This document shows, piece after piece, positions 1 through 64,000 of a stretch of DNA of 64,000 nt. The translations under genes and the position numbers were made by a program. This stretch comes from Armatimonadota bacterium (GTDB lineage Bacteria > Armatimonadota > HRBIN16). The stretch spans positions 2,486,264-2,550,263 of the forward strand of contig OW818647.1 in assembly GCA_942492855.1 (NCBI GenBank). The letters are read 5' to 3'. The notes beneath the pieces are model-generated. The model was not told where the DNA came from, ran no database searches, and was given only the letters and a program-made list of their open reading frames with translations. The stretch's first letter is position 1. Every line of letters starts with the position of its first letter.

Positions 1-1452
1 GTCACAGTCACTATTCCCAAAGCCAGCGTTCCGGACGGGTCCTACCTTACCTTGTCTATCAACGGTAAGTTTCTCCAGGCGTTTTACCCGGAAAGCGGAA
101 GCAACTCCGACACCGTGCAATACACCTGGGACACCAAACAGCCACTCTCTGGCAAGCCGGTAGCAGATGGAGACTATACGATTAGTTTCAAACTGTTCAC
201 CAAAGATGAACCCAAACCTGTTGACAGCACCGAAGTTCGTGTGCGCGTTGCCAACAAAAGCGGAATCTTTGTTGATAGCGGACTTAATAGCGGGTATCGC
301 CGTAATGCAGATGGAACCATATCTGTGGCCTCACAAGGCGTGATGTTGAAATATTACTTCACCCCCGGTAACACCATGAAATTTAACATGGATAATGGTC
401 TGTTAGGCATACCGCAAGGGACCCAGACAGATAACCCCACACCGGATGCCACCGGGAAGCGCAAATTGTACAGCTCCAAGCTGCAGCACATGTTCATGCC
501 CATCGGTAAGGGTGAACTTCCCAACAGGGGCGACAGCCTGGCCGTTGTCAGGCAGCAGCGGATTACCACAAAAGAGACAGTGGGCGATTCCGCTCCTGTC
601 ACCACCAGCATGAATGCTTACCTGCCATTAACGCAGTTCATGGCCTACAGTGGTGATGTTGTTTACACTTTGACGCAGAAATCCGCTGACCCCAGCAGAT
701 ACCCTGTGATCAATCTACCCAACATGCCGGAGCGGATTGTCGCTCCTGGGGCCAAATGGAACATGAGTTTGATGCTCAGTCGACCAGACAGCAACGACTC
801 TTCCATTACCCGTATTCCTGCCACTGCATCAGCAGTTGGCTACGAATGGGAAAACAACCTGCCCTGTATGCGCATTCAAGTGACCGCCGACCGCCCACAG
901 CCGACCGCAAAGCCGGGCTTTGGTGAGCAGCTAGTCAAGCGAATGCAGTTTGAGGGCACCATCTGGTACGGTATTACCGTTGGCAAGGTAGTTCGCTTTG
1001 ACGGCGCACTCACAGTAACCAAAGATAAGCCCGATGACACAGTAGAAAATGACCCTAACATCCGCGCTTTCAACACCGGCGGTTCTGGCACTGGTATGAC
1101 CATGCCTGGTATGGGTGGCGGTGGTATGACGATGCCCGGAATGGGCGGCGGAGGCATGACCGGCGGTGGCAGCGTAATGTCACCATCTGGTGGGGGCGGT
1201 ACTACCGGACCCAGTATGCCCGGCGGCATGATGATGCCCCGCTCACCATCCGGTGGCGGCGGTATGACTGGCCCGAGCATGCCCGGTATGATGACCATGC
1301 CTGGGATGGGCGGCGGTGGTATGACCGGCCCAAGTATGCCCGGAATGGGCGGTGGTATGACAATGCCTGGAATGGGTGGTTCGTCTACCGGCGGTAGCGG
1401 CTACTCCGAAATCGGGATACTCATCTACCAGTTCAGCATGAAACTTCAGTAA
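1..1452 (+). CDS. Secreted/surface protein, 5'-partial, with a C-terminal Met/Gly/Pro-rich repeat tract (MPGMGGGGMT-like units)
   Basis: The reading frame is open from base 1; the annotated TTG at 52 is internal. The last ~110 aa consist of repeated MPGMGGGGMT/GPSMPGM units, and the underlying DNA is visibly tandem-repetitive between 1090 and 1430. No recognisable catalytic motif. Confidence 0.45.
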   Translation, partial: VTVTIPKASVPDGSYLTLSINGKFLQAFYPESGSNSDTVQYTWDTKQPLSGKPVADGDYTISFKLFTKDEPKPVDSTEVRVRVANKSGIFVDSGLNSGYRRNADGTISVASQGVMLKYYFTPGNTMKFNMDNGLLGIPQGTQTDNPTPDATGKRKLYSSKLQHMFMPIGKGELPNRGDSLAVVRQQRITTKETVGDSAPVTTSMNAYLPLTQFMAYSGDVVYTLTQKSADPSRYPVINLPNMPERIVAPGAKWNMSLMLSRPDSNDSSITRIPATASAVGYEWENNLPCMRIQVTADRPQPTAKPGFGEQLVKRMQFEGTIWYGITVGKVVRFDGALTVTKDKPDDTVENDPNIRAFNTGGSGTGMTMPGMGGGGMTMPGMGGGGMTGGGSVMSPSGGGGTTGPSMPGGMMMPRSPSGGGGMTGPSMPGMMTMPGMGGGGMTGPSMPGMGGGMTMPGMGGSSTGGSGYSEIGILIYQFSMKLQ

Positions 1453-1506
1453 TATCACATCTGGGGAGCGTGATCTCACGCTCCCCTCAGAAAGCTACAC
1501 ACACTT

Positions 1507-2289
1507 TTGGCAAGTCACACACCCCGCGAACATGAGCTGATCGACCATCTCACCGAACTCCGCAACCGGATTATGCGTATCCTCATCGCGGTGATCATCG
1601 GATGGATCATCGGATGGGTGCTATTCACCCCAGCATATGAGATACTGTACCGGCCTATGGAAGAACCTCTGAAGCAGGTTTCGGGCAAGCTCGTGTTCAT
1701 GCACCTTAGCGACGGGTTTTTCCTAAAAGTTCAGCTCTCGTTTGTGCTTGGACTGATATTTGTGATGCCCTATGTGCTGTATGAAATATGGGCGTTTGTG
1801 GCCCCTGCCCTCACTACCGAAGAGCGGAAAGAGGCTAGCTGGTTCCTGCCATTTTCGGCCTGCCTGTTTTTCATGGGCGTCGCGATGGGCTATTGGATGC
1901 TCCCGGCCGCTTTTAATTGGTTCATCAGCTACATTAAAGATTTCGGCGCAGGCGGCGCTCAGTTGTTTCAGAACCCGCTTCAGTTTGTGCTACTTACAGT
2001 CAAGATACTTCTGGCATTCGGTGTATCATTTGAACTGCCTGTCATCATCATACTGGCTGCTAAGCTGGGACTGGTGACATCCGCCAAACTGAACTACTAC
2101 TGGCGTCATGCTATTGTGCTGATCGCGACATTCGCTGCGATCATCACCCCGACCTCTGATCCGCTATCTATGACAATACTCACCGTGCCGATGGTGGTGC
2201 TCTATTTCATCACTATCACCATCGTGAAAGGCATTGAGACACAGAAGGTCAAGGCCAAGGCGAAAGCTGAGAAACTACAGCAACTTTGA
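1507..2289 (+). CDS. tatC: Twin-arginine translocase subunit TatC
   Basis: The N-terminal HLTELRNRIMR matches the TatC signature (HLxELRxRL). Length ~260 aa with six predicted TM segments, typical for TatC. TTG start. Confidence 0.8.
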   Translation: MASHTPREHELIDHLTELRNRIMRILIAVIIGWIIGWVLFTPAYEILYRPMEEPLKQVSGKLVFMHLSDGFFLKVQLSFVLGLIFVMPYVLYEIWAFVAPALTTEERKEASWFLPFSACLFFMGVAMGYWMLPAAFNWFISYIKDFGAGGAQLFQNPLQFVLLTVKILLAFGVSFELPVIIILAAKLGLVTSAKLNYYWRHAIVLIATFAAIITPTSDPLSMTILTVPMVVLYFITITIVKGIETQKVKAKAKAEKLQQL

Positions 2290-2356
2290 TATCTGTGTAT
2301 CATATTGTTGTATCCGTAACGGTAATTCACCAAAGTTCACATGAAGGACATCAACA

Positions 2357-2638
2357 ATGGAATCGCCTACATACCATATTTTGATTGACCAGGAGCCCAC
2401 TGGCGGGTTTTGCACCATCGCACCAGCCTTTCCTGGCCTAGAGGGACATGGCGATACCGAAGATGATGCCGTACAATCGCTGGGTGAACTGATATACGCC
2501 GAACTTGAACAGTGTTTAGCCAACGATAAACCGCTGCCTGAAGATGTGGACGACTCATACCTGGACGATGAGGAAGAAGAGTACGGTGCCGAATGGGCGA
2601 CCATCACCATAGACGGCCTCCCCGAAGAGAAGCTGTAA
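2357..2638 (+). CDS. HicB-like / UPF0150 family antitoxin-fold protein (orphan)
   Basis: YHILIDQEPTGGFCTIAPAFPGLEGHGDTEDDAVQSLGELI matches the HicB/UPF0150 N-terminal pattern (Y..-..GG..-..P.LPG....G.T.EEA......A). It has an acidic C-terminal tail. No HicA partner is nearby. Confidence 0.45.
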   Translation: MESPTYHILIDQEPTGGFCTIAPAFPGLEGHGDTEDDAVQSLGELIYAELEQCLANDKPLPEDVDDSYLDDEEEEYGAEWATITIDGLPEEKL

Positions 2639-2717
2639 CACGCCCTGACGCACGTCATCGCAACCGGAACCTCACACCTGAGGTAGACCGGATTTACGCG
2701 CACTACAAGGGGACCAC

Positions 2718-4940
2718 ATGAGAGATCATTCGTCAGACAACCTCACATGGAAACATTGGCTGCTTGCGGCATTTTGCTTCAAACTTTTAGGGCTGGTGAT
2801 CCTCTTCAGCTGCCTGTTTCAAGGCAAAATATGGTTACCCACAGGTTTACTTCATCACGTGATGCCAGATGTACCTGGAGCCACACTGCCATGGAACGTG
2901 CTTGCATGGGATGGCCTAGCGCAGTTCGGCACTTGGCGGCTCTGGGCTGGCCAGTGGATGTCACATGGAGTAGTGCCGCTGTGGAACCCACACCAATTCG
3001 GCGGCTATCCCCTTTACGCTAACTCCCAGGCTGCACTTTTCTACCCCTTCAACCTGGCTTTTCCTATCATGGGTGCTGGCGCCTTCGCGGTCACCTCTTT
3101 GATGCATATGGTTATCGCCGGGTTAGGTGTGTGGGCATTGGTCTGTTCTGCTGCCAGGTGCCGATGGAGTGCCGGCATTGTGGCGGGATCGGTGTTTATC
3201 CTCTCACAGTGGTACATATCCTGGCAGTTTCTGCCTACACTACCGCAAAGCGCTAGTTGGCTACCCTGGATGCTGTATGCCGTGTGGAAGCTCTGTGATA
3301 AACCTACCCCGGGTGCAGTCGCACTGCTTGGCGTCTCGGGAGCGATGTGCATACTGGCCGGTCACCTTCAGATCGTGTTCTACGGGCTAGTGGGCTGCGT
3401 GTTGATGGCGTTATGGCACCTCGACTGGAGTGACCTGCGACGAGTCGGAGCGTCTATAGCCGCCCTGATTGGCGCTGGTTTACTGGCATTCAGTCTGGCC
3501 TCCCCGCAATTGATACCGGCGTTGAGGCTTGGCAGTCAGTCTAGCCGGAACAGCGTCGCAACTGAACAGGGCTACCAGGCCTATGTTCGGGGCGGTGTCC
3601 CAAGTGATATGTGGGGTATGCTCGCCTCGCCCATGCTTTACGGCGACCCCAACACGAACTCGTCTACCCAGCCTCGTACCAGCAGCTATGTGGGTGCCCT
3701 TCCGTCACCCGAGGTCGCTAGCTTCGTGGGTGTCTGCGCGTTATTTTTGGGGTTTGTCAGCCTGATACTCAGGAAGCAGCCCGGGCGCGGAGCCATGTTT
3801 AGCATCATCGCACTGGCGTTGTTACTGGCCAGCGGTTCCATCGTAAACAAGCTGTTTTACTTCGGTATACCGGGGTTCGCCAGCAGTGGTTCGCCTGGTA
3901 GGGCACTGGTTTTGTGGGCGCTTGGGCTGGCAGTTCTGGCAGGTTACGGCTTTGATGAGTTGTGGCGCACCGAGCGTAAGAGCACCTGGCTGACCATCGG
4001 ATTGGCACTGTTTACCACAGCAGGTGCAGTGCTATGCGGAGGGTCGAGTATTCTATCAATCACAACGCTTAGTGTCGCCCAAATGTGGCCATATATGATG
4101 AGTATGATGAGCACCAGCATTCTACTGGTGCTGCTGCTTGCCCTCTGCAGCTCACTACCTGTCATCAGCCGGTCACTGGCTATCCCCCTCTGCTGCCTTA
4201 TTGTGATCGGCGAGTTACTATACTCCAGCGCTACGATAAACCAATCTGGCAGCCGAGAGCAGCTATTCCCTGTCAATTCGGTGGTGAAGCAGCTTCGGCA
4301 GATCACTAATAAGGGCGAACGCATCTATGTGGAACAAGGCAGTTGGAGTTTGTCGACATCGCCCAGGGCGATCCTTCCCCCCAACCTGGCCACTATATAT
4401 GGCCTGTATGACCTGCAAGGGTATGACAGCCTCACCCCCGCCACCGCGAAACGTGTGCTTGACCGGATCAATCGTCGTGACAGTGCTCCGCCACAGAACG
4501 GCAACATGCAGCTTGGATGGCCGGGTGCCGATAAAGAACGTCTGCGCCAGATGGGTGTTGGCGCCATCTTGCGGTGGACATCCAGCGGGTCAGTGGTCGA
4601 ACGGCTGGCACGCCCGCGCTCCATCATACAGCAGGGCAATATAGATATGCCGGTGAAGTGGCAGAACCCTAACCAGCTTGATCTTCTAAAACCAGCCGAT
4701 AAAGGGCCTCTGCTGTTTGCCGCCCCCTACTATCCTGGCTGGCGCGCTCAGTTGGCGTCCGGTGAACTGGTGGCGCTCAAGCCGTTGTCAAACGACCTGA
4801 TGGGGTTACCCGATGGTCAAGGTGTGGTCCGGCTGCTCTTCCGCCCTGCAGACCTGCAGATAGGCTATGTGTTGGCCGGTCTGGGGATGGTTGTTTTAGT
4901 CGCGCTACTGGTTCTGCAGCGCGTGAAGCTGCGCGCGTAG
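2718..4940 (+). CDS. Large polytopic membrane protein, YfhO-like / GT-C-type
   Basis: 740 aa with many hydrophobic segments through the N-terminal ~480 aa and a soluble C-terminal domain. The architecture resembles YfhO-family membrane glycosyltransferase-like proteins. Confidence 0.4.
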   Translation: MRDHSSDNLTWKHWLLAAFCFKLLGLVILFSCLFQGKIWLPTGLLHHVMPDVPGATLPWNVLAWDGLAQFGTWRLWAGQWMSHGVVPLWNPHQFGGYPLYANSQAALFYPFNLAFPIMGAGAFAVTSLMHMVIAGLGVWALVCSAARCRWSAGIVAGSVFILSQWYISWQFLPTLPQSASWLPWMLYAVWKLCDKPTPGAVALLGVSGAMCILAGHLQIVFYGLVGCVLMALWHLDWSDLRRVGASIAALIGAGLLAFSLASPQLIPALRLGSQSSRNSVATEQGYQAYVRGGVPSDMWGMLASPMLYGDPNTNSSTQPRTSSYVGALPSPEVASFVGVCALFLGFVSLILRKQPGRGAMFSIIALALLLASGSIVNKLFYFGIPGFASSGSPGRALVLWALGLAVLAGYGFDELWRTERKSTWLTIGLALFTTAGAVLCGGSSILSITTLSVAQMWPYMMSMMSTSILLVLLLALCSSLPVISRSLAIPLCCLIVIGELLYSSATINQSGSREQLFPVNSVVKQLRQITNKGERIYVEQGSWSLSTSPRAILPPNLATIYGLYDLQGYDSLTPATAKRVLDRINRRDSAPPQNGNMQLGWPGADKERLRQMGVGAILRWTSSGSVVERLARPRSIIQQGNIDMPVKWQNPNQLDLLKPADKGPLLFAAPYYPGWRAQLASGELVALKPLSNDLMGLPDGQGVVRLLFRPADLQIGYVLAGLGMVVLVALLVLQRVKLRA

Positions 4941-5179
4941 TTTTCTGAACCGCAGACCCGCACGGATGGGCTCGGATTGGGAGGGAAATGCCAATCGGGA
5001 GATTGGCGTTCCCAGGGGGCGTTCGTGGTCGTCCACCATAGTGATCGGTCGTATCCGTCCAATCCGTCGGATTCCGCCCCGTAAAACCCGAAGAGACCGG
5101 ACCGGTCATGGTCCCCCACACATCAAGGTCTGGTATAGTATTACCAATATACCCTTCATCGAGGAGATCGAGAGCAATC

Positions 5180-8100
5180 ATGGCTACTAAAGACACCAAG
5201 CTCATCAAACCGCAGAATATCGCGGTAAACGCAAGTAACCAGAAGACCACGGCCATCGTGTGGGACTTCGAGGACGGCACGATGCAGGGATGGCAGGTCG
5301 TGGTGGGCAAGCTGGCGCACCCGGTTTCGTGCTGCCCCAATGCGCGCAACACACCAAACGCCCCCTTCCCCAGGCAAGGAAAGTATCACCTCACCTCGCT
5401 GGATATCGATGATGTGGGCGGCTACAATGACGACCAAACCGCTATTGTGATATCACCTGTTTTCGATGCTCACACCGACATAATAAAGCTGCTGGTGGGC
5501 GGTGGAGTAAGCAAACCGACCTACGTCGCACTGTGTGACTTGAAGGGAAATGAGCTCTATGTGGCCAGGGGCCGCAACGAAGAGAAGCTGTATGAAGTCA
5601 TCTGGGATGTGAAGAAGCACAAGAACACCCCACTGTTCATCAAGATGGTGGATTTGGGTAAGGGCTCCTGGTCGCATATCCATGTAGACGACGTGCATAT
5701 TAACGGCGTGCTTCGGCCTGAGTTGAATGCCAAAGCTGCCAAGCTGGTGCAGGATCATTGGCAGGACGCCAATGTCGAAGCGAAAAAGGAGATGGTCAAT
5801 CGAAACGCGCTGCGCAAAGAGAACGCAGACCCCAAAAAGCTGCTGGTAACCGGCACTCAACGAGTCTACACGGGCAAGTATCTTAAGGCGATCAGTGTTC
5901 CGTTGGGAGGGATCGGCTCAGGCTGTATCCAGATCACGGGCCACGGCGAGCGGGTATACCAGACCTTCAATAACTTCAGCTACAACAAATTGCCGAACAG
6001 CTTCTTCGGTCTGGCGATGAGTGTGGGCGGCAAAACCCAGCTCCGCGCCTTGAAAGCGAAAGATGAGGGCGCGTTCAAGGGTTGGACTCCGGAGAGCTTC
6101 CGCGGGGAGTATCCCTGGTGCGAGTGGGATTTCCGCGAGAAGGGCCTGCCGGTTGAGGTCACCATGAACGCGTTCAGTCCGTTCATCCCGATGAACTTGA
6201 AGGACTCCAGCAACCCTGTGGTGATCTTCCGGTTCACGCTGCGAAACACCACCGACAAGGCCGTGAGCCTGCGGCTGCTGGGAGTGCATCGCAACGCAGT
6301 GGGTCAGCGTGACAGCGTCGCACCTGAGGGCAAGGAGCACCCCACTTACGGCCAGAACAGCAATGAAATCCGGCACCAGAACGCACTGACCACCCTGTAT
6401 ATGAGCGGGCCCGATGGCAACATGAGCCTGGCCGTGAACGGCAACGTGAAGGGCTGCGCCTCTTTACGCGACAACGCCGAGTTGGCCAAGCCGATGTCCG
6501 CTCAGAACCAGGCTGGCCCCACACCGAACGGCTCCACGATAGACGGTGCGCTGGAGGTCCCAATCAGCCTGCAGCCGGGTGAAGCGAAGACCGTCAGCTT
6601 TGCGCTGTCCTGGTTCTTCCCTGGTGCTGTGAATGGCAACTCTGTGCGCGCCAGCCGATGGACATTCGATGGCAACTTTTACGAGACCAAATGGCAAAAC
6701 AGCCAGCAGGTGACCAACTGGGCTTTGGGCAACATCGAACGACTGGTGAAAGAGACGAAACTCTTCCACGACACTCTCTACAGCAGCAATCTGCCGCGAT
6801 ACATTCTGGACCGCGCCAGTTCGCAGTTGGCCATTCTGGTCAGCAAGACCTGTTTCTGGAGCCGCAGCGGTTTCTTCGGCATGTGGGAAGGCTGCTGCGA
6901 GGCTGGCTCCGGCTGCTGCGAGGGCAACTGCCTGCATGTGTGGCATTATGCTCAAGGCCACGCTTGGCTCTTCCCCGAACTCGGCCGTATGATGCGCGTT
7001 CAGGAGATGGGTAACATCAAGCCCGATGGCATGCTGCCGCACCGCATCGCCGAGGGCCATGCCCCTGCCGCCGACGGTCTGTATGGCTGCATTTTGGGCA
7101 CCTACCGCGAACATCTGCTGACCCCCAACGAGAACTGGCTGAAGAAGAACTGGGCCAAGCTGAAACCCGCCATGGACTGGTCCATCAAGACCTGGGATCC
7201 CGATGAGGACGGCTTCATGAGCGGCCCGCAGTGGAACACCCTCGACAGTGCTCTCGACGGCTGCAGCAGTTGGCTGGGCTCGATGTATCTGGCGGCTCTG
7301 AAGGCGTGTGTGCAGATGGCCACCATCTGTGGCGACCACGGCGCCGCATCACGGTATGAGGCGATCTTCCGCAAGGGATACGTCAACCAGGGCGACAAGC
7401 TGTTCAACGGCGAATACTACCTCCAGATTCCTGGCCCTACCCCTCGCAACGACTACAATGACGGCAGCATCATCGACCAGGTTCTGGGCCAGTGGTGGGC
7501 CGACCTGCTGCATCTGGGCGATGTCTACCCGCGGGCGAGGGTCAAGAAGGCCGTGCGTGCCATCTACAAGTACAACTTCCATCCACTGATGGGCAACCGC
7601 CCGCAGGTTCCTCGCAAGTTCGTGGCAGACTTTGACGGCGGTACCCAGATGGTGGTCTGGCCGAAGAACAACCCGCCGGCAGTGACCATCCCCTACGCCA
7701 GCGAATGCATGTCGGGCTTTGAGTACAGCGCCGCATCTGCCATGGTGCAGAACGGCGATGTGGAGCAGGGCTATCGTGTGGTCAAGGCAATTGCCGACCG
7801 CTATGACGGCTATCTGCGTGACGACCTGACGGGCGGGAATACCGCCAGTTGGGGGTATAGTGGCAACCCATTCGGAGACGACGAGTGCGGTAAGTTCTAT
7901 GGCCGTGCGTTGAGCAGTTGGTCGATGGTCCCCGCCAGCCAGGGTCTGATCCTGGATGGGCCCAAAGGGATACTCGGCTTCAACCCTCAGTGGCAGCCAC
8001 AGGATCACCGCAGTTTCTTCCCTGTGCCGCAGGGATACGGCCTGTTCACTCAGACGGTTCGGGATGGTCAGCAAACCGACACTATCCGCATGATGGCGGG

Positions 8101-8293
8101 TGGTATCGAGTTGAAGCAGATCGTGCTTCAGTCTTATGCTGGCCGCGCAGTGAGGTCGGTCAAGCTCATCATCAACGGCGTGATGCTGAAGAGCAGCTAC
8201 CGGGTGCAGAACGGTCAGATTACCATCAAACTGGCCGAACCACTGAAGATCAGTGCCGGTCACGTTCTGACCGCGAACATCGCGCTGCGATAG
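5180..8293 (+). CDS. Glycoside hydrolase family 116 (GBA2-type beta-glucosidase/glucosylceramidase-like) with extra N-terminal ~230-aa domain, paralog A
   Basis: The PLGGIGSGCI motif marks the GH116 N-terminal domain. GCCEGNCLHVWHYAQG and the surrounding region match the GH116 catalytic (alpha/alpha)6 domain. The ATG at 5180 is preferred over the ORF-track start at 5108 by alignment with paralog B (MATKDTKLIKPQNI vs MNDNAQIISTQNI). Confidence 0.7.
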   Translation: MATKDTKLIKPQNIAVNASNQKTTAIVWDFEDGTMQGWQVVVGKLAHPVSCCPNARNTPNAPFPRQGKYHLTSLDIDDVGGYNDDQTAIVISPVFDAHTDIIKLLVGGGVSKPTYVALCDLKGNELYVARGRNEEKLYEVIWDVKKHKNTPLFIKMVDLGKGSWSHIHVDDVHINGVLRPELNAKAAKLVQDHWQDANVEAKKEMVNRNALRKENADPKKLLVTGTQRVYTGKYLKAISVPLGGIGSGCIQITGHGERVYQTFNNFSYNKLPNSFFGLAMSVGGKTQLRALKAKDEGAFKGWTPESFRGEYPWCEWDFREKGLPVEVTMNAFSPFIPMNLKDSSNPVVIFRFTLRNTTDKAVSLRLLGVHRNAVGQRDSVAPEGKEHPTYGQNSNEIRHQNALTTLYMSGPDGNMSLAVNGNVKGCASLRDNAELAKPMSAQNQAGPTPNGSTIDGALEVPISLQPGEAKTVSFALSWFFPGAVNGNSVRASRWTFDGNFYETKWQNSQQVTNWALGNIERLVKETKLFHDTLYSSNLPRYILDRASSQLAILVSKTCFWSRSGFFGMWEGCCEAGSGCCEGNCLHVWHYAQGHAWLFPELGRMMRVQEMGNIKPDGMLPHRIAEGHAPAADGLYGCILGTYREHLLTPNENWLKKNWAKLKPAMDWSIKTWDPDEDGFMSGPQWNTLDSALDGCSSWLGSMYLAALKACVQMATICGDHGAASRYEAIFRKGYVNQGDKLFNGEYYLQIPGPTPRNDYNDGSIIDQVLGQWWADLLHLGDVYPRARVKKAVRAIYKYNFHPLMGNRPQVPRKFVADFDGGTQMVVWPKNNPPAVTIPYASECMSGFEYSAASAMVQNGDVEQGYRVVKAIADRYDGYLRDDLTGGNTASWGYSGNPFGDDECGKFYGRALSSWSMVPASQGLILDGPKGILGFNPQWQPQDHRSFFPVPQGYGLFTQTVRDGQQTDTIRMMAGGIELKQIVLQSYAGRAVRSVKLIINGVMLKSSYRVQNGQITIKLAEPLKISAGHVLTANIALR

Positions 8294-8310
8294 AGACTCC
8301 GCAAGCCAAA

Positions 8311-8344
8311 GCTCCCCATCGGCTGTCATCAGCCGGTGGGGAGC
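8311..8344 (+). terminator. 15-bp stem hairpin immediately downstream of GH116 paralog A stop (terminator-like, no U tract)
   Basis: GCTCCCCATCGGCTG-tcat-CAGCCGGTGGGGAGC, with one mismatch in the stem. Confidence 0.4.
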
Positions 8345-8367
8345 ATCAACTTGTAAGTAACTTAGTT

Positions 8368-8436
8368 GCCTATGTCCGGGGCGGTTTGGCGGTACGCTGA
8401 TAATCGCCACAGTATAAAGACAGCCCCGGACATAGC
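8368..8436. promoter_or_regulatory. 14-15 bp inverted repeat (GCCTATGTCCGGGGC ... GCCCCGGACATAGC) flanking a ~40-nt spacer with TATAAAG, upstream of GH116 paralog B
   Basis: The inverted repeat is seen directly in the sequence, and the spacer contains a -10-like TATAAAG. It may be an operator or regulatory stem-loop. Confidence 0.3.
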
Positions 8437-8534
8437 CGATTTATGGGGACCCGTCTGTTACAGCCTGGGCTGCCGTACAAGCACGGGCGGATGCTTGTTA
8501 CTAACTTCACCTTCGTAAGGAGACCCAACCACAC

Positions 8535-11500
8535 ATGAATGACAACGCCCAGATCATATCAACGCAAAACATCACCGTAAGCAGCTCGAACCCTGAGACC
8601 ACGGCCATCGTGTGGGATTTCGAGGCCGGCACCATGCAGGGATGGCGCATTGCCGTCGGGAAGCAGGCTTACCCGGTCTCGTGCAACCCCAACGCGCGGA
8701 ATGTGCTCAACACCCCGTTCCCCAGACAAGGCAAATACCACCTCTCGACACTCGACACCGATGCGCTGGGCAACTGCGATGATAATCAGACCGCGATTGT
8801 GGTGTCTCCGGTGTTTGAGTCACATGGCGGGATCATCAAGCTGATGGTGGGCGGTGGAATGAACGGCGCGGTCTATCTGGCGCTTTGTGACATGCAGGGC
8901 CATGAGCTGATGGTGGTCAGGGGGCGCAACGAAGAGCGGCTGTATGATACCGAGTGGGACGTGAGTGCCCTTAAGAACCAGCCGTTATTCCTCAAAATGG
9001 TGGATATGGCGAAAGGCTCTTGGGCCCATATCCATGTGGACAATGTGCGCATCAATGGCCTTCTCAGACCAGAACTGGATGCCAAGGTAGCCAAGCTGGT
9101 GCGCCTGCAGTGGCAGGATGCCGAAACCAAACTCGCTGCCGAGTTAGCTTACCGCGACAAGCTCCGTCTAGAGAACGCTGACCCAAAGAAGCTGCTGGTG
9201 ACTGGCCATCAGCGCGTCTACACCGGGCGATACCTGGACGCCATCAGCGTGCCTCTTGGCGGGATCGGCTCAGGATGTATCCAGATCACGGGGCACGGCG
9301 AGCGGATCTACCAGACCTTCAACAACTTCAGCCAAAACAAAGTGCCGAACAGCTTTTTCGGCCTCGCCGTCAAGGTGGGCAGCCGGACCCAGCTCCGTGC
9401 TCTGCAAGGCAAGGATGTGGGTCCCTTCAAGGGCTGGTCACCGGAGAGCTTCAGAGGCGAATACCCCTGGTGCGAGTGGGGGTTCCGCGAGAAGGGCCTG
9501 CCTGTCGAAGTCACCATGAACGCCTTCAGCCCGTTCATCCCTGGCAACCTAAAGGACTCCAGCAACCCTGTGGTGATCTTCCGCTTCACACTGCGCAATA
9601 CCACCACCAAGCCGGTCAGCCTGCGCTTGCTGGGGTTGCACCGTAATCCGGTGGGTCAGCGCGAGGGGGTGTCACCGACAACCCTGCAGCACCCGGCATA
9701 TGGTCAGAATACCAATGAGATCACACATCAGAACGGCATCACCACACTGGTGATGAGCGGTCCCGATGGTAATATGAGCCTGGCGGTGAACGGCAACGCC
9801 ACGGGACGCGCCTCGGTGAAAGACCACACCGAGTTGGCCAAACCGATGTCTGCCCTCAACCATGCCGGGCCGACGCCCAACGGCTCCACGCTGGACGGTG
9901 CTCTCGAAGTGCCCATCAGCTTGCAGCCAGGCGAGGCGAAGACGATCAGCTTTACGCTGGGTTGGTATTTCCCGGGTGCCGTGAACGGCAGCCCCAACCG
10001 CGCCAGCAAGTGGACGTTTGATGGCAACTACTACGAGACGAAGTGGCGGAACAGCCAGCAGGTGGCCCACTGGGCGCTATCCAATCTGGAGAGGTTGACG
10101 CACGAGACCAAGCTATACCACGACACGCTCTACAGCAGTAACCTGCCACGCTACATCCTGGACCGAGCCAGTTCGCAGTTGGCGGTGCTGGTCAGCAAGA
10201 CTTGCTTCTGGAGCCGCAGCGGCTTCTTCGGTATGTGGGAGGGATGTCTGGAATCGGGCACAGGGTGCTGCGAAGGCAACTGCCTGCATGTGTGGCACTA
10301 CGCGCAGGGGCAGGCCTGGCTTTTTCCCGAACTCGGTCGCATGATGCGCGAGCAGGAGATCCACAACATCAAGCGCGACGGCAGTCTGCCCCACCGCATC
10401 GCCGAGGGGCATGTCCCCGCCGCCGATGGCCTGTTCGGCTGCGTGCTGGGAACCTACCGTGAGCACCTGTTGAGCCCCAACGCGACCTGGCTGAAGAAGA
10501 ACTGGCGCATATTGAAGCCCACCATGGAATGGGCCATCAAGACCTGGGACGCCGATGAAGATGGATACATGAGCGGTCCACAGTGGGACACGCTGGACAG
10601 CTCTCTGGGTGGCTGCAGCAGTTGGATAGGCTCATTGTATCTGGCGGCTCTGAAAGCTTGTGCTCAGATGGCGGACAAATGCGGCGATCCTGCGTCCACC
10701 CGGTATGACGCCATCGCGCGCAGGGGGTATACCAACCAGGGCGAGAGGCTGTTCAACGGCGAATACTACCAGCAGATTCCCGGCTCTGAGCCGCTGTATG
10801 ACTACAAAGACGGCTGCAGCATCGACCAGGTGCTGGGCCAGTGGTGGGCTGATCTGCTGCATCTGGGAGATGTCTACCCGCGTGCGCATGTCAAGAAAGC
10901 TGTGAAAGCGCTCTTTAAGCACAACTTCCAGCCTCACATGGGCGACCGTGAACAGGGTCGCGGCTATGTGGCCAGCTACGACGGTGGCTTGCAGATGATC
11001 ATCTGGCCGAAGAATAACCGGCCAACCCTGTCGACCCCAGGATCGCCCGAGGTGATGAGCGGCTTTGAATACAGTGCCGCCGCAGCGATGGTTCAGAATG
11101 GTGACCTGGAGCAAGGCTACCGTGTGGTGAAGACCGCCGCTGACCGGTATGACGGTATGCTGCGCACGGGCATGAACGCCAGCTCAAGTGTGTGTTGGGG
11201 ATACAGCGGCAACCCGTTTGGTGACGATGAGTGCGGCAAGTTTTACGGTCGTGCGTTGAGCAGTTGGTCGATGATCCCTGCCAGCCAGGGCCTGATCCTG
11301 GACGGCCCCAAGGGGATACTCGGCTTCAAGCCACAGTGGCAGCCGCAGGATCACCGCAGCTTCTTCCCTGTGCCTCAGGGCTACGGGTTGTTCTCACAGA
11401 CAGTTCGCGATGGCCAGCAGAATGACACCATCCGCATGACGACGGGTGGCATCGAGCTGAAGCAGATCATGCTTCAGGCATACGGTGGTCGCGGGGTGAA

Positions 11501-11639
11501 GACCGTGAAGCTCAGCCTCAACGGGGTGGTGCTCAAGAGCAGCTACCGCGTGCAGGATGGTTTGGTGAACATCACTCTGGCGGCGCCTCTGACGCTGCTT
11601 GCCGGCCAAGTGCTGACGGTGGCTGTCGCGCTGCGGTAG
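8535..11639 (+). CDS. Glycoside hydrolase family 116 with extra N-terminal domain, paralog B (tandem duplicate of 5180..8293)
   Basis: Collinear with the upstream gene at roughly 70-75% aa identity. Same PLGGIGSGCI and GCCEGNCLHVWHYAQG motifs. Confidence 0.7.
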   Translation: MNDNAQIISTQNITVSSSNPETTAIVWDFEAGTMQGWRIAVGKQAYPVSCNPNARNVLNTPFPRQGKYHLSTLDTDALGNCDDNQTAIVVSPVFESHGGIIKLMVGGGMNGAVYLALCDMQGHELMVVRGRNEERLYDTEWDVSALKNQPLFLKMVDMAKGSWAHIHVDNVRINGLLRPELDAKVAKLVRLQWQDAETKLAAELAYRDKLRLENADPKKLLVTGHQRVYTGRYLDAISVPLGGIGSGCIQITGHGERIYQTFNNFSQNKVPNSFFGLAVKVGSRTQLRALQGKDVGPFKGWSPESFRGEYPWCEWGFREKGLPVEVTMNAFSPFIPGNLKDSSNPVVIFRFTLRNTTTKPVSLRLLGLHRNPVGQREGVSPTTLQHPAYGQNTNEITHQNGITTLVMSGPDGNMSLAVNGNATGRASVKDHTELAKPMSALNHAGPTPNGSTLDGALEVPISLQPGEAKTISFTLGWYFPGAVNGSPNRASKWTFDGNYYETKWRNSQQVAHWALSNLERLTHETKLYHDTLYSSNLPRYILDRASSQLAVLVSKTCFWSRSGFFGMWEGCLESGTGCCEGNCLHVWHYAQGQAWLFPELGRMMREQEIHNIKRDGSLPHRIAEGHVPAADGLFGCVLGTYREHLLSPNATWLKKNWRILKPTMEWAIKTWDADEDGYMSGPQWDTLDSSLGGCSSWIGSLYLAALKACAQMADKCGDPASTRYDAIARRGYTNQGERLFNGEYYQQIPGSEPLYDYKDGCSIDQVLGQWWADLLHLGDVYPRAHVKKAVKALFKHNFQPHMGDREQGRGYVASYDGGLQMIIWPKNNRPTLSTPGSPEVMSGFEYSAAAAMVQNGDLEQGYRVVKTAADRYDGMLRTGMNASSSVCWGYSGNPFGDDECGKFYGRALSSWSMIPASQGLILDGPKGILGFKPQWQPQDHRSFFPVPQGYGLFSQTVRDGQQNDTIRMTTGGIELKQIMLQAYGGRGVKTVKLSLNGVVLKSSYRVQDGLVNITLAAPLTLLAGQVLTVAVALR

Positions 11640-11964
11640 GATGATCGGGGAGTATTATTTATCAGTCGGATTGGACGGATCGGTCGGATCCGACTGATGT
11701 GCGATATAGGTACGGTGGGCTATCCGCCAGACCGCGCCGGAGATGGGCTGCACAGCCGCCGCAAGCGTGCTGAGAAACCGGCGCGGTCAATACCTAATCT
11801 GTGTATTCTGTGTAATCTGTGGATTGATTGTCCCTTCGTGCCGATCGCTAACGGCGATGGACATAGCTATCCTTCGGCGCAAGAAGGGCGGTTCGCGAAC
11901 CACCCCTACCAAATTACCTTCGCGCCGTCACCTGCGGTGCCGCGGCTCCTCGTGGGGCAACCCC

Positions 11965-13944
11965 CTAGGCCAGCTCGGCGATGCCGGTACACAGCTCGTA
12001 GTACCGCCCACGCTGTTGCAGCAGGCTAGCGTGGTTGCCGCGCTCAATGATCTCGCCGTTCTCCAGCACCATGATGGCATCGGCGTTGCGCACGGTGGAC
12101 AGCCGGTGGGCGATCACAAATGTGGTGCGACCGTGCATCAGTTGGCCCATGCCCCGCTCGATCAGCCGCTCGGTGCGGGTGTCAATGGAGCTGGTGGCCT
12201 CGTCCAGAATCAGCACCGGTGGATCGGCCACGGCGGCGCGGGCGATGGAGAGAAGCTGCCGCTGGCCCTGCGAAAGGTTGATGCCGTCTGCCGAGAGCAC
12301 CGTGTCATACCCATCGGGCAGGCGGCTGATGAAGCCGTGGGCGTTGGCCAGTTTTGCGGCCTGCACAATCTGCTCATCGGTGGGGTTCGCCTTGCCATAC
12401 CGGATGTTTTCGCGGATGCTGCCCTGGAAGAGGTGGACATCCTGCAGCACCACACCCAGTGTGCGGCGCAGGTCGGCCTTGCTGATATCGCGGACGTCGA
12501 TGCCGTCGTAAGTGATACTGCCGGATTCGATCTCGTAGAACCGGTTGATCAGATTGGTGATGGTGGTCTTTCCGGCCCCCGTGGATCCCACGAATGCGAT
12601 CTTCTGCCCGGGTTCGGCATACACGCTGAGCTGCTTCAGCACCAGCTTCTCGGGCACATAGCCAAAGTCGACCCCTTCGCACCGCACTTCACCGCGGCAC
12701 TCCCTCAAGTTGACGGTGCCATCGGCGGCCACGGTGCGCCACGCCAGCACGCTTTCTGTAGGTTCATCAGGCGCGGAATCCGCGGCATGGAAACTGTGTT
12801 CGAAGTCGGCAGTGGGGTCGCCCTCATGCTCGGTCAGCGAGCCATCGGCGTTGCGAGTGGCCAGAACCAGCCGCACCTTGCCCTCGTCGATCTCAGGGGT
12901 CTGGTCCATTACGTCGAAGATTCGCTCAGCCCCGGCTAGAGCCGCCAGCAGCATGTTAATCTGGTTAGCGATCTGCGTGATGGGCTGTGAGAACGAGCGC
13001 GTATACTGCAGGTATGCGGCGATGGTGCCTATGTCCATCAGCCCACGGATGGTCATTATCGCGCCCACCATGGCCGTCACGGCGTAGTTCATGTAGGACA
13101 GGTTGCCCATGATGGGCATCAGCATACCGGCGTAGGTCTGGGCATCGGTCGAGGCCACGCGAAGCTCCTCGTTCCGCTTGCGGAACTCCACCTGAGCGGT
13201 CTGTTCATAGTTGAACACCTTGACCACCTTCTGGCCCTCCATCATCTCCTCGATGTAGCCGTTCAGGGCCCCCAGCGACTTCTGCTGGTCGCGGAAATAC
13301 TGCGCGCTCTTGCCGCCCACATACTTCATCGCGTAGCCCATCACGATCAGCATCAGCACGATGAACAGCGTCAGGAACGGGCTGAACCACAGCATCATCA
13401 GAAAGGTGCCCACCACGGTGATGAGCGAGGTGACGGTGGATGACAGGCTCTGCTCCAGCGCCATATTCACGTTGTCCACATCGTTGGTGAAGCGGCTCAT
13501 CAGTTCGCCCTGCGTGTTGCTGTCGAAGTAGCGCAATGGCAGCTTTTGCAGGTGCGAGAACAGTGCGGTGCGGATGCGGTTGGTGGTGCGCTGTGCGATG
13601 GTAACCATCATCAAGCTGCTGAGGTAGGTGCAGAGTGCCCCTGCCAGGAAAATCAACGTCATCATGCCCAGTGTGCCTAGCATCCCGGCCGGGCCGATCC
13701 CGCTGATCAGACCATTAAAGAACGGCTTTAGATAATAGGTGCCTGCCACGCCGGCGAAGGCACTGAGGATGGTCAAAACCATCGCGGCGATCAGCAGCGG
13801 CAGGCTGCCAGCCAGCGTGGCGAATAGCCGCATCAAGGTCTTTACGGCGTTCTTTGGTTTCGCCGTGGTGAAGGGGGTATGCCCCGGTCCTCCAATGGTC
13901 TGCTCGCGTCGGACAGCCTTTGCTTTTTGCCACTCTGTGCTCAT
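11965..13944 (-). CDS. ABC transporter permease/ATP-binding protein (type I exporter half-transporter) with an acidic insertion in the NBD
   Basis: N-terminal six-TM domain. Walker A GSTGAGKTT, ABC signature LSQGQRQLLSIARA and Walker B ILDEATSSID are present. A ~45-aa acidic insert (TRNADGSLTEHEGDPTADFEHSFHAADSAPDEPTE...) sits between the TMD and the first NBD beta-strands. Confidence 0.85.
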   Translation of the reverse strand: MSTEWQKAKAVRREQTIGGPGHTPFTTAKPKNAVKTLMRLFATLAGSLPLLIAAMVLTILSAFAGVAGTYYLKPFFNGLISGIGPAGMLGTLGMMTLIFLAGALCTYLSSLMMVTIAQRTTNRIRTALFSHLQKLPLRYFDSNTQGELMSRFTNDVDNVNMALEQSLSSTVTSLITVVGTFLMMLWFSPFLTLFIVLMLIVMGYAMKYVGGKSAQYFRDQQKSLGALNGYIEEMMEGQKVVKVFNYEQTAQVEFRKRNEELRVASTDAQTYAGMLMPIMGNLSYMNYAVTAMVGAIMTIRGLMDIGTIAAYLQYTRSFSQPITQIANQINMLLAALAGAERIFDVMDQTPEIDEGKVRLVLATRNADGSLTEHEGDPTADFEHSFHAADSAPDEPTESVLAWRTVAADGTVNLRECRGEVRCEGVDFGYVPEKLVLKQLSVYAEPGQKIAFVGSTGAGKTTITNLINRFYEIESGSITYDGIDVRDISKADLRRTLGVVLQDVHLFQGSIRENIRYGKANPTDEQIVQAAKLANAHGFISRLPDGYDTVLSADGINLSQGQRQLLSIARAAVADPPVLILDEATSSIDTRTERLIERGMGQLMHGRTTFVIAHRLSTVRNADAIMVLENGEIIERGNHASLLQQRGRYYELCTGIAELA

Positions 13945-15671
13945 CCTGCTAACGCCCCTTCCCGCTGCGACTCATAGACATCGCGGTAAATCTCATTGTT
14001 CTCCAGCAGCTCCTCGTGAGTACCGATACCGTTTACCCGCCCGTCATCCATCACGATCACCCGATCTGCGTGGGAGATCGAGCTGATGCGCTGGGCGATT
14101 ATCAGCGTGGTCACATCGGCCAGCCGCGTGGTGAAGCTCTCCCGGATATGCGCGTCGGTCGCCATATCGACGGCACTGGTGGAGTCGTCCAATATGATAA
14201 TCTTGGGCTGCTTCAGCAAGGCACGGGCGATACACAGCCGCTGGCGTTGGCCACCCGACAGGTTCACGCCGCCCTGGTCCAGGTTGGAATCCAGCCCATC
14301 CGGCAGCTCGTTGATGAAATTCCAGGCTTGAGCCGCCTCGCACGCCTGCTGTATCTGCTGCTCGGTGGCACCGGGGTTGCCCCACATCAGGTTCTCCCGC
14401 ACGGTGCCTGAAAAGAGCGTGTTCTTCTGCAGAACCATTGCCACCGCATCACGCAGATGGCTGATGGCGTAGTGGCGCACATCGATCCCGCCCACCAGCA
14501 CTGCACCTGCGGTCACGTCATACAGCCGGGGGATAAGCTGCACCAGCGTGGTCTTGGCCGAACCCGTGGAGCCAATGATTCCGATGGTCTCGCCGGCCTC
14601 AATGCGCAAGGTGACTTCGGCGAGGGTTTCGTCGCCCGAGCCGGAGGCATACCGGAAATGCACATTCTGAAACTCGATGGAGCCGTCCGCCACTGTGGTG
14701 ATTGCCTGTGCGGGGTCAACGATGTCTGGCTCAGTCTCCATCACCTCCACCACGCGCTCCACCGAAGCCTTCGCGCGGGTGAGCATCAGGAACACCATCG
14801 ACAGGATCATCAGAGACATCAATATCTGCGTGACATAGCTGATGAAACTGATCAACTGCCCGGTCTGCATGTTCCCGGCGCTGACCATCTGACCGCCAAA
14901 CCACAGGATGGCGATGATGCAGCCAAACATGATGAGCTGCATGAGCGGCATTAATGTGATCACCAGCCGTAAAGCGTGCAGCGCGCTGTTCATCAGGTCG
15001 TCATTGGACGCCTTGAACTTCTGCTGCTCGTAGTCGGTGCGGACAAACGACTTCACCACACGGATGTTGATCAGGTTCTCCTGAACTGAGGTGTTCAACC
15101 CGTCGATCTTGGCCTGAAGTATCCTGAACCTCGGATGTGCCTTGGTCATGATATACACGAGCGAGATGCTCAGCAGCGGGATGGCGACTATGAAAACCAT
15201 GGCGAGTTTTGGGTTTATCAACAGCGTCATGGCCAGTGCCAGAATCATCATGAACGGCGCCCGGACCATGATGCGTAGGCTCATCATGATGATCTGCTGG
15301 ATGTTGTTGATGTCAGATGTCAGACGGGTGATAAGCGAGGGGATACTGTATCTATCCAAATTGGCGAATGAAAAGGACTGTATCTTCTGAAATAGATCAT
15401 TGCGTATCTCGGCTCCGGCACCAATCGAAGCCACGGCCGCTAAGCGGCTGGCATAAGCACCGCACGCTAGCGCGAACAAAGCCAGCAGGATCATACCAAC
15501 ACCCGTATAGGTGATGGTGTGCATATCCTTCTGCGAAATGCCCTTGTCAATAATATGCGCCATCATCAGCGGCATCAAGATATCGCCGAACACTTCGAAC
15601 AGCATCAAAATCGGGCAGAGGATTGCAGCCAGTTTATAGTTACGCAGATAGGGCAGCAGTGTTTTAAGCAT
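13941..15671 (-). CDS. ABC transporter permease/ATP-binding protein (partner half-transporter, heterodimeric exporter)
   Basis: Walker A GSTGSAKTT, signature LSGGQRQRLCIARA and Walker B ILDDSTSAVD. It overlaps the downstream ABC gene by 4 bp (ATGA). Confidence 0.85.
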   Translation of the reverse strand: MLKTLLPYLRNYKLAAILCPILMLFEVFGDILMPLMMAHIIDKGISQKDMHTITYTGVGMILLALFALACGAYASRLAAVASIGAGAEIRNDLFQKIQSFSFANLDRYSIPSLITRLTSDINNIQQIIMMSLRIMVRAPFMMILALAMTLLINPKLAMVFIVAIPLLSISLVYIMTKAHPRFRILQAKIDGLNTSVQENLINIRVVKSFVRTDYEQQKFKASNDDLMNSALHALRLVITLMPLMQLIMFGCIIAILWFGGQMVSAGNMQTGQLISFISYVTQILMSLMILSMVFLMLTRAKASVERVVEVMETEPDIVDPAQAITTVADGSIEFQNVHFRYASGSGDETLAEVTLRIEAGETIGIIGSTGSAKTTLVQLIPRLYDVTAGAVLVGGIDVRHYAISHLRDAVAMVLQKNTLFSGTVRENLMWGNPGATEQQIQQACEAAQAWNFINELPDGLDSNLDQGGVNLSGGQRQRLCIARALLKQPKIIILDDSTSAVDMATDAHIRESFTTRLADVTTLIIAQRISSISHADRVIVMDDGRVNGIGTHEELLENNEIYRDVYESQREGALAG

Positions 15672-16131
15672 CTTTTTCCACCGTCATTTGCACCAGGTTG
15701 TCGTAAATCCGCGCAAGCAGACCGCTAAGCAGCCCGATTTCCGCCTGGCTTAACCCCTCCAGCATCTTCGCATCGGCTTGAGCGCACTCTGTCAGACAGT
15801 CGATGTTTTGCTGCATCCCTTTGGGTGTGATTCGTATCTGGTTCGTCCGCTGGTCGGTTTCGCTTGCCACTTTCTCAAGCAGTCCGGCTTTACACATCCG
15901 TTTGATGGACATCGCCAGCGAAGCGGGGGATATCTGCAGCTTATCGGCGATTTCACGCTGTGAGGCCCCGTCCATATCCGCCACCGTGTGCAGGATACGC
16001 GGCTGCCCGCAATGCAGGCTATACTTGTCCAGAATGCCTACAATGGTTAGCATATGTTGATGATGCACATCGCGCAGTTTCCATGCGATGGCGGTGGCTG
16101 GATTTTCTAGCTGGTTCATGGGCTGGCCCAC
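15664..16131 (-). CDS. MarR family transcriptional regulator
   Basis: The winged-HTH segment QREIADKLQISPASLAMSIKRMCKAGLLEKVASETDQRTNQIRITPKG is typical of MarR. It overlaps the downstream ABC gene by 8 bp, consistent with an operon. Confidence 0.8.
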   Translation of the reverse strand: MGQPMNQLENPATAIAWKLRDVHHQHMLTIVGILDKYSLHCGQPRILHTVADMDGASQREIADKLQISPASLAMSIKRMCKAGLLEKVASETDQRTNQIRITPKGMQQNIDCLTECAQADAKMLEGLSQAEIGLLSGLLARIYDNLVQMTVEKDA

Positions 16132-16149
16132 CTCAGGTGCGGTTAACTG

Positions 16150-16176
16150 TTAGTCGGCTGATAGTTAGCCGACTAA
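16150..16176. promoter_or_regulatory. Perfect 10-bp inverted repeat TTAGTCGGCT-n7-AGCCGACTAA immediately upstream of marR start; candidate MarR operator
   Basis: The palindrome lies 20-45 bp upstream of the MarR start codon on the minus strand. MarR-family regulators bind pseudo-palindromic sites in their own promoters. Confidence 0.4.
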
Positions 16177-16245
16177 TCAATTATACTTCCAAGCCATAAG
16201 CAAGTCAAGCACCGCTATATCGCTTCATGGGTGGTGGGCCACCAG

Positions 16246-18441
16246 CTACCCCTGTCTGCTGCGGTCGAACAGCACAAACAGTCCGTTCCGCGCCGGCAGG
16301 TTCAACGACACGGTGCTGTACCGACCAGCGTGTTTTGCTTTGGATGGCTCCATCGTACCGCTGACGGGGTCCCAAATCTGAACCCGGCCTGTGGCCCGGA
16401 AGCTGATATCACCAGAGATCGGCTTTAAGCCGTTGTTCTGAACGTAGTAGATGTCCCCGCTCTTGACCGAGCGATGGTGGCAGTAGACGTCCATCCCTGC
16501 CGTGATCGCCCGCACATCGGCTCCACCGATGGCCTCCATCGCCTTCGGCAAGGTCTCGTGAGAGCTGAGCCGTATCACCCTGCTGCTCCAGGGTGCCGAA
16601 CTGCTCCACAACTGGTCAGACAGTTTGCGAAACGCGGTGTCGTAACCGGCATCAGCACGCTGACTGGGGATATCCCCACACGCGATGACGGTGCCGCCGC
16701 GTTCCACGAATCGCATGATCTTGACCAGTGTCGCATACTCCAGGGTGGTGACATTTGGCAGGACCAGCACGGAGTATCGGCACTCACCCACGCTCATCGC
16801 GCCGAAGGAAATCCTGGATCTCGCCACACTGGCCTCGTCGATGTAGTCAAAGTCGCGCTGGCAGCCCAGAAGCGTGCGGGTGACGGCCTGCCAGGCGTCG
16901 TCCACCTTCGCTGCGGCGGGGTTCACGTCCATATGCCACACCGGACGGTTGGAGGGCACAAAATCCGCCCATACCGAGGCGATGGGGTAGAGAACCGCCA
17001 CGTCGGCCACAAACTTGCCGCGGGTCAGCAGATAGCTCAGCCGGCCCGTGTAGTCGTTCAGAAGCTGCTGCACTTCGGGCGTATGCTCCACCTGCATGCT
17101 CAGCGTGGTCAGCCAGTTGATGCCCAGCACCCACTGCCAGCCCACCACTGAGAGCATATCGGCAGGCGGTGTTTGCTTGGTCACAAAGCAGAACGACTCC
17201 GTGGTGGTACGCGGTTTGCCATACAGATGCGCCACCGAGCTGATCAGTTTTGGGGTGACCGGCCCGCCTTCGGTGCGTGAGCCTGACATGTTGCCGTAGG
17301 CGCAGCCCAGCAGGTCGACGCCCGGCCAGTCCAGCTCAGCCAGGGAGTCGACAATGCTGCCGTAGAAGTAGGCGTGGTAGATCAGCGATTCTTCCCACAC
17401 GCAGTGCCCGGTGGAGGCCACATTGTGCTGCTGACACCATTTGCGGATTTGGCCGAAGTAGTTGTCGGCGGTCAGCCGTGAAGTTGCACTATAGTAGTCG
17501 CAACGCTTCTTGACGGTGTCGGGCCCCACGTCGTTGAACAACGCAGGTAAAGCCTCACGGAGATCATATCCGCGCATTTTGCGGAAGGCAGCCGGTAGTC
17601 CGTCCCACCAGGAGAGAACCGGGAATTTCTGGTTCTCTTCCATCAAATACCCGCCCATCAGCGAAGGTTCATCGGTGAAGAACGCCTGGATGGTCTTGCC
17701 AAACTCATCCCCATGTCGAGCGAAATACTGCTCATGGGTGACCTCTATGAATTTGCGCACCGCGCGAGGGTCCATGATGTTGATGTATCGCTCGCCAAGT
17801 ATCTCAGAATGGGTGCCCTTGTACAGCCTGTCCTGCACGAAGGCCATGATCCGCCAGTTGCCGGGCTTGAGCTCATACTTCAGCACGCCGTTTGCCACTC
17901 GGCTGGTCAACTCCGCTGGCTTACCCACCAACGGCGTGTGAGCACCCGTCGTGGCATAGAGCACCACATAGTAAGGTTGGCCAGCGGGCAGCTTCCACTC
18001 ACCCGACCGAGGCGCCGATTCGCCGATGTCGATCGCGTCATAATACAGGCCCTGCGCCTCGAACTCGGGGTGGTCTTTCAGCACCAGTGCTCCCGCTTTG
18101 CCGCTGGGATAACCCCGTTCGTCATATATCCACATCGACAGGTTGTTCTCTTTACACGCCTTCAACGCCTCAGAAAACTGGCTCCAGCTCTCTTTGGTCT
18201 GCAGGTAACCCTCGCCCCAGTCGGGATACTGCACATTCATGCCACCCCAGCCGGCACCGCGCGCGCCGCTGGCCTGCTGCTGGATATGCGCGTAGTCGTA
18301 GGAGCACATCGGCAGTGCCCGATACTGCGTTTCGGGGTTCTTGAAACCTGCGGATATCTCAGCGATGCTCGATTGGTCAGGTGCAGCTTTCATGGGGTAA
18401 ACGGCCTCCTGGGTTTGGCGATTATGGATTGCATTTAGCAT
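16246..18441 (-). CDS. Hypothetical protein, probable glycoside-hydrolase-like enzyme (family not assignable)
   Basis: A 731-aa ORF; the true start may be the internal Met (MKAAPDQ, 45 nt downstream). It is rich in aromatic residues and acidic motifs typical of glycosidases (WIYDERGYPSG, GHCVWEESLIYH), but I see no unambiguous family signature. Confidence 0.3.
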   Translation of the reverse strand: MLNAIHNRQTQEAVYPMKAAPDQSSIAEISAGFKNPETQYRALPMCSYDYAHIQQQASGARGAGWGGMNVQYPDWGEGYLQTKESWSQFSEALKACKENNLSMWIYDERGYPSGKAGALVLKDHPEFEAQGLYYDAIDIGESAPRSGEWKLPAGQPYYVVLYATTGAHTPLVGKPAELTSRVANGVLKYELKPGNWRIMAFVQDRLYKGTHSEILGERYINIMDPRAVRKFIEVTHEQYFARHGDEFGKTIQAFFTDEPSLMGGYLMEENQKFPVLSWWDGLPAAFRKMRGYDLREALPALFNDVGPDTVKKRCDYYSATSRLTADNYFGQIRKWCQQHNVASTGHCVWEESLIYHAYFYGSIVDSLAELDWPGVDLLGCAYGNMSGSRTEGGPVTPKLISSVAHLYGKPRTTTESFCFVTKQTPPADMLSVVGWQWVLGINWLTTLSMQVEHTPEVQQLLNDYTGRLSYLLTRGKFVADVAVLYPIASVWADFVPSNRPVWHMDVNPAAAKVDDAWQAVTRTLLGCQRDFDYIDEASVARSRISFGAMSVGECRYSVLVLPNVTTLEYATLVKIMRFVERGGTVIACGDIPSQRADAGYDTAFRKLSDQLWSSSAPWSSRVIRLSSHETLPKAMEAIGGADVRAITAGMDVYCHHRSVKSGDIYYVQNNGLKPISGDISFRATGRVQIWDPVSGTMEPSKAKHAGRYSTVSLNLPARNGLFVLFDRSRQG

Positions 18442-18559
18442 AGTATATCCAAAGCCGCAACAGACGGTGGGTTTGCGGGATTGATATCAATCACATACTG
18501 TGTATAATACATATCATAAGTATCGCCTACCGATGGGCAAGAAAGGGGACGTGAGTACG

Positions 18560-18649
18560 ATGGGATCAACACCGCAAGCTATCTGTATGTCCGGTCATAT
18601 CACCACCACTACCACTACCTCTTCTTTCCGGAGGTCGCGGCGTATCTGA
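18560..18649 (+). CDS. Leader peptide MGSTPQAICMSGHITTTTTTSSFRRSRRI (or the shorter MSGHITTTTTTSSFRRSRRI from ATG 18587) with six consecutive Thr codons
   Basis: The RBS-like AAAGGGGA sits 9 nt before ATG 18560. The ORF contains ACC ACC ACT ACC ACT ACC and ends at TGA 18647-18649. It lies in the leader of the ThrRS-like gene, upstream of a terminator hairpin. Confidence 0.5.
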   Translation: MGSTPQAICMSGHITTTTTTSSFRRSRRI

Positions 18650-18676
18650 ACGTGCTCCAAATCAACAGTTTCGAAA

Positions 18677-18703
18677 GCCGCCCCCACCGGGGTGGCTTTT
18701 TTT
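18677..18703 (+). terminator. Intrinsic terminator (attenuator) hairpin GCCGCCC-ccaccg-GGGUGGC followed by UUUUUUU, in the leader of the ThrRS-like gene
   Basis: A 7-bp stem (one G-U pair) plus a 7-U tract on the + strand, ending 25 nt before the strong RBS AAGGAGG of the CDS at 18740. An upstream segment CCGGAGGTCGCGGC (18628-18641) can pair with the 5' arm as an alternative antiterminator. Confidence 0.6.
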
Positions 18704-18739
18704 GTCGCTCTGCTGTGGTGGTGGTCTAAGGAGGTCGTA

Positions 18740-20194
18740 ATGAAATCTGACAAGCACCATCCGAGTGAGTTCGACAGGTATGTATTAGCTGACGTCAATG
18801 GGCAGTGCTGGGAGGTCACACCAGACAACTATGCGAGTTGTGACCTGTTCCTGCAACCAGGCAACCATATAGCCATGCTCAAGCAGTTTGTCGGCAACGA
18901 ACTGGGTCACAAAGTTGACACTGGGTTGGTCCCTGCCCACGTCAACACCATGCTTCGTCATCAGTTGGTTGACTACTGCGAAGTTTCCGAGAAGGGTCAC
19001 TATGTATGGTATCCCAACGGTCTGCTGATGCACAGGCTGATCCAGGACTATGCGCTCCGCCTCTCACGGCAATGGGGAGCCTTCGAGGTGAAAAACCCGA
19101 TACTGATTCGTGGTGACAGCAACTCCGTCGGTGAGCTAATGGGTGAGTTTCACGAGAGGGACTACAAAGTAGACGGAGGCCGTGGCGTGTGCTATCTGCG
19201 CTACGCTTCCGATCCGCTGGCTTTCCCACTCATGCATAACATCCGGTTTACATACAAACAGACGCCCCTAAAGGTCTATGAGGAGGCAGGCTGTTTCCGT
19301 AATGAGCAAGAGGGTGAGGTGAGCGGTCTGAAGCGTGTCAGGGGCTTCATGATGAGTGATATGCACGCAGCCTGTGCGACTACAGAACAGGCCAACTTGG
19401 AATTCGAAAAGCTGTGCATGCTGTTTGCTCAGCTCATGGATGATGTCATTGCACCTGGTCGATGGGTCATGGGTTGGGAGGGCACCACGGAATTCTTCGA
19501 TGATCACAAAGAGTGGTTGCTGGGTCTTGTTACACAGATGGGTGTGCCCTCGTTTTTCAAGCTGATGCCACAAATGAGCCACTACTACGCCATCAAGAAC
19601 GAATATCAATGCATTACGGCTGATGGCTCAAATGTGCAGGTGAGCACTGTTCAGTGGGACGTCAAAGATGGAGCACGCTTTGATATTGGATACATTGCCG
19701 ATGATGGCATGAAGCACGCCTGCCCGGTGATTCTGCACGCATCCAGTTTCGGCAGCATCGAACGGGCACTATGCGCCATTCTGGAGACGATTACAGTAGA
19801 TGCATCCCAGGGGGCACCGCCGTCGTTCCCTCTCTGGCTTGCGCCTACTCAGGTGAGGGTGATTCCAGTATCATCGGATTATCTGGAATATGCACAAGCC
19901 GTGGCATCGAGCATGAATGCTGCCGAGATCCGCTGCGATATTGATGATCGGAACGAAACCGTAAGCAAGCGAGTTCGAACTGCAGAAGGTGACTGGGTGC
20001 CGTATATAGCTGTGGTGGGTGCCAGAGAGGCTAGTTCCTCTGTGTTGCATATCCGCGACCGTGTGAAAGGGGAGGCTAGTGACACTGAGATTGGTGAGTT
20101 CATCAACACCCTTGCTGCTGATTTACGGGGTATGCCGTTTCGGCCGCTGGCGTTGCCGGTATTAGTCAGCCAAAGGCCGACTTTCCGAGGCTAG
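18740..20194 (+). CDS. Threonyl-tRNA synthetase-like class II aaRS paralog lacking N-terminal TGS and editing domains
   Basis: RBS AAGGAGG precedes ATG 18740. The motif-2 region LKVYEEAGCFRNEQEGEVSGLKRVRGFMMSDMHAAC aligns with ThrRS [36 protein letters not shown]. The C-terminus (PLWLAPTQVRVIPVS...DIDDRNETVSKRVRTAEGDWVPYIAVVGAREA) is a ThrRS-type anticodon-binding domain. The zinc-ligand Cys of the CPGH motif appears to be replaced (AFPLMH), while the two His ligands are conserved. Confidence 0.7.
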   Translation: MKSDKHHPSEFDRYVLADVNGQCWEVTPDNYASCDLFLQPGNHIAMLKQFVGNELGHKVDTGLVPAHVNTMLRHQLVDYCEVSEKGHYVWYPNGLLMHRLIQDYALRLSRQWGAFEVKNPILIRGDSNSVGELMGEFHERDYKVDGGRGVCYLRYASDPLAFPLMHNIRFTYKQTPLKVYEEAGCFRNEQEGEVSGLKRVRGFMMSDMHAACATTEQANLEFEKLCMLFAQLMDDVIAPGRWVMGWEGTTEFFDDHKEWLLGLVTQMGVPSFFKLMPQMSHYYAIKNEYQCITADGSNVQVSTVQWDVKDGARFDIGYIADDGMKHACPVILHASSFGSIERALCAILETITVDASQGAPPSFPLWLAPTQVRVIPVSSDYLEYAQAVASSMNAAEIRCDIDDRNETVSKRVRTAEGDWVPYIAVVGAREASSSVLHIRDRVKGEASDTEIGEFINTLAADLRGMPFRPLALPVLVSQRPTFRG

Positions 20195-20287
20195 CAGAAC
20201 TCACGCAACCAGCAAAACGAGGACGGACCGGACGAATCAGACATCATCTGTCCAGTTCGTCCGATCCGTCCGAGTATTGTGTGCGGC

Positions 20288-21346
20288 TTACGGGAAGATC
20301 GCGGGCATCATCAGCCCGGCGGTCTCAGGCAGACCAGCCATGATGTTGAAGTTCTGCACGGCCTGGCCCGCGGCACCCTTCACCAGATTGTCTATCACGC
20401 TGCTGACAATCAACCGGTTGGTGCGCGGGTCGACCGTCAGCGCGATATGGCACATGTTGGTGCCGCTGACATTCTTGGTGACAGGGAACTGCCCTGGCTT
20501 TTTCACGCTGACAAACACCTTGCCTTCGTAGAACTGCTGATACATCGCAGTGGCTTCCTCCGGCGACACCTCTTGGGTGAGTGTGGCGAAGCAGTTGGCC
20601 AGGATACCGCGCGTCATGGGTGCCAAGTTGGGGCAGAAGCAGAGCGGGTTCCGCTGGCCGCTGAAGCCCGACAGCGTCTGCTCAATCTCGGGTGTGTGCC
20701 GATGGCCGGGGGCGCCATACGCCTTCATGCCTTCGTTCAGCTCCGCGTAGTGATACGCCAGGCTGAACTTACTTCGACCGGCTCCAGAGACGCCCGACTT
20801 GGCATCGATCACGATGCTGGCGGGGTCAATCAGGCCCAGTTTCAGTGCCGGAGCCAGTGCCAGAGCGCACGCCGTGGGATAACAGCCGGGGTTGCTGATC
20901 AGCCCCGCCGAGGCGATCGCCTGGTGGTCGGTCAGCTCTGGCAGACCGTAGACCGCCTCCGCCAGCAGATCGGTGGCGCAGTGAGCAATGCGGTACCACT
21001 GCTCGTATTCTTCAACGTCCCGGATGCGGAAGTCGGCGGAGAGGTCGATCAGTTTCACGCCAGCCTTGAGCAACGGCGAAGCAATCTTCATCGCCAGACC
21101 GTTCTCGGTGGCCAGGAACAGGTATTTCGCCTTCTCCGCCGCCGTCTCCGTGTCAAACGCCTCTACCGTTGGCATTTCGATGTTCGCGAAGCCCGGGAAC
21201 ACCTCATCCATGTTCTTGCCTTCGTAGGTGCGGCTGGTGAGGTAGGTGACCTTCGCGTTGGGGTGTGCGGCCAGGATGCGGGTCAGTTCACCACCAGCGT
21301 ATCCGCTGCAGCCAACCACGCCCACGGTAAAGGTGTTGTCACTCAT
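20288..21346 (-). CDS. argC: N-acetyl-gamma-glutamyl-phosphate reductase
   Basis: MSDNTFTVGVVGCSGYAGGELTRILAAHPN at the N-terminus and the active-site region SNPGCYPTA match ArgC. The ATG at 21346 is preceded by GGGAGA. The + strand ORF 20279..21385 is its antisense shadow. Confidence 0.85.
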   Translation of the reverse strand: MSDNTFTVGVVGCSGYAGGELTRILAAHPNAKVTYLTSRTYEGKNMDEVFPGFANIEMPTVEAFDTETAAEKAKYLFLATENGLAMKIASPLLKAGVKLIDLSADFRIRDVEEYEQWYRIAHCATDLLAEAVYGLPELTDHQAIASAGLISNPGCYPTACALALAPALKLGLIDPASIVIDAKSGVSGAGRSKFSLAYHYAELNEGMKAYGAPGHRHTPEIEQTLSGFSGQRNPLCFCPNLAPMTRGILANCFATLTQEVSPEEATAMYQQFYEGKVFVSVKKPGQFPVTKNVSGTNMCHIALTVDPRTNRLIVSSVIDNLVKGAAGQAVQNFNIMAGLPETAGLMMPAIFP

Positions 21347-21480
21347 TGGGTATCTCCCTTTTGTGCTTCTCGGTTTGTGTTCTAGTAGTCTCATTTTACC
21401 GCATCACCCGGCGGGGGTTCGCCTCGGGTTGTACGAGAAGATACAATATACAGGTAAGCCACCCCCCGAAGGAGAGTTTT

Positions 21481-22170
21481 TTGCAGAAATCCCGCAGCTA
21501 CCGCTACCTGGATGTCATCACCACGATCTTCGTGGTTGTGATGATCGTCAGCAACATTTGTGCCATCAAAGCACTGCGTATACCCGGCACCTCAATCGAT
21601 ATTGACGGTGGAACACTGCTCTTCCCACTGAGCTATATCTTCGGTGATGTGCTGGTGGAAGTATATGGATATGCCAAATCACGCCGCGTGATCTGGATGG
21701 GTTTTGGTGCCTGCATTGTGGCGGCGTTAAGCTTCGCCCTGGCGGTCGCGCTACCCAGCGCGCCGGGATGGGAACTTCAAGAGCCCTTCGCTATGATTCT
21801 GGGACAGGCGCCGCGCATCGTCCTGGGAAGTGTGATGGCCTTTTTCGTCGGGGAATTCGTCAACAGCTACATCATGGCCAAAATGAAAGTGCGGATGGGC
21901 GGTAAACGGCTGTGGATGCGCACCATCGGGAGCACGGCGGTCGGCCAGGCTTTTGACTCGATGCTATTCACGGTGCTAGCCTTTGGCGGTCTGTGGCCCT
22001 GGAGCACCATACTGAGCGTGATTATGTGGAACTACGTGGTAAAGGTGGCACTTGAGGTGCTGGCCACACCGCTGACCTACCTGGTGATCAACTACCTGAA
22101 GAACGCGGAGAGCGAAGACCACTACGACCGCTTTACGGACTTCAACCCCTTCCATCTGGCGGAGAACTAA
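21481..22170 (+). CDS. YhhQ/QueT (DUF165) family queuosine-precursor transporter
   Basis: FPLSYIFGDVLVEVYGYAKSRRVIW matches the conserved YhhQ-family motif. About 229 aa and polytopic. TTG start at 21481 preceded by GAAGGAGAG. Confidence 0.65.
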   Translation: MQKSRSYRYLDVITTIFVVVMIVSNICAIKALRIPGTSIDIDGGTLLFPLSYIFGDVLVEVYGYAKSRRVIWMGFGACIVAALSFALAVALPSAPGWELQEPFAMILGQAPRIVLGSVMAFFVGEFVNSYIMAKMKVRMGGKRLWMRTIGSTAVGQAFDSMLFTVLAFGGLWPWSTILSVIMWNYVVKVALEVLATPLTYLVINYLKNAESEDHYDRFTDFNPFHLAEN

Positions 22171-22290
22171 CTAGCAGGGGCTTCAGGGGCGGGGCCATTC
22201 ATGGCCCTATAGTGCCGCGATGCGTTTTTTTGGTTCTGATGGGTTTCGTGGTGTCCCGCTTGAATATAGGTGCATAGTACTCCGGTTGTG

Positions 22291-22365
22291 GGATGACCCT
22301 TGTGGTCATCTGCGCATCGGTTGCGACATGTGCATCGGGTTTTCGGATGACCACAAGGGTCATCC
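22291..22365. repeat. Pair of inverted 21-nt palindromic units GGATGACCCTTGTGGTCATC / GGATGACCACAAGGGTCATCC (REP-like)
   Basis: Each unit is itself a hairpin (GGATGACC-loop-GGTCATCC). Related units GGATGGCCCTTGTGGCCATCC occur at 53284..53304 and 53779..53800. Confidence 0.5.
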
Positions 22366-22434
22366 CTAGTACAGACCGTAACCCGTCTCCTTCGGTTATA
22401 ATCAATACATACAAAACTCTGCGCGAGGTGCCGA

Positions 22435-24555
22435 ATGCCCGACCCTAAAGGATGCCAGTTCACAGTCGACTGCGGCGGTCAGTTGGATGGGGGAATGCTG
22501 TTCCGGCATGTGCCCCAGGCGGTGCAAAGCAACGCCTTCTACGATGAGCCCAACCCGCCAGATAACTATGCAGTGACACGCTTTGAGGGCACCCAGTGTT
22601 ACGGCTTCGGATGGTTCGCCGAGGACAGCTCATCGGCGCGTACAACGCCCTGGGCCACCAACAGGGCTGGGGACATCGTGTATACGCCTACTCCGGCGCA
22701 TAAATCATTTTTTGATACCACTTTACGCTGGGTTCTGACTCCGTTAGTCGTCATGGGAACCCCCTCGATGCCCACACCATTGATGGAGGGCGGGCGGGTC
22801 ACCGCCGAATACGGCTATCCCATCCGACAACCCAACAGCTATCCCAAGTGGCACACCTACCTGAAGAGCATGTTCCAATGGCTGGCTGATACCTATGGTC
22901 GCGATGTGGTGCGCAACTGGACGTTCCTGTTCGGCATTGAGATGGATTGGCAGATTAAGTGCGTGATCCCCGGCACACAGACGCTGATGAGTGAAGCCGA
23001 CAACCGCCGCGAGTGCATCAAGATGATGGACTACTGGATAGACGCCGCAGAGCAGGTGCTGGGCAGTCAGCTCTACATGGGATGCTATTACGCCTTCCCG
23101 GGCCAGGCCGATGACTATGTGAAGCACTGGGCCGAGGGCACCAACTACGCGACGGGCAAAAAGGGCACCAACATCGGCTGGTTTGGCTTCAGCGACTGGA
23201 CGCTGCTCAGCGAGGACTGGATCAACCCCTTCTCGCCGGTTAAGCGTAAAAACCCGCAGGCCTCCATCGGCATGACCTTCGCCGCAGGCATGAAGTGGAA
23301 ATCCGACTATCTCAACGCGCTCACCGCGAAATACCCGCAGCTCTCTGCGCTGGAAATCCACATGCCGGAGTACGGCTATTTCGACTCATACGGGGGAACC
23401 GACAAGAACGGGCAGGTGTGCGCGGCCGAAACGGACTTTGCGGAGCAGCGTGGGGCGGCATTATACAATATGAAGAACATCTGCGCGGGGCAGCAGCCCA
23501 ACGTGGTGCTAGCCTGGAACCGCTACGCGCTAACCACCGGTGACCTTGGGCTGCTTTACTACCACGCTGTGCATCCTCCGGTATTCCATGCAATCCGCAT
23601 CAGCAAGATGCTGGAGGGCAGCCGCGTTCTGCCTGTCAGCCAGGCTGGTCAGGAGCTCAACCCCGAGGCCGATGTGCGCCTGGGGGCGTATGTGCAGCAT
23701 GACAAGGCCACTGTGCTGCGCTGCCTGATGGTGCATCTGCGCGAGGATATCGCCGCCACCGGCGATGAGCCCGTAAGTCTGAAACTCGACCACCTGCCGA
23801 TTGAGAACGGGCAGCTTACGGCCGAGTTGTATTTAATCGACGAAAAGCACAACAACTGGTGGACCGAATGGCTGAAAGACCGCCAACGCTACAATATCCC
23901 CTTTGAACTGGGTCCCAACGGCGGCCATTTGGGTAGAGACATCAAGCTGGCACCTAAATACATGCCGTTGGCCATCGACATCCGCGCGACGGTTGATGGC
24001 GCAGGTTGGGCGGAGTGGACACGGCTCTCCCCAAAATACAAGCTGAAGTCGGCATTCAAGCCCAGCCAGAAAATCACTCTCACTGTAAAGAACGGACAAG
24101 CTAAGTGGGAGGGGGTGCTGCCGGCATTTGGTAGTGCGCTTCTTCAAGTAGTGCTGCCGGTTAAGCCGCTCAAACAGCCAGAAATGGACCTGTCAGCACC
24201 CGGCTGGCGTCAGACCGGTGTGCAGAAGGCTGGTCAGCAGATACTGCTGCACCCCAGTAAAGCGGGCAGTGTGCAGCGTGTGCTGAGCGGCCTGCAACCG
24301 GGCAAGCGGTATAGCGTGTATGCCGACATCAAGCTGGCGCACCGCTTCACCCGACTGGAGTTGAAAGCGGGCACTGGGTCCGGTGTGGCCAAATGCACAG
24401 CCATCCGGCACCCACGACAGCAGCAGCTCATCGTCACCGCCCGCGCCGATTCCAAAGGCCGGTTGCCCGTCAGCCTGAGCTGCCCGTTGCAGAAACTGCG
24501 TCCGCAGGACACCGTGACGGTGTACGGCTTTAAGCTGTATCCACAGATGGGGTAG
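22435..24555 (+). CDS. Hypothetical protein, possibly a TIM-barrel glycoside hydrolase with C-terminal beta-sandwich domain
   Basis: A 706-aa ORF with GH-like aromatic/acidic motifs (NWTFLFGIEMDW). The N-terminal ~30 residues of the ORF call may not be translated. No firm family assignment. Confidence 0.3.
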   Translation: MPDPKGCQFTVDCGGQLDGGMLFRHVPQAVQSNAFYDEPNPPDNYAVTRFEGTQCYGFGWFAEDSSSARTTPWATNRAGDIVYTPTPAHKSFFDTTLRWVLTPLVVMGTPSMPTPLMEGGRVTAEYGYPIRQPNSYPKWHTYLKSMFQWLADTYGRDVVRNWTFLFGIEMDWQIKCVIPGTQTLMSEADNRRECIKMMDYWIDAAEQVLGSQLYMGCYYAFPGQADDYVKHWAEGTNYATGKKGTNIGWFGFSDWTLLSEDWINPFSPVKRKNPQASIGMTFAAGMKWKSDYLNALTAKYPQLSALEIHMPEYGYFDSYGGTDKNGQVCAAETDFAEQRGAALYNMKNICAGQQPNVVLAWNRYALTTGDLGLLYYHAVHPPVFHAIRISKMLEGSRVLPVSQAGQELNPEADVRLGAYVQHDKATVLRCLMVHLREDIAATGDEPVSLKLDHLPIENGQLTAELYLIDEKHNNWWTEWLKDRQRYNIPFELGPNGGHLGRDIKLAPKYMPLAIDIRATVDGAGWAEWTRLSPKYKLKSAFKPSQKITLTVKNGQAKWEGVLPAFGSALLQVVLPVKPLKQPEMDLSAPGWRQTGVQKAGQQILLHPSKAGSVQRVLSGLQPGKRYSVYADIKLAHRFTRLELKAGTGSGVAKCTAIRHPRQQQLIVTARADSKGRLPVSLSCPLQKLRPQDTVTVYGFKLYPQMG

Positions 24556-24681
24556 GTTCGTATGGTCAGTGGCAGGGACACGGGCATGGTGGTGATGGGG
24601 TTGTGGATGCGGGTGATTCGGCGTGCTGTCAGCTAAGTACATTGCCTGTATATCATATAATCTCCGCCGCGCCCTGAAGGA

Positions 24682-24909
24682 CAGTCTATTACCCACAAAT
24701 CCAGATTGGGATCGTATCGACCATGTGCCGCGACATTCATGTCTCGGCTATTGATCAACAAGCCCGCTAAACCGGGCTGCGGAGCTCCTTGCCGACAAAG
24801 ATAACGTTAATGAAGACTGCTTCAGCAGTCTTGGTGTTCAATAGCCGAGACATGAATGTCGCGGAATCGGTGACCTACTGGCCATGCAATATTTGTGGGT
24901 AATAGACTG
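24682..24909. mobile_element. MITE family 1 copy (~228 bp) with outer TIRs CAGTCTATTACCCACAAAT / ATTTGTGGGTAATAGACTG and internal IS-derived inverted repeats
   Basis: The outer 19-bp TIRs are perfect. Internally, CCGCGACATTCATGTCTCGGCTATTGA and its inverse copy flank a central palindrome GACTGCTTCAGCAGTC. These internal sequences are identical to the ends of the IS at 54334..56381. Confidence 0.6.
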
Positions 24910-25081
24910 GGGTGACTAAACCCGCGGCAACGGGGCTGGTAGCCTGCGGAATGAGCGTCCAGTCCAGGTGCGACGGGTGCAGCTATCCGCAAGACCGGCG
25001 CGGTCCACAGCCTTCTGCAAGCGTGAGCGTCTCGCCAGACCGCCCCGGACAGTGCCATTCGGGCTGCTACGGCAGTGAGCA

Positions 25082-26860
25082 CTAATCCGGTAGTGGCAAC
25101 CCCATGGCCTGAAGCCATGCGCGCTGTTTCGCCACCCGCTCCTCACCGCCGACCGGTAGGCGCAACGGACGGCCGCGGCCATCAATCAACAGGCCGACCA
25201 CGCCGCCTTCAACCTCGGTGGTGAGTGGTTTCCCCTTGCCTGCACCCACATCGTAACCTCTGGCGGGTTGGATGGTCACGCTGCGTTTGACACCCTCCGC
25301 CAGCGGGATCAGCTTCAGCTCACCGGAGGAAACAGCGTAGCTCTGCCCATCCATCTGCAGGGTGACCACGGCGTCGCCCTCCTTGCCCGTGCCCACAGGC
25401 GAGATGCAGCTTCCCAGCTTCACCAGACAGTCGCGGTGGAACACCTCGGTGGCGGCTTCTGGTGCCACTGTGGCCAGCACGCCCAACTGCGGCATCATAA
25501 AGATGCTGTCTACGGCCAGCATGGTCACGCCTTCTGGCTGGAAGGCATCCACCATCATCAGTGCTGCCTGAGCACGCAGGGGCGCGTGGCTGAGCACACC
25601 ACCTGAGCCAATGATCATATCCAGCTCCATCAGGTTCACCAGCGTCGCCCCGGTGTTGCTCTGGCTCATCGCATCGCCGATCGTGCGCTGCTGCTGCACG
25701 CCCTTCAGACCGCGTGCCAGCGATTTATGGTGGTCAAACGCCAGACGCAGTGCCTCACGGCAGACGGACTGCTCAACATACAGATCTTCCAGCGTATGAG
25801 GGATCGTGGTGGGCCGCACCATTTTGTTACGCATCCGGTTGCGCAGAACTATTTCGTCCATATTGAAGGGGTTCCAGCGCATGATATTGGGCAGACCCGC
25901 CTCCACCATCACGTTGCAGATGCTGTAACTCATCCCCAGGTTGGCCGAGACGGTCCGGTTGTAGTGACCCGCAAACACGCTGAATACGTCCGTCGTAGCC
26001 CCGCCTATGTCCACCCCAAGGATGTTGATGTTCTCCTGCTGTGCGATGGTCTGCATGATGGCTCCCACCGCGTTGGGCGTGGACATGATGTCGGCACTAG
26101 TCCAGCCCATCAGCTTGCCGTAACCCGGCGCTTGCCGCATCACGTGCTCTAGGAACAGCTCATGGATCGCTTCTCGGGCCGGACCCAGGTTCTCTTCGTC
26201 CAGAGTGGGGCGCAGATTGTCTACGAAGCGCAGGTCGACCCTGTTCTCCAGCAACTGCCCGACGGGCTCGCGCGCCTCCTTGTTGCCGGCGTAGATGACC
26301 GGCAGGTCCATACCCCCCAGCCGGGGTTTTGGATCGGCGGAAAGCAGGATTTCGGCCATCTCTACCAGGTGGTTCACCGTGCCGCCATCGGTACCGCCGG
26401 ACATCAGTATCATGTCCGGCCGTAACTGCCGGATGCGCTGCACCTTTTGGTATTCCTTACGGCCATCATCTACGGCGATCACGTCCATGATGATCGCACC
26501 AGCACCCAAAGCCGCCCGTTGGGCTGACTCAGCCGACATCTGCTTCACCACACCGCTGACCGTCATCTGCAACCCTCCGCCCGCCGATGAGGTGCTGAGG
26601 TAGGCATCGACACCCTCTCCCTGGTCGTTCTGAGGCGTGATGATGGTGTCATCTTTGATGAACCGTCGACCAGTCAGCTCCTCCACCTCGCGCACCGCGT
26701 TAAGCACGCCAATGGTTACGTCATCAAACGGAGCCTCAACCGTGGTGGGGGCTTCGCCACGCGCCACCAGGCGGTATTCATTGCCGCTCAACTCAATCAA
26801 TATGCACTTTGTGGTCGTGCTTCCGCAGTCTGTGGCCAGGATGGATCGCAGTTGGCTCAT
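25082..26860 (-). CDS. ASKHA-superfamily ATPase-like protein (GlmL/MutL/EutA-like)
   Basis: The N-terminal ILATDCGSTTTKCILIE is an actin-fold phosphate-1 motif (DxGxT). ~593 aa from the ATG at 26860. No B12 enzyme nearby; family assignment tentative. Confidence 0.4.
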   Translation of the reverse strand: MSQLRSILATDCGSTTTKCILIELSGNEYRLVARGEAPTTVEAPFDDVTIGVLNAVREVEELTGRRFIKDDTIITPQNDQGEGVDAYLSTSSAGGGLQMTVSGVVKQMSAESAQRAALGAGAIIMDVIAVDDGRKEYQKVQRIRQLRPDMILMSGGTDGGTVNHLVEMAEILLSADPKPRLGGMDLPVIYAGNKEAREPVGQLLENRVDLRFVDNLRPTLDEENLGPAREAIHELFLEHVMRQAPGYGKLMGWTSADIMSTPNAVGAIMQTIAQQENINILGVDIGGATTDVFSVFAGHYNRTVSANLGMSYSICNVMVEAGLPNIMRWNPFNMDEIVLRNRMRNKMVRPTTIPHTLEDLYVEQSVCREALRLAFDHHKSLARGLKGVQQQRTIGDAMSQSNTGATLVNLMELDMIIGSGGVLSHAPLRAQAALMMVDAFQPEGVTMLAVDSIFMMPQLGVLATVAPEAATEVFHRDCLVKLGSCISPVGTGKEGDAVVTLQMDGQSYAVSSGELKLIPLAEGVKRSVTIQPARGYDVGAGKGKPLTTEVEGGVVGLLIDGRGRPLRLPVGGEERVAKQRAWLQAMGLPLPD

Positions 26861-26981
26861 GTTGAAGTTCCCCAGTTGATTGTAGTGATAGGTGCATGGA
26901 TTACTATATTCGGTAATAGCCATCAGTTATTGCTGCCATGTATATGTCAGCATCTGTATACCGACAGAAGGCATCCCTACG

Positions 26982-27208
26982 GGCACCCACGAAGTGGGTA
27001 TGATTCTTATAGCCAGGGGTGAGCGAAGCGATACCCCTGGAACGCGGCACATCTATCCTACCCCGAAGTGGGTCGCGCCTATTCGTAGCAGCCGCTATAT
27101 CAGTCACCAAATCCGACCCCCTTCGGGGGTAAATGCTTTTTGTCGCCTGCCACGGGTTGCGCTGGCGCTTACCCGTGGCTATAAGAATCTTACCCCATTC
27201 GGGGTGCC
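26982..27208. mobile_element. MITE family 2 copy (~227 bp), TIRs GGCACCCACGAAGTGGGTA / TACCCCATTCGGGGTGCC
   Basis: The terminal inverted repeats are seen directly. Subterminal TTCTTATAGCCAGGGGTGAGCG and its inverse CGCTTACCCGTGGCTATAAGAA are also present. A second full copy lies at 40766..40992 and a partial copy at 53891..53984. Confidence 0.55.
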
Positions 27209-27276
27209 GGACGCCTATAAGCTATGACAGATCGTTGACTATAGCACGGTCATCGATCATGGCTACTTGGCTAATG

Positions 27277-27882
27277 TTATTTCAACGCGCTTCGGAAGCC
27301 GGTGATGATCATCTGCGCGGCCAGGCTGGCCAGGATCAGGCCCGAGAGCTTGCTCAGCACGTTGATGGTGAGGTGACCCAGCCTTTTCTCCATCCAGGAG
27401 CCGGCCAGCAGCAGACCACCCACGAGGATGGTGGCCATGGTCAACGACAGTGCGATGCTCAGGCTGTGCAGTGTGCCCGCATTCTCGATGCCCATCACCA
27501 TGATGGTGCCGATCGTGGCAGGGCCTAACAGCACAGGGATCGCCAGCGGCACCACCGCGATGTCCTCATTGGGGTCACGCCCTTCGGCCATCTGCGAGGG
27601 CTGCTGCAACGCCACGCCGTTCAGAAAGAGCAGGGCACCCGCACCGATACGGAAAGCGTCCAGCGTGATGCCCAGCACTCCGAATATCCATTGCCCGGCG
27701 AACAGCAGGATCAGGCTAGCGATCCACACCGCTACCGTTGCCCTTGTAGCCAGACGGCGTTTTTGGTGGATGTCGTGCTGTTTGGTAAGGGCCAGGTAGG
27801 TTGCCAGACCTGCGAATGGGGTCAGCAGAAAGAAAAACTTGATGGTGTTGGCCATCAGCAGATGCCAGTCGAATTCGTTCAT
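27277..27882 (-). CDS. MarC family (UPF0056) integral membrane protein
   Basis: ~200 aa with six predicted TM segments. The N-terminal IKFFFLLTPFAGLATYLAL resembles the MarC-family N-terminal motif. Confidence 0.5.
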   Translation of the reverse strand: MNEFDWHLLMANTIKFFFLLTPFAGLATYLALTKQHDIHQKRRLATRATVAVWIASLILLFAGQWIFGVLGITLDAFRIGAGALLFLNGVALQQPSQMAEGRDPNEDIAVVPLAIPVLLGPATIGTIMVMGIENAGTLHSLSIALSLTMATILVGGLLLAGSWMEKRLGHLTINVLSKLSGLILASLAAQMIITGFRSALK

Positions 27883-28000
27883 GCTGCCTCGCTACAGGAT
27901 GTGATGATATCTCGCACTTTTAGTATAACGCCAGGGTGACCGACGTTGCGTTGTGGTCAGAGGCCGTAAATGCGCAACAGCGCTGGCACATAACCCCTCC

Positions 28001-28918
28001 CTACCGAATCAGCCCCACATAGGCCGCATACAGGGCGATCAGCACCACCCCGCGCCAGCGTGCCAGGAGGCCTGCACGGTTGGGCAGTGTCAAGGCGACC
28101 GTGATGATGCCAAACAGAAGCACTATCCAGGTCTCTCTGAGGTTCACCTTGATGTCGCATATGGTAGCGGCGACGCCAAGAATCATCATCCCGTTGAATA
28201 GATTGCTGCCGATGATGGCATTGAGCCCGATGTCATCGTGGCCTTTCCATCGACTGATCAGCACGGTGGCCAGCTCAGGAACAGAGGTGCCAAACGCCAC
28301 GATCACCGCACCCACTATGAAGGGGTCCAGCCCCATTTTGTGTGCGACCCCACTGGCACCCAACACTATATAGTGACCGGCGGCTACCAGTAAAGCCAGC
28401 CCTACGACGGCATATACCAGCGATATGTAACTGGACTTCGTCGGCTCTGCGCCGTCGCTCACCCGCTGTTCCCGTGCGCGCAAGGTGACCCAGGTCACCC
28501 ACACCACAAACACTATCAACAATATGACCCCGTCCAGGCGCGACAGCACCCCATCGGCCGATAAAATGCCCACCAGCAGCGGGGCGGCCATCGCCAGGAA
28601 GTAGTTGCCAATCACCTCACGCCGGTCGTTCTTCAGACCACCCATCACCAGGGCCAGCCCCAGGATCAACCCCACGTTCACCACGTTGCTGCCAAGCGCA
28701 TCACCCATCGCGATCTCCGGCTTCTTGTTCATGGCCGAAGAGATGGCCACAGACAGCTCAGGGCTGGATGTGGCGAATGCGGTGATAGTGACGGCAATGA
28801 TACCCGCCGATACTCGCAGCCACCTGGCGAGCCCAACCATCCCGCGGATGAACAGCTCACCGCCAGACGCGGCGCACACCACCCCAATCACCATCGCAGC
28901 GTAATCATTCATATCCAC
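28001..28918 (-). CDS. Ca2+/cation antiporter (CaCA family, YrbG-like Na+/Ca2+ exchanger)
   Basis: Two alpha-repeat signatures are present (ATSSPELSVAISS and FGTSVPELATVLIS, i.e. the GTS(L)PE motif), along with GDALGSNVVNVGLILG. ~305 aa and polytopic. Confidence 0.75.
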   Translation of the reverse strand: MDMNDYAAMVIGVVCAASGGELFIRGMVGLARWLRVSAGIIAVTITAFATSSPELSVAISSAMNKKPEIAMGDALGSNVVNVGLILGLALVMGGLKNDRREVIGNYFLAMAAPLLVGILSADGVLSRLDGVILLIVFVVWVTWVTLRAREQRVSDGAEPTKSSYISLVYAVVGLALLVAAGHYIVLGASGVAHKMGLDPFIVGAVIVAFGTSVPELATVLISRWKGHDDIGLNAIIGSNLFNGMMILGVAATICDIKVNLRETWIVLLFGIITVALTLPNRAGLLARWRGVVLIALYAAYVGLIR

Positions 28919-28959
28919 AAACCCCTCATATCACCAAAGTGATGTAACCTGAAACACTA

Positions 28960-30312
28960 TTACAAATCCTCGCCATTGGACGCGATGCGGTCGCGATACC
29001 ACCAGTAGCTGTCCTTCGGGATGCGCTGCTTGGTGTCGTAGTCCACATGGATGATGCCGAAACGCTGCTTATACCCCTCGGCCCATTCGAAGTTGTCCAG
29101 CAGTGACCACAAGAAATACCCGGCCACATCCACGCCGTCATCCGCGGCCCGCTTGAGCTCCCGCAGGTAGCGGTGCAGGAAGTCGATGCGCTGACTGTCA
29201 TGAACCTGCCCGTCCATATGCACCACATCGAAATTACCCATGCCGTTCTCCGTCACCACCACCGGCTTGCCGTATCGCTCATTTAGCCACTTGGAGGTGT
29301 AGTAAAGAACCTCCGGGGTGATGGGCCACTGCATAGAGGTGATCGGGTTGCCCATCGGCTGCGGCACCTCAACAGGCCGACCATTTTCGCCCGCCTTGAT
29401 GCACACACCGTTGTAGCAGTTATAGGCGCATAGGTCGAGTGGCTGAGCGATCAGCTCCATATCGCCCTGCTTGATCTGAGGTGCGTTGGCTCCCAGCGCG
29501 TTGATGATGGCCTCGGGATAGCCCTTGCCAAACACGGGGTCTGTCCAGAACATCGTAGGCGCCATGCTTTCGCCCTGGGGGTTCAGGAACCAGTGTTTGG
29601 CGGCCTCAATATCTTGCGGGCTGCTGGTATGCGGGTAGCTGGCGGTGCCCACGGGCACTATGCCCACCTTGCCAGGACGCAGCGCATGGCCTCGGATGGC
29701 CTGCACCGCCTTGCCGTGCGCCAGCAGCGCGTTATGTGCGGCGGTGGCCACCTGACCGGTCTGAAGCTTGTCCCCAGGGGCGTGAACACCCGCCTGCATC
29801 CCCGCCAGAATGAAGCACTGGGGCTCATTGAGTGTCAGCCAGTTGAATACGCGGTCGGACAGGCGAAAGGCCACCACGGCGGCGTAATATGAGAACCAGT
29901 CCACGATCTCGCGATTCAGCCATCCGCCGCGGCGGTAGAGCTCTAGCGGGAGGTCCCAGTGGAACAACGTCACCCAGGGCGCGATACCGGCATCTTCTAG
30001 CTCATCCACGAGACGGTCGTAGAAATCCAGTGCTGCTTCATTCGGCTGGCCTGTGCCATCCGGGAACACCCAGGGCCAAGAGATGCTGAAGCGGTAGGCG
30101 TTGATGCCCAGTTGCTTCATCAGCACCACGTCCTGCTTCATGTTGGCGATGTGCTCTGGCCCGCTGCTGCCGTCGTGTCCCAGATAGGTGGCACTGGGCT
30201 TCTGGCAGAACATATCCCAGACGCACGGCTTGCGGCCCTCGGCCAGGCGTGTTCCTTCTATCTGGTATGAGGCGGTGGCGGCTCCCCAGGCAAAATCGTC
30301 TCGAAATGACAT
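28960..30312 (-). CDS. Glycoside hydrolase family 1 beta-glucosidase
   Basis: FAWGAATASYQIEG is the GH1 N-terminal signature. LNEP carries the acid/base Glu and VVTENGMG the nucleophile Glu in the TENG motif. 450 aa. Confidence 0.85.
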   Translation of the reverse strand: MSFRDDFAWGAATASYQIEGTRLAEGRKPCVWDMFCQKPSATYLGHDGSSGPEHIANMKQDVVLMKQLGINAYRFSISWPWVFPDGTGQPNEAALDFYDRLVDELEDAGIAPWVTLFHWDLPLELYRRGGWLNREIVDWFSYYAAVVAFRLSDRVFNWLTLNEPQCFILAGMQAGVHAPGDKLQTGQVATAAHNALLAHGKAVQAIRGHALRPGKVGIVPVGTASYPHTSSPQDIEAAKHWFLNPQGESMAPTMFWTDPVFGKGYPEAIINALGANAPQIKQGDMELIAQPLDLCAYNCYNGVCIKAGENGRPVEVPQPMGNPITSMQWPITPEVLYYTSKWLNERYGKPVVVTENGMGNFDVVHMDGQVHDSQRIDFLHRYLRELKRAADDGVDVAGYFLWSLLDNFEWAEGYKQRFGIIHVDYDTKQRIPKDSYWWYRDRIASNGEDL

Positions 30313-30422
30313 GGCTGATCTCCTTACCGAATTGGTGGCATGTATCTATATTACACAAGCGCAGCATGTTTAGGTATAATTTGGTGTACAGTGCTGCGAT
30401 ATGCGCAAAAGAGGTGGGTGCG

Positions 30423-30791
30423 ATGGATAACACATGTCCGCTATGCCAGCCCGGGTTGATGGTGGCGGAAACCGATTACTGGATGTTGATGTGGGACGAA
30501 TACCCCGTGAGCGAAGGCCATATGCTGATAGTGAACAAACGGCATGAGGCCGACCACTGGGATATCAGCCAGGACGAATGGCAGGACCTCTACACAGCCA
30601 TCGGCGAAGCGAAGAAGATGATCGACGATCAGTTCTCACCCGAGGGCTATAATATCGGCTCAAATATCGGCGAGGCCGCCGGCCAGTCCGTGCCGCACGT
30701 GCATATCCACGTGATCCCGCGATACAAGGGCGACAACGCCAAACCGCGTGGCGGCATCCGCAACGTGCGCAATCCGCTGGTGGAATACTAG
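30423..30791 (+). CDS. HIT (histidine triad) family hydrolase
   Basis: HVHIHVIPR is the histidine triad. The ATG at 30423 is in frame within the longer ORF call 30249..30791. Confidence 0.8.
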   Translation: MDNTCPLCQPGLMVAETDYWMLMWDEYPVSEGHMLIVNKRHEADHWDISQDEWQDLYTAIGEAKKMIDDQFSPEGYNIGSNIGEAAGQSVPHVHIHVIPRYKGDNAKPRGGIRNVRNPLVEY

Positions 30792-30810
30792 CGGCGTATT
30801 GAGGTTTGTT

Positions 30811-30879
30811 GGACGGATTGGACGGATCGGACGGATATAACATCGGTCTGATCCGTCCGATCCGTCCGATCCGTCCGAT
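30811..30879. repeat. Tandem GGACGGAT(Y) x3 facing ATCCGTCCG x3: perfect ~26-bp-stem palindrome between convergent genes (bidirectional terminator-like)
   Basis: GGACGGATTGGACGGATCGGACGGAT ... ATCCGTCCGATCCGTCCGATCCGTCC lies between the HIT gene (+) and the gene at 30893..32170 (-). The same ATCCGTCCG motif recurs at 5051..5076, 11664..11697, 20230..20275 and 46596..46634. Confidence 0.6.
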
Positions 30880-30892
30880 TTCTATAACTCCC

Positions 30893-32170
30893 CTACCACC
30901 TGGCGGCTTCCTCTTTGGCGATGGCGACCCAGCGGATCACACGCTCGGGCTGATTGCGGATGGTGTGGTTGTCCTTCATGATCGCCTCCGGACGGCAGTT
31001 GTTCTGCTTAGCCAGATCAAAGGCGTGGCGGAGCGTCTTGCGCACTAAATCCTCGTCCCAACGGTCCATGGCCAGATGGGAGGGGTTGGGTTTGTAGCTC
31101 ATCACGTAGTTTGGCCCCAGCGCCTCGGTGATGCTTGGCAAGTCGCACCAGGGTGACACCGATATACGCCGCAGGTTGGGGTGCTGCCTGACCACATGCC
31201 ACCGGTCGTGGATAGGCTCACAGCAGCCGTAACAGGTCAGCGCGAACAGCTCCATGATACGGCGTTCATACGGAAACACGAATTCCGCATACATTTTGGG
31301 TGAGACGTTCACCGTCTCCTGGCTTTCGGTGAAGCCCCACATGTCTTTCGCGGTGACCTTCTGCCCCGCAGCCACGGTCGGAATCTGATCACTCCATCCC
31401 CAGCCGCCGGAGCCTATGTAAGCACCATCGTTGTTTTGATAGAGCAGGCCAGCGGCCTCCAACTGCTTCAATTTGCCGATGTGCCCCTCGCTGATGAAGC
31501 TCATCAGCGCGTGCAGGCCTTCTGGTTCGTCGTACATGTCCACCAGCATCTGCTCGATGCCGCGCAGCTTCACCGCATCGAAGGTCACCCCCAGCGACCA
31601 CCACCAGCTCTGTTTGAACCTGACCTTCAGGATGCCGTCAAACAGCTCCTGGGCGAACTCCAGGTTCTGTGCTGAGGCATCTGCATCAATCACAAGCTTC
31701 GGATATTCCAGTTTTGGTAGATCACGCTCGTAGTCTTCGATGGGTGCTTTCCAGGTGTAGGCATGGCCGCCACTCGCATCACCAATCTGCTGCGGGTTCA
31801 ATCCCCAGCCGGTGAAGTGTGCTGCGTGCCCAACATTGATGATGTCCTCCACCACCACATCGTCCTTCATCATCTCCCCACGGAAGATGCGGATGCGCAG
31901 ATCCATCTCGTAACCACGCAGTCTGGGGTCTTGGCACACCAGGTCAGCCTGGGTGACGATCTCATTCCAGCCGTTCTCTGGGTCGCACATTATCAGGGGA
32001 CGGGTGTCATCCAGGCGGTTATGCGCGGTCCAGAGTTCTCTGATTTGCTGCTGCACGGGCTCCGTGGCGATCTCCGCCACGCGTTTGGCTAGCTCACGGA
32101 TGACCGCCAGCTCCTGCGCATCGATGCCTTTTTTTGCTTCATGGTCGGGCATTGGGGAGAAACCTCGCAT
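30893..32170 (-). CDS. Uroporphyrinogen-decarboxylase-like (URO-D superfamily) protein, function unknown
   Basis: A 425-aa soluble protein. Overall pattern and C-terminal region resemble URO-D/MtaA-like TIM-barrel proteins commonly found next to sugar-utilisation genes. Weak assignment. Confidence 0.35.
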   Translation of the reverse strand: MRGFSPMPDHEAKKGIDAQELAVIRELAKRVAEIATEPVQQQIRELWTAHNRLDDTRPLIMCDPENGWNEIVTQADLVCQDPRLRGYEMDLRIRIFRGEMMKDDVVVEDIINVGHAAHFTGWGLNPQQIGDASGGHAYTWKAPIEDYERDLPKLEYPKLVIDADASAQNLEFAQELFDGILKVRFKQSWWWSLGVTFDAVKLRGIEQMLVDMYDEPEGLHALMSFISEGHIGKLKQLEAAGLLYQNNDGAYIGSGGWGWSDQIPTVAAGQKVTAKDMWGFTESQETVNVSPKMYAEFVFPYERRIMELFALTCYGCCEPIHDRWHVVRQHPNLRRISVSPWCDLPSITEALGPNYVMSYKPNPSHLAMDRWDEDLVRKTLRHAFDLAKQNNCRPEAIMKDNHTIRNQPERVIRWVAIAKEEAARW

Positions 32171-32277
32171 CTTATTAGTGTTTTGCGTATGACTGTGATG
32201 ATATCGAAATAACCACTGAGTTGCGTTTGCATTGTAGGGGCGACCGGCCGGTCGCCCCTACGGTAGGAATCTACCCC

Positions 32278-33963
32278 TTAGTTACGGGCGGCGGTGCGGA
32301 TTTCGATGAGCTTCTTCATGACGGCATACAGGTTGCCCTGCCAGCTCTTGGTGCCGAAGGCATCGTGCATCTCTTTGTAGAGAACGTAGAGCTCAGCATA
32401 CACGGCGGCGTTCTCAGGGATGGGCTCGTAACGCACCTCTTTGAGGCCGCACATGGCATCCATGGCGGTTTCGAAGTTGTCATACCCGCCAGCCTTGGAT
32501 CCGGCGACCACCGCACCTGCGATGGCACTGCCCAGAGCGCACGTCTGGCTGCTGCGCGAGACCAGCATGGTGCGGTTGATGATGTCAGCGTATATCTGCA
32601 TCACCACGGGGTTTTTTTCGGCGATACCGCCGCAGTTCACCATCTCGTTGATCTTCACGCCATACTCTTCGAATCGGTTGATGATCGCCAGCGCACCGAA
32701 TGCGGTGGCTTCAATCAACGCACGGTAGATTTCGGCAGGGGTGCTGTGCAGCGTCTGACCCACCATCAGGCCGGTCAGCCGCTGGTCGCCCAGGATGGTG
32801 CGGTTGCCGTTGTTCCAGTCGAGTGACAGCAGGCCGCTCTCGCCGGGCTTCAGCTTGCCAGCACCGGCGGTGAGAGCGGCGTGACCGCCTTTGTCGCCCA
32901 TCGGCTGCACGACATTCACGAACCAGTTGAAGATATCTCCCACGGCGCTCTGGCCGGCCTCAAATCCCCAATATCCAGGCAGGATCGAGCCGTCCACGAT
33001 GCCGCAGAGTCCGGGGATATCGGCGATCTGCTCGGAGTTCGGCAGCACCATGAGGTCGCAGGTCGAGGTGCCCAGCGTCTTGACCAGCCGTCCGGCGCGG
33101 ATGCCGGCACCAATCCCGCCGAAGTGCGCATCGAACGCGCCCACCGCCACGGGAATGCCCACAGGCAGACCGAGCTTGGCAGCCCATTCGGGGCAGAGGG
33201 TTCCGGCCGCCTCATCGGCGGTGTAGGCCACATCAAACAGCTTCGCACGCACCGCACCCAGCTCCGGCGAGAGCGCGCTCAAGAATTCGGCATCGGGCAG
33301 ACCGCCCCACTTGGCGTTATACATCGCCTTGTGGCCAGCCGCGCATACCCCGCGCTTGATCTTGGCCGGGTGGGTGGTGTCGCACAGGACCGCCGGGATG
33401 TAGTCGGCGATCTCTACCCAGCTCGCAGCGGCGTCCCACACCTTCGGGTCCACTTTAGCGCAGTGCCAGAGTTTGCTGAAGAACCACTCGCTGGAGTAGC
33501 TGTTACCACATTTGGCCATATACTGTGGCCGCATCTTCAGCCCCAGCTCTGTGATAGCCACCGCCTCTTCTGTGCCGGTGTGGTCTTTCCACAGCCAGGC
33601 CAGGGCGTTCAGGTTGTCGGCAAATTCGGTTTGGAAGGCCAGCGGGGTGCCCTCAGCGTCCACAGGGAGAGGGGTTGATCCGGTGGTATCCACACCGATG
33701 CCAATCACGTTGGCGGGATCAAATCCGGGTACCGCTTTGGCGATCTTCATCGCCTCCATCGTCGCTTCTTCAGCCCCCTCAAGATAGTCCATTGGGTGCT
33801 GACGGGCGAGGTTGGGGTCTCGAGGGTCCAGCAGGATGCCCTCTTCGCCCTGGGTGTATCCAAACACCGCACTGCCCGCCTCAAAACCATCGGTCACGCG
33901 CACCAAAATCGCCCGCACCGAGTTCGTGCCGTAATCCAGTCCAAGCGTATACTTATCAGCCAT
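32278..33963 (-). CDS. araB: Ribulokinase (FGGY carbohydrate kinase)
   Basis: Collinear with E. coli AraB across the protein: LGLDYGTNSVRA, GVDTTGSTP, WKDHTG, YSSEWF, GTSTCD, DWNNGNRT and GGIAEKN motifs. 561 aa. Confidence 0.85.
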   Translation of the reverse strand: MADKYTLGLDYGTNSVRAILVRVTDGFEAGSAVFGYTQGEEGILLDPRDPNLARQHPMDYLEGAEEATMEAMKIAKAVPGFDPANVIGIGVDTTGSTPLPVDAEGTPLAFQTEFADNLNALAWLWKDHTGTEEAVAITELGLKMRPQYMAKCGNSYSSEWFFSKLWHCAKVDPKVWDAAASWVEIADYIPAVLCDTTHPAKIKRGVCAAGHKAMYNAKWGGLPDAEFLSALSPELGAVRAKLFDVAYTADEAAGTLCPEWAAKLGLPVGIPVAVGAFDAHFGGIGAGIRAGRLVKTLGTSTCDLMVLPNSEQIADIPGLCGIVDGSILPGYWGFEAGQSAVGDIFNWFVNVVQPMGDKGGHAALTAGAGKLKPGESGLLSLDWNNGNRTILGDQRLTGLMVGQTLHSTPAEIYRALIEATAFGALAIINRFEEYGVKINEMVNCGGIAEKNPVVMQIYADIINRTMLVSRSSQTCALGSAIAGAVVAGSKAGGYDNFETAMDAMCGLKEVRYEPIPENAAVYAELYVLYKEMHDAFGTKSWQGNLYAVMKKLIEIRTAARN

Positions 33964-34108
33964 TCATCGATTCCTCCAGTAAGATTTCTGACTACTGTTA
34001 CTATTATGCAATGCAATACATGGATTTGCGCAATACGGCCATGGAATAAAAACAAGTACAATGATATTAGTATCCAGATTGAACACCAATATTCAGGAGT
34101 AACACACA

Positions 34109-34438
34109 ATGAGCCAATTTCAAGCACGAGCTGCGGTAGCCAAGGCCCTGGCTCACCCCAGCCGATTGATCATGCTGGACGCCCTTGAGAAAGAGGAAAA
34201 ATGTGTGTGTGACCTTCAGAAACTGGTTGGCGCCGACATCTCCACGGTGTCCAAGCACCTCTCCGTGTTGAAAGCGGCAGGGCTGGTGATTGACCGTAAA
34301 GAGGGGCTGTGGGTTTACTACCGCCTGACTTGCCCATGCCTTGGTGAGTTTATGCGGTGCATTGACGGCGTGATTGACCGCCAGAAGCGCGCTGAAGACT
34401 TGAAGGACCGCCCCACCACCGGCTGCTTCTGCGGGTAG
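34109..34438 (+). CDS. ArsR/SmtB family metal-sensing transcriptional regulator
   Basis: ALAHPSRLIMLDALEKEEKCVCDLQKLVG matches the ArsR HTH, with a CVC metal-binding motif and additional C-terminal Cys residues. Confidence 0.8.
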   Translation: MSQFQARAAVAKALAHPSRLIMLDALEKEEKCVCDLQKLVGADISTVSKHLSVLKAAGLVIDRKEGLWVYYRLTCPCLGEFMRCIDGVIDRQKRAEDLKDRPTTGCFCG

Positions 34439-34545
34439 GTTGCGATTTGACCGGGGCGGTCTGAATACTGGCTAACGGCTACAGAAACCCCAAGACCGCG
34501 CCGGTCTGGCGGATAGCCTGTCCCCATGCCTCACCGCCGCGCCCA

Positions 34546-34714
34546 GAGGCCCCACCACGCGCTAAAGCACATGGCTATTGACATGCCAAGCCTGCTGAAG
34601 CAGGCTGCTGGGCTTCGCCCAGTCAGTGTGCGGGTAATGTACGGAGGCTGCACCCAGACTGCTTCAGCAGGCTTGATGTTCAATAGCCGAGACATTTATG
34701 TCGCGGAGTCGGAT
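34546..34714. mobile_element. Partial MITE family 1 copy (lacks outer TIRs)
   Basis: Contains CACGCGCTAAAGCACATGGCTATTGAC..., the GACTGCTTCAGCAGGC palindrome, and TCAATAGCCGAGACATTTATGTCGCGG. It is collinear, in inverted orientation, with the 40421..40660 copy. Confidence 0.5.
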
Positions 34715-34768
34715 GTGCAAAAATCTGTTATCTATTTATGCCGCAGTACCGAGGTTCACGTGCCTGGT

Positions 34769-35656
34769 TTAGCCATCGCCTGATTTCATATCAGTATGTT
34801 CCCCGCCGTCCTCACTCCAGTGCCGGACAATGCTGATGAACTCATCAAGACTCAACGTCTCCCCTCGACGTTGGGGGTCGATGCCCACCTCTCGCAGTGT
34901 TTCCGCTAAATAAGCTTTCGTGGTACCGAACACACTTGCCAGGCTGTTACCCAGTGTTTTCCGCCGTTGGCCAAACGCGGCACGCGTGATTTGAAACAGA
35001 AGGTACTCATCTGAAGTCGATAATATTGGCGGGATAGGATCGAACTGCACCACGGCGCTTTGCACCTTGGGCGGGGGATAAAACACCGAGGCGGGAACAT
35101 GGCGCAGCAGCCGGACCGTACAGTGATAGTGAGCGAACACACTGACTGAGCTGCACCCCTTTTCGCCGGGTTTGGCCAGAAGCCGGTCGGCCACCTCTTT
35201 TTGCATCAGCAGCACGGCACGGCGCCATCCGGTGAGCTCTGTAAATAGAACCTCCAGAATGGGTGCAGTGATGTTATACGGGATGTTGGCCACCACGCAG
35301 TAGCCATCGGTGCCGAAGCATTGCTTGGCCAGATCGTCAGGGTCAGAACGCAGGAAGTCGCGTTCGACTAGTTGCACGTTGGGGTAGTCGGCCAGTATCT
35401 CTCGTGTGAGGGGCAGTATTTTGTGGTCGATCTCAAAGCTGAGAACCTTCGCCGCGCGTTGGGCCAGCGCGGTGGTCAGAGTGCCGATGCCGGCGCCGAT
35501 CTCCAGGGCGCCTTCGCCGGGCTGGAACTCCGCGGCGTTGGCAATGGCCTGAAGGATGTTCTCATCGGCTAAAAAGTGCTGGCCATGGCGCTTATCGGTG
35601 TGCATACCGTGCGCGGCTAACAGCTCTCGGATGACGGAAGGTGTAGTTAGTCTCAT
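34769..35656 (-). CDS. rsmA: 16S rRNA (adenine1518/1519-N6)-dimethyltransferase RsmA/KsgA
   Basis: HGQHFL, the SAM-binding EIGAGIGTLT motif, NIPYNIT and FGQRRK are all collinear with E. coli KsgA. Confidence 0.85.
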   Translation of the reverse strand: MRLTTPSVIRELLAAHGMHTDKRHGQHFLADENILQAIANAAEFQPGEGALEIGAGIGTLTTALAQRAAKVLSFEIDHKILPLTREILADYPNVQLVERDFLRSDPDDLAKQCFGTDGYCVVANIPYNITAPILEVLFTELTGWRRAVLLMQKEVADRLLAKPGEKGCSSVSVFAHYHCTVRLLRHVPASVFYPPPKVQSAVVQFDPIPPILSTSDEYLLFQITRAAFGQRRKTLGNSLASVFGTTKAYLAETLREVGIDPQRRGETLSLDEFISIVRHWSEDGGEHTDMKSGDG

Positions 35657-35716
35657 CCATTCTTTGTACCCGATTTGGGCTGAAGCTGTCCATTCTAAGG
35701 TATCCTCAATATAGAA

Positions 35717-37147
35717 TTGAAAGAAACGGGGTCACTGCGTTTGAAGCGCATCATCATTCTCCTTGCCGCATCCTGTGCGATTTTAAGCACATCGCTCTTT
35801 GCCAGCCCGAAGGCTGTCAAAGAGGCCTACTCATCAGCCTCAAAGGCTATGGTCACCTTGATGGTCGATACGACCGTGTCTGGTGCTGGCCAGAAGGAAA
35901 CGGTGAAGCATCTGGAAAGTTGGGCTGTGGTGGTGAACCCAGGCAACTTCGTGATCGCACCGCTGATGGATGCTGACCCCCTGTTCGCACTCAATCTTGT
36001 GCGCACCGCGATGAGTGCCGCTGGTCGGAAGCCATCTGAGCTCAACCTCTCTCCTGCCAAACTGAAGGTCCGACTAGATGATGGCAAGGAGATGAACGCT
36101 GAGATCGTCAAACGCGACGAGGTTGAGGGCCTGGTGCTGCTGCGCCTGACTAACCCACCTGACAACCTGCATGCGATGACTATCGGCAAAGTGCGAGATG
36201 CTAGAATGGGCGATGAGATTGTAGTGCTGCAGCCCATGGGCAGCGGCTACGGCAGCGATGTGGCCGTCACCCCGCTCACCATCAATATGGCGATCCATGC
36301 ACCCAACTACTACACCGTGTTATTCAACCAGCTCCAAAGTGGCTGCCCGGTGTTCAGCCGTGATGATGGAGCACTGCTGGGTGTGGTGGTACCGCTGGTA
36401 TCAACCAACTTGAACTCGTCAATGGTCACATCCGGTTTATTGACAGTTGCCTCTGGTGTGTCTCTGAAGAAGCTGGCAGGCTTGCCGACAGAGGCAGTTG
36501 AGCCGTCAACAAACGCCAGGGAGAAACTGACGGAGAAGATCAACCCTGCTCTGGTCAGCTTGTCATGGATACTGAAACAAACCGGCCCGAATGGCCAGCC
36601 AGAGGAGAGCAAGCGTGTTGGTCAGGCGCTTCTGCTGAGCCCTGATGGACTGATGGTGTGCAATGGGGCCGCAATGGGCGTGTTTGCCGACCCAGCGAAA
36701 TTTCAGATCATAGACCTGAAGACGGTTCTGAGTGATGGCACCTCGATGCCCGTGAGCATCGCCCGTAAGGACAGCGACTGGGGTTTGGCCTGGCTAAAGC
36801 CCCCCACTGCACCCACAAATCCGATGCCATTTATCAACCAGCCTGTGGCGGGGTCGTTGAAGCTTAGCGAGGACCTGTGGTCGGTATTCCGTGCCCCTGA
36901 GGGGATGCAGTACGCGGTCGGCGTTCAGAAGATGTGCTATATTGGGACAATAGACAATCCAGTGGTGATGCCTCTGGGCATGGGTGATGGGGAGCTAAAC
37001 AGCCCCGTGTTTACCTCTGAGGGCAAATGGGTCGGTTTGGTGGTGAACCCGCCAGGTGAAAGCGAGTTCGGCATAGACGAGATCACCATTCTACCGGTGA
37101 AGAACTTGATGAAGGCTAGCGGATTACCGTTTGTGGAGGCCAAGTAA
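35717..37147 (+). CDS. Secreted protein with two tandem degenerate trypsin-like (HtrA/S1C-like) domains, no PDZ
   Basis: Signal-peptide-like N-terminus. DGKEMNAEIVKRDEVEGLVLLRL plus QSGCPVFSRDDGALLGVVV resemble the HtrA D-x-D-[IL]A[LV]L and GNSGGP regions. A second, similar unit occupies the C-terminal half (DGTSMPVSIARKDSDWGLAWL ... ELNSPVFTSEGKWVGLVV). Confidence 0.4.
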   Translation: MKETGSLRLKRIIILLAASCAILSTSLFASPKAVKEAYSSASKAMVTLMVDTTVSGAGQKETVKHLESWAVVVNPGNFVIAPLMDADPLFALNLVRTAMSAAGRKPSELNLSPAKLKVRLDDGKEMNAEIVKRDEVEGLVLLRLTNPPDNLHAMTIGKVRDARMGDEIVVLQPMGSGYGSDVAVTPLTINMAIHAPNYYTVLFNQLQSGCPVFSRDDGALLGVVVPLVSTNLNSSMVTSGLLTVASGVSLKKLAGLPTEAVEPSTNAREKLTEKINPALVSLSWILKQTGPNGQPEESKRVGQALLLSPDGLMVCNGAAMGVFADPAKFQIIDLKTVLSDGTSMPVSIARKDSDWGLAWLKPPTAPTNPMPFINQPVAGSLKLSEDLWSVFRAPEGMQYAVGVQKMCYIGTIDNPVVMPLGMGDGELNSPVFTSEGKWVGLVVNPPGESEFGIDEITILPVKNLMKASGLPFVEAK

Positions 37148-37148
37148 C

Positions 37149-37940
37149 ATGAAACATCTACTCGCAATCGCAATCGGAGTATCCGTTATATGCGGATCGG
37201 TGGTGGCTCAGAAGCTACCGGTGCCGGAGCAGGCCCGCGAACAATTCGCACCCGTGCTGTTACGAATGGAGGCCAACACACAGGTTGGGCCTGATGCTGA
37301 GCCTACGGACTCTGGCCGCAACACCGCCACAGCCGTGGTCATGAGCAGAGATGGGCTGCTGATCACCACGCTGAGTGCGGTCGATCCGTTGTCTATGCTG
37401 GGGGAAAGAGCCACAGGTGACGAGTTTCGGTTGAAAGTGAGCGGGCTGAAAGTGGTGCTGCCAGATGCTACGGAGATGCCAGCGAAGGTCGTCCTACGTG
37501 ATAAACTGACCGGGTTCGCCGTGATCAAACTGAACGACAAACCGGCGAAACCGTTGGCCGCTCTGCCATTGGGCAAGGTTACCCCGCTTGATGTGGGCGA
37601 TGACATCTACCTGGTCGACCGTTTGGGCCCCGATATGGAGAATATCTGTGTAGTGAGCTCCCAGATGGTGATGGCCAGGCTGAGTTATCCGGTCAATAAA
37701 GCGGTGGTCACAGGCGGTAATGTGGTGGGTGCCATCGCGGTAAATCAGGCCGGTGAGGCATGCGGTCTGGTGTCCTTGTACCGTCCAGATGCCAAACGCA
37801 CCTACGCGGTCTACACCGTGATCGGCCCCGATGAGTTGAAGGCTCTGCTTGAGAAGGCCCGAACCGCCAGCCCGGAGGTTGCCATCAACGTGGACGAGGC
37901 CCAGCCGAAGGTCAGCCAAACGCCCGCAGAGGCTGATTAG
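37149..37940 (+). CDS. Secreted single-domain trypsin-like (HtrA-like, degenerate) protein, paralogous to domains of the upstream gene
   Basis: Signal peptide MKHLLAIAIGVSVICGSVVA. DATEMPAKVVLRDKLTGFAVIKL and GGNVVGAIAVNQAGEACGLVSL follow the same pattern. The ATG at 37149 is 2 nt after the upstream stop. Confidence 0.4.
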   Translation: MKHLLAIAIGVSVICGSVVAQKLPVPEQAREQFAPVLLRMEANTQVGPDAEPTDSGRNTATAVVMSRDGLLITTLSAVDPLSMLGERATGDEFRLKVSGLKVVLPDATEMPAKVVLRDKLTGFAVIKLNDKPAKPLAALPLGKVTPLDVGDDIYLVDRLGPDMENICVVSSQMVMARLSYPVNKAVVTGGNVVGAIAVNQAGEACGLVSLYRPDAKRTYAVYTVIGPDELKALLEKARTASPEVAINVDEAQPKVSQTPAEAD

Positions 37941-37965
37941 GGCTCAGCGGGCGGGTTTGGTGGCT

Positions 37966-37988
37966 AGGGCGAACGGCCGTTCGCCCCT
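37966..37988 (+). terminator. GC-rich palindromic hairpin AGGGCGAACGGCCGTTCGCCCCT immediately after a + strand stop (terminator/REP-like); second copy at 43361..43384
   Basis: The same ~28-nt sequence (GGGCGAACGGCCGTTCGCCCCTACGTG) occurs 20-30 nt downstream of the stop codons at 37940 and 43341. Confidence 0.4.
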
Positions 37989-38341
37989 ACGTGCTTCGAC
38001 ATGCTCGATTAGCCCCGCTACGACGGGTTCCATCGCCCCAGGGGGCTCCATCACCCGTCGCTGATCAGATGGCTGCCCGCGTCGCTTTGCTCCAGCGGGC
38101 GCATGCGGAAGGGACGCTGCGCCCGCTTGCGGGCTGCAAATGCCTAGACGCGCGGTGAGGGAACCCCGGCAAGGGACGCCAGTCCCTTGGGGTGACTAAA
38201 CCCGCGGCAGGTCAAAGGGCGATTCCCGAATCGCCCCTACGCGGCCCGCGTTCCTGCGGGCAACTTGGGCTGATCAAATCACCCCCAGGAATCAAAAAAG
38301 GGGCGGGCAAATGCCCGCCCTTTGGATTCGGATACCGGAGG

Positions 38342-40165
38342 CTAATGCAGGCTCTCGTGCGTGCGCACCAGAACCTCAAACCGTAGGTCGGTACCGAGCA
38401 CGCCCACGATGTTCTCGTCATCATCCACTATCGTGCACGACAGCGTGACACAGAGCACACCGGTGATGCGGGATTTGTAGAACTCGGTGATATACACCTG
38501 CCCAGGGCCTGCTTCGATGGCTCCGATGAACCAGTCTCGGTCGGCGAAGTCGTGATCAAGACCGTAGGTGCCGAAGCTTTCGCGGTACTGCGGTTGGGTG
38601 ATGTTGCTGGTGATCTTCTTGCCAGTTTGGTCAACCACGTAGGCGAACTGGATGAAGGAGTGCTTATGCACCGCATCCTCTAGAACCGGCTCAATCCTTG
38701 TGTGGTCCATGCTCATGATCTCACGGTTTTGAACCAGATCGACCACAATCTTCTCCACCAGGTTGAGCGCATGGTCACGCAGCTTGTCGTAATCGCTCTT
38801 GAAGTATTCGGGCAGATGCATCCGCGCCTGCATCAGCATCTCATTATCCGAGATGGAGGTGACGCGGCCTTCGGCATACTGTTGCTTGATCCACTCCATC
38901 ATACCTGCTAAACCCGGATGCCGCTTGTCTATGGCTACTTCCTGACGAAGACCGAGGTAGTTGTTGACCCAATGAGCTACTCCGGCCACACCCGATTTGT
39001 CGGTGATGTTCACTCGGGCCGGACGGTCCAGAATCTTGTCGGTATCGAAGATGTTATATATCTCCGCGTCCTTCAACATGCCGTCGGCATGGATCCCGGC
39101 GCTGGTGGCATTGAAGTGCGAGCCCACGAAGGGATAGGAGGGTGATATCTCCACGCCCATCTCCTTCTGGAAGTAGTCTGCTATCTCGGTAATAATGCGC
39201 GTGTCCACACCGTTGGTTTCGCCTTTCAGGGAGATGTAGTCCATGATGGCTCCCTCAAGCGGTGGATTACCCGTGCGTTCACCAAAACCCAGAAGCGAGC
39301 AGTTGGCGTTGGAGCACCCATATAGCCAGGCGGTGGTGGAGTTGACCATCACTTTATGGAAGTCGTTATGACCGTGCCACTCTAACCACTCACTGGGCAC
39401 TCCGCATTCATGAATCATCGAGTGGATCATCTTGGGTATGCTTCGCGGCAGAGTGGCCTCCGCATACGGCACACCAAACCCCATGGTGTCACACAGCCTG
39501 ATCTTGACCGCCTTCTTACTTTCGCGGGCGACTTCCATCAACCGTTGCACGAAGGGGATGATGAACCCGTCGAAATCGGCGCGGGTGACATCCTCAAGAT
39601 GGCATCGCACTGCGTCCAGCCCGGATTCGAGCGCCGTCGTGACCAGGTCCACATACATCTCAAGGGCCTGAGAGCGCGATTTGTTCATCTTGCGGAAGAT
39701 GTGGTAGTCCGATGCGGAGGTCAGAATGCCGGTTTCGCGCAGGCCCATATCCTTCACCAGCTTGAAGTCCGCTTTAGTGGCTCGGATCCATCCTGTGACC
39801 TCAGGGAACTGGTGGCCCAGCTCCAGGCATTTGTATACGGCCTCTTTATCTTTATCACTATATAGGAAAAACTCCGTGGCGCGGATGACGCCGTTGGGCC
39901 CGCCCAACTGGTTCAGCAGATCATACAGCCGCACGATGTGCTCTACCTTATATGGGGGCCTTGACTGTTGCCCGTCACGGAACGTCGTGTCCGTAATATA
40001 CATCTCATGTGCGGGTTCCATAGGCACGGAGTGACCGTCGAAGACAAGACGCGGCACCTCAGTGTATGGGAACTGCTCGCGCAGCATGTTTGGTTCCGGT
40101 ACATCAACGACTTCTCGTTTGGAGGTGGTGTGCAGTAAACCCCATCGCGGGTTTTTTGATATCAT
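38342..40165 (-). CDS. HMGL-like pyruvate-carboxyltransferase domain protein (LeuA/CimA/NifV family) fused to a C-terminal Cache-like sensor domain
   Basis: The N-terminal half has DTTFRDGQQS and HGHNDFHKVMVNSTTAWLYGCSNANCSLLGFGERTGNPPLE, which align with the LeuA HxH...GERxGN motifs. The C-terminal ~200 aa (YKSRITGVLCVTLSCTIVDDDENIVGVLGTDLRF) matches the Cache domain core (Y.s...g..vit.s.pv.d..g...GVlg.Di). Confidence 0.6.
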   Translation of the reverse strand: MISKNPRWGLLHTTSKREVVDVPEPNMLREQFPYTEVPRLVFDGHSVPMEPAHEMYITDTTFRDGQQSRPPYKVEHIVRLYDLLNQLGGPNGVIRATEFFLYSDKDKEAVYKCLELGHQFPEVTGWIRATKADFKLVKDMGLRETGILTSASDYHIFRKMNKSRSQALEMYVDLVTTALESGLDAVRCHLEDVTRADFDGFIIPFVQRLMEVARESKKAVKIRLCDTMGFGVPYAEATLPRSIPKMIHSMIHECGVPSEWLEWHGHNDFHKVMVNSTTAWLYGCSNANCSLLGFGERTGNPPLEGAIMDYISLKGETNGVDTRIITEIADYFQKEMGVEISPSYPFVGSHFNATSAGIHADGMLKDAEIYNIFDTDKILDRPARVNITDKSGVAGVAHWVNNYLGLRQEVAIDKRHPGLAGMMEWIKQQYAEGRVTSISDNEMLMQARMHLPEYFKSDYDKLRDHALNLVEKIVVDLVQNREIMSMDHTRIEPVLEDAVHKHSFIQFAYVVDQTGKKITSNITQPQYRESFGTYGLDHDFADRDWFIGAIEAGPGQVYITEFYKSRITGVLCVTLSCTIVDDDENIVGVLGTDLRFEVLVRTHESLH

Positions 40166-40420
40166 AGTCTATATCTCCTGTCGCTCACGTATTTTTCTAT
40201 ACCAAATATAGTGTACCCTCCGGTGAAACATTGTGCCAAATTTCACAATGTATTGGTAGTGGGCGCATATGTTTCGGATGTCGGAGTGATTGAGAGAGTG
40301 GTTCTGCACCTATTCATCAGTCCAGTTCGATATAATACAATCACATATCATCCAGATATCGGTATCTATAAATGCATAGACATTCTAGTTTTTAAGATAC
40401 CATAGACTGATGTTTGAGAT

Positions 40421-40660
40421 CAGTCTACTACCCACAAATACCTAAGGAGCCAGCAGTCGCCGATTCCGCGACATAAATGTCTCGGCTATTGACCGGCCAA
40501 GCCTGCTGAAGCAGTCTGGGTGCCGCATCCAGCCACAAGGCGAAGTGGTGCTTCAACAGGCTTGGCCGGTCAATAGCCATGTGCTTTAGCGCGTGTTAGG
40601 GCAGGCATACATCGTTATATAACGATAAACCCCCGCTCGGACTTGTGGGAAATAGACTGG
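40421..40660. mobile_element. MITE family 1 copy (~240 bp)
   Basis: Outer TIRs CAGTCTACTACCCACAAAT / CTTGTGGGAAATAGACTG. Internal CCGCGACATAAATGTCTCGGCTATTGACC, central GCCTGCTGAAGCAGTCTG, and GGTCAATAGCCATGTG. Confidence 0.55.
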
Positions 40661-40765
40661 GTTCCTGCACCGCTCTGCTGATCAATAGCGGCCGGTGTCG
40701 CTGCGCTCCAACCGGTGTAGTGGGAGGGGACCACCGCAGCTAGTTTGGCCATGTCCGGGCCTCCG

Positions 40766-40992
40766 GGCACCCACGGAGTGGGTAGCAGTTCTTATAGCCA
40801 GGGGTGAGCGCAGCGATACCCCTGGTAAAGGGCCCCAGTGTTTACCCCCGAATGGGGGTCGAACCGACTGAAGAAGCTCAATATTCCGGTAACCATGCCG
40901 ACCCACGTCGGGGTAGGATGTTAACGGCTGTCATCCACGGGTTACGCTTACGCACCCGTGGCTGTAAGAATCCTACCCACTCCGTGGGTGCC
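40766..40992. mobile_element. MITE family 2 copy (227 bp) with perfect 19-bp TIRs GGCACCCACGGAGTGGGTA / TACCCACTCCGTGGGTGCC
   Basis: Same length and subterminal TTCTTATAGCCAGGGGTGAGCG / CGCACCCGTGGCTGTAAGAA repeats as the copy at 26982..27208. Confidence 0.55.
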
Positions 40993-41149
40993 GGAAACAA
41001 CATCAGCATTACCGATCGTGGACTATCGCACGATCATCGCCTATGTCTGAGTTGTAACTGGCACTGTTGGTTAAATAGGCGCCCGCCCGAAGGGGAACAA
41101 CAAAAAAGCCTGCGTCACGGGCCGGTTGGTGTTTACTATTCCAAGAAAA

Positions 41150-41478
41150 CAAAATTTTAGGCTCTACTAATCATGTGTCAAAATGACATATAATTTATAA
41201 TAAATACGTTATCACATGGATTATTATCAATTTGGATACAAGGTTTTTATGAGATGTTTGCAATCACATTTTTAGTGTATTTCTGAAAAGTGATATGATA
41301 ACGAAATGTATGATGATATATTATAGGTATGAAGTACGTACACTAGACTAAGTACATGTACTTTATGAATCACTAACTAGTTTTATGACTGGGGCTTTAG
41401 ATTAGACAGATAAGCAGGATTAAACGCCCAACCCCTCGAATACTAAACAGACCAAACCCCACCCCAGGAGAAATCAAT
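41150..41478. promoter_or_regulatory. AT-rich (~30% GC) non-coding island upstream of the GH20 gene containing two adjacent palindromic sites (AGTACGTACACT at 41333..41344, AGTACATGTACT at 41351..41362)
   Basis: A sharp compositional drop relative to the ~60% GC flanks, with no ORF of 60 aa or more. The palindromes GTACGTAC and AGTACATGTACT are 6 nt apart, as expected for adjacent transcription-factor sites. A second AT-rich stretch lies at 40200..40420. Confidence 0.3.
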
Positions 41479-43341
41479 ATGCTTAGCGATATTCAGTTTA
41501 TCCCTCGCCCGCGCGTGATCAATGACGTGCCCGAACGCTTCATCGTGGCAGCGCATCAGACCATCGGCAGTATGGACGTCATCAACAACTACCCCAACCT
41601 GCTAAAACTGCAGCAGGTGATCAAAGAGGAGCTGGGCATCCATACCGAGATTGTGTGCGGCTGCGACAGCACATACCAGCTCACCATCGAACCAGCCCTC
41701 GGCCAGCAGGCGTATGAGCTGACGATCACGCCGGAGCGCATCAGCATCGTGGGCGGATGCGAGGCAGGGCTGTATTACGGCGTCTGCACGCTGAAGCAAA
41801 TCATCCGCGAATCCGGCAACGAGCTCTGGTGCGGCAGCATTCAGGACCACCCAGACTTCCCAGTGCGCGGCCTAATGCTGGACATCTCACGCGACATGGT
41901 GCCCACCATGGACACGCTGAAGATGACGGTGGACATGCTGGCAGACCTGAAGCTTAACCGGCTGGAGCTCTACGCGGAGCACACCTTCAAATACCGCAAC
42001 CATCCACAGGTCTGGAGCCTGGCCAGCCCCATCAGCGGCGAGCAGATACTGGAGCTTCAAGCCTACTGCAAGCAGAGGCACATCGAGCTGGTGCCCAACC
42101 AGAACTGCTTCGGGCACATGCGCCGATGGCTGGATCATCCCGATTATCTGCACCTGGCGGAATCGCCCGACGGCTTCGAATGGCCCTGGGGCGGCAAAAC
42201 GGAAGGCCCATTTTCGCTTAACCCGCAGGACCCTGAGGCCATCAAACTGGTGGAGGGTATGTTCGACGAGATGCTGCCCTATTTCGAGAGCAACAACGTG
42301 AATGTGGGCTGCGATGAGACCTTCGACCTAGGCGCCGGGGCCAGTAAAGAGGCTTGCGAGCGGCTGGGCAAAGGGCGGGTTTACCTGAACTTCCTTTTGG
42401 AAATCTACAAGGTCATGAAAAAGCATGGCAAGGTGATGAACTTCTGGGGCGACATCGTGCAGGAGCACCCCGAGCTGGTGCCAGAGCTGCCCAAGGATGT
42501 GGTCGCGCTGGAGTGGGGTTACGACAAAGGCCATCCCTGGCAGGAGCGGCTGGCCAGGCTGCAGGAAGCTGGTCTGCCGATCTATGTCTGCCCGGGCACC
42601 TCGGCGTGGGGCACCATCGCCGGCCGGACCGATAACTGCATCGGCAACCTGAAGGAGGCCGCTGTCTATGGTCTGCAATACGGCGCGATCGGGTATCTAA
42701 ATACGGACTGGGGTGACTACGGCCACGTCAACAAAACGCCGGTCTCCTACCTGGGATATGCCGTCGGCGCGGCTTATAGCTGGACTGCGGAACAGAGTGA
42801 TAATATCGACATCCCAGCAGCCCTCAGCACGCAGGTGTTCAATGACCCCACCGGTCAGATGGGCACCGTGGCCTATGACATGGGCAACGCACACCTGAAA
42901 CTGGGCAAGCTAACCAGCAACTGCAGCGTGCTGTGGCAGGGCATCGTGCCCGGTCTCAGCACGGAAACGCTGAAAGCCGATGCCCGCGGCCCGGAGATCA
43001 CGGTGGAGAAGATCGATGAGGCGATCGCGATGATTGAGGAGTTGCAGGCACGGGTGCTGCGCTCGGGCAGCAAGCGAGCGGATGCTCAGTTGCTGGTGGA
43101 CGAGTGGTATAGCGTGGGTGAGATGCTGAAACACGGCTGTTACCGCTTGCGCGCTCTGGCCGAGGGCAGCTACGAAAACCAGGCCACGAAGAACAGGCTC
43201 TCGTCACACCTCCGCACCGTGATCGGTGAGCACCAGCGGCTCTGGATGCGTCGCGCCGAGGTGGGCGGGTTACGCGACAGCGCCAGCCGACTGTGGAACC
43301 TGATGAACGAATACGGGATCAAAGAGCACCAGGGAATGTAG
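41479..43341 (+). CDS. Glycoside hydrolase family 20 beta-N-acetylhexosaminidase-like
   Basis: RGLMLDISRDM matches the GH20 R-x-x-[ML]LD-x-[AS]R motif. The catalytic region NVGCDETFDLG corresponds to the H/N-x-G-x-D-E catalytic pair. N-terminal GH20b-like domain. 620 aa. Confidence 0.65.
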   Translation: MLSDIQFIPRPRVINDVPERFIVAAHQTIGSMDVINNYPNLLKLQQVIKEELGIHTEIVCGCDSTYQLTIEPALGQQAYELTITPERISIVGGCEAGLYYGVCTLKQIIRESGNELWCGSIQDHPDFPVRGLMLDISRDMVPTMDTLKMTVDMLADLKLNRLELYAEHTFKYRNHPQVWSLASPISGEQILELQAYCKQRHIELVPNQNCFGHMRRWLDHPDYLHLAESPDGFEWPWGGKTEGPFSLNPQDPEAIKLVEGMFDEMLPYFESNNVNVGCDETFDLGAGASKEACERLGKGRVYLNFLLEIYKVMKKHGKVMNFWGDIVQEHPELVPELPKDVVALEWGYDKGHPWQERLARLQEAGLPIYVCPGTSAWGTIAGRTDNCIGNLKEAAVYGLQYGAIGYLNTDWGDYGHVNKTPVSYLGYAVGAAYSWTAEQSDNIDIPAALSTQVFNDPTGQMGTVAYDMGNAHLKLGKLTSNCSVLWQGIVPGLSTETLKADARGPEITVEKIDEAIAMIEELQARVLRSGSKRADAQLLVDEWYSVGEMLKHGCYRLRALAEGSYENQATKNRLSSHLRTVIGEHQRLWMRRAEVGGLRDSASRLWNLMNEYGIKEHQGM

Positions 43342-43413
43342 CTGAGCGTGGAATGTGCATAGGGGCGAACGGCCGTTCGCCCCTACGTGACAAGGCAATC
43401 GAGCCGCAGGCGG

Positions 43414-45072
43414 CTACGACTTGCTTTCGTGGTACTCCTTCTCTACATTCACATTCCACACATCATCACGGTTCTGTATCTTGCCTGAGATGTAGTCTAC
43501 CGCGACCATAGCTGTCAGCATAGAGTGGTCCTGGTTGTTGTATCTGTGCTGCCCGTTACGCCCCACCATGAACAGGTTCTCAAATCGGCTCAGGTAACTC
43601 TTCACCTGGTCGAACTGCTCATAGCTGCCGAAATAGGCGGGATAGGCTTTCGGCACGCGGATCAGCACGGTCTTCAATATGTCCTGGGCATCGACCACAC
43701 CGATGGTCGCCAGCTCCTTGACGGCAAACTCGCAGAAGCTGCCATCATCCATTGACCAGAGCTCATCGCCTTCGTTCGCGAAATACTCCATGCCGACCCA
43801 GGCTGTGTTGCTGTCCGCCACCATGTAGGGGCTCCAGTTGTTGAATATCTGAAGCCTGCCCACGCGCACATCGGGTTCCTGGATATAAATCCAGTTGTCA
43901 GGCACAATATTGTTCACCGATGGGCGGTCGGTGTCATTGGTCAGCTTCAGCTTGCGTGCCAGCACGCCCACAGTCATGAAGTCACGGTACTGTAGGCCGG
44001 CGGCCACGTCCGCTATCTCTTGTGGCACTTCCGCTTTTAGGGCCGGCAGCAGCTCCTTGATGGGCATGCTGCTAAACACATAGTCGCCCAGTATTGTTTC
44101 AATCTCACCAGTCTCGGGGTTCAGAACCTGCACGCCTGTGATGCGGTCGCCTTCTGTGGTCAGACCGACCACCTTCGTGCCCATACGGATCTCTGCCCCT
44201 GCCTGTAGCAGATCACCTGCCACCACTTCCCACAACTGACCCGGGCCAAGTTTTGGGTACCAGAAGCGTTCGATCAAGCTGGTTTCGACCTTTGACTGGT
44301 CGGCCTTGCTGGATTTTGGCAGGGTGGACTTGAGGGCATGCAGAATCGCTTTACTTAGTGACAGCCCCTTGATGCGCTGCGCACCCCAGGCTGCGGACAA
44401 CTTGTGGCAGGGGACGCCCCATACCTTCTCGGTATAATCCCTGAAGAAAGTGCAGTAAAGCTCATACCCAAACTGGTTGACCAGGAAATCTTCCAGTGAC
44501 CGCACCGGTTTGCGCTTGGCCACCTTGGCTACAACATACCCCCAGCCTATCCGCATCACGCGAACCATTCCCAGGTTTTTCAGGGTCTTGCCAGACAGGC
44601 TGATGGGGTAGTCGAAAAACTTGCGCAGGAACAGGATTCGCGAGAGGCGGCTTCTGTTGAGCATCACCCGATCCGTCGCTTCGGGATCACGCTCGGTGGA
44701 TTCTATAGCGTCAGATGAATCGAGGGGCAGCACGACGCACTTATCAACTAACTCAACTTCACGATGCAGTATCTTGTCATCGCGGCTTGGTGCCGACTGC
44801 GGGGGCATGACGTTGAACCACCAGTCCATGACGCGCTGAGATTTTGAGAAAAACCGGTGCCCGCCGATGTCTATGCGGTTGCCCTCAAACTGATCTGTGC
44901 GGGATATCCCACCGATCGACAGGCTGGCCTCGAACACAATCGGCTTTACGTCAGTGTGGCGCAACAGTTCGTATGCCGCTGTCAACCCCGCAGGGCCGGC
45001 CCCTATGATCAGCGCGGTTTTCTGTGATTCTGCCACTTCTCTACTCCCCTTTACAACACGACCGGCCCTCAA
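43414..45072 (-). CDS. FAD/NAD(P)-binding oxidoreductase (UDP-galactopyranose-mutase/amine-oxidase-like fold)
   Basis: N-terminal dinucleotide-binding [17 protein letters not shown], followed by IGGISRT...[12 protein letters not shown] resembling the GLF/amine-oxidase second motif. 552 aa. Divergent from the GT-C gene at 45293. Confidence 0.45.
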
Positions 45073-45292
45073 TCGGATGGAAAGGCCTTCTATATTCTTG
45101 CATAAATCGCTGACGTATGGGAACTGTCGAATATAGCTTTGGCACTGTCACAGATACCGACGTTTTTATGATATGCTATAATACCCATACGGCGACAAGG
45201 CAGATGCGTGTAGACTCAGTATCGAGATTGCACACAATGGATCCTCATATCATGGTACAAGCCCCACAGTTGAAGGTTAATGGAGTGACAAG

Positions 45293-46570
45293 GTGACAAC
45301 AACGAAATCCAATGACAAGGCTCAATACAAGGTGCCCTACGGGCGTTGGTTTTGGATACTGATCTGCTGCGCGATGGCCGCCGGTCTTGCGATGGTATTC
45401 ATGCACAGGATGGATACCCCGGACCAGCTAACCGCTGATGCGCTTGATTATCATGACCTGGCGATGCAATTATTAAGGGAACACTCATACGGCAGTACCT
45501 ATCGTGTGCCAGCCTATCCTGCCCTGTTAGCATTGGTGTATGCGGTCACCGGTCCAAACCTGCCAGCCGTCTATCTGGTGCAGGCCATGCTTTTTGTCGC
45601 TTCTTTGGTGTTAGTTTATACTATCGCCTACAAGCTGGTTCGGAAAGAAACCACCTCACTCATTGCTTTAGCGGTATGCATTTTGTGGCCGCCTTTTTGG
45701 CGTTCGCTGACCGATGTGCTTACCGAGACTCTGGCGCTGTTCCTGGTGACGGCCACAGTATGGCAGTTGCTCTTATGTATAGAAAAGGCCAGTGTCGGTC
45801 GATGCTTCGTAGTGGGTGTGTTACTGGCGATCACTACGCTGTGTAAGGCGGTAATGATCCCCTATATACTCATCGCGGCGTTGCTGGTCTTGACAGCGAA
45901 TGGGGTGAAGAAGCCGAACTGGGTAGGGGCTTGTGTGCTCCTCATCGCTGCATCGGTTTGTTTGGGTGCCTGGACGGTGAGGAACTACAGAGTGACAGGC
46001 GCAATCATCCCGGTGGCGACAGGCGGAGGCTTCAACTTCTGGCTGGGAAACTGGTCACCGTACTACCGCCATGTATGGAAGTGGCAGGATTACCCACCGG
46101 AATTGGCCCGTGAGCTAGCGGGAAAAACCGAAGTGGAGCAGGACAAGGTATTCACACGAGTGGCGGTCAATCAGATGACAAGGGAACCACTGACGGCTGC
46201 AGGGATGTTCATTCAGAAGTTTTCTGACCTGTGGCTGGCAGGATTTGGAAGAGATGCCGCATCAATGGCAACTCCGGTCAAAGCGATCGGGGGGTATAGC
46301 GTCCCGAAATTGTCGCTGCTGTCTATCCCCTTGTTTATCTTGGCTTTCATAGGATGTCGGATTATTTCCTGTGAAGAGCAGCGGCGAGCCTTACCAGTCA
46401 CTTTACTCTTGTCATGGTGGACCATAGCGTATGTGTTGACCACCGTGGCACCGGCGCGCTATGTTTTACCAGTGCAGGTGTTCGAGATTATTTTGGCAGC
46501 CGTGGCGATATCGGCTGGCTACCATGCCATCGCAAGGAAACACAGGCGTGTGATCACGGGGGAGAGCTGA
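45293..46570 (+). CDS. GT-C fold membrane glycosyltransferase (ArnT/PMT family 39/83-like)
   Basis: Polytopic. The N-terminal region DALDYHDLAMQLLREHSYGSTYRVPAYPALLALVYAV matches the ArnT/PMT first-loop DxxxY...R.P.YP pattern. 425 aa. Confidence 0.5.
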   Translation: MTTTKSNDKAQYKVPYGRWFWILICCAMAAGLAMVFMHRMDTPDQLTADALDYHDLAMQLLREHSYGSTYRVPAYPALLALVYAVTGPNLPAVYLVQAMLFVASLVLVYTIAYKLVRKETTSLIALAVCILWPPFWRSLTDVLTETLALFLVTATVWQLLLCIEKASVGRCFVVGVLLAITTLCKAVMIPYILIAALLVLTANGVKKPNWVGACVLLIAASVCLGAWTVRNYRVTGAIIPVATGGGFNFWLGNWSPYYRHVWKWQDYPPELARELAGKTEVEQDKVFTRVAVNQMTREPLTAAGMFIQKFSDLWLAGFGRDAASMATPVKAIGGYSVPKLSLLSIPLFILAFIGCRIISCEEQRRALPVTLLLSWWTIAYVLTTVAPARYVLPVQVFEIILAAVAISAGYHAIARKHRRVITGES

Positions 46571-46779
46571 CCGTCAGCACAATCACCGTGGTTGACCACC
46601 ATGTGATCCGTCCGATCCGTCACATCCGTCCGATGTTTGACCCCCCAACGCAGAAAGACCGCCCCGGTTAGGGGAAAACCGGCGCGGACATTATAAGAAG
46701 AGACCGGCCCGGAAAGGAAAACCGGGCCGGTCATCGGGACGGCGAGGTGACCTCGCCCCTGGGCGCGGAGACCGCGCCC

Positions 46780-48834
46780 CTATTCTACCTCGATGGTCAC
46801 GCCTTCGGGCTTGTTGGCGAAGTGCAGCGTGAGGGTGCGTGTGGCCTCATCATACACCCACTCGGCCCCGCTGACCCGTGATGGCCGCTTAGGCACACGC
46901 AGCATGGCGGTACCCACGGATTCGACAGGCCCCTCCACTCTGAGCTTCATCTTACCGCCGGTGAACTCCACGCCCTCGCACTTCCCGGCGCAGGCGATCA
47001 GTCCCGGCGACTTACTCGCCGCATTGAGGTCGACCAACAGCTTACGGTCGCCTGGCTTCAGCGTGATGCCGTCCAGTATGGGCAGTCGGGCGTCGAACAG
47101 GTCCACAAACCGGCCTTTTAGCTGCAGGGAAGCGGGGCGGTCGACGTCGTCCAGAGCCGCGGCCACCACATACGGACCTCGTCGCAGCACGAAGGCTGGT
47201 TGTGCTGACCACTTGCGACGCATGAGGGAGAAGCCCTTCTGTGCCAACGCAATCAGCTCAGCTGCCCCCTTTGGGTTCGCTGCCAGTGCCGTGGGATTCT
47301 TGCGGCTGATGATCACATGCCCTTTACCTATAATCTTGGTGGTTTCTCCACATCCGGCCGGCAGTCCAAGAAGTTCCAGCAGGTGGTCCATCGGGGTCGC
47401 ATAGCTGTGTCCGTCGGTGTTCCACCACTCACGCACCTTGTTGGCGGGGTCGTTGCCGGCATCTACTATCAGCAGCGTGCCTCCAGCTTTCACCCACTCT
47501 ACCACAGGTGCGTGCAACTCGGCGGCCGGGGGTTTCTGACCTTCGTAGCTCAGGCAGAGCAGTTTGAAGGGCTTCAGATAGTCCTTCAGCAGCACATTTT
47601 CCAACTGCACCGGCTGCGCGGCCACTCCCGCTTTGATGAACGGGATCGCCTGACCAAAGAAGCAGCTTAGGTGCGGGTCGCCGGTGAAGGGCTCGAATCG
47701 CTGGAACATGAGTGTGTCGCTGACCAGCACACCGACTCCCTGCATGCCACTTTCCCATTTGACCTTGGGCTGCTTCATGTATCCCAGCGCATGGAACACG
47801 GTGAGCAGCTCGGTTTCGTAGTCTTTGGAGATGCCGATGTTTTCCGGTTGTCCCGCCTTGGCCGGGTATTGGAAGGTGAACGGCCGCTCTGGCCAAGGGC
47901 AGACCTCATAATGGAATACTTCAGGCCATAATAGCGAGGCGACCAGCGTGTTTTCCCAGTTCATCTTGAAGTCCGCCCAATCGCGGGCCTGGTCCTCCAC
48001 TGGGTCGTTCAGGTAGATCATCCGGCGGCCAGTGCCCTTCACCAGGTTACTCAGCACCCCATACTCCAGGAATGCGGTTTCGAATGTTCGCTCTTTCAGC
48101 ACACCGCGGTAGAGGTTGGGGGTGCGGGCGGTGCCGGTCCACACTTGGCCGATGTAGCCATCGCAGCCTTCCAGTTGGGCCAGGCTGTGCTCAGGGCTGA
48201 CGATGCCCCACTGCGCATAGTTGATCATGCTGTGTGTGGGCACAAAGCAGCGCACATTCATGCCTTTGGTTTTGCCGTATTTCTGTGCTTCGCTGAACAC
48301 CTGCTGCAATGCACGGCGATACAGGAAGTATTTGAGCTTGCTGGCGCGATACTGAGCTTCTGCGCTGCTGTACGGGGCCTGCCATGGCTCGTTGTAATAA
48401 CTCTGCCACTCGCGTTTGAAGCTCTCGCTGTAACCTGCACGCACCCAGAATTCCGGCTCTTCCAGGAATATGGTGTCGATGCCCTGGTCGATCGCGCGCT
48501 TCACACCATCCGCCAGATAGAGGCCATAAGTGATCGAAGGGGCCATATACGGCACATCGACGCCATGCCCGATGATCTCCCCGTTGCGCTCCTTCTGCGC
48601 TTCATCCCAATGGTTCTTGCCGTCCCACTGGCCATACAGGTAGTCCTTATACTCTCCCCAGGCCACGCCGGTCATCAGTTGGATGGTGTATCCGGCTTTG
48701 CGCCATGTCTCCACTTTCTTTGGCAGGTCGTTGTTGATGCCATACACCATCGCGACGTCTGCCGGGATGTGCATGCGAGGGTTGTAGTTGGACCCCGTCT
48801 GGAAGCTTGTGAATTCGCGTTTCTTATCTGCCAT
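46780..48834 (-). CDS. Hypothetical protein (possible glycosidase-like enzyme), 684 aa
   Basis: A long ORF with strong coding periodicity. Soluble, rich in Trp/Tyr/acidic residues. No recognisable family motif. Confidence 0.3.
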   Translation of the reverse strand: MADKKREFTSFQTGSNYNPRMHIPADVAMVYGINNDLPKKVETWRKAGYTIQLMTGVAWGEYKDYLYGQWDGKNHWDEAQKERNGEIIGHGVDVPYMAPSITYGLYLADGVKRAIDQGIDTIFLEEPEFWVRAGYSESFKREWQSYYNEPWQAPYSSAEAQYRASKLKYFLYRRALQQVFSEAQKYGKTKGMNVRCFVPTHSMINYAQWGIVSPEHSLAQLEGCDGYIGQVWTGTARTPNLYRGVLKERTFETAFLEYGVLSNLVKGTGRRMIYLNDPVEDQARDWADFKMNWENTLVASLLWPEVFHYEVCPWPERPFTFQYPAKAGQPENIGISKDYETELLTVFHALGYMKQPKVKWESGMQGVGVLVSDTLMFQRFEPFTGDPHLSCFFGQAIPFIKAGVAAQPVQLENVLLKDYLKPFKLLCLSYEGQKPPAAELHAPVVEWVKAGGTLLIVDAGNDPANKVREWWNTDGHSYATPMDHLLELLGLPAGCGETTKIIGKGHVIISRKNPTALAANPKGAAELIALAQKGFSLMRRKWSAQPAFVLRRGPYVVAAALDDVDRPASLQLKGRFVDLFDARLPILDGITLKPGDRKLLVDLNAASKSPGLIACAGKCEGVEFTGGKMKLRVEGPVESVGTAMLRVPKRPSRVSGAEWVYDEATRTLTLHFANKPEGVTIEVE

Positions 48835-48848
48835 GAGTGGCTCCTGTA

Positions 48849-50186
48849 TTAGTCATTGTCGCGGATGATGGCTTTATCGCCGATCTGGTTCTTCACGATC
48901 AGCTTCTTTTCGGCGGTGTTGGCCAGGATTTTGGCTGACACCACGCCGCGGGTGAGTGTGACGGCGGTGACATCCCGGTTGAACATGCTGTTGATGACCG
49001 TCAGTTTACCGGCCTCACACAGGATAGCCGATTGGTCCTTGCCTGTCCGGCCCCAGTCGCGCATGCAGCACTGGCTGAAGCTGACACTGCCCTTACCTTG
49101 CAGATAGGCGATATGCTGCGCGCTGCCCCAGAAGGTGCAGTTATTGAACTGAATGTAGTTGGAGCTCTTCTTTGTAGTGACGATCTGTGCGATTTCATGC
49201 TCGCTGACGGGGGCAAAGTCACCCTTGGCGGTTTCGTTGAACGCAGGATGCGCCACAAACTGACCGTTGGTGATGATGATGCCGTAGTTGTTTACGCTAT
49301 CCGCCACGATGCACTGGATGGTGCCATCGACCCCGCAGCCGCTCATCTGGCCGTTGTAGCTGCCGGCTTTTGTCTGCACAAAATGAAAGCCGATTTTAGC
49401 TCCATATACAAAACAGTTTGTGAAGTAGCCCCAGTCGTTGCGCCCCACAATGAACGCCTCCAGATTGCGCCGCATCACATTCGCCACCGCCTGGTCGACG
49501 TTGGGCAACGCGTCGATGGGGCGGTTATCCATGTCGCTGCGAGGCCAGTAGTGGGGGTTGAAATGCACATTTTCCACACGGCTGATGTCGTAGCAGTTGT
49601 CGATGAAGAAACCTCGCCGCAGCACACATCCGTAGATATTGCGCACCACGCAGAGGGAGCTGTCGCTGATACTTCCCAGCGCGATGCCGTTCCAGGCGTT
49701 GACCATGGTGATGTTCTCGATCTGGCAGTGCATCCCTTCGGCCTGGATCGCCCAGGGGTAGGGCACGGGGTTGGGCCAGCTCTGCTCCGGCCAGGCGAGA
49801 GTGAGGCCCATCAGTCCAGTGCTGGTGTTCATGCTGATTGCTGCCGGGGCGTCTTCTTTACCGCGACCACCCGTCAGCATCAGGCAGGTGCCGACTTTGG
49901 TCAGACCGTGGTGTGTGCTTTCCCATACGCCTTTCAGCGTCACCCCTGTGGGGATGTTGAGTGAACCGGCGATGCGGAACTGGCCTGCGGGCAACGCAAG
50001 GCTTCCGCCTGTTTTAGCGGCCTGCTCCAGCATGGTCTGTATGGTAGCCGTGGCATCTGACTTGCCATCCGCCAGCGATGCCAGATCGGGCTCGATGGTG
50101 GTGCCGTTGATGCGTGCCGGTGCAGCTATGACCCCCAAGGGCAGCAATAGCAGCGTGAGCAGCAGATACCGAAAAGTAATGTTCAT
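48849..50186 (-). CDS. Secreted right-handed beta-helix protein (pectate-lyase-superfamily fold; putative polysaccharide hydrolase/lyase)
   Basis: Signal peptide MNITFRYLLLTLLLLPLGVIA. DATATIQTMLEQAAKTGGSLALPAGQFRIAGSLNIPTGVTLKG matches the Pectate_lyase_3-type N-terminal motif found in GH55/GH28-like and tailspike-like proteins. Confidence 0.5.
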   Translation of the reverse strand: MNITFRYLLLTLLLLPLGVIAAPARINGTTIEPDLASLADGKSDATATIQTMLEQAAKTGGSLALPAGQFRIAGSLNIPTGVTLKGVWESTHHGLTKVGTCLMLTGGRGKEDAPAAISMNTSTGLMGLTLAWPEQSWPNPVPYPWAIQAEGMHCQIENITMVNAWNGIALGSISDSSLCVVRNIYGCVLRRGFFIDNCYDISRVENVHFNPHYWPRSDMDNRPIDALPNVDQAVANVMRRNLEAFIVGRNDWGYFTNCFVYGAKIGFHFVQTKAGSYNGQMSGCGVDGTIQCIVADSVNNYGIIITNGQFVAHPAFNETAKGDFAPVSEHEIAQIVTTKKSSNYIQFNNCTFWGSAQHIAYLQGKGSVSFSQCCMRDWGRTGKDQSAILCEAGKLTVINSMFNRDVTAVTLTRGVVSAKILANTAEKKLIVKNQIGDKAIIRDND

Positions 50187-50289
50187 GGCGTCAGCTCCGT
50201 GTGTGATTTGAATTACTATTCGCTAAGGCCAGCGGCATTCCCTGCGTGGCGTTCGTAACCCTGCCCCGGCTAGTTCGTGGCTCATTACA

Positions 50290-51081
50290 TTATGTTACCG
50301 TGCGATACATGCAGCCTTGCTGGATGAAGTGTGTGGTGACCTCAGGAAACTGCTCCGACAGATAGCGTGCCAGGCTCTTCATGCCCGGCTCTTCGGCGGT
50401 GCAGTGGTTGACTATCACCAGGGGTATGCCGCGGTCAAGACACCAGGCGCCATCAGCCCAGTAGTTCATGCCATCGTCAGTGCCGATGATGGAGTCAGCA
50501 CCCAGGCTGGTCATGGTTTCGTAGTGTGTGATCGCCCCGCAGCCAATGGCCACGCGGTTGACGGGTGAATCGGGTTCACCCACCATCTGCACCGCGTTCT
50601 GGCCGATTTCGCGGGTGTGGTCGGCCACATGTTTCGCGAGCTCTCCCAGGGTGGAGACGGGCGACTGGTAGACCGAATGATAGCGGTCAGAGTTCAGCTT
50701 CTCAGATAACCCAAGCTGTTCTCCCCAGCGGTCGACTATCCCAACCTCCGGCATCTGGTCCCACACGTCATGGCATCGGAAAATCACCAGCCGGTTTTGC
50801 TCGATATATAGCCCCTTATCTTTGCAGTGAGGTTGGGCAAACAGCCGTTCGTCATCATCCATGTGGTTGTAGAAAACCGGCTCGTGGGTCACCAGCAGGT
50901 TGCAACCCATCTCAACGGCTTGTTCCAGTGCTGAGCTTCGTGCCTGCCATGCCACCGCGATGCCCCGCACCTCCGACTCTGGGTCGCCAGCGATAAAGCG
51001 ATCGCAGGTCTTCTCCCAGTTTACCCAGGTTCCGATGTTTTGCATGTGATTTTTGATGTCTATAGCCTTCATTGTGATCAC
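50290..51081 (-). CDS. Nif3-like dinuclear metal-centre protein (YqfO/YbgI family)
   Basis: GIAVAWQARSSALEQAVEMGCNLLVTHEPVFYN matches the NIF3 N-terminal motif (A.D......A...GADLLITHHP.FF). ~260 aa. Confidence 0.55.
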   Translation of the reverse strand: MITMKAIDIKNHMQNIGTWVNWEKTCDRFIAGDPESEVRGIAVAWQARSSALEQAVEMGCNLLVTHEPVFYNHMDDDERLFAQPHCKDKGLYIEQNRLVIFRCHDVWDQMPEVGIVDRWGEQLGLSEKLNSDRYHSVYQSPVSTLGELAKHVADHTREIGQNAVQMVGEPDSPVNRVAIGCGAITHYETMTSLGADSIIGTDDGMNYWADGAWCLDRGIPLVIVNHCTAEEPGMKSLARYLSEQFPEVTTHFIQQGCMYRTVT

Positions 51082-51217
51082 CTCCGGTGCTCAAAGTGTA
51101 CCACAGACGGTTTGTGGCAGTGTGCATATGGCGTGCGATTGACAGTCAGACTACACGATGTGATAATGCTGGTAACCAGCCGCATAGATACTCGGCAGGA
51201 GCAGGTGAGGGAGCGAC

Positions 51218-53239
51218 ATGATGCGAAGAGTGTGGAGGGTTGTGGTATCAATCCTCGTGGTTCTATTGTGGCATTATGCGGCAGGTTTGGCTTGCCAGGC
51301 AGACGAGACGGGCAACCATGGCCCGGTGCTGTGGAGTGACCTTCCGCCTGCTGGGTGCCCGTTCCCAAAATCGACGACATATAAGGCCGTCTCCTTCCCT
51401 GGTCGATGGGCCAGCTACACTAATGCCGACACCTGGTACCTCTCATGGGCATCCGATGGAAACTGCTATTCGCCGTGGACAGACGGCAGCATTAACGGAT
51501 TTGAATGCACTTCGTTTGCAGCTCCGGCGGCGACAGGACAGGCTAAGGTGGCCGGATCAGACCCCATGAAGCTCACGATAACCAATCTGGGACGCATGAC
51601 AGCCTCACAAAGCCCACACGGTGGACGTTACCCTTGCGGTAGCCTGGTTCATGACGGGGTGTGGTATTACGGCAGCTACACCTTGGACAACGGGGTGGCC
51701 CCTGGTGCACAAGGTAACTGGAACCTGTTTGGTCCGTTTGTCGGCTTTCGGTATTCCACCGATTGGGATCACCTCACGACAAGCTGGGCAGACGGTTATT
51801 GGACGCAAGGCCCGCTCATGGATGATGCCTCGCAGCCATTGCTTGAGGCGAAAAGGCCAGTGCGGATTGGATCACCACACTTCGTCGATTTTGGCCAGAA
51901 CATGAAGCACTCCCCGGACGGCAAAGGGTATCTCGTGAGCCACGGTGCAGAAACGGCCGATGCGGTGCACAACTGGATTGAGGGTGACAGCATCTACCTG
52001 ACCCGTGTCAAACCATCCATAACGACTATTAACGACAAAACGGCCTACGAGTATTATGCAGGTTCCGACAGCAAGGGTGAGCCAAAGTGGTCAGGCAACT
52101 ACAGTGATATCAAGCCGATTCTGAGCTGGCCTGGTCACCTGGGCTGTGTGACCATCACCTATAATGCGCCTCATAAGCGGTACCTGATGTGCATCACCAA
52201 AGGTAAATCGGGTCAGAACTACGACACGATGATTCTAGAATCCAAAAAGCTCACTGGGCCGTGGAGCCTTGTCCATTACCTGCAAAACTTCGGTCCGCAG
52301 GCTTACTTTGTCAATATCCCATCCAAGTTCATCAGCAAGGATGGAAAGTCGATGTGGTTATGCTATTCCGCTAATTTCGAGCGGTCCGGCGGTAGCTCCG
52401 CGGGTTACCCCATAGGCTCCAGCTACGCACTGTGTCTTCAGGAAATGCGGCTCTACGGCAGCAAGGAGCCATTACCTCAGCGCAAAGGCACGATCGAAGC
52501 GGAGAGCTTCGCCCTAAGCGGGTCAGCCAGCGTGATCAGTGACAAGCTGGCATCTGGAGGAAGTGCGGTATCGGGTCTGGGCCCACAAGGCTCAGCATTG
52601 GAGCTTGCGATCGTAGCGCGGGCATCTCAGTTACATATCCGGTATTCCGCCAGCCGTCAAAGCATGATGGCTCTGTATATCAATGGAATTCGCAAACAGC
52701 AGATAGGTTTCGAAGCCACTGGCGGGGCTACGGGGTGTTACACCGTAAAGAGTATCGATGTGTACATCCCCGCCGGCGCGGCTCTACGGCTGCAATGCGA
52801 TGCAGATGGCGGCGATATGTCGGTTGACACCATCAGCATAGGCAGCAGGCGGCTTATCAATGGCAAAATAGAGGCGGAAGCTGGCGCGAAACTCAATGGA
52901 GCAGCCGACTACACTGATCCCGCTGCTTCTGGCGGCCAGATCGTGGCCTACCTCAATATAGTGGGCTCTTCCCTGGAGTTTGCCAACGTGATGGCCGCCA
53001 ACAGGGTGACCATCCGGTATGCCACTATCAACAACGGCACCTGTAGCCTGTATATTAATGGGCGGCATGTCCGCGACATCAACATCAGCTCAACCGGTGC
53101 ATGGACGGGCCAATATATGGATGTGTCGGTGGATGAAGACATACCAAAAGGCTCCGCCATCCGAGTGCAGTGCGACATCGGGGATGTGGGCATCAATGTG
53201 GATTATATCCGCCTGGAGATGCTCAAGGGGCCGCGATGA
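51218..53239 (+). CDS. Secreted protein with N-terminal BNR/Asp-box-like beta-propeller-type domain and two C-terminal CBM6/CBM35-like modules
   Basis: Signal peptide. Asp-box-like segments (SWASDGNCYSPW, YSTDWDHLTTSW). Two ~120-aa repeats beginning GTIEAESFALSG... and NGKIEAEAGAKLNG..., with the EAE...YxxG pattern of CBM6/35. Confidence 0.45.
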   Translation: MMRRVWRVVVSILVVLLWHYAAGLACQADETGNHGPVLWSDLPPAGCPFPKSTTYKAVSFPGRWASYTNADTWYLSWASDGNCYSPWTDGSINGFECTSFAAPAATGQAKVAGSDPMKLTITNLGRMTASQSPHGGRYPCGSLVHDGVWYYGSYTLDNGVAPGAQGNWNLFGPFVGFRYSTDWDHLTTSWADGYWTQGPLMDDASQPLLEAKRPVRIGSPHFVDFGQNMKHSPDGKGYLVSHGAETADAVHNWIEGDSIYLTRVKPSITTINDKTAYEYYAGSDSKGEPKWSGNYSDIKPILSWPGHLGCVTITYNAPHKRYLMCITKGKSGQNYDTMILESKKLTGPWSLVHYLQNFGPQAYFVNIPSKFISKDGKSMWLCYSANFERSGGSSAGYPIGSSYALCLQEMRLYGSKEPLPQRKGTIEAESFALSGSASVISDKLASGGSAVSGLGPQGSALELAIVARASQLHIRYSASRQSMMALYINGIRKQQIGFEATGGATGCYTVKSIDVYIPAGAALRLQCDADGGDMSVDTISIGSRRLINGKIEAEAGAKLNGAADYTDPAASGGQIVAYLNIVGSSLEFANVMAANRVTIRYATINNGTCSLYINGRHVRDINISSTGAWTGQYMDVSVDEDIPKGSAIRVQCDIGDVGINVDYIRLEMLKGPR

Positions 53240-53649
53240 GGGGGGAATGTGGTTGGACGTCGTGGTGCGGGTTTGTCATGCCGTGAATTCGTGGATGGCC
53301 CTTGTGGCCATCCGTAACCCAATGGCGCGGGTCAAAACGGCATCACGGAAAGCCAGTCGGTGGCGCGTTACGGGGTGGGTGGCCATCTTGCCGCGGGTTT
53401 AGTCACCCACACGACTACGTTCCGGGAGCTGACGCTCCGGGAACTGCGTCCAGTGCGGGTTCCTGCACCGCGCGGCTGATCATTAGCGGCCGGCGTCGCT
53501 TCGCTCCGGCCGGCGCAGGACAGGGTGCCCGTCCCCAACGCCCGCCGGAACGCGGGCCGGTATTGATCAGCGATGGGTGACAGCGCCCGTACCGGGACGA
53601 AGTCACGGACGGGCCGCCGAACCCATCGGCGTTGGGGTGGTGGATATTA

Positions 53650-53735
53650 CGGCCATCAGGCAGCAGTGCGACACCGGGGACGTGGGCATCAATGTGGATT
53701 ACATCTGCTTGGAGATGGTCAAGTGGCCTCGGTGA
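53650..53735 (+). pseudogene. Orphan 3'-end fragment duplicated from the gene at 51218..53239 (encodes ...QQCDTGDVGINVDYICLEMVKWPR*)
   Basis: 53664..53801 is ~90% identical to 53166..53305, i.e. the last ~70 nt of the CBM-protein CDS plus ~70 nt downstream, including the GGATGGCCCTTGTGGCCATCC palindrome. There is no upstream ORF continuity. Confidence 0.5.
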
Positions 53736-53890
53736 GGGGGGTGGATGTGGTGCGGGTTTGTCATGCCGTGAATTCGTAGGGATGGCCCTTGTGGCCATCC
53801 GCACACGCACGATGACACCAACCATCCTATATATATGTTTAAGTTATGGTCATTGGCAACGATGTTTTACGTCCTAATTACAGATGGTGT

Positions 53891-53984
53891 GACCCACTTC
53901 GGGGTAGGAATGATGCATCGTCAACCACGGGTTGCGCTAACGATTACCCGTGGCTATAAGAATCATACCCACTCCGTGGGTGCC
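53891..53984. mobile_element. Partial MITE family 2 copy (right half only)
   Basis: CACGGGTTGCGCTAACGATTACCCGTGGCTATAAGAATCATACCCACTCCGTGGGTGCC matches the right arm of the 26982 and 40766 copies. Confidence 0.45.
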
Positions 53985-54393
53985 CGGACAACTGGTTGTG
54001 TAAACCTGCCAGGACATCCACATTTCGATAGACATCGTCGGTTTTGTGCCGCGACATCAATGTCTCGGCTATTACCCACATCTCCCCGCCGCGCCCTGAA
54101 GGACGGCGGCTTATTAACCGGTAAGCCGGCTGGAAGCCGGCTGCAGGCACGAAATCTGGTTTGAGAACGTGTAGAAACGGTGAGGTATGGTGTCTTTGCA
54201 CTTGGTGTCTCGGTATTTCAGACGTCTTCAGACGGCTTTTCGGATAAGAAGCCGCCGTCCATCAGGGCGCGGCGGAGTGGCAAACACCATCATATAACGA
54301 TAAAACACCACGTTCCGACATGTGGGTAATAGACTGACATCAATGTCTCGGCTATTGATAAAAAAGACTGCTGAAGCAGTCTCTGAACTTTGG

Positions 54394-55851
54394 CTATTTC
54401 ATCGCATACAGCCACGCAGGATATTGGTGAATTTCGGAGTTTTGACGGCTTCGTGTTTTGGAATTTGACATAGGATGTATCGACGCTTGTAGCCTTGACA
54501 CGACATCCCCATAGTCACGCTCATTCGGCGAGTCAATTACCTCTTGCCTCATAAACATAGCCAATCGATTAGTCGATAACCTGCCATCAATCGTTCGACG
54601 CTGCCACTTAGGCCTGGGCAGCTCCTCATCCTTCACACCAGAAATTATCGCAGCGAGATGCATTAAACTATATACCCATACCAGAAACGGAATGACATTG
54701 CAGACTGAGTTCTCACACCATACCTGCGGATCACCGATACCAAAGTAGCTTTTCTCCTCACGAAACGCCACCTCCTGCTCCCACCTCCAGATATATAACT
54801 GCACAACCTGTTCAATTGGCATATCTGGATCAGAACACAGGACGTAAGCCGGGTTTCGATATAGTATCCTTCCGTGCTTCCAGAGTCTATATGGTGTTGG
54901 TGCAACCACGATCAGTCTGAAATCTTGAGCTCCTACCCCTCTCCATCTCACTCGGTCGACGGTCTTGATCCTCACAACGTGGAATTTGCCAGACGAGTAA
55001 ACGCATATGTGTTCCCATTCATATGAATCGTCCTGTCGTATCAGGTCAGGCTTGGGTACAGGGTCTCCATATACACGTCGCTTTCCAGTTTTTGGCTGCT
55101 TGTCTGGCAGTTTCGTCAACTTGGCATCACGACGTAACCGTCCAATGATCGTGGTGTTCTCCGGGATTTTAGTCAACATGGTCTTGTTCATGTAACCTCC
55201 ATCTACCGTTAACACAAGCCGCCTGTGCCTTGAGTTTGGGTCCTCATCCATTCTTTCGCGTAGCTCCTTCATGGCGTCAGCCCCCACCTTGGTAACCCGG
55301 CAGGCCTTCTGGTCCGTCTTGTATTGGCTGCGCTGCTCGTCAGTCGCTTTCGGACCTGGCTTCTTGGGAGTAGGTGCGTGCAGCATGTTAATAGGGATAG
55401 CAGTGGCCCGGCTATGATATCCGTTGAAGGGGACAAGAGCTGATAACTGAACACAACGCTGACCATGTATGAAGTTCGGGCGGTATTTTGGCCCTTGAGG
55501 GTCTCTACGTAAGGAGACGCCATGCCCCTTTGTCCCTTTGCGCGGGATTATCGTATCATCCATCGCGACAACAAACGGCATGTTCTCTGGAGTGAGGCTG
55601 ATCGCTTGCTGTAAAACGGTGTCCCAGCACTGGGACACCGAGATACGGTTTTGTTCAAAGATGCGGTAATACGCTGACCAGTCTTTGTCAGCCTGACCAG
55701 CTGTCTGGATGATCCCTGTGATTGTGTGTCTTCCGACGGTTGCCGTGGCCGCCAGAGCGATCTGCTGGGACTTTTCATAGGTTCGCTGTTGGTTAAACGC
55801 ATCGCGTGCCAGTTCATAGAGAAGCATAAATGCAGGCAATACTTTGCTCAT
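54394..55851 (-). CDS. IS4-family DDE transposase
   Basis: 485 aa with the C-terminal YREK signature block LYIWRWEQEVAFREEK (Y-x2-R-x3-E-x6-K), typical of IS4/IS701/ISH3-type transposases. Confidence 0.8.
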   Translation of the reverse strand: MSKVLPAFMLLYELARDAFNQQRTYEKSQQIALAATATVGRHTITGIIQTAGQADKDWSAYYRIFEQNRISVSQCWDTVLQQAISLTPENMPFVVAMDDTIIPRKGTKGHGVSLRRDPQGPKYRPNFIHGQRCVQLSALVPFNGYHSRATAIPINMLHAPTPKKPGPKATDEQRSQYKTDQKACRVTKVGADAMKELRERMDEDPNSRHRRLVLTVDGGYMNKTMLTKIPENTTIIGRLRRDAKLTKLPDKQPKTGKRRVYGDPVPKPDLIRQDDSYEWEHICVYSSGKFHVVRIKTVDRVRWRGVGAQDFRLIVVAPTPYRLWKHGRILYRNPAYVLCSDPDMPIEQVVQLYIWRWEQEVAFREEKSYFGIGDPQVWCENSVCNVIPFLVWVYSLMHLAAIISGVKDEELPRPKWQRRTIDGRLSTNRLAMFMRQEVIDSPNERDYGDVVSRLQASIHPMSNSKTRSRQNSEIHQYPAWLYAMK

Positions 55852-56039
55852 CGCTCTTCATCCTCCGAAATGACAGCATTCGACCTGACCATCATCATGA
55901 TGTTTTTGTCAATGATCACCCACTCCACGACTTCACCCTTTTGTAGCTCGATGGCATCAGCGACTGTGGCGGGGAAGTTGACATACCATTGGTGACGGCC
56001 TTTGTAGTTGATGTGCTGCACTCTCGTTTTGGCTCCCAT
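55848..56039 (-). CDS. Small AbrB/MazE-like (swapped-hairpin) DNA-binding protein inside the IS, co-oriented and overlapping the transposase start by 4 bp
   Basis: A 63-aa ORF. INYKGRHQWYVNFPATVADAIELQKGEVVEWVIID resembles the MazE/AbrB pattern K.G.s..v.iP......l.l..Gd.v.......i. The ATGA overlap with the transposase start suggests translational coupling. Confidence 0.3.
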   Translation of the reverse strand: MGAKTRVQHINYKGRHQWYVNFPATVADAIELQKGEVVEWVIIDKNIMMMVRSNAVISEDEER

Positions 56040-56455
56040 ATGGTTCCCTCCAATCTAGTTATCACTTATGAAATATCATACATTACAATAGATAATCAAT
56101 AGCTTTATGGATAATATTCTGACGTTTGTGTGATATTTCAAAGATATGCTGTTACTAATAGAAATAACAGCTGGCGCGCTGGGCATACATCATGGGGTCG
56201 GTGTGTTTTCGAGTGGAGTGAAACGGTAGACTACAAGGTCGCTAGTGTGGAAACATTCAAAAGGCCAAAGCTCAGAGACTGCTGAAGCAGTCTGCGGAGT
56301 CGTTCACACCACCAGCACGAATTGCTAGAGGCCGTTTTAACGGTCTTGATGATCAATAGCCGAGACATTGATGTCGCGGCATCGGTGGCACGCAGGAATA
56401 CGATTAATGCGCCTGCCCTCACCGGCGCGGGGAACCCGCGCCGGTGGTGGTGTGG

Positions 56456-58723
56456 TTACTTCGTCTGGACGGTTAGGCGCTTCATGTCGGCGTCGGTCAG
56501 TGTCTCCTGGCCTTTGGGGCCGATCTCCACTGCGTTGTTGTTGGCGAGAATCGCGCGCACATTGCCCAGCGTTGAGTACTGCGCCAACTTGGGGTAGGCC
56601 TTCAGCAGCTTGAAGTGCGCGTCGGAGAACTGCTTGATCTGCATCGCCTTCTGGTCAGGCATCAGACCCGCGTCCTCCCAGAACTCACCGCGCTGGTAGA
56701 AGGTGCGCGAAGCCACATTCTGTACGTTCGCCACAATCACGGTGCGGTCGTAGGCGTCCTGGTAGGTGCCGCCGATGCGTCGGTTGGCTGCCGTCTTGCC
56801 GAGTTGGGTGGAATTGGTCATGCCGCTGGCGGGCATATTCAACATTCCAGGGGCCTGGGCAGCGTTTTTGCCGCTGTTGGAGTTGGAACTCTGGGCGACG
56901 CTGTAGGCTCCGGTGGTGACATCTGCTGCCTCAGCCGACTGCTGGCGCATCTGCACGATGCCCATCTGTAATTGGGCCTCAGTCTTGCGCTCATCCGCCA
57001 GGAAGGACGTGTATTCGGTGGGTATTCCATACTTCTTGGACAGCCGCACCACCTCGTCAATCAGCTCCTGGTTGGAGTGCAGCCGGATCTCGTCCAGCAG
57101 GTAGCCGATTTTACGCGAGGCCCATAGCTGGGCGATGAACTGATGCGCATCTCCGCTATCGGGCAGACGGCTTTTCAGCACGAAACTCTTCTTCTGGTCA
57201 CCCGCTGTGCCTTTGAGGATCACTTTGACATCGCCTGAGCCCTGGTAACGACCGAGCACGATGAGCTGGGTGCCGGTGAAGATATCGGGCAGGTCGGTGT
57301 TGGGGTATCTATCACTGGTCTTGAGCCCCTGGATTTCCAGAGTCACGTCCGACAGCAGGGGGTCGCTGACTTTGGCAAAGAAGGTGCTGATTTTGGCCTC
57401 GATGCTCTCCCTCGGACGCACATAGTCACTCGCACCGCGGTTTTGCTCCGAGAGTTTGTCCAGCAGGTGGGTGTTCACATCGTAACCCACACCGAACACG
57501 AACATCCGCGCTTTGGAGTTCTTGGCATTAGTCAGAATGACCTGCGGGTCCGTGTTGCCGGCCGTGGGCTGACCATCGGTGATGAAGATCACATAGTTGT
57601 TTGCTGAGTCGACGCTTGAAAACTGCTTGCGTGCGCTGATCAGGGCATCGTTGATGTTGGTGCCACCCGTTGCATCGAGCTCCTCAACCGTGCCGAGGGC
57701 CTTTTTACGGGTGTCGATGTTGAATTTCTGCAGCCCCGGGAACAGCAGGTCGGGGGTTTCGTTGAAGGTGATCACGTTGAAACTGTCCTGCGGCTTCAGG
57801 GAGTTCAGGCAGAAGGTGAGTGCCTGCTTCGCCTGATCCATTTTTTCGCCAGCCATGCTGCCGGTGCGGTCCAGAACGAAAACTACATTCTTGGGCTGCA
57901 CTTTGGCCTTCGCCACTTCCACACGCGGGCTGGCCAGAAGCATGTAATAACCGGGCTCACCGGGCTGTTTGTGCGCCACAAGATCGATGCCGACATCGTC
58001 ATCTGAAACCGAGTAGAACAGCTCCATATCCGTATCCGGCGTGCTGTTCTTAACCGACCAGGTCACGGTGGCCTCGCGGTCAGAGGTTCGGTCTACCAGC
58101 ACTTGATGGGTGGGCGAATAGACGCTGGTGATCGGTCTGGTGGCACTGATCTTGATGGTGACTTTGCAGTCCTCCAGCGGCCGGGCGGAGAACCGCTCCG
58201 TGCTGAGGGGGTAGACGTATCGGCAGACGTTGCCGGTCTTCTTCACCACCTCCGCGTAGCTTAAGCGAATCCGCTTATCACCATTCGCGGGGATGGGGTA
58301 GACACGCGCGCGGAAGGTGTTGCGGCCGATGTATTCCAGTATCGCCGGGTCTTTGCGCTGCCTGACGATGGATTCGTATATATTTCTGGCTTCGTCTTTA
58401 TCAAGTATCTTGCCAAGTATCTCTTCCTCACCGGCATACATGGAGAACTTGGTGATGGCGGAACCCTCCGGCATTGGGAATATGTACATACCCTCGCGGT
58501 CCACACCGCTGTCGTTGTGGAATATCTGGTCGACCTTAGTCGTGCAGAGTTGGTCCTGGATGTTGACATTCACGTGATGGTATTTCACGGTGAATAGTTC
58601 CTTGGGCATCATGATGCTGGTATTGGGCCGTTCGATGGGGAAGATCATACCATCTGCCAATGCGCCGATACTGACCAACATAGACAGCATCAGTATGGGG
58701 ATTACGTATTTTCGTGCCTTCAT
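56456..58723 (-). CDS. Secreted VIT + von Willebrand factor A (VWA) domain protein
   Basis: The ATG at 58723 is preceded by GGAGGA, and the signal peptide is MKARKYVIPILMLSMLVSIGALA. N-terminal VIT-like region. VWA MIDAS motif in NVVFVLDRTGSMAGEKMDQAKQAL ... ATGGTNINDAL. Confidence 0.7.
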   Translation of the reverse strand: MKARKYVIPILMLSMLVSIGALADGMIFPIERPNTSIMMPKELFTVKYHHVNVNIQDQLCTTKVDQIFHNDSGVDREGMYIFPMPEGSAITKFSMYAGEEEILGKILDKDEARNIYESIVRQRKDPAILEYIGRNTFRARVYPIPANGDKRIRLSYAEVVKKTGNVCRYVYPLSTERFSARPLEDCKVTIKISATRPITSVYSPTHQVLVDRTSDREATVTWSVKNSTPDTDMELFYSVSDDDVGIDLVAHKQPGEPGYYMLLASPRVEVAKAKVQPKNVVFVLDRTGSMAGEKMDQAKQALTFCLNSLKPQDSFNVITFNETPDLLFPGLQKFNIDTRKKALGTVEELDATGGTNINDALISARKQFSSVDSANNYVIFITDGQPTAGNTDPQVILTNAKNSKARMFVFGVGYDVNTHLLDKLSEQNRGASDYVRPRESIEAKISTFFAKVSDPLLSDVTLEIQGLKTSDRYPNTDLPDIFTGTQLIVLGRYQGSGDVKVILKGTAGDQKKSFVLKSRLPDSGDAHQFIAQLWASRKIGYLLDEIRLHSNQELIDEVVRLSKKYGIPTEYTSFLADERKTEAQLQMGIVQMRQQSAEAADVTTGAYSVAQSSNSNSGKNAAQAPGMLNMPASGMTNSTQLGKTAANRRIGGTYQDAYDRTVIVANVQNVASRTFYQRGEFWEDAGLMPDQKAMQIKQFSDAHFKLLKAYPKLAQYSTLGNVRAILANNNAVEIGPKGQETLTDADMKRLTVQTK

Positions 58724-59185
58724 GGGTTCCTCCGGTTCTCCTTCGGGCCTCGCCCGCCTTGCTGGAAGTGCGATGAACAGAGAATATGACGATATCACGC
58801 GTGAAAAGTTTCAGGTGGGTTTTTGGAGGGGATTCCAACGCAAAGGCGAAGATGCGCAAGGGACGCAAAGGGGAATGCCTCACACGGAGACGCGGAGAGC
58901 GCGGAGAGGGCAATGACCGCGGGGTGGCCATGTCCGGGGCTGTTTTGCGTATAGGGCGGTTCGCGAAACGTCCTTCGGCGTGGCCTAATGCGCGGTGTGG
59001 CGATTGGCATCACAAGGTCGAATGCTTGACAACCATATCTGAAAAGGGTACAAATAGTCAGAGCAGTCTAGGAGTATACAAGTTGCCCTCCCTTTGATAC
59101 AAGCAAATAACCATTCAATGGGGCCGCAATTTGCACCTCATTCTAGAATTATGTTGACATCCCACCGTCAAAGGAGGGTGAAGAT

Positions 59186-59728
59186 TTGAGTAATCGACAA
59201 GTATTTATCATTGTGGCTGTGTTTTGTGTCGCGGGTATTGTTTTTATGGCGTGGTTTGTCCCTTTGATCATTGAGACCAAACGCACTGTGCATATGTACA
59301 TCCATTTACCTCAAAACTACGTGCTTTATCAGGTTGAAGCCTCTGGCACACAGTTTGGAGCACGTATCGAAAACAAGGATGAACAGTTTCACGTAGATCC
59401 CGATAACGGCCTGCGGCGTATGGTTGGTCCCAACATCGGTGGTTATCATGTTTATTCGAAGATAATAACAGGACAGATTGTTCCGCACAGGAATGACGAT
59501 ATCTATGGACAACCCCCTGAACCTAGAATTGGCTATTTTAGCGACCGGCGATTGGGTTATTTTATCATCGACCTGCATACAAAGAAGGTACTGGGTGGCT
59601 TAAACAAACGAGACTGGCGTAAGAAGCTCAGAACATATGGGATAACCACCGAACCTGTTCTATTCAAACCTTCTTGGAGGGACGCAGATTTGGGACGTAA
59701 CAAACCGCAAGCATACGACGCACAGTAG
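59186..59728 (+). CDS. Hypothetical membrane-anchored protein (single N-terminal TM), lower-GC gene
   Basis: A TTG start preceded by AAAGGAGGGTG. N-terminal hydrophobic helix FIIVAVFCVAGIVFMAWFVPLII. No known motifs. Local GC is noticeably below the window average. Confidence 0.35.
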   Translation: MSNRQVFIIVAVFCVAGIVFMAWFVPLIIETKRTVHMYIHLPQNYVLYQVEASGTQFGARIENKDEQFHVDPDNGLRRMVGPNIGGYHVYSKIITGQIVPHRNDDIYGQPPEPRIGYFSDRRLGYFIIDLHTKKVLGGLNKRDWRKKLRTYGITTEPVLFKPSWRDADLGRNKPQAYDAQ

Positions 59729-59873
59729 GTGGGCAACTAAATGGCGTCTATGGGTAGTCTGGCGGTTGACCTCGAGGTCCTGGCTCACGCGGAGACGCGG
59801 AGAAGCGGAGAGCGCCTCCCCATCCGCGAAATCCGTGGTTCAGACAAGTCCCGCGTCCCATCTCATCAGCCGA

Positions 59874-60842
59874 CTACCACTCAAGGATGACTTTAATCAC
59901 ACCGCTGGATCGGTCGCGCATTAGGCGGAAGCCCTCTTCAAAATAGGAAGCTTTCAGCCGATGGGTGATCAACCGCTCAAGCGGAACCACGCTCCTCTCG
60001 GCCAGCCGAACGGCTTCCGACCAGGCACCCGCGCTGGCGTTGCTGCCGATGAGGGTTATCTCATTCCACAACATGTGGTTCCAGAGCGTGGTGGGGTGCG
60101 AGTCGCCGTAGTCGCCAACCTCTAGCACCTTCCCCTGTTTCGCCACTACATGCAGCGAGGCGTCCATCGCCTTGGGTGAACCTGAGGCCTCAATCACCAC
60201 GGGGAAATCCATCCCTGTGTGCTTCAAGATGCCGCCGACAAGATCGCCATCGAAATCATGATAGTTCATTGTGCTTCCGGCGCCAAACTCACTTGCGATA
60301 TCAAGCCGGTATTGCCGCCCGCCCACGAGGATCACATACAACCCCTGCTGTGCTAACAAGGAGCACATCATGAGGCCTATGGGCCCGTCACCGATAATCA
60401 ACACCGGGTCTTCAGTCACTTCACCCAGTCGGTGGAGTGCATGAACCGACACGGCCAGCGGTTCGATCAATGCAAGGGTGAGGAAGGGGATATCGGATGG
60501 CACAGGATGAACATTCGCGGCCTCGGTCAGCAGATACTCCGCATACCCCCCCGGGTGCTCAAAGCCGACCTCAAGCCCGTCAGCCAGCACGTTCTCCGCC
60601 ACGCACCGCTTGCCGCCCAATAAAAGATCAACGCCCTCACCCACAGCATCTACTGTTCCCGACCACTCATGGCCCGGTATGGCAGGAAACCCGTTCCGCT
60701 CCCAGCCGGCCACCATCTGAAGGTCGGTGGCGCAGATGCCCACCGCTCCGGTGCGGATACGCACCTGGCCTGGGCCTGGTTCGGGTTTTGGCAGCTCCAG
60801 CATCTCGAGGCGGCCCGGCCCCGTGTTGACTATCGCTCTCAT
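59874..60842 (-). CDS. Zinc-binding MDR-family alcohol/polyol dehydrogenase
   Basis: The GHEWSG catalytic-zinc motif (GHEx2G), a Rossmann region IIGDGPIGLM, and the overall MDR pattern. 322 aa. Confidence 0.75.
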   Translation of the reverse strand: MRAIVNTGPGRLEMLELPKPEPGPGQVRIRTGAVGICATDLQMVAGWERNGFPAIPGHEWSGTVDAVGEGVDLLLGGKRCVAENVLADGLEVGFEHPGGYAEYLLTEAANVHPVPSDIPFLTLALIEPLAVSVHALHRLGEVTEDPVLIIGDGPIGLMMCSLLAQQGLYVILVGGRQYRLDIASEFGAGSTMNYHDFDGDLVGGILKHTGMDFPVVIEASGSPKAMDASLHVVAKQGKVLEVGDYGDSHPTTLWNHMLWNEITLIGSNASAGAWSEAVRLAERSVVPLERLITHRLKASYFEEGFRLMRDRSSGVIKVILEW

Positions 60843-61873
60843 GGATTGATGACCACCTTATTCCGCTCCGAGGAGCCCATCACATCACACGCCTTGTGGA
60901 TATCGGAGAGGGAGAAGCGATGCGAGATGATCTTCTCGATGTCGATCAACCCGGTCTCCATCAGCCGGATCGCCTTGCTCATGGCTAGCGGGGTGGTTCC
61001 GAAACTGGCATCCATGCGCCCCTCCAGGAAGTGGGTCAGACCACCGTCCAGCTCGAATTTCTCGTGTGTGGTGATGCCAAACACATTCCAGCGCGTGCCG
61101 CGGCGGCGAAGGTCGACCATCAGCTTGACGGCCTGGATTGGGCCTGCCGCTTCCACCACCAGGTCGGGACCGTGCGGGATGATCTCGTAAACGCGCTGCT
61201 TCGCATCCTCTTTGGCGGGGTTAATCACGTGCGTGGCTCCCAGCTTCATGGCGTGCTCCAAGGCGTATTCGCTGGTGTCGATGGCGATCAAACGGCCCGC
61301 ACCGGCCGCTTTGGCCACCATCATGCAGAGTAGCCCGATGCTGCCCACACCGATGATCACCACGTCGTCGCCCACCTGCATCTCGGAATACTGGATCACG
61401 CCCTTCCAGGCACCTGACAGCGGCTCGGTGATGGCGGCAGCATCAAACGAGAGGTTGGCGGGTTTCGCGAACAGGGTGTTCTCTTTGGTCTTCATATATT
61501 CGGCAAACGCGCCTGGCCACACATCAACGGGGCCGTCCCCACCGGTGGTGAAGGCGTGCTCGCAGTAGTGCGGGTTGTTCGTGCGGCAGTGGCTGCAATA
61601 TCCGCAGTATCCAGAGGGCTGCACGATCACCTCGTCACCCACCTTGAAGTGCGTCATGCCCGGGCCCACCTCGTGGACGATGCCGCTGGGCTCGTGACCC
61701 ACGATGGAGGGGAACTGCACGTTCGTGCGGATACCCTTGATGGCTTTATAATCTGTCGCGCAGAACCCGCACGACTTAATCTTCACGACGACCTCACCAA
61801 AGCCCGTGGCACGGGGCATCGGCACCTCTTCCAGTTCCAGTTTGTTGAAATCTTTCAGCACGGCAGCTAACAT
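60839..61873 (-). CDS. Zinc-dependent MDR alcohol dehydrogenase (threonine/sorbitol-dehydrogenase-like) with structural-zinc Cys cluster
   Basis: GHEPSG, the structural zinc site CGYCSHCRTNNPHYC (C-x2-C-x2-C-x7-C), and the Rossmann motif IIGVGSIGLL. It overlaps the upstream dehydrogenase by 4 bp, consistent with an operon. Confidence 0.75.
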   Translation of the reverse strand: MLAAVLKDFNKLELEEVPMPRATGFGEVVVKIKSCGFCATDYKAIKGIRTNVQFPSIVGHEPSGIVHEVGPGMTHFKVGDEVIVQPSGYCGYCSHCRTNNPHYCEHAFTTGGDGPVDVWPGAFAEYMKTKENTLFAKPANLSFDAAAITEPLSGAWKGVIQYSEMQVGDDVVIIGVGSIGLLCMMVAKAAGAGRLIAIDTSEYALEHAMKLGATHVINPAKEDAKQRVYEIIPHGPDLVVEAAGPIQAVKLMVDLRRRGTRWNVFGITTHEKFELDGGLTHFLEGRMDASFGTTPLAMSKAIRLMETGLIDIEKIISHRFSLSDIHKACDVMGSSERNKVVINP

Positions 61874-61956
61874 GGGATCATTCCTCCAGATCGGCCCGCT
61901 TCACACAGGCCGTTTATGTTATACCTTGCTGTCGGTGGAATGGCAAATGGAGGGGA

Positions 61957-62268
61957 TCAAGACTCCAATGTTTCATCAGCCGAAGTATACGCTTGATCTG
62001 GACGAGTCAGTCGGTCAGGATACTTCAAACGCAAACGGCCGCTGTTCACCATACTTGACAGGTATTTTTGGCGTATATAGTGACTATCTCTGTCCACGAA
62101 CGAAGCAATCTGGTCGGCTCTCAGGAACCTGCCGCGACACAAACGCACTATTACCTCTTCCATATCTTTGGAGTTGATCTTTCCTGGCATTTTGACCTGG
62201 GGTATCAGTTCACCTGCATCACCATTGTGGAGTGTGACTTCATCATGATGAGTTGAACTGCCGTCCAA
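61957..62268 (-). pseudogene. Possible gene remnant encoding a C-terminal winged-helix-like segment in an AT-rich region
   Basis: A 103-aa ORF in low-GC DNA. EEVIVRLCRGRFLRADQIASFVDRDSHYIRQKYLSSMVNSGRLRLKYPD resembles the C-terminal wHTH of larger Fic/AlbA_2-type proteins, but no N-terminal portion is present. Confidence 0.2.
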
Positions 62269-62581
62269 ATGTGAGGATCCTTGCCCAAGAGTGAGGAGTA
62301 GGTGTTCATGGGTAATTCAATAACCTGACATGGCCGTTCGCGTATCACGTGAAACAAACAGCACCAGTCGGGTGTATGGGGGTCATGTATATATACCTAA
62401 ACTAACATGGGATCATTACTCTAGATCGGTCCGCTTCACACAGACCGTTGATGTTATACCGTGCTGACGGTTGAACAGCCAATGATGTCATCGGTTGTGT
62501 TGTGAAAAATGCTGTTGATCACATAATATGCATGCAGTTTTATTTGATACAGAAACCAACATGTAAAATCACACCACAAAC

Positions 62582-63991
62582 CTATGATTTGTTTTTGGGG
62601 ATATCACCAGTATCAGCTTCCATATCGGTTAATCCACGCATCAGGTAGATCCGTTTCCTTTGATATAGCCAGAGCCTAAAATCTCTACTAGAGGTCCTAA
62701 CCGAAAAACCATAAATCAAGCTAACAATAGATATCGAACAAAAAATCCACGCAAAGGATTTGAGCACAGTGTTAATCATGCCATTCGGCACTGTCAGAAA
62801 AAAGCCACTATATGCAGATAATACAATTATTACACGTAAAATCCATGCAACTATCTTTGACCATTTATCTGCGTATCGATTACTGGTATCGTTTATATTT
62901 CGTATCATCAAGGAATTCGCATAACGAGCCTTTTCTAGTGCACGTTGAGTATCGTTTAATTGGTCTTCAGTGACTTGCTGTTTATGGTCACGCTCTTGAA
63001 TTATCTCATCATATTGAACCTTTTGCTCTTCTTTGATTTCATCTGTAACCCTTTGTAAAATTTCTATTGCGGTTGCTTCACTAAGTGCTTTATCATCACC
63101 TAAAGTGAGATGCACAAGTTCCTGCCTTACATTTAGGTTGCATCTTAGGAGCTGATGGTCTTTGGCTGTGATCGTAGCTTTATCTTCTAGTTTTCCGATT
63201 TCTACGATAAATTTGTTAAGTAATTTCTCAGAAGGGCCCAATGCTGCATACGAAAAAGCTATCACTTCTTTTTTTGGTAGATCAGGGAATTTCATTGGAG
63301 CTTTCAGCCAGGCCATATTTGCTAGGCTGTATTCTGATATCACACTCGATACAGCACGAGATGACTCAAACTTCTTTCCATATTCATATGCCACTTGGGC
63401 AAAGCGAGAGTTGCATGTTACAAGGACTGCTTTTGACCGTTCAAGAGTACTCGGCGACGTATAACCTCTTAATACATAAATGCTACGGACAGAGTTGACA
63501 TCGCAATCCTTAGCACATTCATTGTTATACATGAGTTCGTCTCCGAGTGACCTGGAAAACACTGCCTCATCTATCTGGAAATTCATATCATACGGTGGTG
63601 TTGACCGAATATGTATCCCCATCTCTGCAAGCGAATCATCTATACGACCAGCGATCATAAGTAAATCGGATCTTGATGTACCTCTTAAACGCGCTTCTTG
63701 TATGATGCTACCCCTTCCATCATCACGATCTAGGTACGTCGCTGAACTTGAGATAACATTTTCTAACTCGTCTCGAGTATGGCTAAATACCGCCAGATTG
63801 CCTCCAAGTTGAACTAGCAATTCCATTAAGTCGTGTGTGACTTCTTGTTTCTCCTCACCTTCGAGCCCAAGCCTTCGAATCAGCAAGGGTGTATCAAAGT
63901 AAAATGTTACGTTCCTGAATGTCGATGACACATCCTTTAGGTCTTGACACAGAAGAGAGTTCGCTAGCATGTGCCCTTGGACAAGGATCAT
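62582..63991 (-). CDS. Large hypothetical protein in AT-rich island, C-terminal coiled-coil plus two TM helices; N-terminus may extend beyond window end
   Basis: At least 469 aa, GC ~40% against ~60% elsewhere. The frame stays open past 63991 to the window edge. C-terminal KIVAWILRVIIVLSAYSGFFLTV ... FAWIFCSISIVSLIYGF form two hydrophobic helices, preceded by a charged coiled-coil-like segment. Confidence 0.4.
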   Translation of the reverse strand: MILVQGHMLANSLLCQDLKDVSSTFRNVTFYFDTPLLIRRLGLEGEEKQEVTHDLMELLVQLGGNLAVFSHTRDELENVISSSATYLDRDDGRGSIIQEARLRGTSRSDLLMIAGRIDDSLAEMGIHIRSTPPYDMNFQIDEAVFSRSLGDELMYNNECAKDCDVNSVRSIYVLRGYTSPSTLERSKAVLVTCNSRFAQVAYEYGKKFESSRAVSSVISEYSLANMAWLKAPMKFPDLPKKEVIAFSYAALGPSEKLLNKFIVEIGKLEDKATITAKDHQLLRCNLNVRQELVHLTLGDDKALSEATAIEILQRVTDEIKEEQKVQYDEIIQERDHKQQVTEDQLNDTQRALEKARYANSLMIRNINDTSNRYADKWSKIVAWILRVIIVLSAYSGFFLTVPNGMINTVLKSFAWIFCSISIVSLIYGFSVRTSSRDFRLWLYQRKRIYLMRGLTDMEADTGDIPKNKS

Positions 63992-64000
63992 GAAGTAGCC

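Follow-up and report, generated by a model that had tools for sequence, protein, structure and literature searches.

A gene for a threonyl-tRNA synthetase (thrS) in an Armatimonadota bacterium is preceded by a small open reading frame (ORF) with six consecutive threonine codons, and the question that this locus raises is whether the synthetase is controlled by the supply of charged tRNA-Thr through attenuation of transcription in its own leader. We addressed this question in a 64-kb stretch of DNA (64,000 nucleotides, hereafter the window, whose numbering is used throughout), in which the leader, its signals and thrS all lie on the plus strand. The gene itself (18740-20194) encodes a 484-residue, archaeal-type threonyl-tRNA synthetase (ThrRS) that consists of a class II core (PF00587) and an HGTP anticodon-binding domain (PF03129). 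It has no N-terminal editing domain: PF08915 is absent from the protein, and the open frame upstream of the ATG is only 16 codons long. The match to the archaeal-type model NF003068 is nevertheless strong (profile positions 176-612, E = 4e-126), although, for want of the editing domain, its score of 421.9 bits does not reach the equivalog cutoff of 484. In the PDB, ThrRS structures from bacteria and eukaryotes match the protein at 1e-35 to 1e-25, and this comparison aligns its residues H209 and H333 with the two zinc-ligand histidines of bacterial ThrRS. There are more than 1,000 homologs, about half of which carry PF08915 and measure about 630 residues, the other half being short like the window protein; where a source gives a name, it is threonyl-tRNA synthetase, also for those that keep the N-terminal editing domain. 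The closest genome match, at 94% protein identity, is an Armatimonadota MAG chromosome, the locus of which we call L001 (other homologous loci are numbered in the same way).

The gene is monocistronic, and the next gene, argC, is convergent. Its further neighbors include a GH106-like gene, a MarR gene, two ABC exporters, a queuosine-precursor transporter, two GH116 genes, a GH1 gene and a TatC gene, among others. The idea that thrS is a self-resistance gene in a biosynthetic cluster was rejected, since none of the neighbors in the 64-kb window is a recognized biosynthetic-cluster gene.

The leader ORF (18560-18649) runs from an ATG at 18560 to a TGA at 18647-18649 and comprises 29 codons and the stop, with MGSTPQAICMSGHITTTTTTSSFRRSRRI as its product. 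Its codons 15-20, at 18602-18619, read directly as ACC ACC ACT ACC ACT ACC and thus match the amino acid of the synthetase encoded downstream. This is the sole run of at least five Thr codons in the six reading frames of the window, for which the frequency of AC-N triplets predicts about 0.005 runs of six or more. The leader ORF of L001 differs by three amino acid changes and keeps the Thr run intact. An SD-like sequence, AAAGGGGA, can be read at 18542-18549 ahead of the ATG and is kept in L001, and homologous leaders show AAAGGAGRACG 7-8 nt upstream of theirs. There is an alternative in-frame ATG at 18533, which reads ACG in L001, and ATG 18560 is therefore taken as the conserved start. Upstream lies a σ70-like promoter (18481-18508), composed of TTGATA at -35 (18481-18486), a 16-nt spacer and TATAAT at -10 (18503-18508), with 11 of 12 consensus matches (3 such sites were found as against 0.7 expected in shuffled sequence); transcription would thus start near 18515. 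The promoter is unchanged in L001, and TTGACA-type promoters occupy the equivalent position in L002, L003, L004, L090 and L091. The leader is hence a translatable short ORF with a promoter and a ribosome-binding site (RBS) of its own, placed directly upstream of thrS on the same strand.

Between the leader ORF and thrS lies an intrinsic terminator (18674-18703) with an 11-bp stem, a CACC loop (18685-18688) and a U7 tract (18697-18703). Its 5' arm, AAAGCCGCCCC at 18674-18684, constitutes region 3 of the leader and its 3' arm, GGGGUGGCUUU at 18689-18699, region 4. Folded alone, the hairpin has a free energy of -19.5 kcal/mol, a stability that was attained by 0 of 200 shuffled sequences (z = -4.2). 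The leader stop is followed after 24 nt by the terminator, the end of which lies 36 nt from the thrS ATG; the SD of thrS, AAGGAGGU, is read directly at 18728-18735. The gene upstream of the leader, the GH106-like one at 16246-18393, is on the opposite strand and divergent, and the terminator at 18674-18703 therefore serves no other transcript. The six-codon Thr run and the terminator with its U7 tract ahead of the thrS RBS, both of which had been put forward in an initial annotation made from the DNA alone, were found exactly where it had placed them. A simple terminator scanner missed this hairpin, which is plain on folding; AAA:UUU pairs take up part of the U tract.

The recurrence of this arrangement at orthologous genes is what decides the matter. 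DNA around homologs was collected from exact-protein look-ups and one metagenome scan. A Thr-rich leader ORF followed by a terminator was found upstream of thrS at 17 loci, i.e., the window and 16 others (among them L001, a near-identical close relative), which belong to at least two phyla and encode members of the ThrRS family with 58-94% identity. The 17 leader ORFs are 22-40 codons long and contain 5-16 Thr codons, mostly in runs of 3-8; those of L004, L088 and L091 have only one Thr pair plus scattered Thr codons. After each comes a hairpin with a T-rich tail and a free energy of -18 to -27 kcal/mol, and the distance from the stop codon to the 5' arm is 24-31 nt in every locus with a Thr leader. 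Examples are the leaders of L002 (MSALILITTSAATTTTTTTVLYFARKLRRT), L090 (MSRVQITINNTVTCTTTTTTLVFTHPPELRSE), L092 (..TQTGTTTTTTTLLRAPEVRRS), L093 (MHIRLSTRTTTTTTTQGRTTTVRPTDRYGILRLNTP), L026 (MSQLITVTTTTCHWARRVCSSELNKM) and L012 (MNFSLKTRTTTTTTTTEQGRTTTTTATWTDRYGIFRLNIF), the last of which is Gemmatimonadota-type and precedes a long-form enzyme. When 10 leaders were aligned, the terminator helix paired in 97.5% of cells, with compensatory changes at 2 pairs. The initial annotation had made its reading depend on conservation of the Thr run and the hairpins in orthologous leaders, and the design is indeed conserved at these 16 further loci.

We then quantified the amino acid specificity of the runs in a set of 61 nonredundant loci, all of which come with 300 nt or more upstream. 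Runs of at least four identical residues in upstream small ORFs are made of Thr in 10 of the 61 loci, and no other residue exceeds 2 loci; Val runs occur in antisense and simply mirror the Thr runs. A terminator-like hairpin lies within 170 nt of the start codon in 15 of the 61 loci, about 12 of which have a Thr-run ORF that ends 22-30 nt before it. The element is missing from about 80% of loci, i.e., about one in five has a Thr leader; at L084, thrS and the gene before it overlap.

Several sequence families can be told apart among the leaders, with ...PPE.R../..RRSRRI in the group of the window and ...DRYGI[FL]RLN.. or ..C[HQ]WAR.. in others, and they share codon content and spacing even though no alignment between them is possible. 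The design is therefore maintained, or reinvented, independently of the peptide sequence. It accompanies both the long and the short form of the enzyme, and L012 and L093 even belong to one leader family, which argues that its presence is independent of the loss of the editing domain.

If the leader is an attenuator, an RNA segment should exist that competes for the terminator. The initial annotation had nominated a segment upstream of the terminator as antiterminator, and a candidate strand (region 2), CCGGAGGUCGCGGC, is found at 18628-18641, 6-19 nt ahead of the leader stop; it is similar to the terminator 3' arm. It can pair with the terminator 5' arm and loop through GCGGC:GCCGC plus GG.GG:CC/CC, and the local fold of 18630-18688 reaches -16.6 kcal/mol. 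In an alignment of 10 window-type leaders (A3), its core GCGG is constant in 9, and the GUGG of L091 still pairs. This core lies 6-8 nt before the stop codon, except in L086, where it is beyond it. The five pairs of the core, GCGG:CCGC in register, form in 90% of cells, as against 22-70% when the partner is slid. In the window and L002, a CCGGAG block falls into codons as C|CGG|AGG, and in L003, L004, L085, L090 and L092 as CCG|GAG; A3 shows a 1-nt indel between this block and the GCGG core. Since the block is kept in two reading frames, its conservation is argued to operate at the level of the RNA rather than of the peptide.

The position of region 2 relative to a translating ribosome fits such a role. 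With any of the six Thr codons in the A site, a footprint reaching to +12 has its edge at 18614-18629, so that region 2 stays free, whereas with the stop codon in the A site, a footprint from -15 to +12 covers nearly the whole of region 2 (18632-18641), including the GCGGC core. In a local model, in which only the RNA downstream of the ribosome and up to the base before the terminator 3' arm is folded, the 5' arm of the window is paired with P = 0.76 (-16.6 kcal/mol) for a stalled ribosome and with P = 0.13 (0.0 kcal/mol) for a ribosome at the stop codon. With the stall set in the middle of the Thr run, 11 of 12 leaders show this contrast, L027 being the exception.

Other calculations lend region 2 less support. 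Across the 10 aligned leaders, the core of the antiterminator pairing is invariant and hence shows no compensatory change. When the upstream segment is shuffled with its dinucleotides kept, the observed pairing with the arm is reached in 8% of cases for the window, 3-42% for 10 of the 11 other leaders and 97% for L027, where the observed pairing is low; a GC-rich 5' arm pairs with shuffled upstream sequence nearly as often as with the native one. When the whole 5' leader is folded at equilibrium, the stalled and stop states are alike, and in the window the arm is paired with P = 0.41-0.44 versus 0.48. The complete transcript always folds into the terminator, also when the stretch under a ribosome is masked. 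Since equilibrium folds do not separate the two states, the switch would have to be kinetic, as it is in classical systems. If the transcript is cut off ahead of the 3' arm, the two states become hard to tell apart because of long-range pairings with the 5' UTR. The local model alone gives the behavior expected of an attenuator. A possible 1:2 hairpin at 18617-18635, ACCUCU (18617-18622) with GGAGGU (18630-18635), is weak and chance-like (-5.7 kcal/mol, z = -1.2). What the initial annotation had said about the RNA thus survives in part: the nominated segment does hold a near-invariant core that pairs with the 5' arm, and of the mutually exclusive folds it proposed (1:2, 2:3 and 3:4), 3:4 is strong and 2:3 is found locally, but neither shuffles nor compensatory changes bear out the antiterminator pairing, the 1:2 pairing is weak and full-length folds do not separate the states. 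We regard it as plausible but unproven that region 2 acts as the antiterminator.

We consider it probable that thrS is under transcription attenuation by a leader peptide, with the translating ribosome as the sensor of charged tRNA-Thr, a reading that is well supported by the recurrence of the design, its specificity for Thr and its constant spacing. Transcription would begin at the promoter at 18481-18508, and a ribosome would load onto the leader ORF at 18560. With plentiful Thr-tRNA(Thr), the ribosome would reach the stop codon at 18647, and its footprint would cover region 2 (18628-18641), in which case the hairpin at 18674-18699 could form and RNA polymerase would be released at the U7 tract, before thrS. 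If charged tRNA-Thr were scarce, the ribosome would instead stall within 18602-18619 with its leading edge just short of region 2, and the freed region 2 (GGAGG..GCGGC) could pair with the 5' arm (GCCGC..CCCC) as soon as the latter is made. The terminator would then be blocked, and read-through into thrS would yield more ThrRS. This scheme presumes that translation is coupled to transcription in the host organism, and the direction of the response, low charging leading to more thrS expression, is inferred as well.

One feature of the leader lies outside this scheme. A run of GGU repeats, GUGGUGGUGGU at 18715-18725, can form 11 bp with the Thr codons at 18602-18612 and lies 2 nt (C18726 and U18727) upstream of the thrS SD. 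It may not be part of the attenuator. It could, however, point to dual control, in which the Thr run pairs with the GGU run and the region of the thrS SD and AUG (18715-18743) and represses translation of read-through transcripts except while a stalled ribosome occupies the Thr codons, i.e., an ermC-like translational attenuation on top of the control of termination. Besides the 11-bp complementarity itself, this idea draws on the minimum free energy (MFE) fold of 18545-18745 (201 nt), in which the helix also takes in the AUG and part of the SD, on the stability of the duplex (-21 kcal/mol, reached by 2% of shuffles) and on the weaker complements of the Thr run that are found beside the thrS RBS in L085, L003 and L027. 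In L001, the complement is kept through a G-C to G-U change, but at 94% identity this locus is too close to count as independent conservation. Among 12 independent leaders, 8 lack the complement, and a Fisher combination of the 12 shuffle fractions, done by hand, gives about 0.08. Moreover, the modeled accessibility of the RBS, with 25 nt of coding sequence included, hardly differs between the free (0.63), stalled (0.59) and stop (0.59) states. We therefore deem dual control unlikely. Translational control by sequestration of the SD with the Thr run was rejected as a candidate, RBS accessibility being unchanged and the complement not general.

The initial annotation had suggested a paralog that would be induced, for example, when the housekeeping ThrRS is inhibited; nothing in the 64-kb window shows this, and relatives with the N-terminal editing domain carry the name threonine--tRNA ligase in their sources. 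A more far-reaching idea can be entertained, to which we give a similarly small chance. The ThrRS without an editing domain might be a second, inducible synthetase that is switched on only when charging of tRNA-Thr collapses, e.g., under natural ThrRS inhibitors or limitation of threonine or zinc, and the stalled ribosome might both prevent termination and license translation via the helix between the Thr run and the GGU run. This would constitute a two-level backup or resistance switch, which may even raise Ser-for-Thr mistranslation under stress. The locus would bear on an open mechanistic question only if this paralog reading or the dual-control reading were true.

Returning to attenuation by the leader peptide, we also weighed whether the hairpin might be a partial terminator that is constitutive or regulated in some other way, with the Thr run a by-product of base composition or part of a real microprotein. 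The antiterminator, which finds no statistical support in shuffles or covariation, leaves some room for this. Yet the hairpin, with a divergent gene upstream, ends no other transcript, the Thr run is unique in the window, and at orthologs such runs are repeatedly and specifically tied to 5' terminators while the remainder of the peptide is unconserved; this explanation is quite improbable.

Protein-mediated autoregulation, in which ThrRS would bind the leader, for example at the anticodon-like GGU repeats beside the SD, and the small ORF would be incidental, has a well-known parallel. In E. coli, ThrRS controls its own gene through an operator built like the anticodon arm of tRNA-Thr (established; see also PMC2965389), and in the window GGU, a tRNA-Thr anticodon sequence, occurs 3 nt from the SD. 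Both leaders thus have a cis element in the 5' leader of thrS, and both would bring about feedback on ThrRS, but the E. coli operator acts through the ThrRS protein, which binds tRNA-like hairpins at the RBS. Although the GGU repeats are present between the terminator and the SD of the window (18704-18740), the MFE folds show no local hairpin there, whether like those of the E. coli operator or not, and no fold has a local stem-loop with GGU in its loop. The GGU run is also missing from most orthologous leaders, in which the conserved feature is the Thr-codon ORF with its terminator, and autoregulation would leave both the Thr-specific codon runs and the fixed spacing from stop codon to terminator unexplained. 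We judge it very improbable.

Finally, sensing of uncharged tRNA-Thr by a T-box riboswitch, or by some other known structured RNA, is effectively refuted. In Bacillus, thrS and thrZ are under T-box control, as is well established, but here the T-box covariance model (RF00230) has no match in the window or in 20 related loci, nor even at E = 10 in 18300-18900, and the leader upstream of the terminator, about 160 nt long, is mostly occupied by the ORF. More generally, no Rfam family reaches its threshold anywhere in the 64-kb window or upstream of thrS in the 20 related loci. The preference of the initial annotation for ribosome-mediated attenuation over a T-box finds strong support, as Thr-run leaders with terminators recur at constant spacing and T-boxes do not appear. 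The Firmicutes T-box of thrS and thrZ resembles the window leader in the function that is regulated and in the proposed logic, low charging of tRNA-Thr leading to read-through of a leader terminator, but there it is a structured RNA that binds the uncharged tRNA, without translation.

Among known systems, the window leader is best compared with those that are translated. E. coli pheST, for which leader-peptide attenuation is established and which is cited as a precedent in PMC1262725, likewise has a short leader ORF (pheM) rich in cognate codons that is followed by an intrinsic terminator, and it controls a synthetase gene through the charged tRNA, as we propose for the window. It responds to Phe, however, belongs to another phylum and has no sequence relationship to the window. 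The enterobacterial thrL leader (RF00506) shares with the window a run of Thr codons and a terminator, for which the window has only a putative antiterminator alternative, and Thr-tRNA as the presumed signal, but it also contains Ile codons and controls genes of threonine biosynthesis, not a synthetase. Phe_leader (21.5 bits) and Thr_leader (18.2 bits) are the best sub-threshold Rfam matches in 18300-18900, against a gathering score of 55 for each; the window is hence not a member of Thr_leader, and the alignment with Phe_leader covers the terminator only.

Outside Proteobacteria, the same kind of element has been predicted ahead of synthetase genes, namely trpS and leuS in Streptomyces (PMC1262725) and hisS paralogs in Bacillus (PMC2965389), and leader peptides of alaS, leuS, trpS and thrS in S. 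lividans were deduced from RNA-seq (PMC8079986). In the S. lividans "thrL" upstream of thrS, which is leaderless, the Thr codons number only two and no clear terminator is present (PMC8079986). The window leader contains six Thr codons and comes with an SD and a canonical terminator; it lies ahead of an archaeal-type thrS, and counterparts exist in several lineages. The suggestion of the initial annotation that a synthetase gene is an unusual target for this type of control does not hold, therefore, as such attenuation is already described for pheST, trpS, leuS, hisS paralogs and, weakly, thrS (PMC1262725, PMC2965389, PMC8079986). The enzyme has a parallel of its own in the crenarchaeal ThrRS-cat, which also combines archaeal-type catalytic and anticodon-binding domains without an N-terminal editing domain; ThrRS-cat works with a free-standing ThrRS-ed, and the host of the window protein is a bacterium.

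The attenuation mechanism itself is textbook, and what sets this probable case apart is its unstudied phylum and gene family. We found no description in the literature of Thr leaders ahead of archaeal-type thrS, or in Armatimonadota or Gemmatimonadota, although an earlier account in a 2010 survey (Lopatovskaya et al., Mol Biol 44:128) is possible. Attenuation by leader peptides is known in detail from Proteobacteria and by prediction from Actinobacteria and Bacilli; it would accordingly extend to Armatimonadota and at least Gemmatimonadota, as well as to the archaeal-type ThrRS family of bacteria. The unrelated leader families, with their shared spacing, offer a clean natural data set on how attenuators are gained, retained and reinvented. 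Thr leaders are unannotated at present because no Rfam family covers them. In existing annotations, the leader ORFs, and sometimes the synthetase too, are labeled "hypothetical" or missed.

In an alignment of ten window-type leaders (the window included), a CCGGAG block is conserved within region 2, the putative antiterminator strand, which lies at 18628-18641 in the window. The reading frame in which this block is translated differs between leaders, giving FRR/ARK in some and PPE/VPE in others, and a 1-nt indel separates it from an invariant GCGG. This pattern points to conservation of the RNA rather than of the encoded peptide. Part of region 2 also occurs a second time in the window, GGAGGTCG being an exact 8-nt direct repeat with one copy in region 2 (18630-18637) and the other forming the thrS Shine-Dalgarno (SD) region (18730-18737). 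The sequences 3' of the two copies are also alike (GGAGGTCGCGGCGTATCTGA vs. GGAGGTCGTAATGA), and the repeat may be a remnant of a duplication or may have arisen by chance.

Another short match lies just upstream of the thrS SD. GUGGUGGUGGU, at 18715-18725, is a perfect 11-bp complement (with one G-U pair) of the leader Thr codons at 18602-18612, and the thrS SD begins 2 nt downstream. The duplex amounts to -21 kcal/mol, and the complementarity is kept in L001, a related locus with 94% protein identity, through a C-to-U change. When accessibility of the thrS ribosome-binding site was modeled, the complement had no effect, and we found no function for it.

Upstream, an in-frame ATG at 18533-18535, 27 nt before the ATG at 18560, was considered as the leader start. 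It is an unlikely one because it has no SD and is replaced by ACG in L001. An imperfect 17-nt inverted repeat (18482-18516; 71% complementary, outer TGATAT/ATATCA) covers -35 to +1 of the leader promoter, and could be either a transcription factor operator or an AT-rich coincidence.

Related loci display variant leaders. In L003, a second small ORF (2419-2510) with its own SD (AAAAAGGAGAATTGATATG) lies between terminator and thrS, encodes a Thr-rich product (MYLVSQPTTNFTNTKTAIFSLRKGRWID...), and overlaps the thrS start out of frame; in the L003 lineage it may act as a second sensing step, at the level of translation. L088 has two tandem terminator hairpins upstream of thrS (780-880), and its leader ORF (VNHEFLTTYIQNEYVLSHSRRLASR) contains only two adjacent Thr codons. 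In the metagenome contig L029, a HEARO RNA (RF02033, 105 bits; 3189-3389) immediately follows the thrS homolog.

The window ThrRS (18740-20194) and all 122 retrieved family members, long and short forms alike, carry RYASDP (residues 154-163 in the window protein) in place of MNCPGH, the zinc-ligand cysteine motif of bacterial ThrRS; the two zinc histidines align. This may reflect a pairwise alignment offset or use of the Asp by the family. One 483-residue short form (P0005, from L004, GCA_039683595.1) is annotated by NCBI as "hypothetical protein," likely because, lacking the editing domain, it scores below the equivalog cutoff.

Glycoside hydrolases are abundant across the whole region, with two tandem paralogous GH116-family genes (5108-8293 and 8535-11639), a GH106-like gene (16246-18393), and a GH1 gene (28960-30312).

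Follow-up and report, generated by a model that had tools for sequence, protein, structure and literature searches.

A probable long-form Re-citrate synthase with a C-terminal PDC/Cache-like domain in an Armatimonadota bacterium

Re-citrate synthase (Re-CS) is an alternative citrate-making enzyme that opens the oxidative branch of the TCA cycle in many anaerobes and uncultured lineages. The enzyme of C. kluyveri, CKL_0973, was reportedly described by Li et al. 2007, and that of S. aciditrophicus, SYN_02536, is said to be the Re-citrate synthase of Kim et al. 2013 (J Bacteriol 195:1689). Both are known, isolated Re-citrate synthases (PMC12016533), and our reference sequences for the family were taken from Table S1 of that paper, in its OCR text. 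As printed there, CKL_0973, CAC0970 and the C. thermocellum enzyme are short forms of ~440-455 aa that carry no sensor domain.

Other Claisen-condensing enzymes of the DRE-TIM fold, namely LeuA, CimA and the Sulfolobus homocitrate synthase, act on a different keto-acid substrate and carry a C-terminal add-on past their helical subdomains: LeuA_dimer in LeuA and CimA, and RAM in the homocitrate synthase, whose catalytic domain is PDB 6ktq, named 'dRAM'. The LeuA_dimer and RAM add-ons bind the end-product amino acid of their pathway. Here we describe a protein encoded in a 64-kb stretch of DNA from an Armatimonadota bacterium (the window) that has the same general layout, at ~17-27% identity to these enzymes, but carries a PDC/Cache domain as its add-on.

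Identity of the condensing enzyme

The window gene is monocistronic, and homologues with 62-93% identity span 99-100% of its product, with M1 invariant. It is bordered by the expression signals listed in Table 1, with the reservation that sigma-70-like pattern matches were no more numerous in the promoter region than in shuffled sequence. An Rfam scan of the gaps flanking the gene gave no match near any gathering score.

A sequence-only reading of this DNA had pointed to three catalytic motifs, DTTFRDGQQ, an HxH pair and a GERxGN-type motif, and all three are found in the ORF. It had also allotted the N-terminal ~380 aa to the catalytic domain. An HMGL-like barrel is indeed present, but the catalytic unit reaches ~aa 455 once its helical subdomains, which occur in short-form relatives too, are included. 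The barrel was matched by the Pfam HMGL-like model at aa 55-330 (E 2e-28), appeared in the AlphaFold2 model as strands and helices alternating across aa 56-335, and retrieved MAM synthase, HCS, IPMS and CMS in Foldseek at E 1e-20 to 1e-13. Among 70 homologues, D59, R63, H264, H266, E296, N300 and H359 are invariant, as are T354, A356, G357, D361 and G362 around the catalytic loop. We found no Re-citrate synthase structure in the PDB, where the best sequence or fold matches were other DRE-TIM enzymes at 14-26% identity.

Table 1. Coordinates of the window gene, its encoded domains and motifs, and the flanking signals
Feature	Position in the window	Strand	Basis or placement
Predicted long-form Re-citrate synthase, 607 aa + stop codon	38342..40165	(-)	complete ORF
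N-terminal extension, aa 1-54, with Re-CS signature EPN..R..FPY.EVPR..FD	40004..40165	(-)	
HMGL-like (DRE-TIM) catalytic barrel, aa 55-335	39161..40003	(-)	Pfam, AlphaFold2, Foldseek
DTTFRDGQQ, aa 59-67	39965-39991	(-)	within barrel
Metal ligands H264-G-H266	39368-39376	(-)	within barrel
GERTGN, aa 295-300	39266-39283	(-)	within barrel
Post-barrel helical subdomains, aa 336-457, including GIHADG loop	38795..39160	(-)	weak HCS_D2 match
Catalytic-loop motif GIHADG, aa 357-362	39080-39097	(-)	within post-barrel subdomains
Single PDC/Cache-like module, aa 458-607	38345..38794	(-)	PF22673, profile matches, AlphaFold2, Foldseek
Pocket motif R543-D-W545-F546, equivalent to PctA R126, W128, Y129	38528..38539	(-)	HMMER alignment to 5ltx
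Y563-K-S565; Y563 equivalent to PctA Y144, S565 to PctA D146	38471..38479	(-)	alignment
D593, equivalent to PctA D173, contact to ligand amino group	38387..38389	(-)	alignment
Shine-Dalgarno AGGAG, 9 nt 5' of ATG	40175..40179	(-)	sequence inspection
Candidate sigma-70-like promoter TTGGCA-18-TACACT	40210..40239	(-)	consensus scan, pattern match only
Intrinsic terminator, 8-bp all-G/C stem then T-run, 22 nt past stop codon	38291..38320	(-)	

Comparison with the reference sequences placed the protein among Re-citrate synthases. It is 50% identical to SYN_02536 across aa 1-606, PDC domain included, and 49-55% identical to the short-form CKL_0973 (49%), CAC0970 and C. thermocellum enzymes over about aa 1-455, whereas identity to LeuA, NifV, HM1_2993 and the D. 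mccartyi-type enzyme is 27-30% (~27% for LeuA and NifV). With the three short forms it has in common the clade-specific motifs DTTFRDGQQ, EFFLY, SDYHIF, RCH.ED.TRAD, WHGHND and FN.T.AGIHADG. The N-terminal signature is found in SYN_02536, CKL_0973, the C. thermocellum enzyme and a short form from Desulfovibrionales, and on sequence comparison is missing from LeuA, NifV and D. mccartyi-type enzymes. Fifty-two positions are each at least 90% conserved in the Re-CS clade and unlike LeuA/NifV, and the window protein has every one of them; its clade-specific features include Q66, EFFLY, SDYHIF, W263 and T354. In a neighbour-joining tree it falls inside the clade that the two characterised enzymes bracket, and one fusion homologue, P0117, is named citrate (Re)-synthase by JGI. 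From these comparisons, the product of the window gene is very probably a long-form, cytoplasmic Re-citrate synthase (EC 2.3.3.3) of the C. kluyveri/S. aciditrophicus type.

The sequence-only reading had instead called the enzyme LeuA/CimA/NifV-type, an assignment that we rejected on NCBIfam scores, on the low identity to LeuA and NifV and on the Re-CS clade signature. We likewise weighed whether an amino-acid-sensing Cache could have taken the place of the Leu-, Ile- or Lys-sensing domain in what would be an isopropylmalate, citramalate or homocitrate synthase. Such an enzyme would belong to the same superfamily and have the same catalytic motifs, and among PDB sequences the PDC profile matches best to Tlp3, which senses Ile/Leu/Val. 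The closer resemblance to characterised Re-citrate synthases and the signature common to them argue otherwise, as do the LeuA, CimA and NifV equivalog models, which all scored 3-10x under their cut-offs (nifV 143.5 against 462.9, leuA_bact 110 against 599, citramal_synth 60 against 450).

Gene context in relatives bears on the same choice. From 118 relatives found in species-representative genomes, 80 loci were retained. An NADP-isocitrate dehydrogenase (IDH) lies close by at 26 of these 80, nearly always directly 3', and icd is often the next 3' gene in delta-proteobacterial and Syntrophia-type relatives. A large subunit of the HacA/aconitase family lies downstream at 14/80 loci, and the order Re-citrate synthase, aconitase large and small subunits, IDH occurs at 6/80. 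That some homologue operons hold a LeuC/LeuD-like two-subunit dehydratase would fit an isopropylmalate-type synthase, but this dehydratase matches HacA/aconitase subfamily models and scores under the LeuC equivalog cut-off. The neighbouring dehydrogenase, in turn, is an NADP-IDH equivalog (TIGR00183; the three tested score 653-667 bits, cut-off 567), with LeuB reaching only 108-123 bits against 353. Weighing both sides, we regard a domain-swapped isopropylmalate, citramalate or homocitrate synthase as highly improbable.

Aconitase/IDH linkage was absent from the window and from the other Armatimonadota loci. No gltA-like ORF was found within the 64 kb of the window. In the window, in Armatimonadota and in large-genome homologues, the gene neighbourhood offered neither conservation nor a functional clue, bar two exceptions: one fusion homologue lies directly 3' of amtB-glnB-glnD, which we count in favour of the explanation preferred below, and an AsnC-type regulator stands divergently beside one homologue.

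The C-terminal domain and its distribution

The C-terminal ~220 aa had been read from the sequence as a Cache/PAS-like sensor. Its fold was borne out by four kinds of comparison, but the domain is smaller than proposed, a single module of only ~150 aa. Pfam placed MCP-like_PDC_1 (PF22673) at aa 492-599 at 40.1 bits (cut-off 27), and dCache_1 at aa 485-599 with 38.4 bits, under its cut-off of 45; homologues likewise bear precomputed matches to PF02743 and PF22673. A profile built from 31 C-terminal regions matched the distal modules of solved dCache domains (Tlp3 1e-9, KinD 1e-7, PctA 1e-6). The AlphaFold2 model of aa 436-607 (pLDDT 86, pTM 0.81) has a long N-terminal helix at aa 456-477, a PAS-like alpha/beta core with five strands, and a C-terminal helix. 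When this model was searched against the PDB with Foldseek, the best 50 matches were PDC/Cache-type sensor domains and close relatives (probability 1.00), among them KinD, Tlp3, PctA/PctC, DctB, CtaA, Mlp24, CitA, WalK and the cytoplasmic YkuI, with E down to 6e-9 for KinD, Tlp3, DctB and PctA. The full-length model had a pTM of 0.64, so packing between the domains is not confidently predicted.

Neither LeuA_dimer nor RAM gave a Pfam match in the protein, LeuA_dimer none even at E <= 1, which rules out a LeuA_dimer identity; the domain came out as PDC/Cache and not as the standard LeuA_dimer/R-region model in the Pfam, profile, AlphaFold2 and Foldseek comparisons. The related suggestion that a Cache domain had replaced the LeuA regulatory domain did not hold, as the nearest PDC-less relatives simply finish at ~aa 455. 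Representative matches of 444-476 aa stop at ~aa 456, and CKL_0973, CAC0970 and the C. thermocellum enzyme end where the first PDC helix starts.

No transmembrane segment or signal peptide was found in the window protein, where the top 19-residue Kyte-Doolittle hydropathy is 1.22, and the PDC domain is therefore cytoplasmic; the hydropathy scan and the lack of a signal-like N-terminal segment ruled out a membrane-anchored or secreted protein. Cache families are mostly extracellular and joined to signalling outputs (PMC4822843), and the earlier remark that a Cache domain on a cytoplasmic enzyme is atypical thus stands: the PDC of the window protein is neither extracytoplasmic nor tied to a signalling output, its sole partner being a metabolic enzyme. 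The nearest precedents in location are YkuI_C and Diacid_rec (PMC4822843), intracellular modules of the Cache clan placed C- or N-terminally in soluble proteins. YkuI (2bas) is both a structural match and a weak sequence match to the PDC profile (E 0.011). YkuI_C and Diacid_rec, however, are partnered with domains for signalling or transcription (EAL, CdaR-type regulators) rather than with an enzyme of central metabolism, and Pfam puts the window PDC in MCP-like_PDC_1/dCache_1 and not in either of those families.

The fusion itself is widespread. PDC and Re-CS core lie in one ORF at all 80 retained loci, across many phyla, and the fusion is also found in >100 protein clusters. The PDC is kept in Armatimonadota, Abditibacteriota, Desulfobacterota and Syntrophia, Nitrospirota, Spirochaetota, Elusimicrobiota, Auribacterota, Methylomirabilis, Lentisphaeria and one archaeal MAG. 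SYN_02536, from Syntrophia rather than Armatimonadota, is built of the same three parts (N-terminal signature, HMGL barrel with helical subdomains, C-terminal PDC) and differs by ~20 more C-terminal residues. The sequence-only reading had called the fusion unusual; as a sequence it is not new, being present in this characterised enzyme and throughout the homologue survey. The window protein is an addition to a known enzyme, and the sensor domain is already present in one purified long-form enzyme. Source names within the fusion family include 'histone-lysine N-methyltransferase', 'cache domain-containing protein', 'isopropylmalate/homocitrate/citramalate synthase' and 'triose-phosphate isomerase'; Re-citrate synthase is routinely mis-annotated. 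In the literature searched we found nothing relevant that links a Cache domain to citrate synthase or to an HMGL-like enzyme, nor any biochemical work on the PDC of Re-citrate synthases, SYN_02536 included, or discussion of the domain.

Pocket residues and possible regulatory role

We next compared the pocket of the window PDC with those of amino-acid sensors of the dCache_1AA class (PctA, Tlp3, Mlp24/37, CtaA; Gumerov et al. 2022, PMC8915833). In the dCache_1AA motif, Y121, R126 and W128 contact the ligand carboxyl and Y144 and D173 its amino group, the two parts of the motif lying 13-17 residues apart, and the D173A and D173N changes in PctA abolish binding (PMC8915833; pocket-residue roles also in PMC10589655). 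The window PDC has the fold of these sensors and equivalents of R126, W128, Y144, D173 and the structural Y129. The sensors differ from it in being double modules, flanked by transmembrane segments and joined to a signalling output, where the window PDC is single, cytoplasmic and enzyme-attached, at ~20% identity.

Among 84 distinct PDC sequences, W545, S565, D593, T568 and T574 are each present in 84/84, R543 in 83/84 and F546 in 82/84, though identity over the domain is only 35-45%; SYN_02536 keeps the pocket R, W, F, Y, S and D. Y563 is kept in 65/84 (77%) and is Cys, Phe or Asn in the other 23%. Four of the five amino-acid-motif positions are therefore matched in the window protein (R543, W545, Y563, D593), with a spacing of 17 residues, on a motif that was defined on double Cache domains and is here applied to a single module. 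The fifth, equivalent to Y121, is H538 in the window protein and Glu in 80% of relatives. Because the Y121 equivalent is not kept and Y563 is present in only 77%, we did not file the window PDC as a bona fide dCache_1AA domain; it may still bind its ligand in a similar way.

These residues bear on what the domain might do. A purely structural PDC, serving oligomerisation or stability with its sensor pocket left as a relic, would sit well with the short-form Re-citrate synthases, which are active without a PDC, so that the domain is dispensable for catalysis. It would also sit well with SYN_02536 being a homotetramer, as Kim et al. 2013 reportedly found. PAS and Cache domains are, moreover, frequent dimerisation modules (PMC8694187). 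We nevertheless consider a structural role unlikely: the residues invariant across phyla extend beyond core hydrophobics to the canonical ligand contacts R543, W545, S565 and D593, and other relatives bear small-molecule- or signal-receiving modules (ACT, receiver) on the same core. Modules found there instead of or beside the PDC are an N-terminal receiver, a C-terminal ACT and an N-terminal XRE helix-turn-helix. By analogy with the LeuA_dimer and RAM add-ons, a role as allosteric module is plausible. On these sequence grounds we lean slightly towards the PDC acting as an effector-binding regulator, and the explanation as a whole, a Re-citrate synthase with an effector-binding PDC module, appears likely to us.

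If the domain is such a regulator, the choice of ligand lies between amino acids and other carboxylates. A regulatory PDC might instead sense pyruvate, 2-oxoglutarate, citrate or a dicarboxylate, and so report carbon rather than amino-acid status. By equivalence with PctA, R543 and W545 would be carboxylate binders, which suits any of these ligands; the pyruvate-binding KinD and the succinate-binding DctB are among the best structural matches; and the Y121 position is not kept, with Y563 variable. D593 pulls the other way. It is invariant, its negative charge would disfavour a purely anionic ligand on electrostatic grounds, and in the profile alignment KinD has no acidic residue at this amino-group position but an alanine, which fits an Asp being needed for the amino group. 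We rate a non-amino ligand as rather improbable and propose an amino acid as ligand tentatively, at less than even odds, from the pattern of pocket residues.

The mechanism that we propose for a Re-citrate synthase with a regulatory PDC would run as follows. The divalent-metal DRE-TIM barrel would condense acetyl-CoA with oxaloacetate to citrate, which aconitase and NADP-isocitrate dehydrogenase would carry to 2-oxoglutarate and the glutamate-family amino acids along the oxidative TCA branch. The ligand of the PDC pocket would be a small metabolite with a carboxylate group; the likeliest is an alpha-amino acid, for instance glutamate, in which the pathway ends. The signal could pass through the long N-terminal helix of the PDC to the adjoining helical subdomain with its GIHADG loop, a coupling analogous to the one in LeuA and CimA, whose R-domain binds Leu or Ile. 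In this form, a cytoplasmic sensor of an amino acid, glutamate or a related nitrogen-status signal being the most plausible, that allosterically gates carbon into the 2-oxoglutarate branch, the proposal is speculative and the chances run somewhat against it. Where a subclade adds an N-terminal XRE helix-turn-helix, the protein might double as a one-component 'trigger enzyme' regulator.

Recognising the Re-citrate synthase gene corrects metabolic reconstructions for Armatimonadota and others. If the PDC is an effector site, the Cache/PDC superfamily would no longer be confined to signal transduction but would also control metabolism directly by allostery, and DRE-TIM Claisen enzymes would have a fourth regulatory fold besides LeuA_dimer, RAM and ACT. 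Should the amino-acid-sensing reading prove true, this would be the first Cache/PDC shown to serve an enzyme of central metabolism, and not a signalling protein, as its regulatory domain.

Assignment of the catalytic core

The sequence-only reading had described the 607-aa protein as a LeuA/CimA/NifV-type condensing enzyme. The catalytic motifs it quoted were all found (DTTFRDGQQ at aa 59-67, H264-G-H266 and GERTGN at aa 295-300), and Pfam placed an HMGL-like domain at aa 55-330 (E 2e-28), but the assignment itself did not hold: the protein scored 3- to 10-fold under each curated cut-off of the NCBIfam models for LeuA, CimA and NifV, and its identity to NifV and LeuA was 27-30%. By BLASTP against the sequences of Table S1 of Layton et al. 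(PMC12016533), taken from the OCR of a PDF in which a few residues are lost, so that all identities are slight underestimates, it was 50% identical to SYN_02536 of Syntrophus aciditrophicus over nearly its whole length (query aa 1-606, target 1-601), PDC module included. The enzymes of C. thermocellum (55%), C. acetobutylicum (CAC0970, 50%) and C. kluyveri (CKL_0973, 49%) matched to ~aa 455, where all three, unlike the window protein, stop. HM1_2993 and the D. mccartyi Re-citrate synthase (Re-CS), like NifV and LeuA in the 27-30% range, matched the barrel and post-barrel region only, to ~aa 373-402. The S. aciditrophicus and C. kluyveri enzymes are known, isolated Re-CS (PMC12016533), and SYN_02536 is the only purified enzyme of the long form, in which a PDC module follows the core.

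In a quick, rough neighbor-joining tree of the core, the protein fell on the Armatimonadota branch within a tight clade that holds both characterized enzymes and in which long and short forms are interleaved. All 52 positions kept in at least 90% of this clade and different in LeuA, NifV and the other Re-CS type were present, among them the N-terminal extension EPN..R..FPY.EVPR..FD, EFFLY, SDYHIF, W263-H-G-H, FN.T.AGIHADG and Q66 (DTTFRDGQQ versus DTTLRDGEQ in these outgroups). A full-length AlphaFold model (pLDDT 82, pTM 0.64, with interdomain geometry at low confidence) had no PDB matches beyond other DRE-TIM enzymes, at 14-26% identity (MAM synthase, HCS, IPMS, CMS, HMG-CoA lyase and 4-hydroxy-2-oxovalerate aldolase); this search found no Re-CS structure.

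Homologues of the same two-domain architecture were listed in 120 clusters (62-93% identity, mostly Armatimonadota) under various database labels, such as "histone-lysine N-methyltransferase" and "cache domain-containing protein"; one is labelled "citrate (Re)-synthase." NCBI applies the methyltransferase name to many family members, long and short, and calls one "triose-phosphate isomerase"; both names are systematic misannotations of Re-CS.

A cytoplasmic PDC/Cache module and its pocket

The C-terminal domain had been read as Cache-like rather than as a LeuA regulatory domain, and this was borne out. Pfam matched MCP-like_PDC_1 at aa 492-599 (40.1 bits, cut-off 27) and, under its cut-off of 45, dCache_1 at aa 485-599 (38.4 bits); it gave no match to LeuA_dimer. 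A profile of 31 aligned C-terminal regions matched the ligand-binding modules of the solved sensors Tlp3 (E 1e-9), KinD (1e-7), PctA (1e-6) and Mlp24/37. In an AlphaFold2 model of aa 436-607 (mean pLDDT 86, pTM 0.81), a long helix at aa 456-477 leads into a sheet of five strands flanked by helices, and a last helix closes the C-terminus. The top 50 Foldseek matches of this model in the PDB were all PDC/Cache-type sensor domains and close relatives, among them KinD, Tlp3, DctB, PctA/PctC, CtaA, Mlp24, CitA, WalK and YkuI, the last of which is cytoplasmic. The outcome that the sequence-only reading had named as its own refutation, a C-terminus modelling as LeuA_dimer, thus did not occur. The expected size of ~220 aa needed correction: the sensor is a single module of ~150 aa, and aa 336-457 belong to the catalytic unit.

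Nowhere does the protein have a stretch hydrophobic enough for a membrane helix or signal peptide, so its PDC module is cytoplasmic. Cache families are "principally extracellular" and joined to signal-transduction outputs, the intracellular ones being limited to two small families, YkuI_C and Diacid_rec (PMC4822843), so the module is indeed atypical on a central metabolic enzyme, as the sequence-only reading had held. We found no mention of a PDC domain of Re-CS in the searchable literature.

We then counted pocket conservation over 84 distinct PDC sequences, 35-45% identical between phyla. W545, D593, S565, T568 and T574 were kept in all 84, R543 and Y509 in 83, F546 in 82 and Y563 in 65 (the rest mostly Cys or Phe). 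HMMER aligned R543, W545, F546, Y563 and D593 with R126, W128, Y129, Y144 and D173 of PctA. There, Y121, R126 and W128 touch the ligand carboxylate and Y144 and D173 its amino group, binding is lost in D173A and D173N, and 13-17 residues separate the halves of the amino-acid motif (Gumerov et al. 2022, PMC8915833); the aromatic Y129 has a structural role (PMC10589655). The gap in the window protein is 17. Strict dCache_1AA membership was rejected because the Y121 position is replaced (H538 here, Glu in 80% of relatives), with four of the five contact positions kept. Where the window protein has D593, the pyruvate binder KinD shows alanine in that profile alignment, in agreement with this Asp marking an amino-bearing ligand. 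The PctA-like contacts and the KinD alanine together suggest that the effector may be an amino acid, for which glutamate, as end product, would be the most logical candidate.

Distribution and gene neighborhood

Scanning species-representative genomes with the C-terminal alignment gave 118 relatives, of which the best 80 loci were kept. The Re-CS core preceded the PDC in frame in 80/80, in a scan biased toward the fusion because one of its two search patterns lay in the linker between the domains. These loci span Armatimonadota, Abditibacteriota, Desulfobacterales and Thermodesulfobacteriota, Syntrophobacterales, Nitrospirota, Spirochaetota, Elusimicrobiota, Auribacterota, UBP3 and Methylomirabilis; the protein clusters add Lentisphaeria and one archaeal MAG. 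The fusion, first called unusual, is old, widespread and automatically annotated, and is present in the purified long-form enzyme. Two MAGs each have two long-form paralogues on different contigs, with cores 71% and 76% (CAWGNL01; L015, L016) and 67% and 75% (CAZTAO01; L027, L032) identical to the window protein; these could be differently regulated isoenzymes or MAG contamination.

Among the best 80 of the 118, an NADP-isocitrate dehydrogenase (IDH) gene was present in 26 loci, nearly always directly downstream on the same strand (three tested scored 653-667 bits against the TIGR00183 equivalog cut-off of 567). A HacA/aconitase-family large subunit lay downstream in 14, and the order Re-CS, aconitase large, aconitase small, IDH occurred in 6. 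This set makes up a route from citrate to 2-oxoglutarate and so independently supports the Re-CS assignment of the long form. In the Armatimonadota loci, as in the window, this linkage was absent. At one locus (L001, 3516-9821; GCA_942493375.1, 8.2-Mb genome) the long-form gene lies directly 3' of amtB, glnB (P-II) and glnD on the same strand, a nitrogen-status cluster adjoining a supplier of 2-oxoglutarate, and another homologue is divergent from an AsnC-type regulator; these cases are suggestive, if anecdotal, of a nitrogen or amino-acid link.

With its own AGGAG, an upstream sigma-70-like pair and a downstream hairpin with T-run, the window gene appears monocistronic. Its neighbors encode two trypsin-like proteases, a GH20 hexosaminidase and other glycoside hydrolases.

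Features of the Re-CS gene and the surrounding window
Feature	Position	Strand	Basis or remark
Re-CS ORF, 607 aa	38342-40165	-	single ORF in interval
AGGAG	9 nt 5' of ATG	-	sequence read
Sigma-70-like hexamer pair, candidate promoter	40239-40210	-	pattern match
Hairpin, 8 bp, all G/C, with T-run	22 nt 3' of stop codon	-	sequence read
Gap 5' of Re-CS gene, 1.3 kb	40166-41478		no Rfam match
Imperfect long hairpin, ~230 nt	especially 40766-40992		dG -136 kcal/mol (RNA fold), z = -8.0
Inverted repeat, 30 nt	40484-40578		97% complementary
Near-copies of hairpin 20-mer	26982-27001; 53965-53984		intergenic
Palindromic element, 25 nt, two copies	37966-37990; 38216-38240		GC-rich; 250 nt apart
DDE_5-family transposase ORF	54394-55851	-	
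Low-GC stretch, last 2 kb	62001-64000		GC 42% vs ~57% elsewhere in window
GH116-family beta-glucosidase-like genes	5108-8293; 8535-11639	+	tandem paralogues, ~1,050 aa each

The long upstream hairpin, which ends in perfect 20-nt arms (GGCACCCACGGAGTGGGTAG paired with its reverse complement), resembles a dispersed MITE- or REP-like element. The ORF called 5' of the Re-CS gene in the genome of the closest relative (L008) stops only ~500 nt before that gene. The palindrome in the 3' gap (AGGGCGA-N11-TCGCCCCTAC) is REP-like and did not arise by chance in any shuffle. The transposase and the low-GC stretch may mark a mobile or foreign segment. The glycoside hydrolases, with GH1, GH20 and GH106-like genes elsewhere in the window, indicate the carbohydrate-degrading lifestyle expected of Armatimonadota.

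A possible regulatory role

The first PDC helix (aa 458-478) runs on directly from the helical subdomain with the invariant GIHADG loop. The equivalent subdomain of LeuA and HCS completes the active site and connects the regulatory domain (M. tuberculosis LeuA and related structures), and PDC sensors usually signal by helix displacement on ligand binding. A ligand-driven helix shift in the PDC of the window protein could modulate catalysis or quaternary state.

Related proteins carry other modules: an N-terminal response-regulator receiver domain on a related core (P0122, 57% identity), C-terminal ACT domains (P0150 and P0185; weak Pfam matches of ~21 bits, under the cut-off of 27) and, in three independent clusters, an N-terminal XRE helix-turn-helix besides the PDC (P0075, P0077, P0085; 69-71% identity). 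This Armatimonadota subclade has the XRE domain as ~65 aa plus a linker, in frame with the long form and with no Met at the usual start; a protein combining DNA-binding domain, metabolic enzyme and sensor could be a "trigger enzyme." A further relative (P0145, 833 aa) bears a C-terminal ATP-grasp/L-amino-acid-ligase module on a Re-CS-related core and may belong to a different pathway. That close relatives carry receiver, ACT or XRE modules argues for this site of the enzyme as a regulatory port. The window gene is a further member of an already known kind of enzyme.

Follow-up and report, generated by a model that had tools for sequence, protein, structure and literature searches.

Features of the locus

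The window, by which we mean the whole 64,000-nucleotide stretch of DNA analysed here, contains at 54383..56275 a resident, apparently intact DDE insertion sequence (IS) that has entered a copy of a ~138-bp MITE to which it is unrelated. The MITE has itself been interrupted by a second insert, and the region is arranged as follows.

54047..54073, + strand: host MITE, outer part of the left TIR, split off by a 262-bp insert; 27/27 nt complementary to 56355-56381
54074..54335, + strand: nested insert of 262 bp in the left TIR of the host MITE; one arm of an 'outer-TIR' element (…ATGTGGGTAATAGACT) carrying a second MITE
54086-54275: second MITE within the 262-bp insert, 190 bp, TIR CCGCCGCGCCCTGAAGGACGGCGG
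54336..54364, + strand: host MITE, continuation to the hairpin; the repeated 21 bp of the TIR plus GATAAAAA
54365..54382, + strand: target-site duplication (TSD), copy 1, the whole hairpin AGACTGCTGAAGCAGTCT; 18 bp, abutting the IS end; 100% direct repeat of 56276-56293
54383..56275, - strand: insertion sequence proper, 1893 bp, a two-ORF IS701-family element, bounded by homology limits and by a TIR/TSD script
54383..54400, + strand: IRR (right terminal inverted repeat), CTGAACTTTGGCTATTTC read inward; the transposase stop codon lies inside it
54394..55851, - strand: ORF2, DDE transposase of the IS701 family, 485 aa, matching PF13546 and NF049999
55848..56039, - strand: ORF1, a small AbrB/SpoVT-like protein of 63 aa; 4-bp overlap of its stop with the transposase ATG
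56069..56140, - strand: 14-nt inverted repeat TGAAATATCATACA / TGTGTGATATTTCA within the 236-bp leader between IRL and ORF1
56258..56275, - strand: IRL (left terminal inverted repeat), CTGAGCTTTGGCCTTTTG on the minus strand
56276..56293, + strand: TSD, copy 2, the whole hairpin AGACTGCTGAAGCAGTCT; 18 bp; single in the IS-free MITE copies
56294..56381, + strand: host MITE, remainder: spacer, second native hairpin GAGGCCGTTTTAACGGTCTT (56325-56344) and right TIR, collinear with MITE copies A, B, C and L100

The 4-bp overlap between the ORF1 stop and the transposase start suggests translational coupling, and the 14-nt inverted repeat in the leader may serve this IS lineage as an operator or promoter region. 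A search of Rfam gave no family match in the window between 53000 and 57000.

Bounds and ends of the insertion sequence

Ten metagenome contigs (L001-L010) carry an element 89% identical to that in the window. BLAST homology to them is confined to ~54383-56275, and their flanks are unrelated, diverging directly outside CTGAAC...GTTCAG; a script that locates TIR and TSD returned the same bounds, 54383 and 56275. The ends of the IS are imperfect 17-bp inverted repeats (CTGAGCTTTGGCCTTTT / CTGAACTTTGGCTATTT). Conserved ends of the form CTnnnnTTTGGC...GCCAAAnnnnAG recur in 78 relatives, the CTnnnnTTTGGC end having been seen in all of them; these relatives are all two-ORF elements and measure 1734-1894 bp.

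The sequence-only reading had drawn a larger element here, a 2.05-kb IS (54336/54050..56381) with 26-bp TIRs CCGCGACATCAATGTCTCGGCTATTGAT and subterminal palindromes, from which the MITEs would have arisen as deletion derivatives. The inverted repeats in question are indeed perfect (27/27) and bracket the transposase gene, and the MITE copies end in the same repeats. However, these repeats are absent from the ten 89%-identical copies as well as from the 78 distant relatives, homology stopping 18-106 bp further in, at CTnnnnTTTGGC; the palindromes are direct and not inverted; and taking out the IS and one hairpin leaves a complete MITE, collinear with its paralogues. We consider the larger element highly improbable. 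With the bounds at 54383 and 56275, the MITEs are not built from the ends of the IS, which lies inside one of them and has ends dissimilar from theirs on comparison.

The source genome carries at least three further intact and three frameshifted copies of the IS, judged from the proteins P0130, P0132 and P0133 and from fragments; P0132 is the cluster member identical to the window transposase. A scan of genome contigs with the single protein recovered no relative, whereas an alignment-based scan did find relatives; the relatives in the plasmid collection were all at or below 25% identity.

Transposase and family assignment

The transposase scores 204.8 bits against NF049999 (transpos_IS701_3, NCBIfam; cut-off 170) and 67 bits against PF13546 (DDE_5, Pfam; cut-off 27, E 2.6e-18). 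Its score against PF01609 (DDE_Tnp_1) is 18.1 bits, under the cut-off of 23, and the NCBIfam IS4 models reach 22-26 bits against cut-offs of 115-250. These profile scores place it in the IS701 family and not in IS4 proper, to which it had been assigned from the letters of the sequence.

The element differs from canonical members of the family (IS701, ISRso17, ISAba11 and similar), which have one ORF. The family is described as 1400-1550 bp long with a TSD of exactly 4 bp, or 5 bp in the ISAba11 group (PMC2266710); the present clade instead spans 1.73-1.9 kb, carries the conserved ORF1 as a second gene and makes duplications of 15-34 bp in 43 relatives and 18 bp in the window, always of a whole hairpin. 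The CTCGAGTTTGGCC terminus is similar to the one found in a canonical-type Microvirga relative, and the clade ends CT(C/G)NNNTTTGGC resemble the CTCGACTTTGGCC of one annotated IS701-family element, a comparison with that one element. This Microvirga plasmid element, used as a control, is 24% identical, is 1476 bp long with similar ends (CTCGACTTTGGCC), has no ORF1 and is flanked by a 5-bp duplication, CTAAG or CTTAC.

The host MITE and its other copies

The 26-bp inverted repeats CCGCGACATCAATGTCTCGGCTATTGA are a property of the host MITE, not of the IS; the MITE ends (CCGCGACATCAATGTCTCGGCTATTGA) and the IS ends (CTGAGCTTTGGCC...) show no similarity. At the locus they form a perfect 27-nt inverted repeat (27/27) of the TGCCGCGACATCAATGVTCTCGGCTATT type, with the exact text TGCCGCGACATCAATGTCTCGGCTATT, at 54047-54073 and 56355-56381, with a third, 5'-truncated copy at 54336-54358. 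Allowing up to three mismatches, the 26-mer occurs seven times in the window against an expectation of zero. Three of the other MITE copies lie in the same window.

24682..24909, + strand: MITE copy A, inner MITE 24728-24866 within outer TIRs; IS-free; single hairpin at 24814-24831
34546..34714, + strand: MITE copy C, complete inner MITE (34546-34708) with one variant TIR, without outer TIRs; IS-free
40421..40660, + strand: MITE copy B, inner MITE 40466-40604 with one variant TIR, within outer TIRs; single hairpin at 40500-40517

All three had been picked out in the sequence-only reading, and all are present, but the copy at 34546-34714, taken there to be partial, is a complete inner MITE. The additional outer TIRs ascribed to the MITE copies are likewise real, CAGTCTATTACCCACAAAT occurring five times against zero expected, except that copy C does not have them. 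A scan of metagenome contigs with the MITE TIR yielded one further, independent IS-free copy (L100) and no transposase flanked by such TIRs.

The 262-bp insert in the left TIR is bordered by 21-bp direct repeats (54053-73 and 54336-56). We considered whether it was produced by the hairpin-duplicating process described below and rejected this: its ends, ACCCACAT... and ...GGGTAATAGACT, are unlike those of this IS, and the 21-bp flanking repeat is also no clean hairpin. The region is a nest of insertions, as had been proposed, but the insertions went into unrelated MITEs and not into derivatives of the IS itself.

Duplication of the target hairpin

Both hairpins next to the IS in the window have the loop TGAA on the + strand, and they are thus direct and not inverted repeats. 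The subterminal palindromes of the earlier description therefore exist, at 54365-54382 and 56276-56293, but as an 18-bp direct TSD and not as parts of the IS. When the IS and one hairpin are removed in silico, the locus becomes collinear with MITE copies A, B, C and L100, in each of which, free of the IS, the hairpin occurs once at the corresponding position. This comparison indicates that the 18-bp MITE hairpin was duplicated in direct orientation upon insertion; the pre-insertion state is represented by paralogous MITE copies rather than by an empty site of the same locus, and the window supplies a single TSD for its own IS lineage. In the closest relative (L001-L010) the hairpins on the two sides of the IS are unlike, which we tentatively explain by chimeric short-read assembly over a multicopy repeat.

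The same arrangement was found far more widely. At 43 related insertions, one complete hairpin, different each time and 15-34 bp long, is present as a direct duplication on the two sides of the IS, and the duplications are symmetric about the hairpin dyad. These insertions represent at least 15 IS lineages from several phyla; 37 came from a scripted survey and six were added later, giving n = 44 with the window. Six long-read MAGs hold 3-6 IS copies each that are ~99% identical, and every copy has its own perfect hairpin duplication. The duplication is exact in 41 of the 44 insertions. It ends flush with the stem in 23/44 and includes one unpaired nucleotide on each side in 21/44, with no further pairing outside it in 32/44; in 6/44 the palindrome reaches 2-4 bp past the duplication, so that the cuts do not fall precisely at the foot in every case. 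Two loci depart from the simple pattern: the two flanking hairpins of L026 are inverted relative to each other, and L092 is a tandem pair with unlike outer flanks.

One could suppose instead that the MITE copy had two tandem hairpins beforehand and that the IS inserted between them without any TSD. MITE copy C does have two similar hairpins, in inverted orientation, and REP-like palindromes are often clustered. Against this, copies A, B, C and L100 have a single hairpin at the position, the second native hairpin of the host is still in place at 56325-56344, and the 43 insertions at unrelated, mostly unique hairpins would each need a perfect tandem pair; we judge a pre-existing pair to be very unlikely.

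The targets are varied. Some are REP-like GTAG-tagged palindromes, TGTAGAGAC...GTCTCTACA (L073, L090 and L095). Intrinsic terminators were considered as the specific target and rejected as a general rule, since only 14 of 38 targets are bordered by a T or A tract, be it on one side or on both. In the searchable literature on IS701 in combination with hairpins, AbrB, terminators or cruciforms we found no description of whole-hairpin duplication. The best overall account, in which we have high confidence, is that an intact IS701-family IS sits in an unrelated MITE, that it duplicated a whole hairpin as its TSD and that such duplication is the rule throughout the clade.

ORF1, the small AbrB-like gene

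The 63-aa AbrB/MazE-like accessory ORF of the sequence-only reading, overlapping the transposase by 4 bp, is borne out by its conservation in relatives and by weak AbrB/MazE similarity. Its arrangement is identical in L001-L010, and it precedes the transposase in essentially all of the 78 relatives (L011-L088) at 36-43% identity (61 distinct sequences). The alignment has 15 invariant columns, and the family forms its own tight cluster. Homologues fall into at least 7969 clusters at 90% identity; database labels for them are 'hypothetical' or 'antitoxin', and JGI names include 'antitoxin component of MazEF' and 'YhaV-PrlF'.

The match of the window ORF1 to PF04014 (14.8 bits, E 0.029) is under the gathering cut-off of 24.7, but 21 of 23 family members match this model at E<1 (best E 8.2e-5), and there are weak TIGR01439 matches as well. 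An AF2 monomer model of medium confidence (pLDDT 70), made with database homologues, has the predicted order beta-beta-alpha-beta-beta. Foldseek with this model returned MazE (2mrn, 1ub4) and C56 (7xi6) at the top, with E 0.6-1.2 and TM ~0.32, which is not significant, and the only match when PDB sequences were searched with a profile was C56 of pSSVi (E 0.52). ORF1 is regarded as a genuine and conserved accessory gene whose SpoVT/AbrB signals are weak but consistent. The SpoVT/AbrB domain is a swapped-hairpin beta-barrel, beta-beta-alpha-beta-beta per monomer, and an obligate dimer. ORF1 is similar to SpoVT/AbrB proteins (MazE, AbrB, PrlF, VapB-type) in size, predicted topology and upstream palindromic operator-like sites; it differs from them in lying in an IS operon, in having no toxin or sporulation-gene partner and in scoring below curated cut-offs.

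Some of the JGI names and the weak PF04014 match would fit the antitoxin of a degenerate MazEF/PrlF-type module travelling with the IS. The gene 3' of ORF1 is, however, always a DDE_5 transposase, no toxin-like ORF was found in ~90 loci, and ORF1 has a short basic tail after the beta-barrel core in place of a C-terminal toxin-binding extension. The probability of an antitoxin is, in our estimation, close to negligible.

An 18-bp palindrome, TCTAGTn6ACTAGA, lies directly 5' of ORF1 in 34 of 39 lineages, and a CTAG half-site occurs at nt 18-20 of IRL in 31/39 lineages and at IRR in 4/39; the palindrome is absent from the window IS. With a palindrome before ORF1 and a half-site by IRL, ORF1 would act as an autoregulator and/or an IRL-marking cofactor: the motifs suggest a dimeric DNA-binding protein for ACTAGA motifs, a proposal that we rate as evenly balanced. 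A simpler division of labour, to which we assign somewhat less than an even chance, would leave both hairpin targeting and long duplication to the transposase alone and restrict ORF1 to repressing transcription of its own IS operon. The operator-like palindrome agrees with this, and AbrB/MazE-type proteins are typically autorepressors. Two observations speak for a wider role. ORF1 and whole-hairpin duplication co-occur in every lineage examined and are both absent from the one ORF1-less control lineage, which is a correlation, and the placing of the half-site by IRL rather than IRR (31 vs 4 of 39) suggests a role at the transposon end too.

Proposed mechanism and comparison with other systems

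We propose, with about equal weight for and against, that the transpososome reads DNA structure and not sequence, joins the IS at the feet of a cruciform or four-way junction and leaves gap repair to copy the palindrome. The target would be recognized by its DNA structure; each 3' end of the IS would then be joined to one of the two target strands, at the 5' foot of an extruded cruciform or of a four-way junction, and gap repair would duplicate the entire palindrome. Because an intact hairpin or terminator is left on each flank, insertion may be nearly neutral for the host, and the IS itself may be shielded from external transcription.

REP-targeting ISs (IS1397 and ISKpn1 of the IS3 family; ISPpu9, ISPpu10 and ISPa11 of the IS110 family) each have one specific REP sequence as their target, which the IS110 group recognises via a guide RNA; they go into or next to the REP and duplicate little or nothing. 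Insertion at a palindrome is shared with the present clade, some of whose targets are REP-like (cf. PMC3733652), but the targets of this clade are unrelated in sequence and are duplicated whole. In staphylococci, IS1272 and TnSha1 target hairpins and transcription terminators without primary-sequence specificity (PMC4923244, PMC5678879), and IS1272 makes blunt cuts in the stem, so that part of the hairpin is deleted and nothing is duplicated (PMC4923244). Hairpin targeting is thus common to these elements and the present clade, which instead keeps the hairpin intact and duplicates it. IS1272 has, moreover, an IS1182-family transposase (related to IS5) and no AbrB-like ORF, whereas the present clade combines an IS701-type transposase with ORF1.

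DDE transposases and RuvC have a common RNase H-like fold. RuvC-type Holliday-junction resolvases serve here as a mechanistic analogue only, in that two strand attacks placed symmetrically at the foot of a four-way junction would yield exactly the observed symmetric stagger of stem length; they cut without joining, and no homology is claimed.

Implications

DDE transposases are thought to use a target stagger that the geometry of the transpososome fixes, for which reason duplication length serves as a family character. In the present clade, which comprises thousands of database clusters (Bacteroidota, Desulfobacterota, Armatimonadota, Lentisphaerota and others), the stagger appears to be set by the secondary structure of the target, and, by implication, extruded hairpins or cruciforms are recognised in vivo. 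We put forward tentatively, as less than an even proposition, that this is a large, cross-phylum and undescribed IS701-type subgroup that recruited an AbrB-fold protein and carries out structure-specific strand transfer at cruciform bases, so that TSD length would equal that of the palindrome (15-34, up to ~45 bp). A caution for annotation follows from the window, where the nest was misread: hairpin-IS-hairpin units and IS-in-MITE nests are easily taken for long TIRs or for MITE parents. The hairpin-duplicating clade may be a natural reporter of where extruded structures form, and the transposase with and without its 63-70-aa cofactor offers a testable system for structure-directed integration. 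If the proposal is true, DNA shape, independently of sequence, would direct a DDE transposase to its targets, in a 'safe-harbour' mode of targeting.

Organization of the locus

The IS lies in a repeat-rich spacer of 3.2 kb between convergent genes. All of the elements on which the sequence-only reading was built (the ORFs, inverted repeats, palindromes and MITE copies) are found in the window, and the repeat motifs gave no matches in shuffled sequence (chance expectation nil). Copies of the window transposase in the source genome include at least three that are intact and three with frameshifts.

Features of the IS locus and related repeats in the window
24728-24866, 40466-40604 and 34546-34708: short elements ending in the same 26-mer (MITE copies A, B and C)
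ends at 53239: left neighbour, 673-aa protein
54047-54073 and 56355-56381: perfect 27-nt inverted repeat TGCCGCGACATCAATGTCTCGGCTATT
54074-54335: 262-bp insert interrupting the left terminal inverted repeat (TIR) of the host MITE
54336-54358: third copy of the TGCCGCGACATCAATGTCTCGGCTATT repeat, 5'-truncated
54365-54382 and 56276-56293: two copies of the hairpin AGACTGCTGAAGCAGTCT
54394..55851, minus strand: transposase ORF, 485 aa (ORF call)
55848..56039, minus strand: small ORF (ORF1), 63 aa, overlapping the transposase ORF by 4 bp
3' end at 56456, minus strand: right neighbour, 780-aa protein

MITE copies A and B sit inside an additional inverted repeat, CAGTCTATTACCCACAAAT. The transposase had been assigned to the IS4 family, but it scores under the cut-off of DDE_Tnp_1 (IS4 type) and reaches only 22-26 bits with the NCBIfam IS4 models (cut-offs 115-250), whereas it matches Pfam DDE_5 (PF13546; E = 2.6e-18) and NCBIfam NF049999 'IS701 family transposase' (204.8 bits; cut-off 170). 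Canonical IS701 elements are 1400-1550 bp long and duplicate exactly 4 bp (PMC2266710); they share the transposase family with the present element, whose ends appear similar, and differ from it in size, gene content and duplication.

Ends and target of the IS

The closest relative of the transposase (P0001; 89-90% identical to the window protein) is spread over numerous short contigs from metagenomes. When window 53800-56700 was compared by BLAST with ten P0001-type contigs, a single block of ~1895 bp matched (window ~54383-56275); set next to one another, the ten have common ends, CTGAACTTTGGCCTTTTGAATG... and ...GAAATAGCCAAAGTTCAG, beyond which the flanks are entirely different. Because homology to the ten contigs stops there and the CCGCGACATC... 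repeat adjoins the IS in none of them, the IS is bounded by 54383..56275 (1893 bp), and a script seeking TIRs with flanking repeats returned identical bounds. Its own TIRs are imperfect (CTGAGCTTTGGCCTTTT and CTGAACTTTGGCTATTT); the 26-bp repeats that had been taken for the TIRs of a ~2.05-kb IS do not belong to it, as homology ends inward of them and none of the ten contigs carries them beside the IS.

The 18-bp hairpin AGACTGCTGAAGCAGTCT abuts the IS on both sides with an identical loop (TGAA on the plus strand), so that the pair is a direct duplication. To rebuild the pre-insertion locus, we deleted the IS together with the 262-bp insert and one copy of the hairpin; the resulting order (TIR, GATAAAAA, hairpin, spacer, second hairpin GAGGCCGTTTTAACGGTCTT, TIR) is collinear with the three other MITE copies in the window and with L100, an independent, IS-free MITE from a JGI contig (...CTATTGAATAAAAAGACTGCTGAAGCAGTCTGTGATTTCG...). 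Each of these IS-free copies has one copy of the duplicated hairpin, which contradicts a tandem pair already present before insertion; insertion into the loop is also rejected, since the hairpin would then be split and not duplicated. The 26-bp repeats are therefore the ends of a ~138-bp MITE at whose hairpin the IS inserted, and the 'subterminal palindromes' formerly counted as parts of the IS are its target-site duplication (TSD). The MITE, which is complete and collinear with its paralogues once the IS and one hairpin are removed, is the host of the IS and not its offspring.

The closest relative likewise inserts at MITE hairpins: in metagenome locus L003 at hairpin AGCCGGCTGGAAGCCGGCT of a second MITE family (intact copy at window 54124-54251), and in L001 at a hairpin made by the TIR of that family. 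In L100 (350-1700; JGI Ga0118677_10140197) the right TIR of the MITE is cut off (…GAGACATTTG) by another element, which carries a transposase-like ORF of 380 aa on the minus strand; more than one type of IS thus lands in this MITE family.

MITEs of the source genome are repeatedly nested in one another. The 262-bp insert comprises one arm of the 'outer-TIR' element and a 190-bp second MITE (54086-54275), and has a direct repeat of 21 bp, GACATCAATGTCTCGGCTATT, on either side (54053-54073 and 54336-54356); this repeat is neither a clean hairpin nor a TSD of the usual kind. At the left joint of the insert, both elements share a CTATT pentamer, which suggests recombination rather than clean transposition.

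Other repeats surround these elements. Half of the TIR of the second MITE family abuts MITE copy A at 24660-24682 (CCGCCGCGCCCTGAAGGA joined to CAGTCTATT...), and the same junction, GGG followed by CAGTCTATTACCCAC, is also found in L002 and L007; a fragment of another outer-TIR end (CCATAGACTG) precedes copy B at 40400-40421. A ~100-bp repeat family (…GTGACCCACTTCGGGGTAGG…) occurs at 53891-53989, 26980-27212 and 40762-40992 and also adjoins related IS copies in L002, L005 and L007. In the intergenic spacer, 53652-53801 is an 83%-identical duplicate of 53156-53314 (the 3' end of the 673-aa gene and the REP-like hairpin GGATGGCCCTTGTGGCCATCC downstream), and a short ORF (53577..53735) repeats the C-terminal ...GDVGINVDYI.LEM... 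of the 673-aa protein.

Hairpin duplication across the clade

A search of 185,579 species genomes, based on an alignment, gave 78 loci with transposases 36-43% identical. Six long-read MAGs (Armatimonadetes, Marinilabiliaceae, Prolixibacteraceae, Bacteroidales and two 'delta proteobacteria') hold 3-6 IS copies each, ~99% identical among themselves; with the ends set by homology between copies, each copy has its own GC-rich hairpin repeated in direct orientation on both sides. A scripted survey found hairpin duplications at 37 loci and the window, and contigs found via ORF1 homologues added six further hairpin-duplicating insertions. At the remaining loci of the survey, mostly short-read contigs of about IS length that are probably chimeric across IS copies, no duplication was detectable. 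The duplications are 15-34 bp long in the 44 insertions (median 22.5 bp in the 38 loci folded) and their copies are exact in 41. The duplicated unit is one hairpin in every case (stem 6-15 bp in the folded loci), with its edges flush with the stem in 23 of the 44 and one unpaired nucleotide per side in the other 21; pairing does not extend beyond the duplication in 32. As a control, an IS701-family element on Microvirga plasmids (24% identical, similar ends CTCGACTTTGGCC, 1476 bp, one ORF) has duplications of 5 bp, CTAAG or CTTAC. Hairpin duplication is a property of the clade.

The target hairpins have no sequence relatedness among them. Some are REP-like GTAG-tagged palindromes, and they are not specifically intrinsic terminators, since a T or A tract borders just 14 of 38, on one side or on both.

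Two identical IS copies in head-to-tail tandem (L092/L093; ERZ21831265 ctg81519l) are separated only by a 44-bp palindrome that is also present before the first copy, with a different hairpin after the second, which suggests re-insertion at the duplicated hairpin and/or recombination between copies. In L026 (CAWEZA010000067.1) the flanking hairpins are mutually reverse-complementary (loop TTTAT versus ATAAA), while those of its paralogue L034 are in direct orientation; this could be an inversion caused by recombination of one copy with another, or a different outcome of joining. The 30-bp hairpin copies of L015 (Armatimonadetes MAG) differ at three positions, all in or beside the loop (GGGGATAACTCC versus GGGGATGATCCC), which may reflect mutation after insertion or long-read error.

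The accessory ORF

ORF1 is conserved in IS copies, with the same 4-bp overlap in 10 of 10 close copies, and is present in essentially all distant loci (61 distinct sequences; consensus MGYPTKVQLIKRxxSEQWYVNFPSAVAQAMEFxxGExVEWxIEDK). Its conservation exceeds that of the transposase (40-51% versus 35-42% identity to the window proteins). A profile search returned at least 7969 clusters at 90% identity, mostly on contigs of ~1.7-2.5 kb, and in every locus found via ORF1 the following gene is a DDE_5 transposase.

The AbrB/MazE likeness proposed from sequence recurs across methods, but with weak scores. PF04014 matches 21 of 23 ORF1 relatives (best E = 8.2e-5) and window ORF1 with E = 0.029; TIGR01439 gives E = 0.089, and the sole PDB match of the profile is C56 of pSSVi (E = 0.52). 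The AlphaFold2 model (pLDDT 70) has a strand-strand-helix-strand-strand order like the swapped-hairpin fold, and Foldseek ranks MazE and C56 at the top, but with E = 0.6-1.2.

An 18-bp palindrome, TCTAGTn6ACTAGA, lies just 5' of ORF1 in 34 of 39 lineages, and an ACTAGAT half-site occupies nt 18-24 of the left end in 31 of 39 (right end, 4 of 39). The window lineage, with a leader of 236 nt versus about 105-140 nt elsewhere, lacks the palindrome and retains only AACTAGAT, at the ribosome-binding site; its leader has a different 14-nt inverted repeat (56069-56140). Most probably, ORF1 binds DNA as a dimer and acts on the putative ACTAGA sites as an autoregulator and/or left-end cofactor; as it co-occurs strictly with hairpin duplication, it may also take part in target capture. 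Most relatives (e.g. L016 1230-1265, L023, L045 and L055) have a terminator-like hairpin and T-run between the left TIR and the putative ORF1 operator, which presumably blocks read-through transcription from outside.

Mechanism and significance

The IS targets palindromes that can form hairpins, irrespective of their sequence; the joints lie symmetrically on either side of the dyad, at the stem feet or 1 nt outside, and the whole palindrome is left on both sides. The variable duplication length contradicts a molecular ruler. Since a fixed-stagger transpososome cannot yield staggers of 15-34 bp that track stem length, the simplest model, to which we give an even chance, is strand transfer into an extruded cruciform: the target would be taken up as a four-way junction, each IS 3'-OH end would attack one strand at the 5' foot of that strand's hairpin, and repair synthesis would then copy the palindrome on each side.

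IS1272 (IS1182 family) likewise inserts at hairpins irrespective of their sequence, but it removes part of the hairpin and makes no duplication (PMC4923244, PMC5678879), while the REP-specific IS of the IS3 and IS110 families are sequence- or RNA-guided. The searchable full-text literature yielded no IS701-type element that has an AbrB-like gene or makes duplications as long as a palindrome, although such elements may be curated in ISfinder or TnPedia. The overall model of an IS with 26-bp TIRs as the parent of the MITEs was largely wrong. With an intact hairpin left on either flank, terminator or REP function should survive the insertion, and the IS should be protected from read-through transcription.
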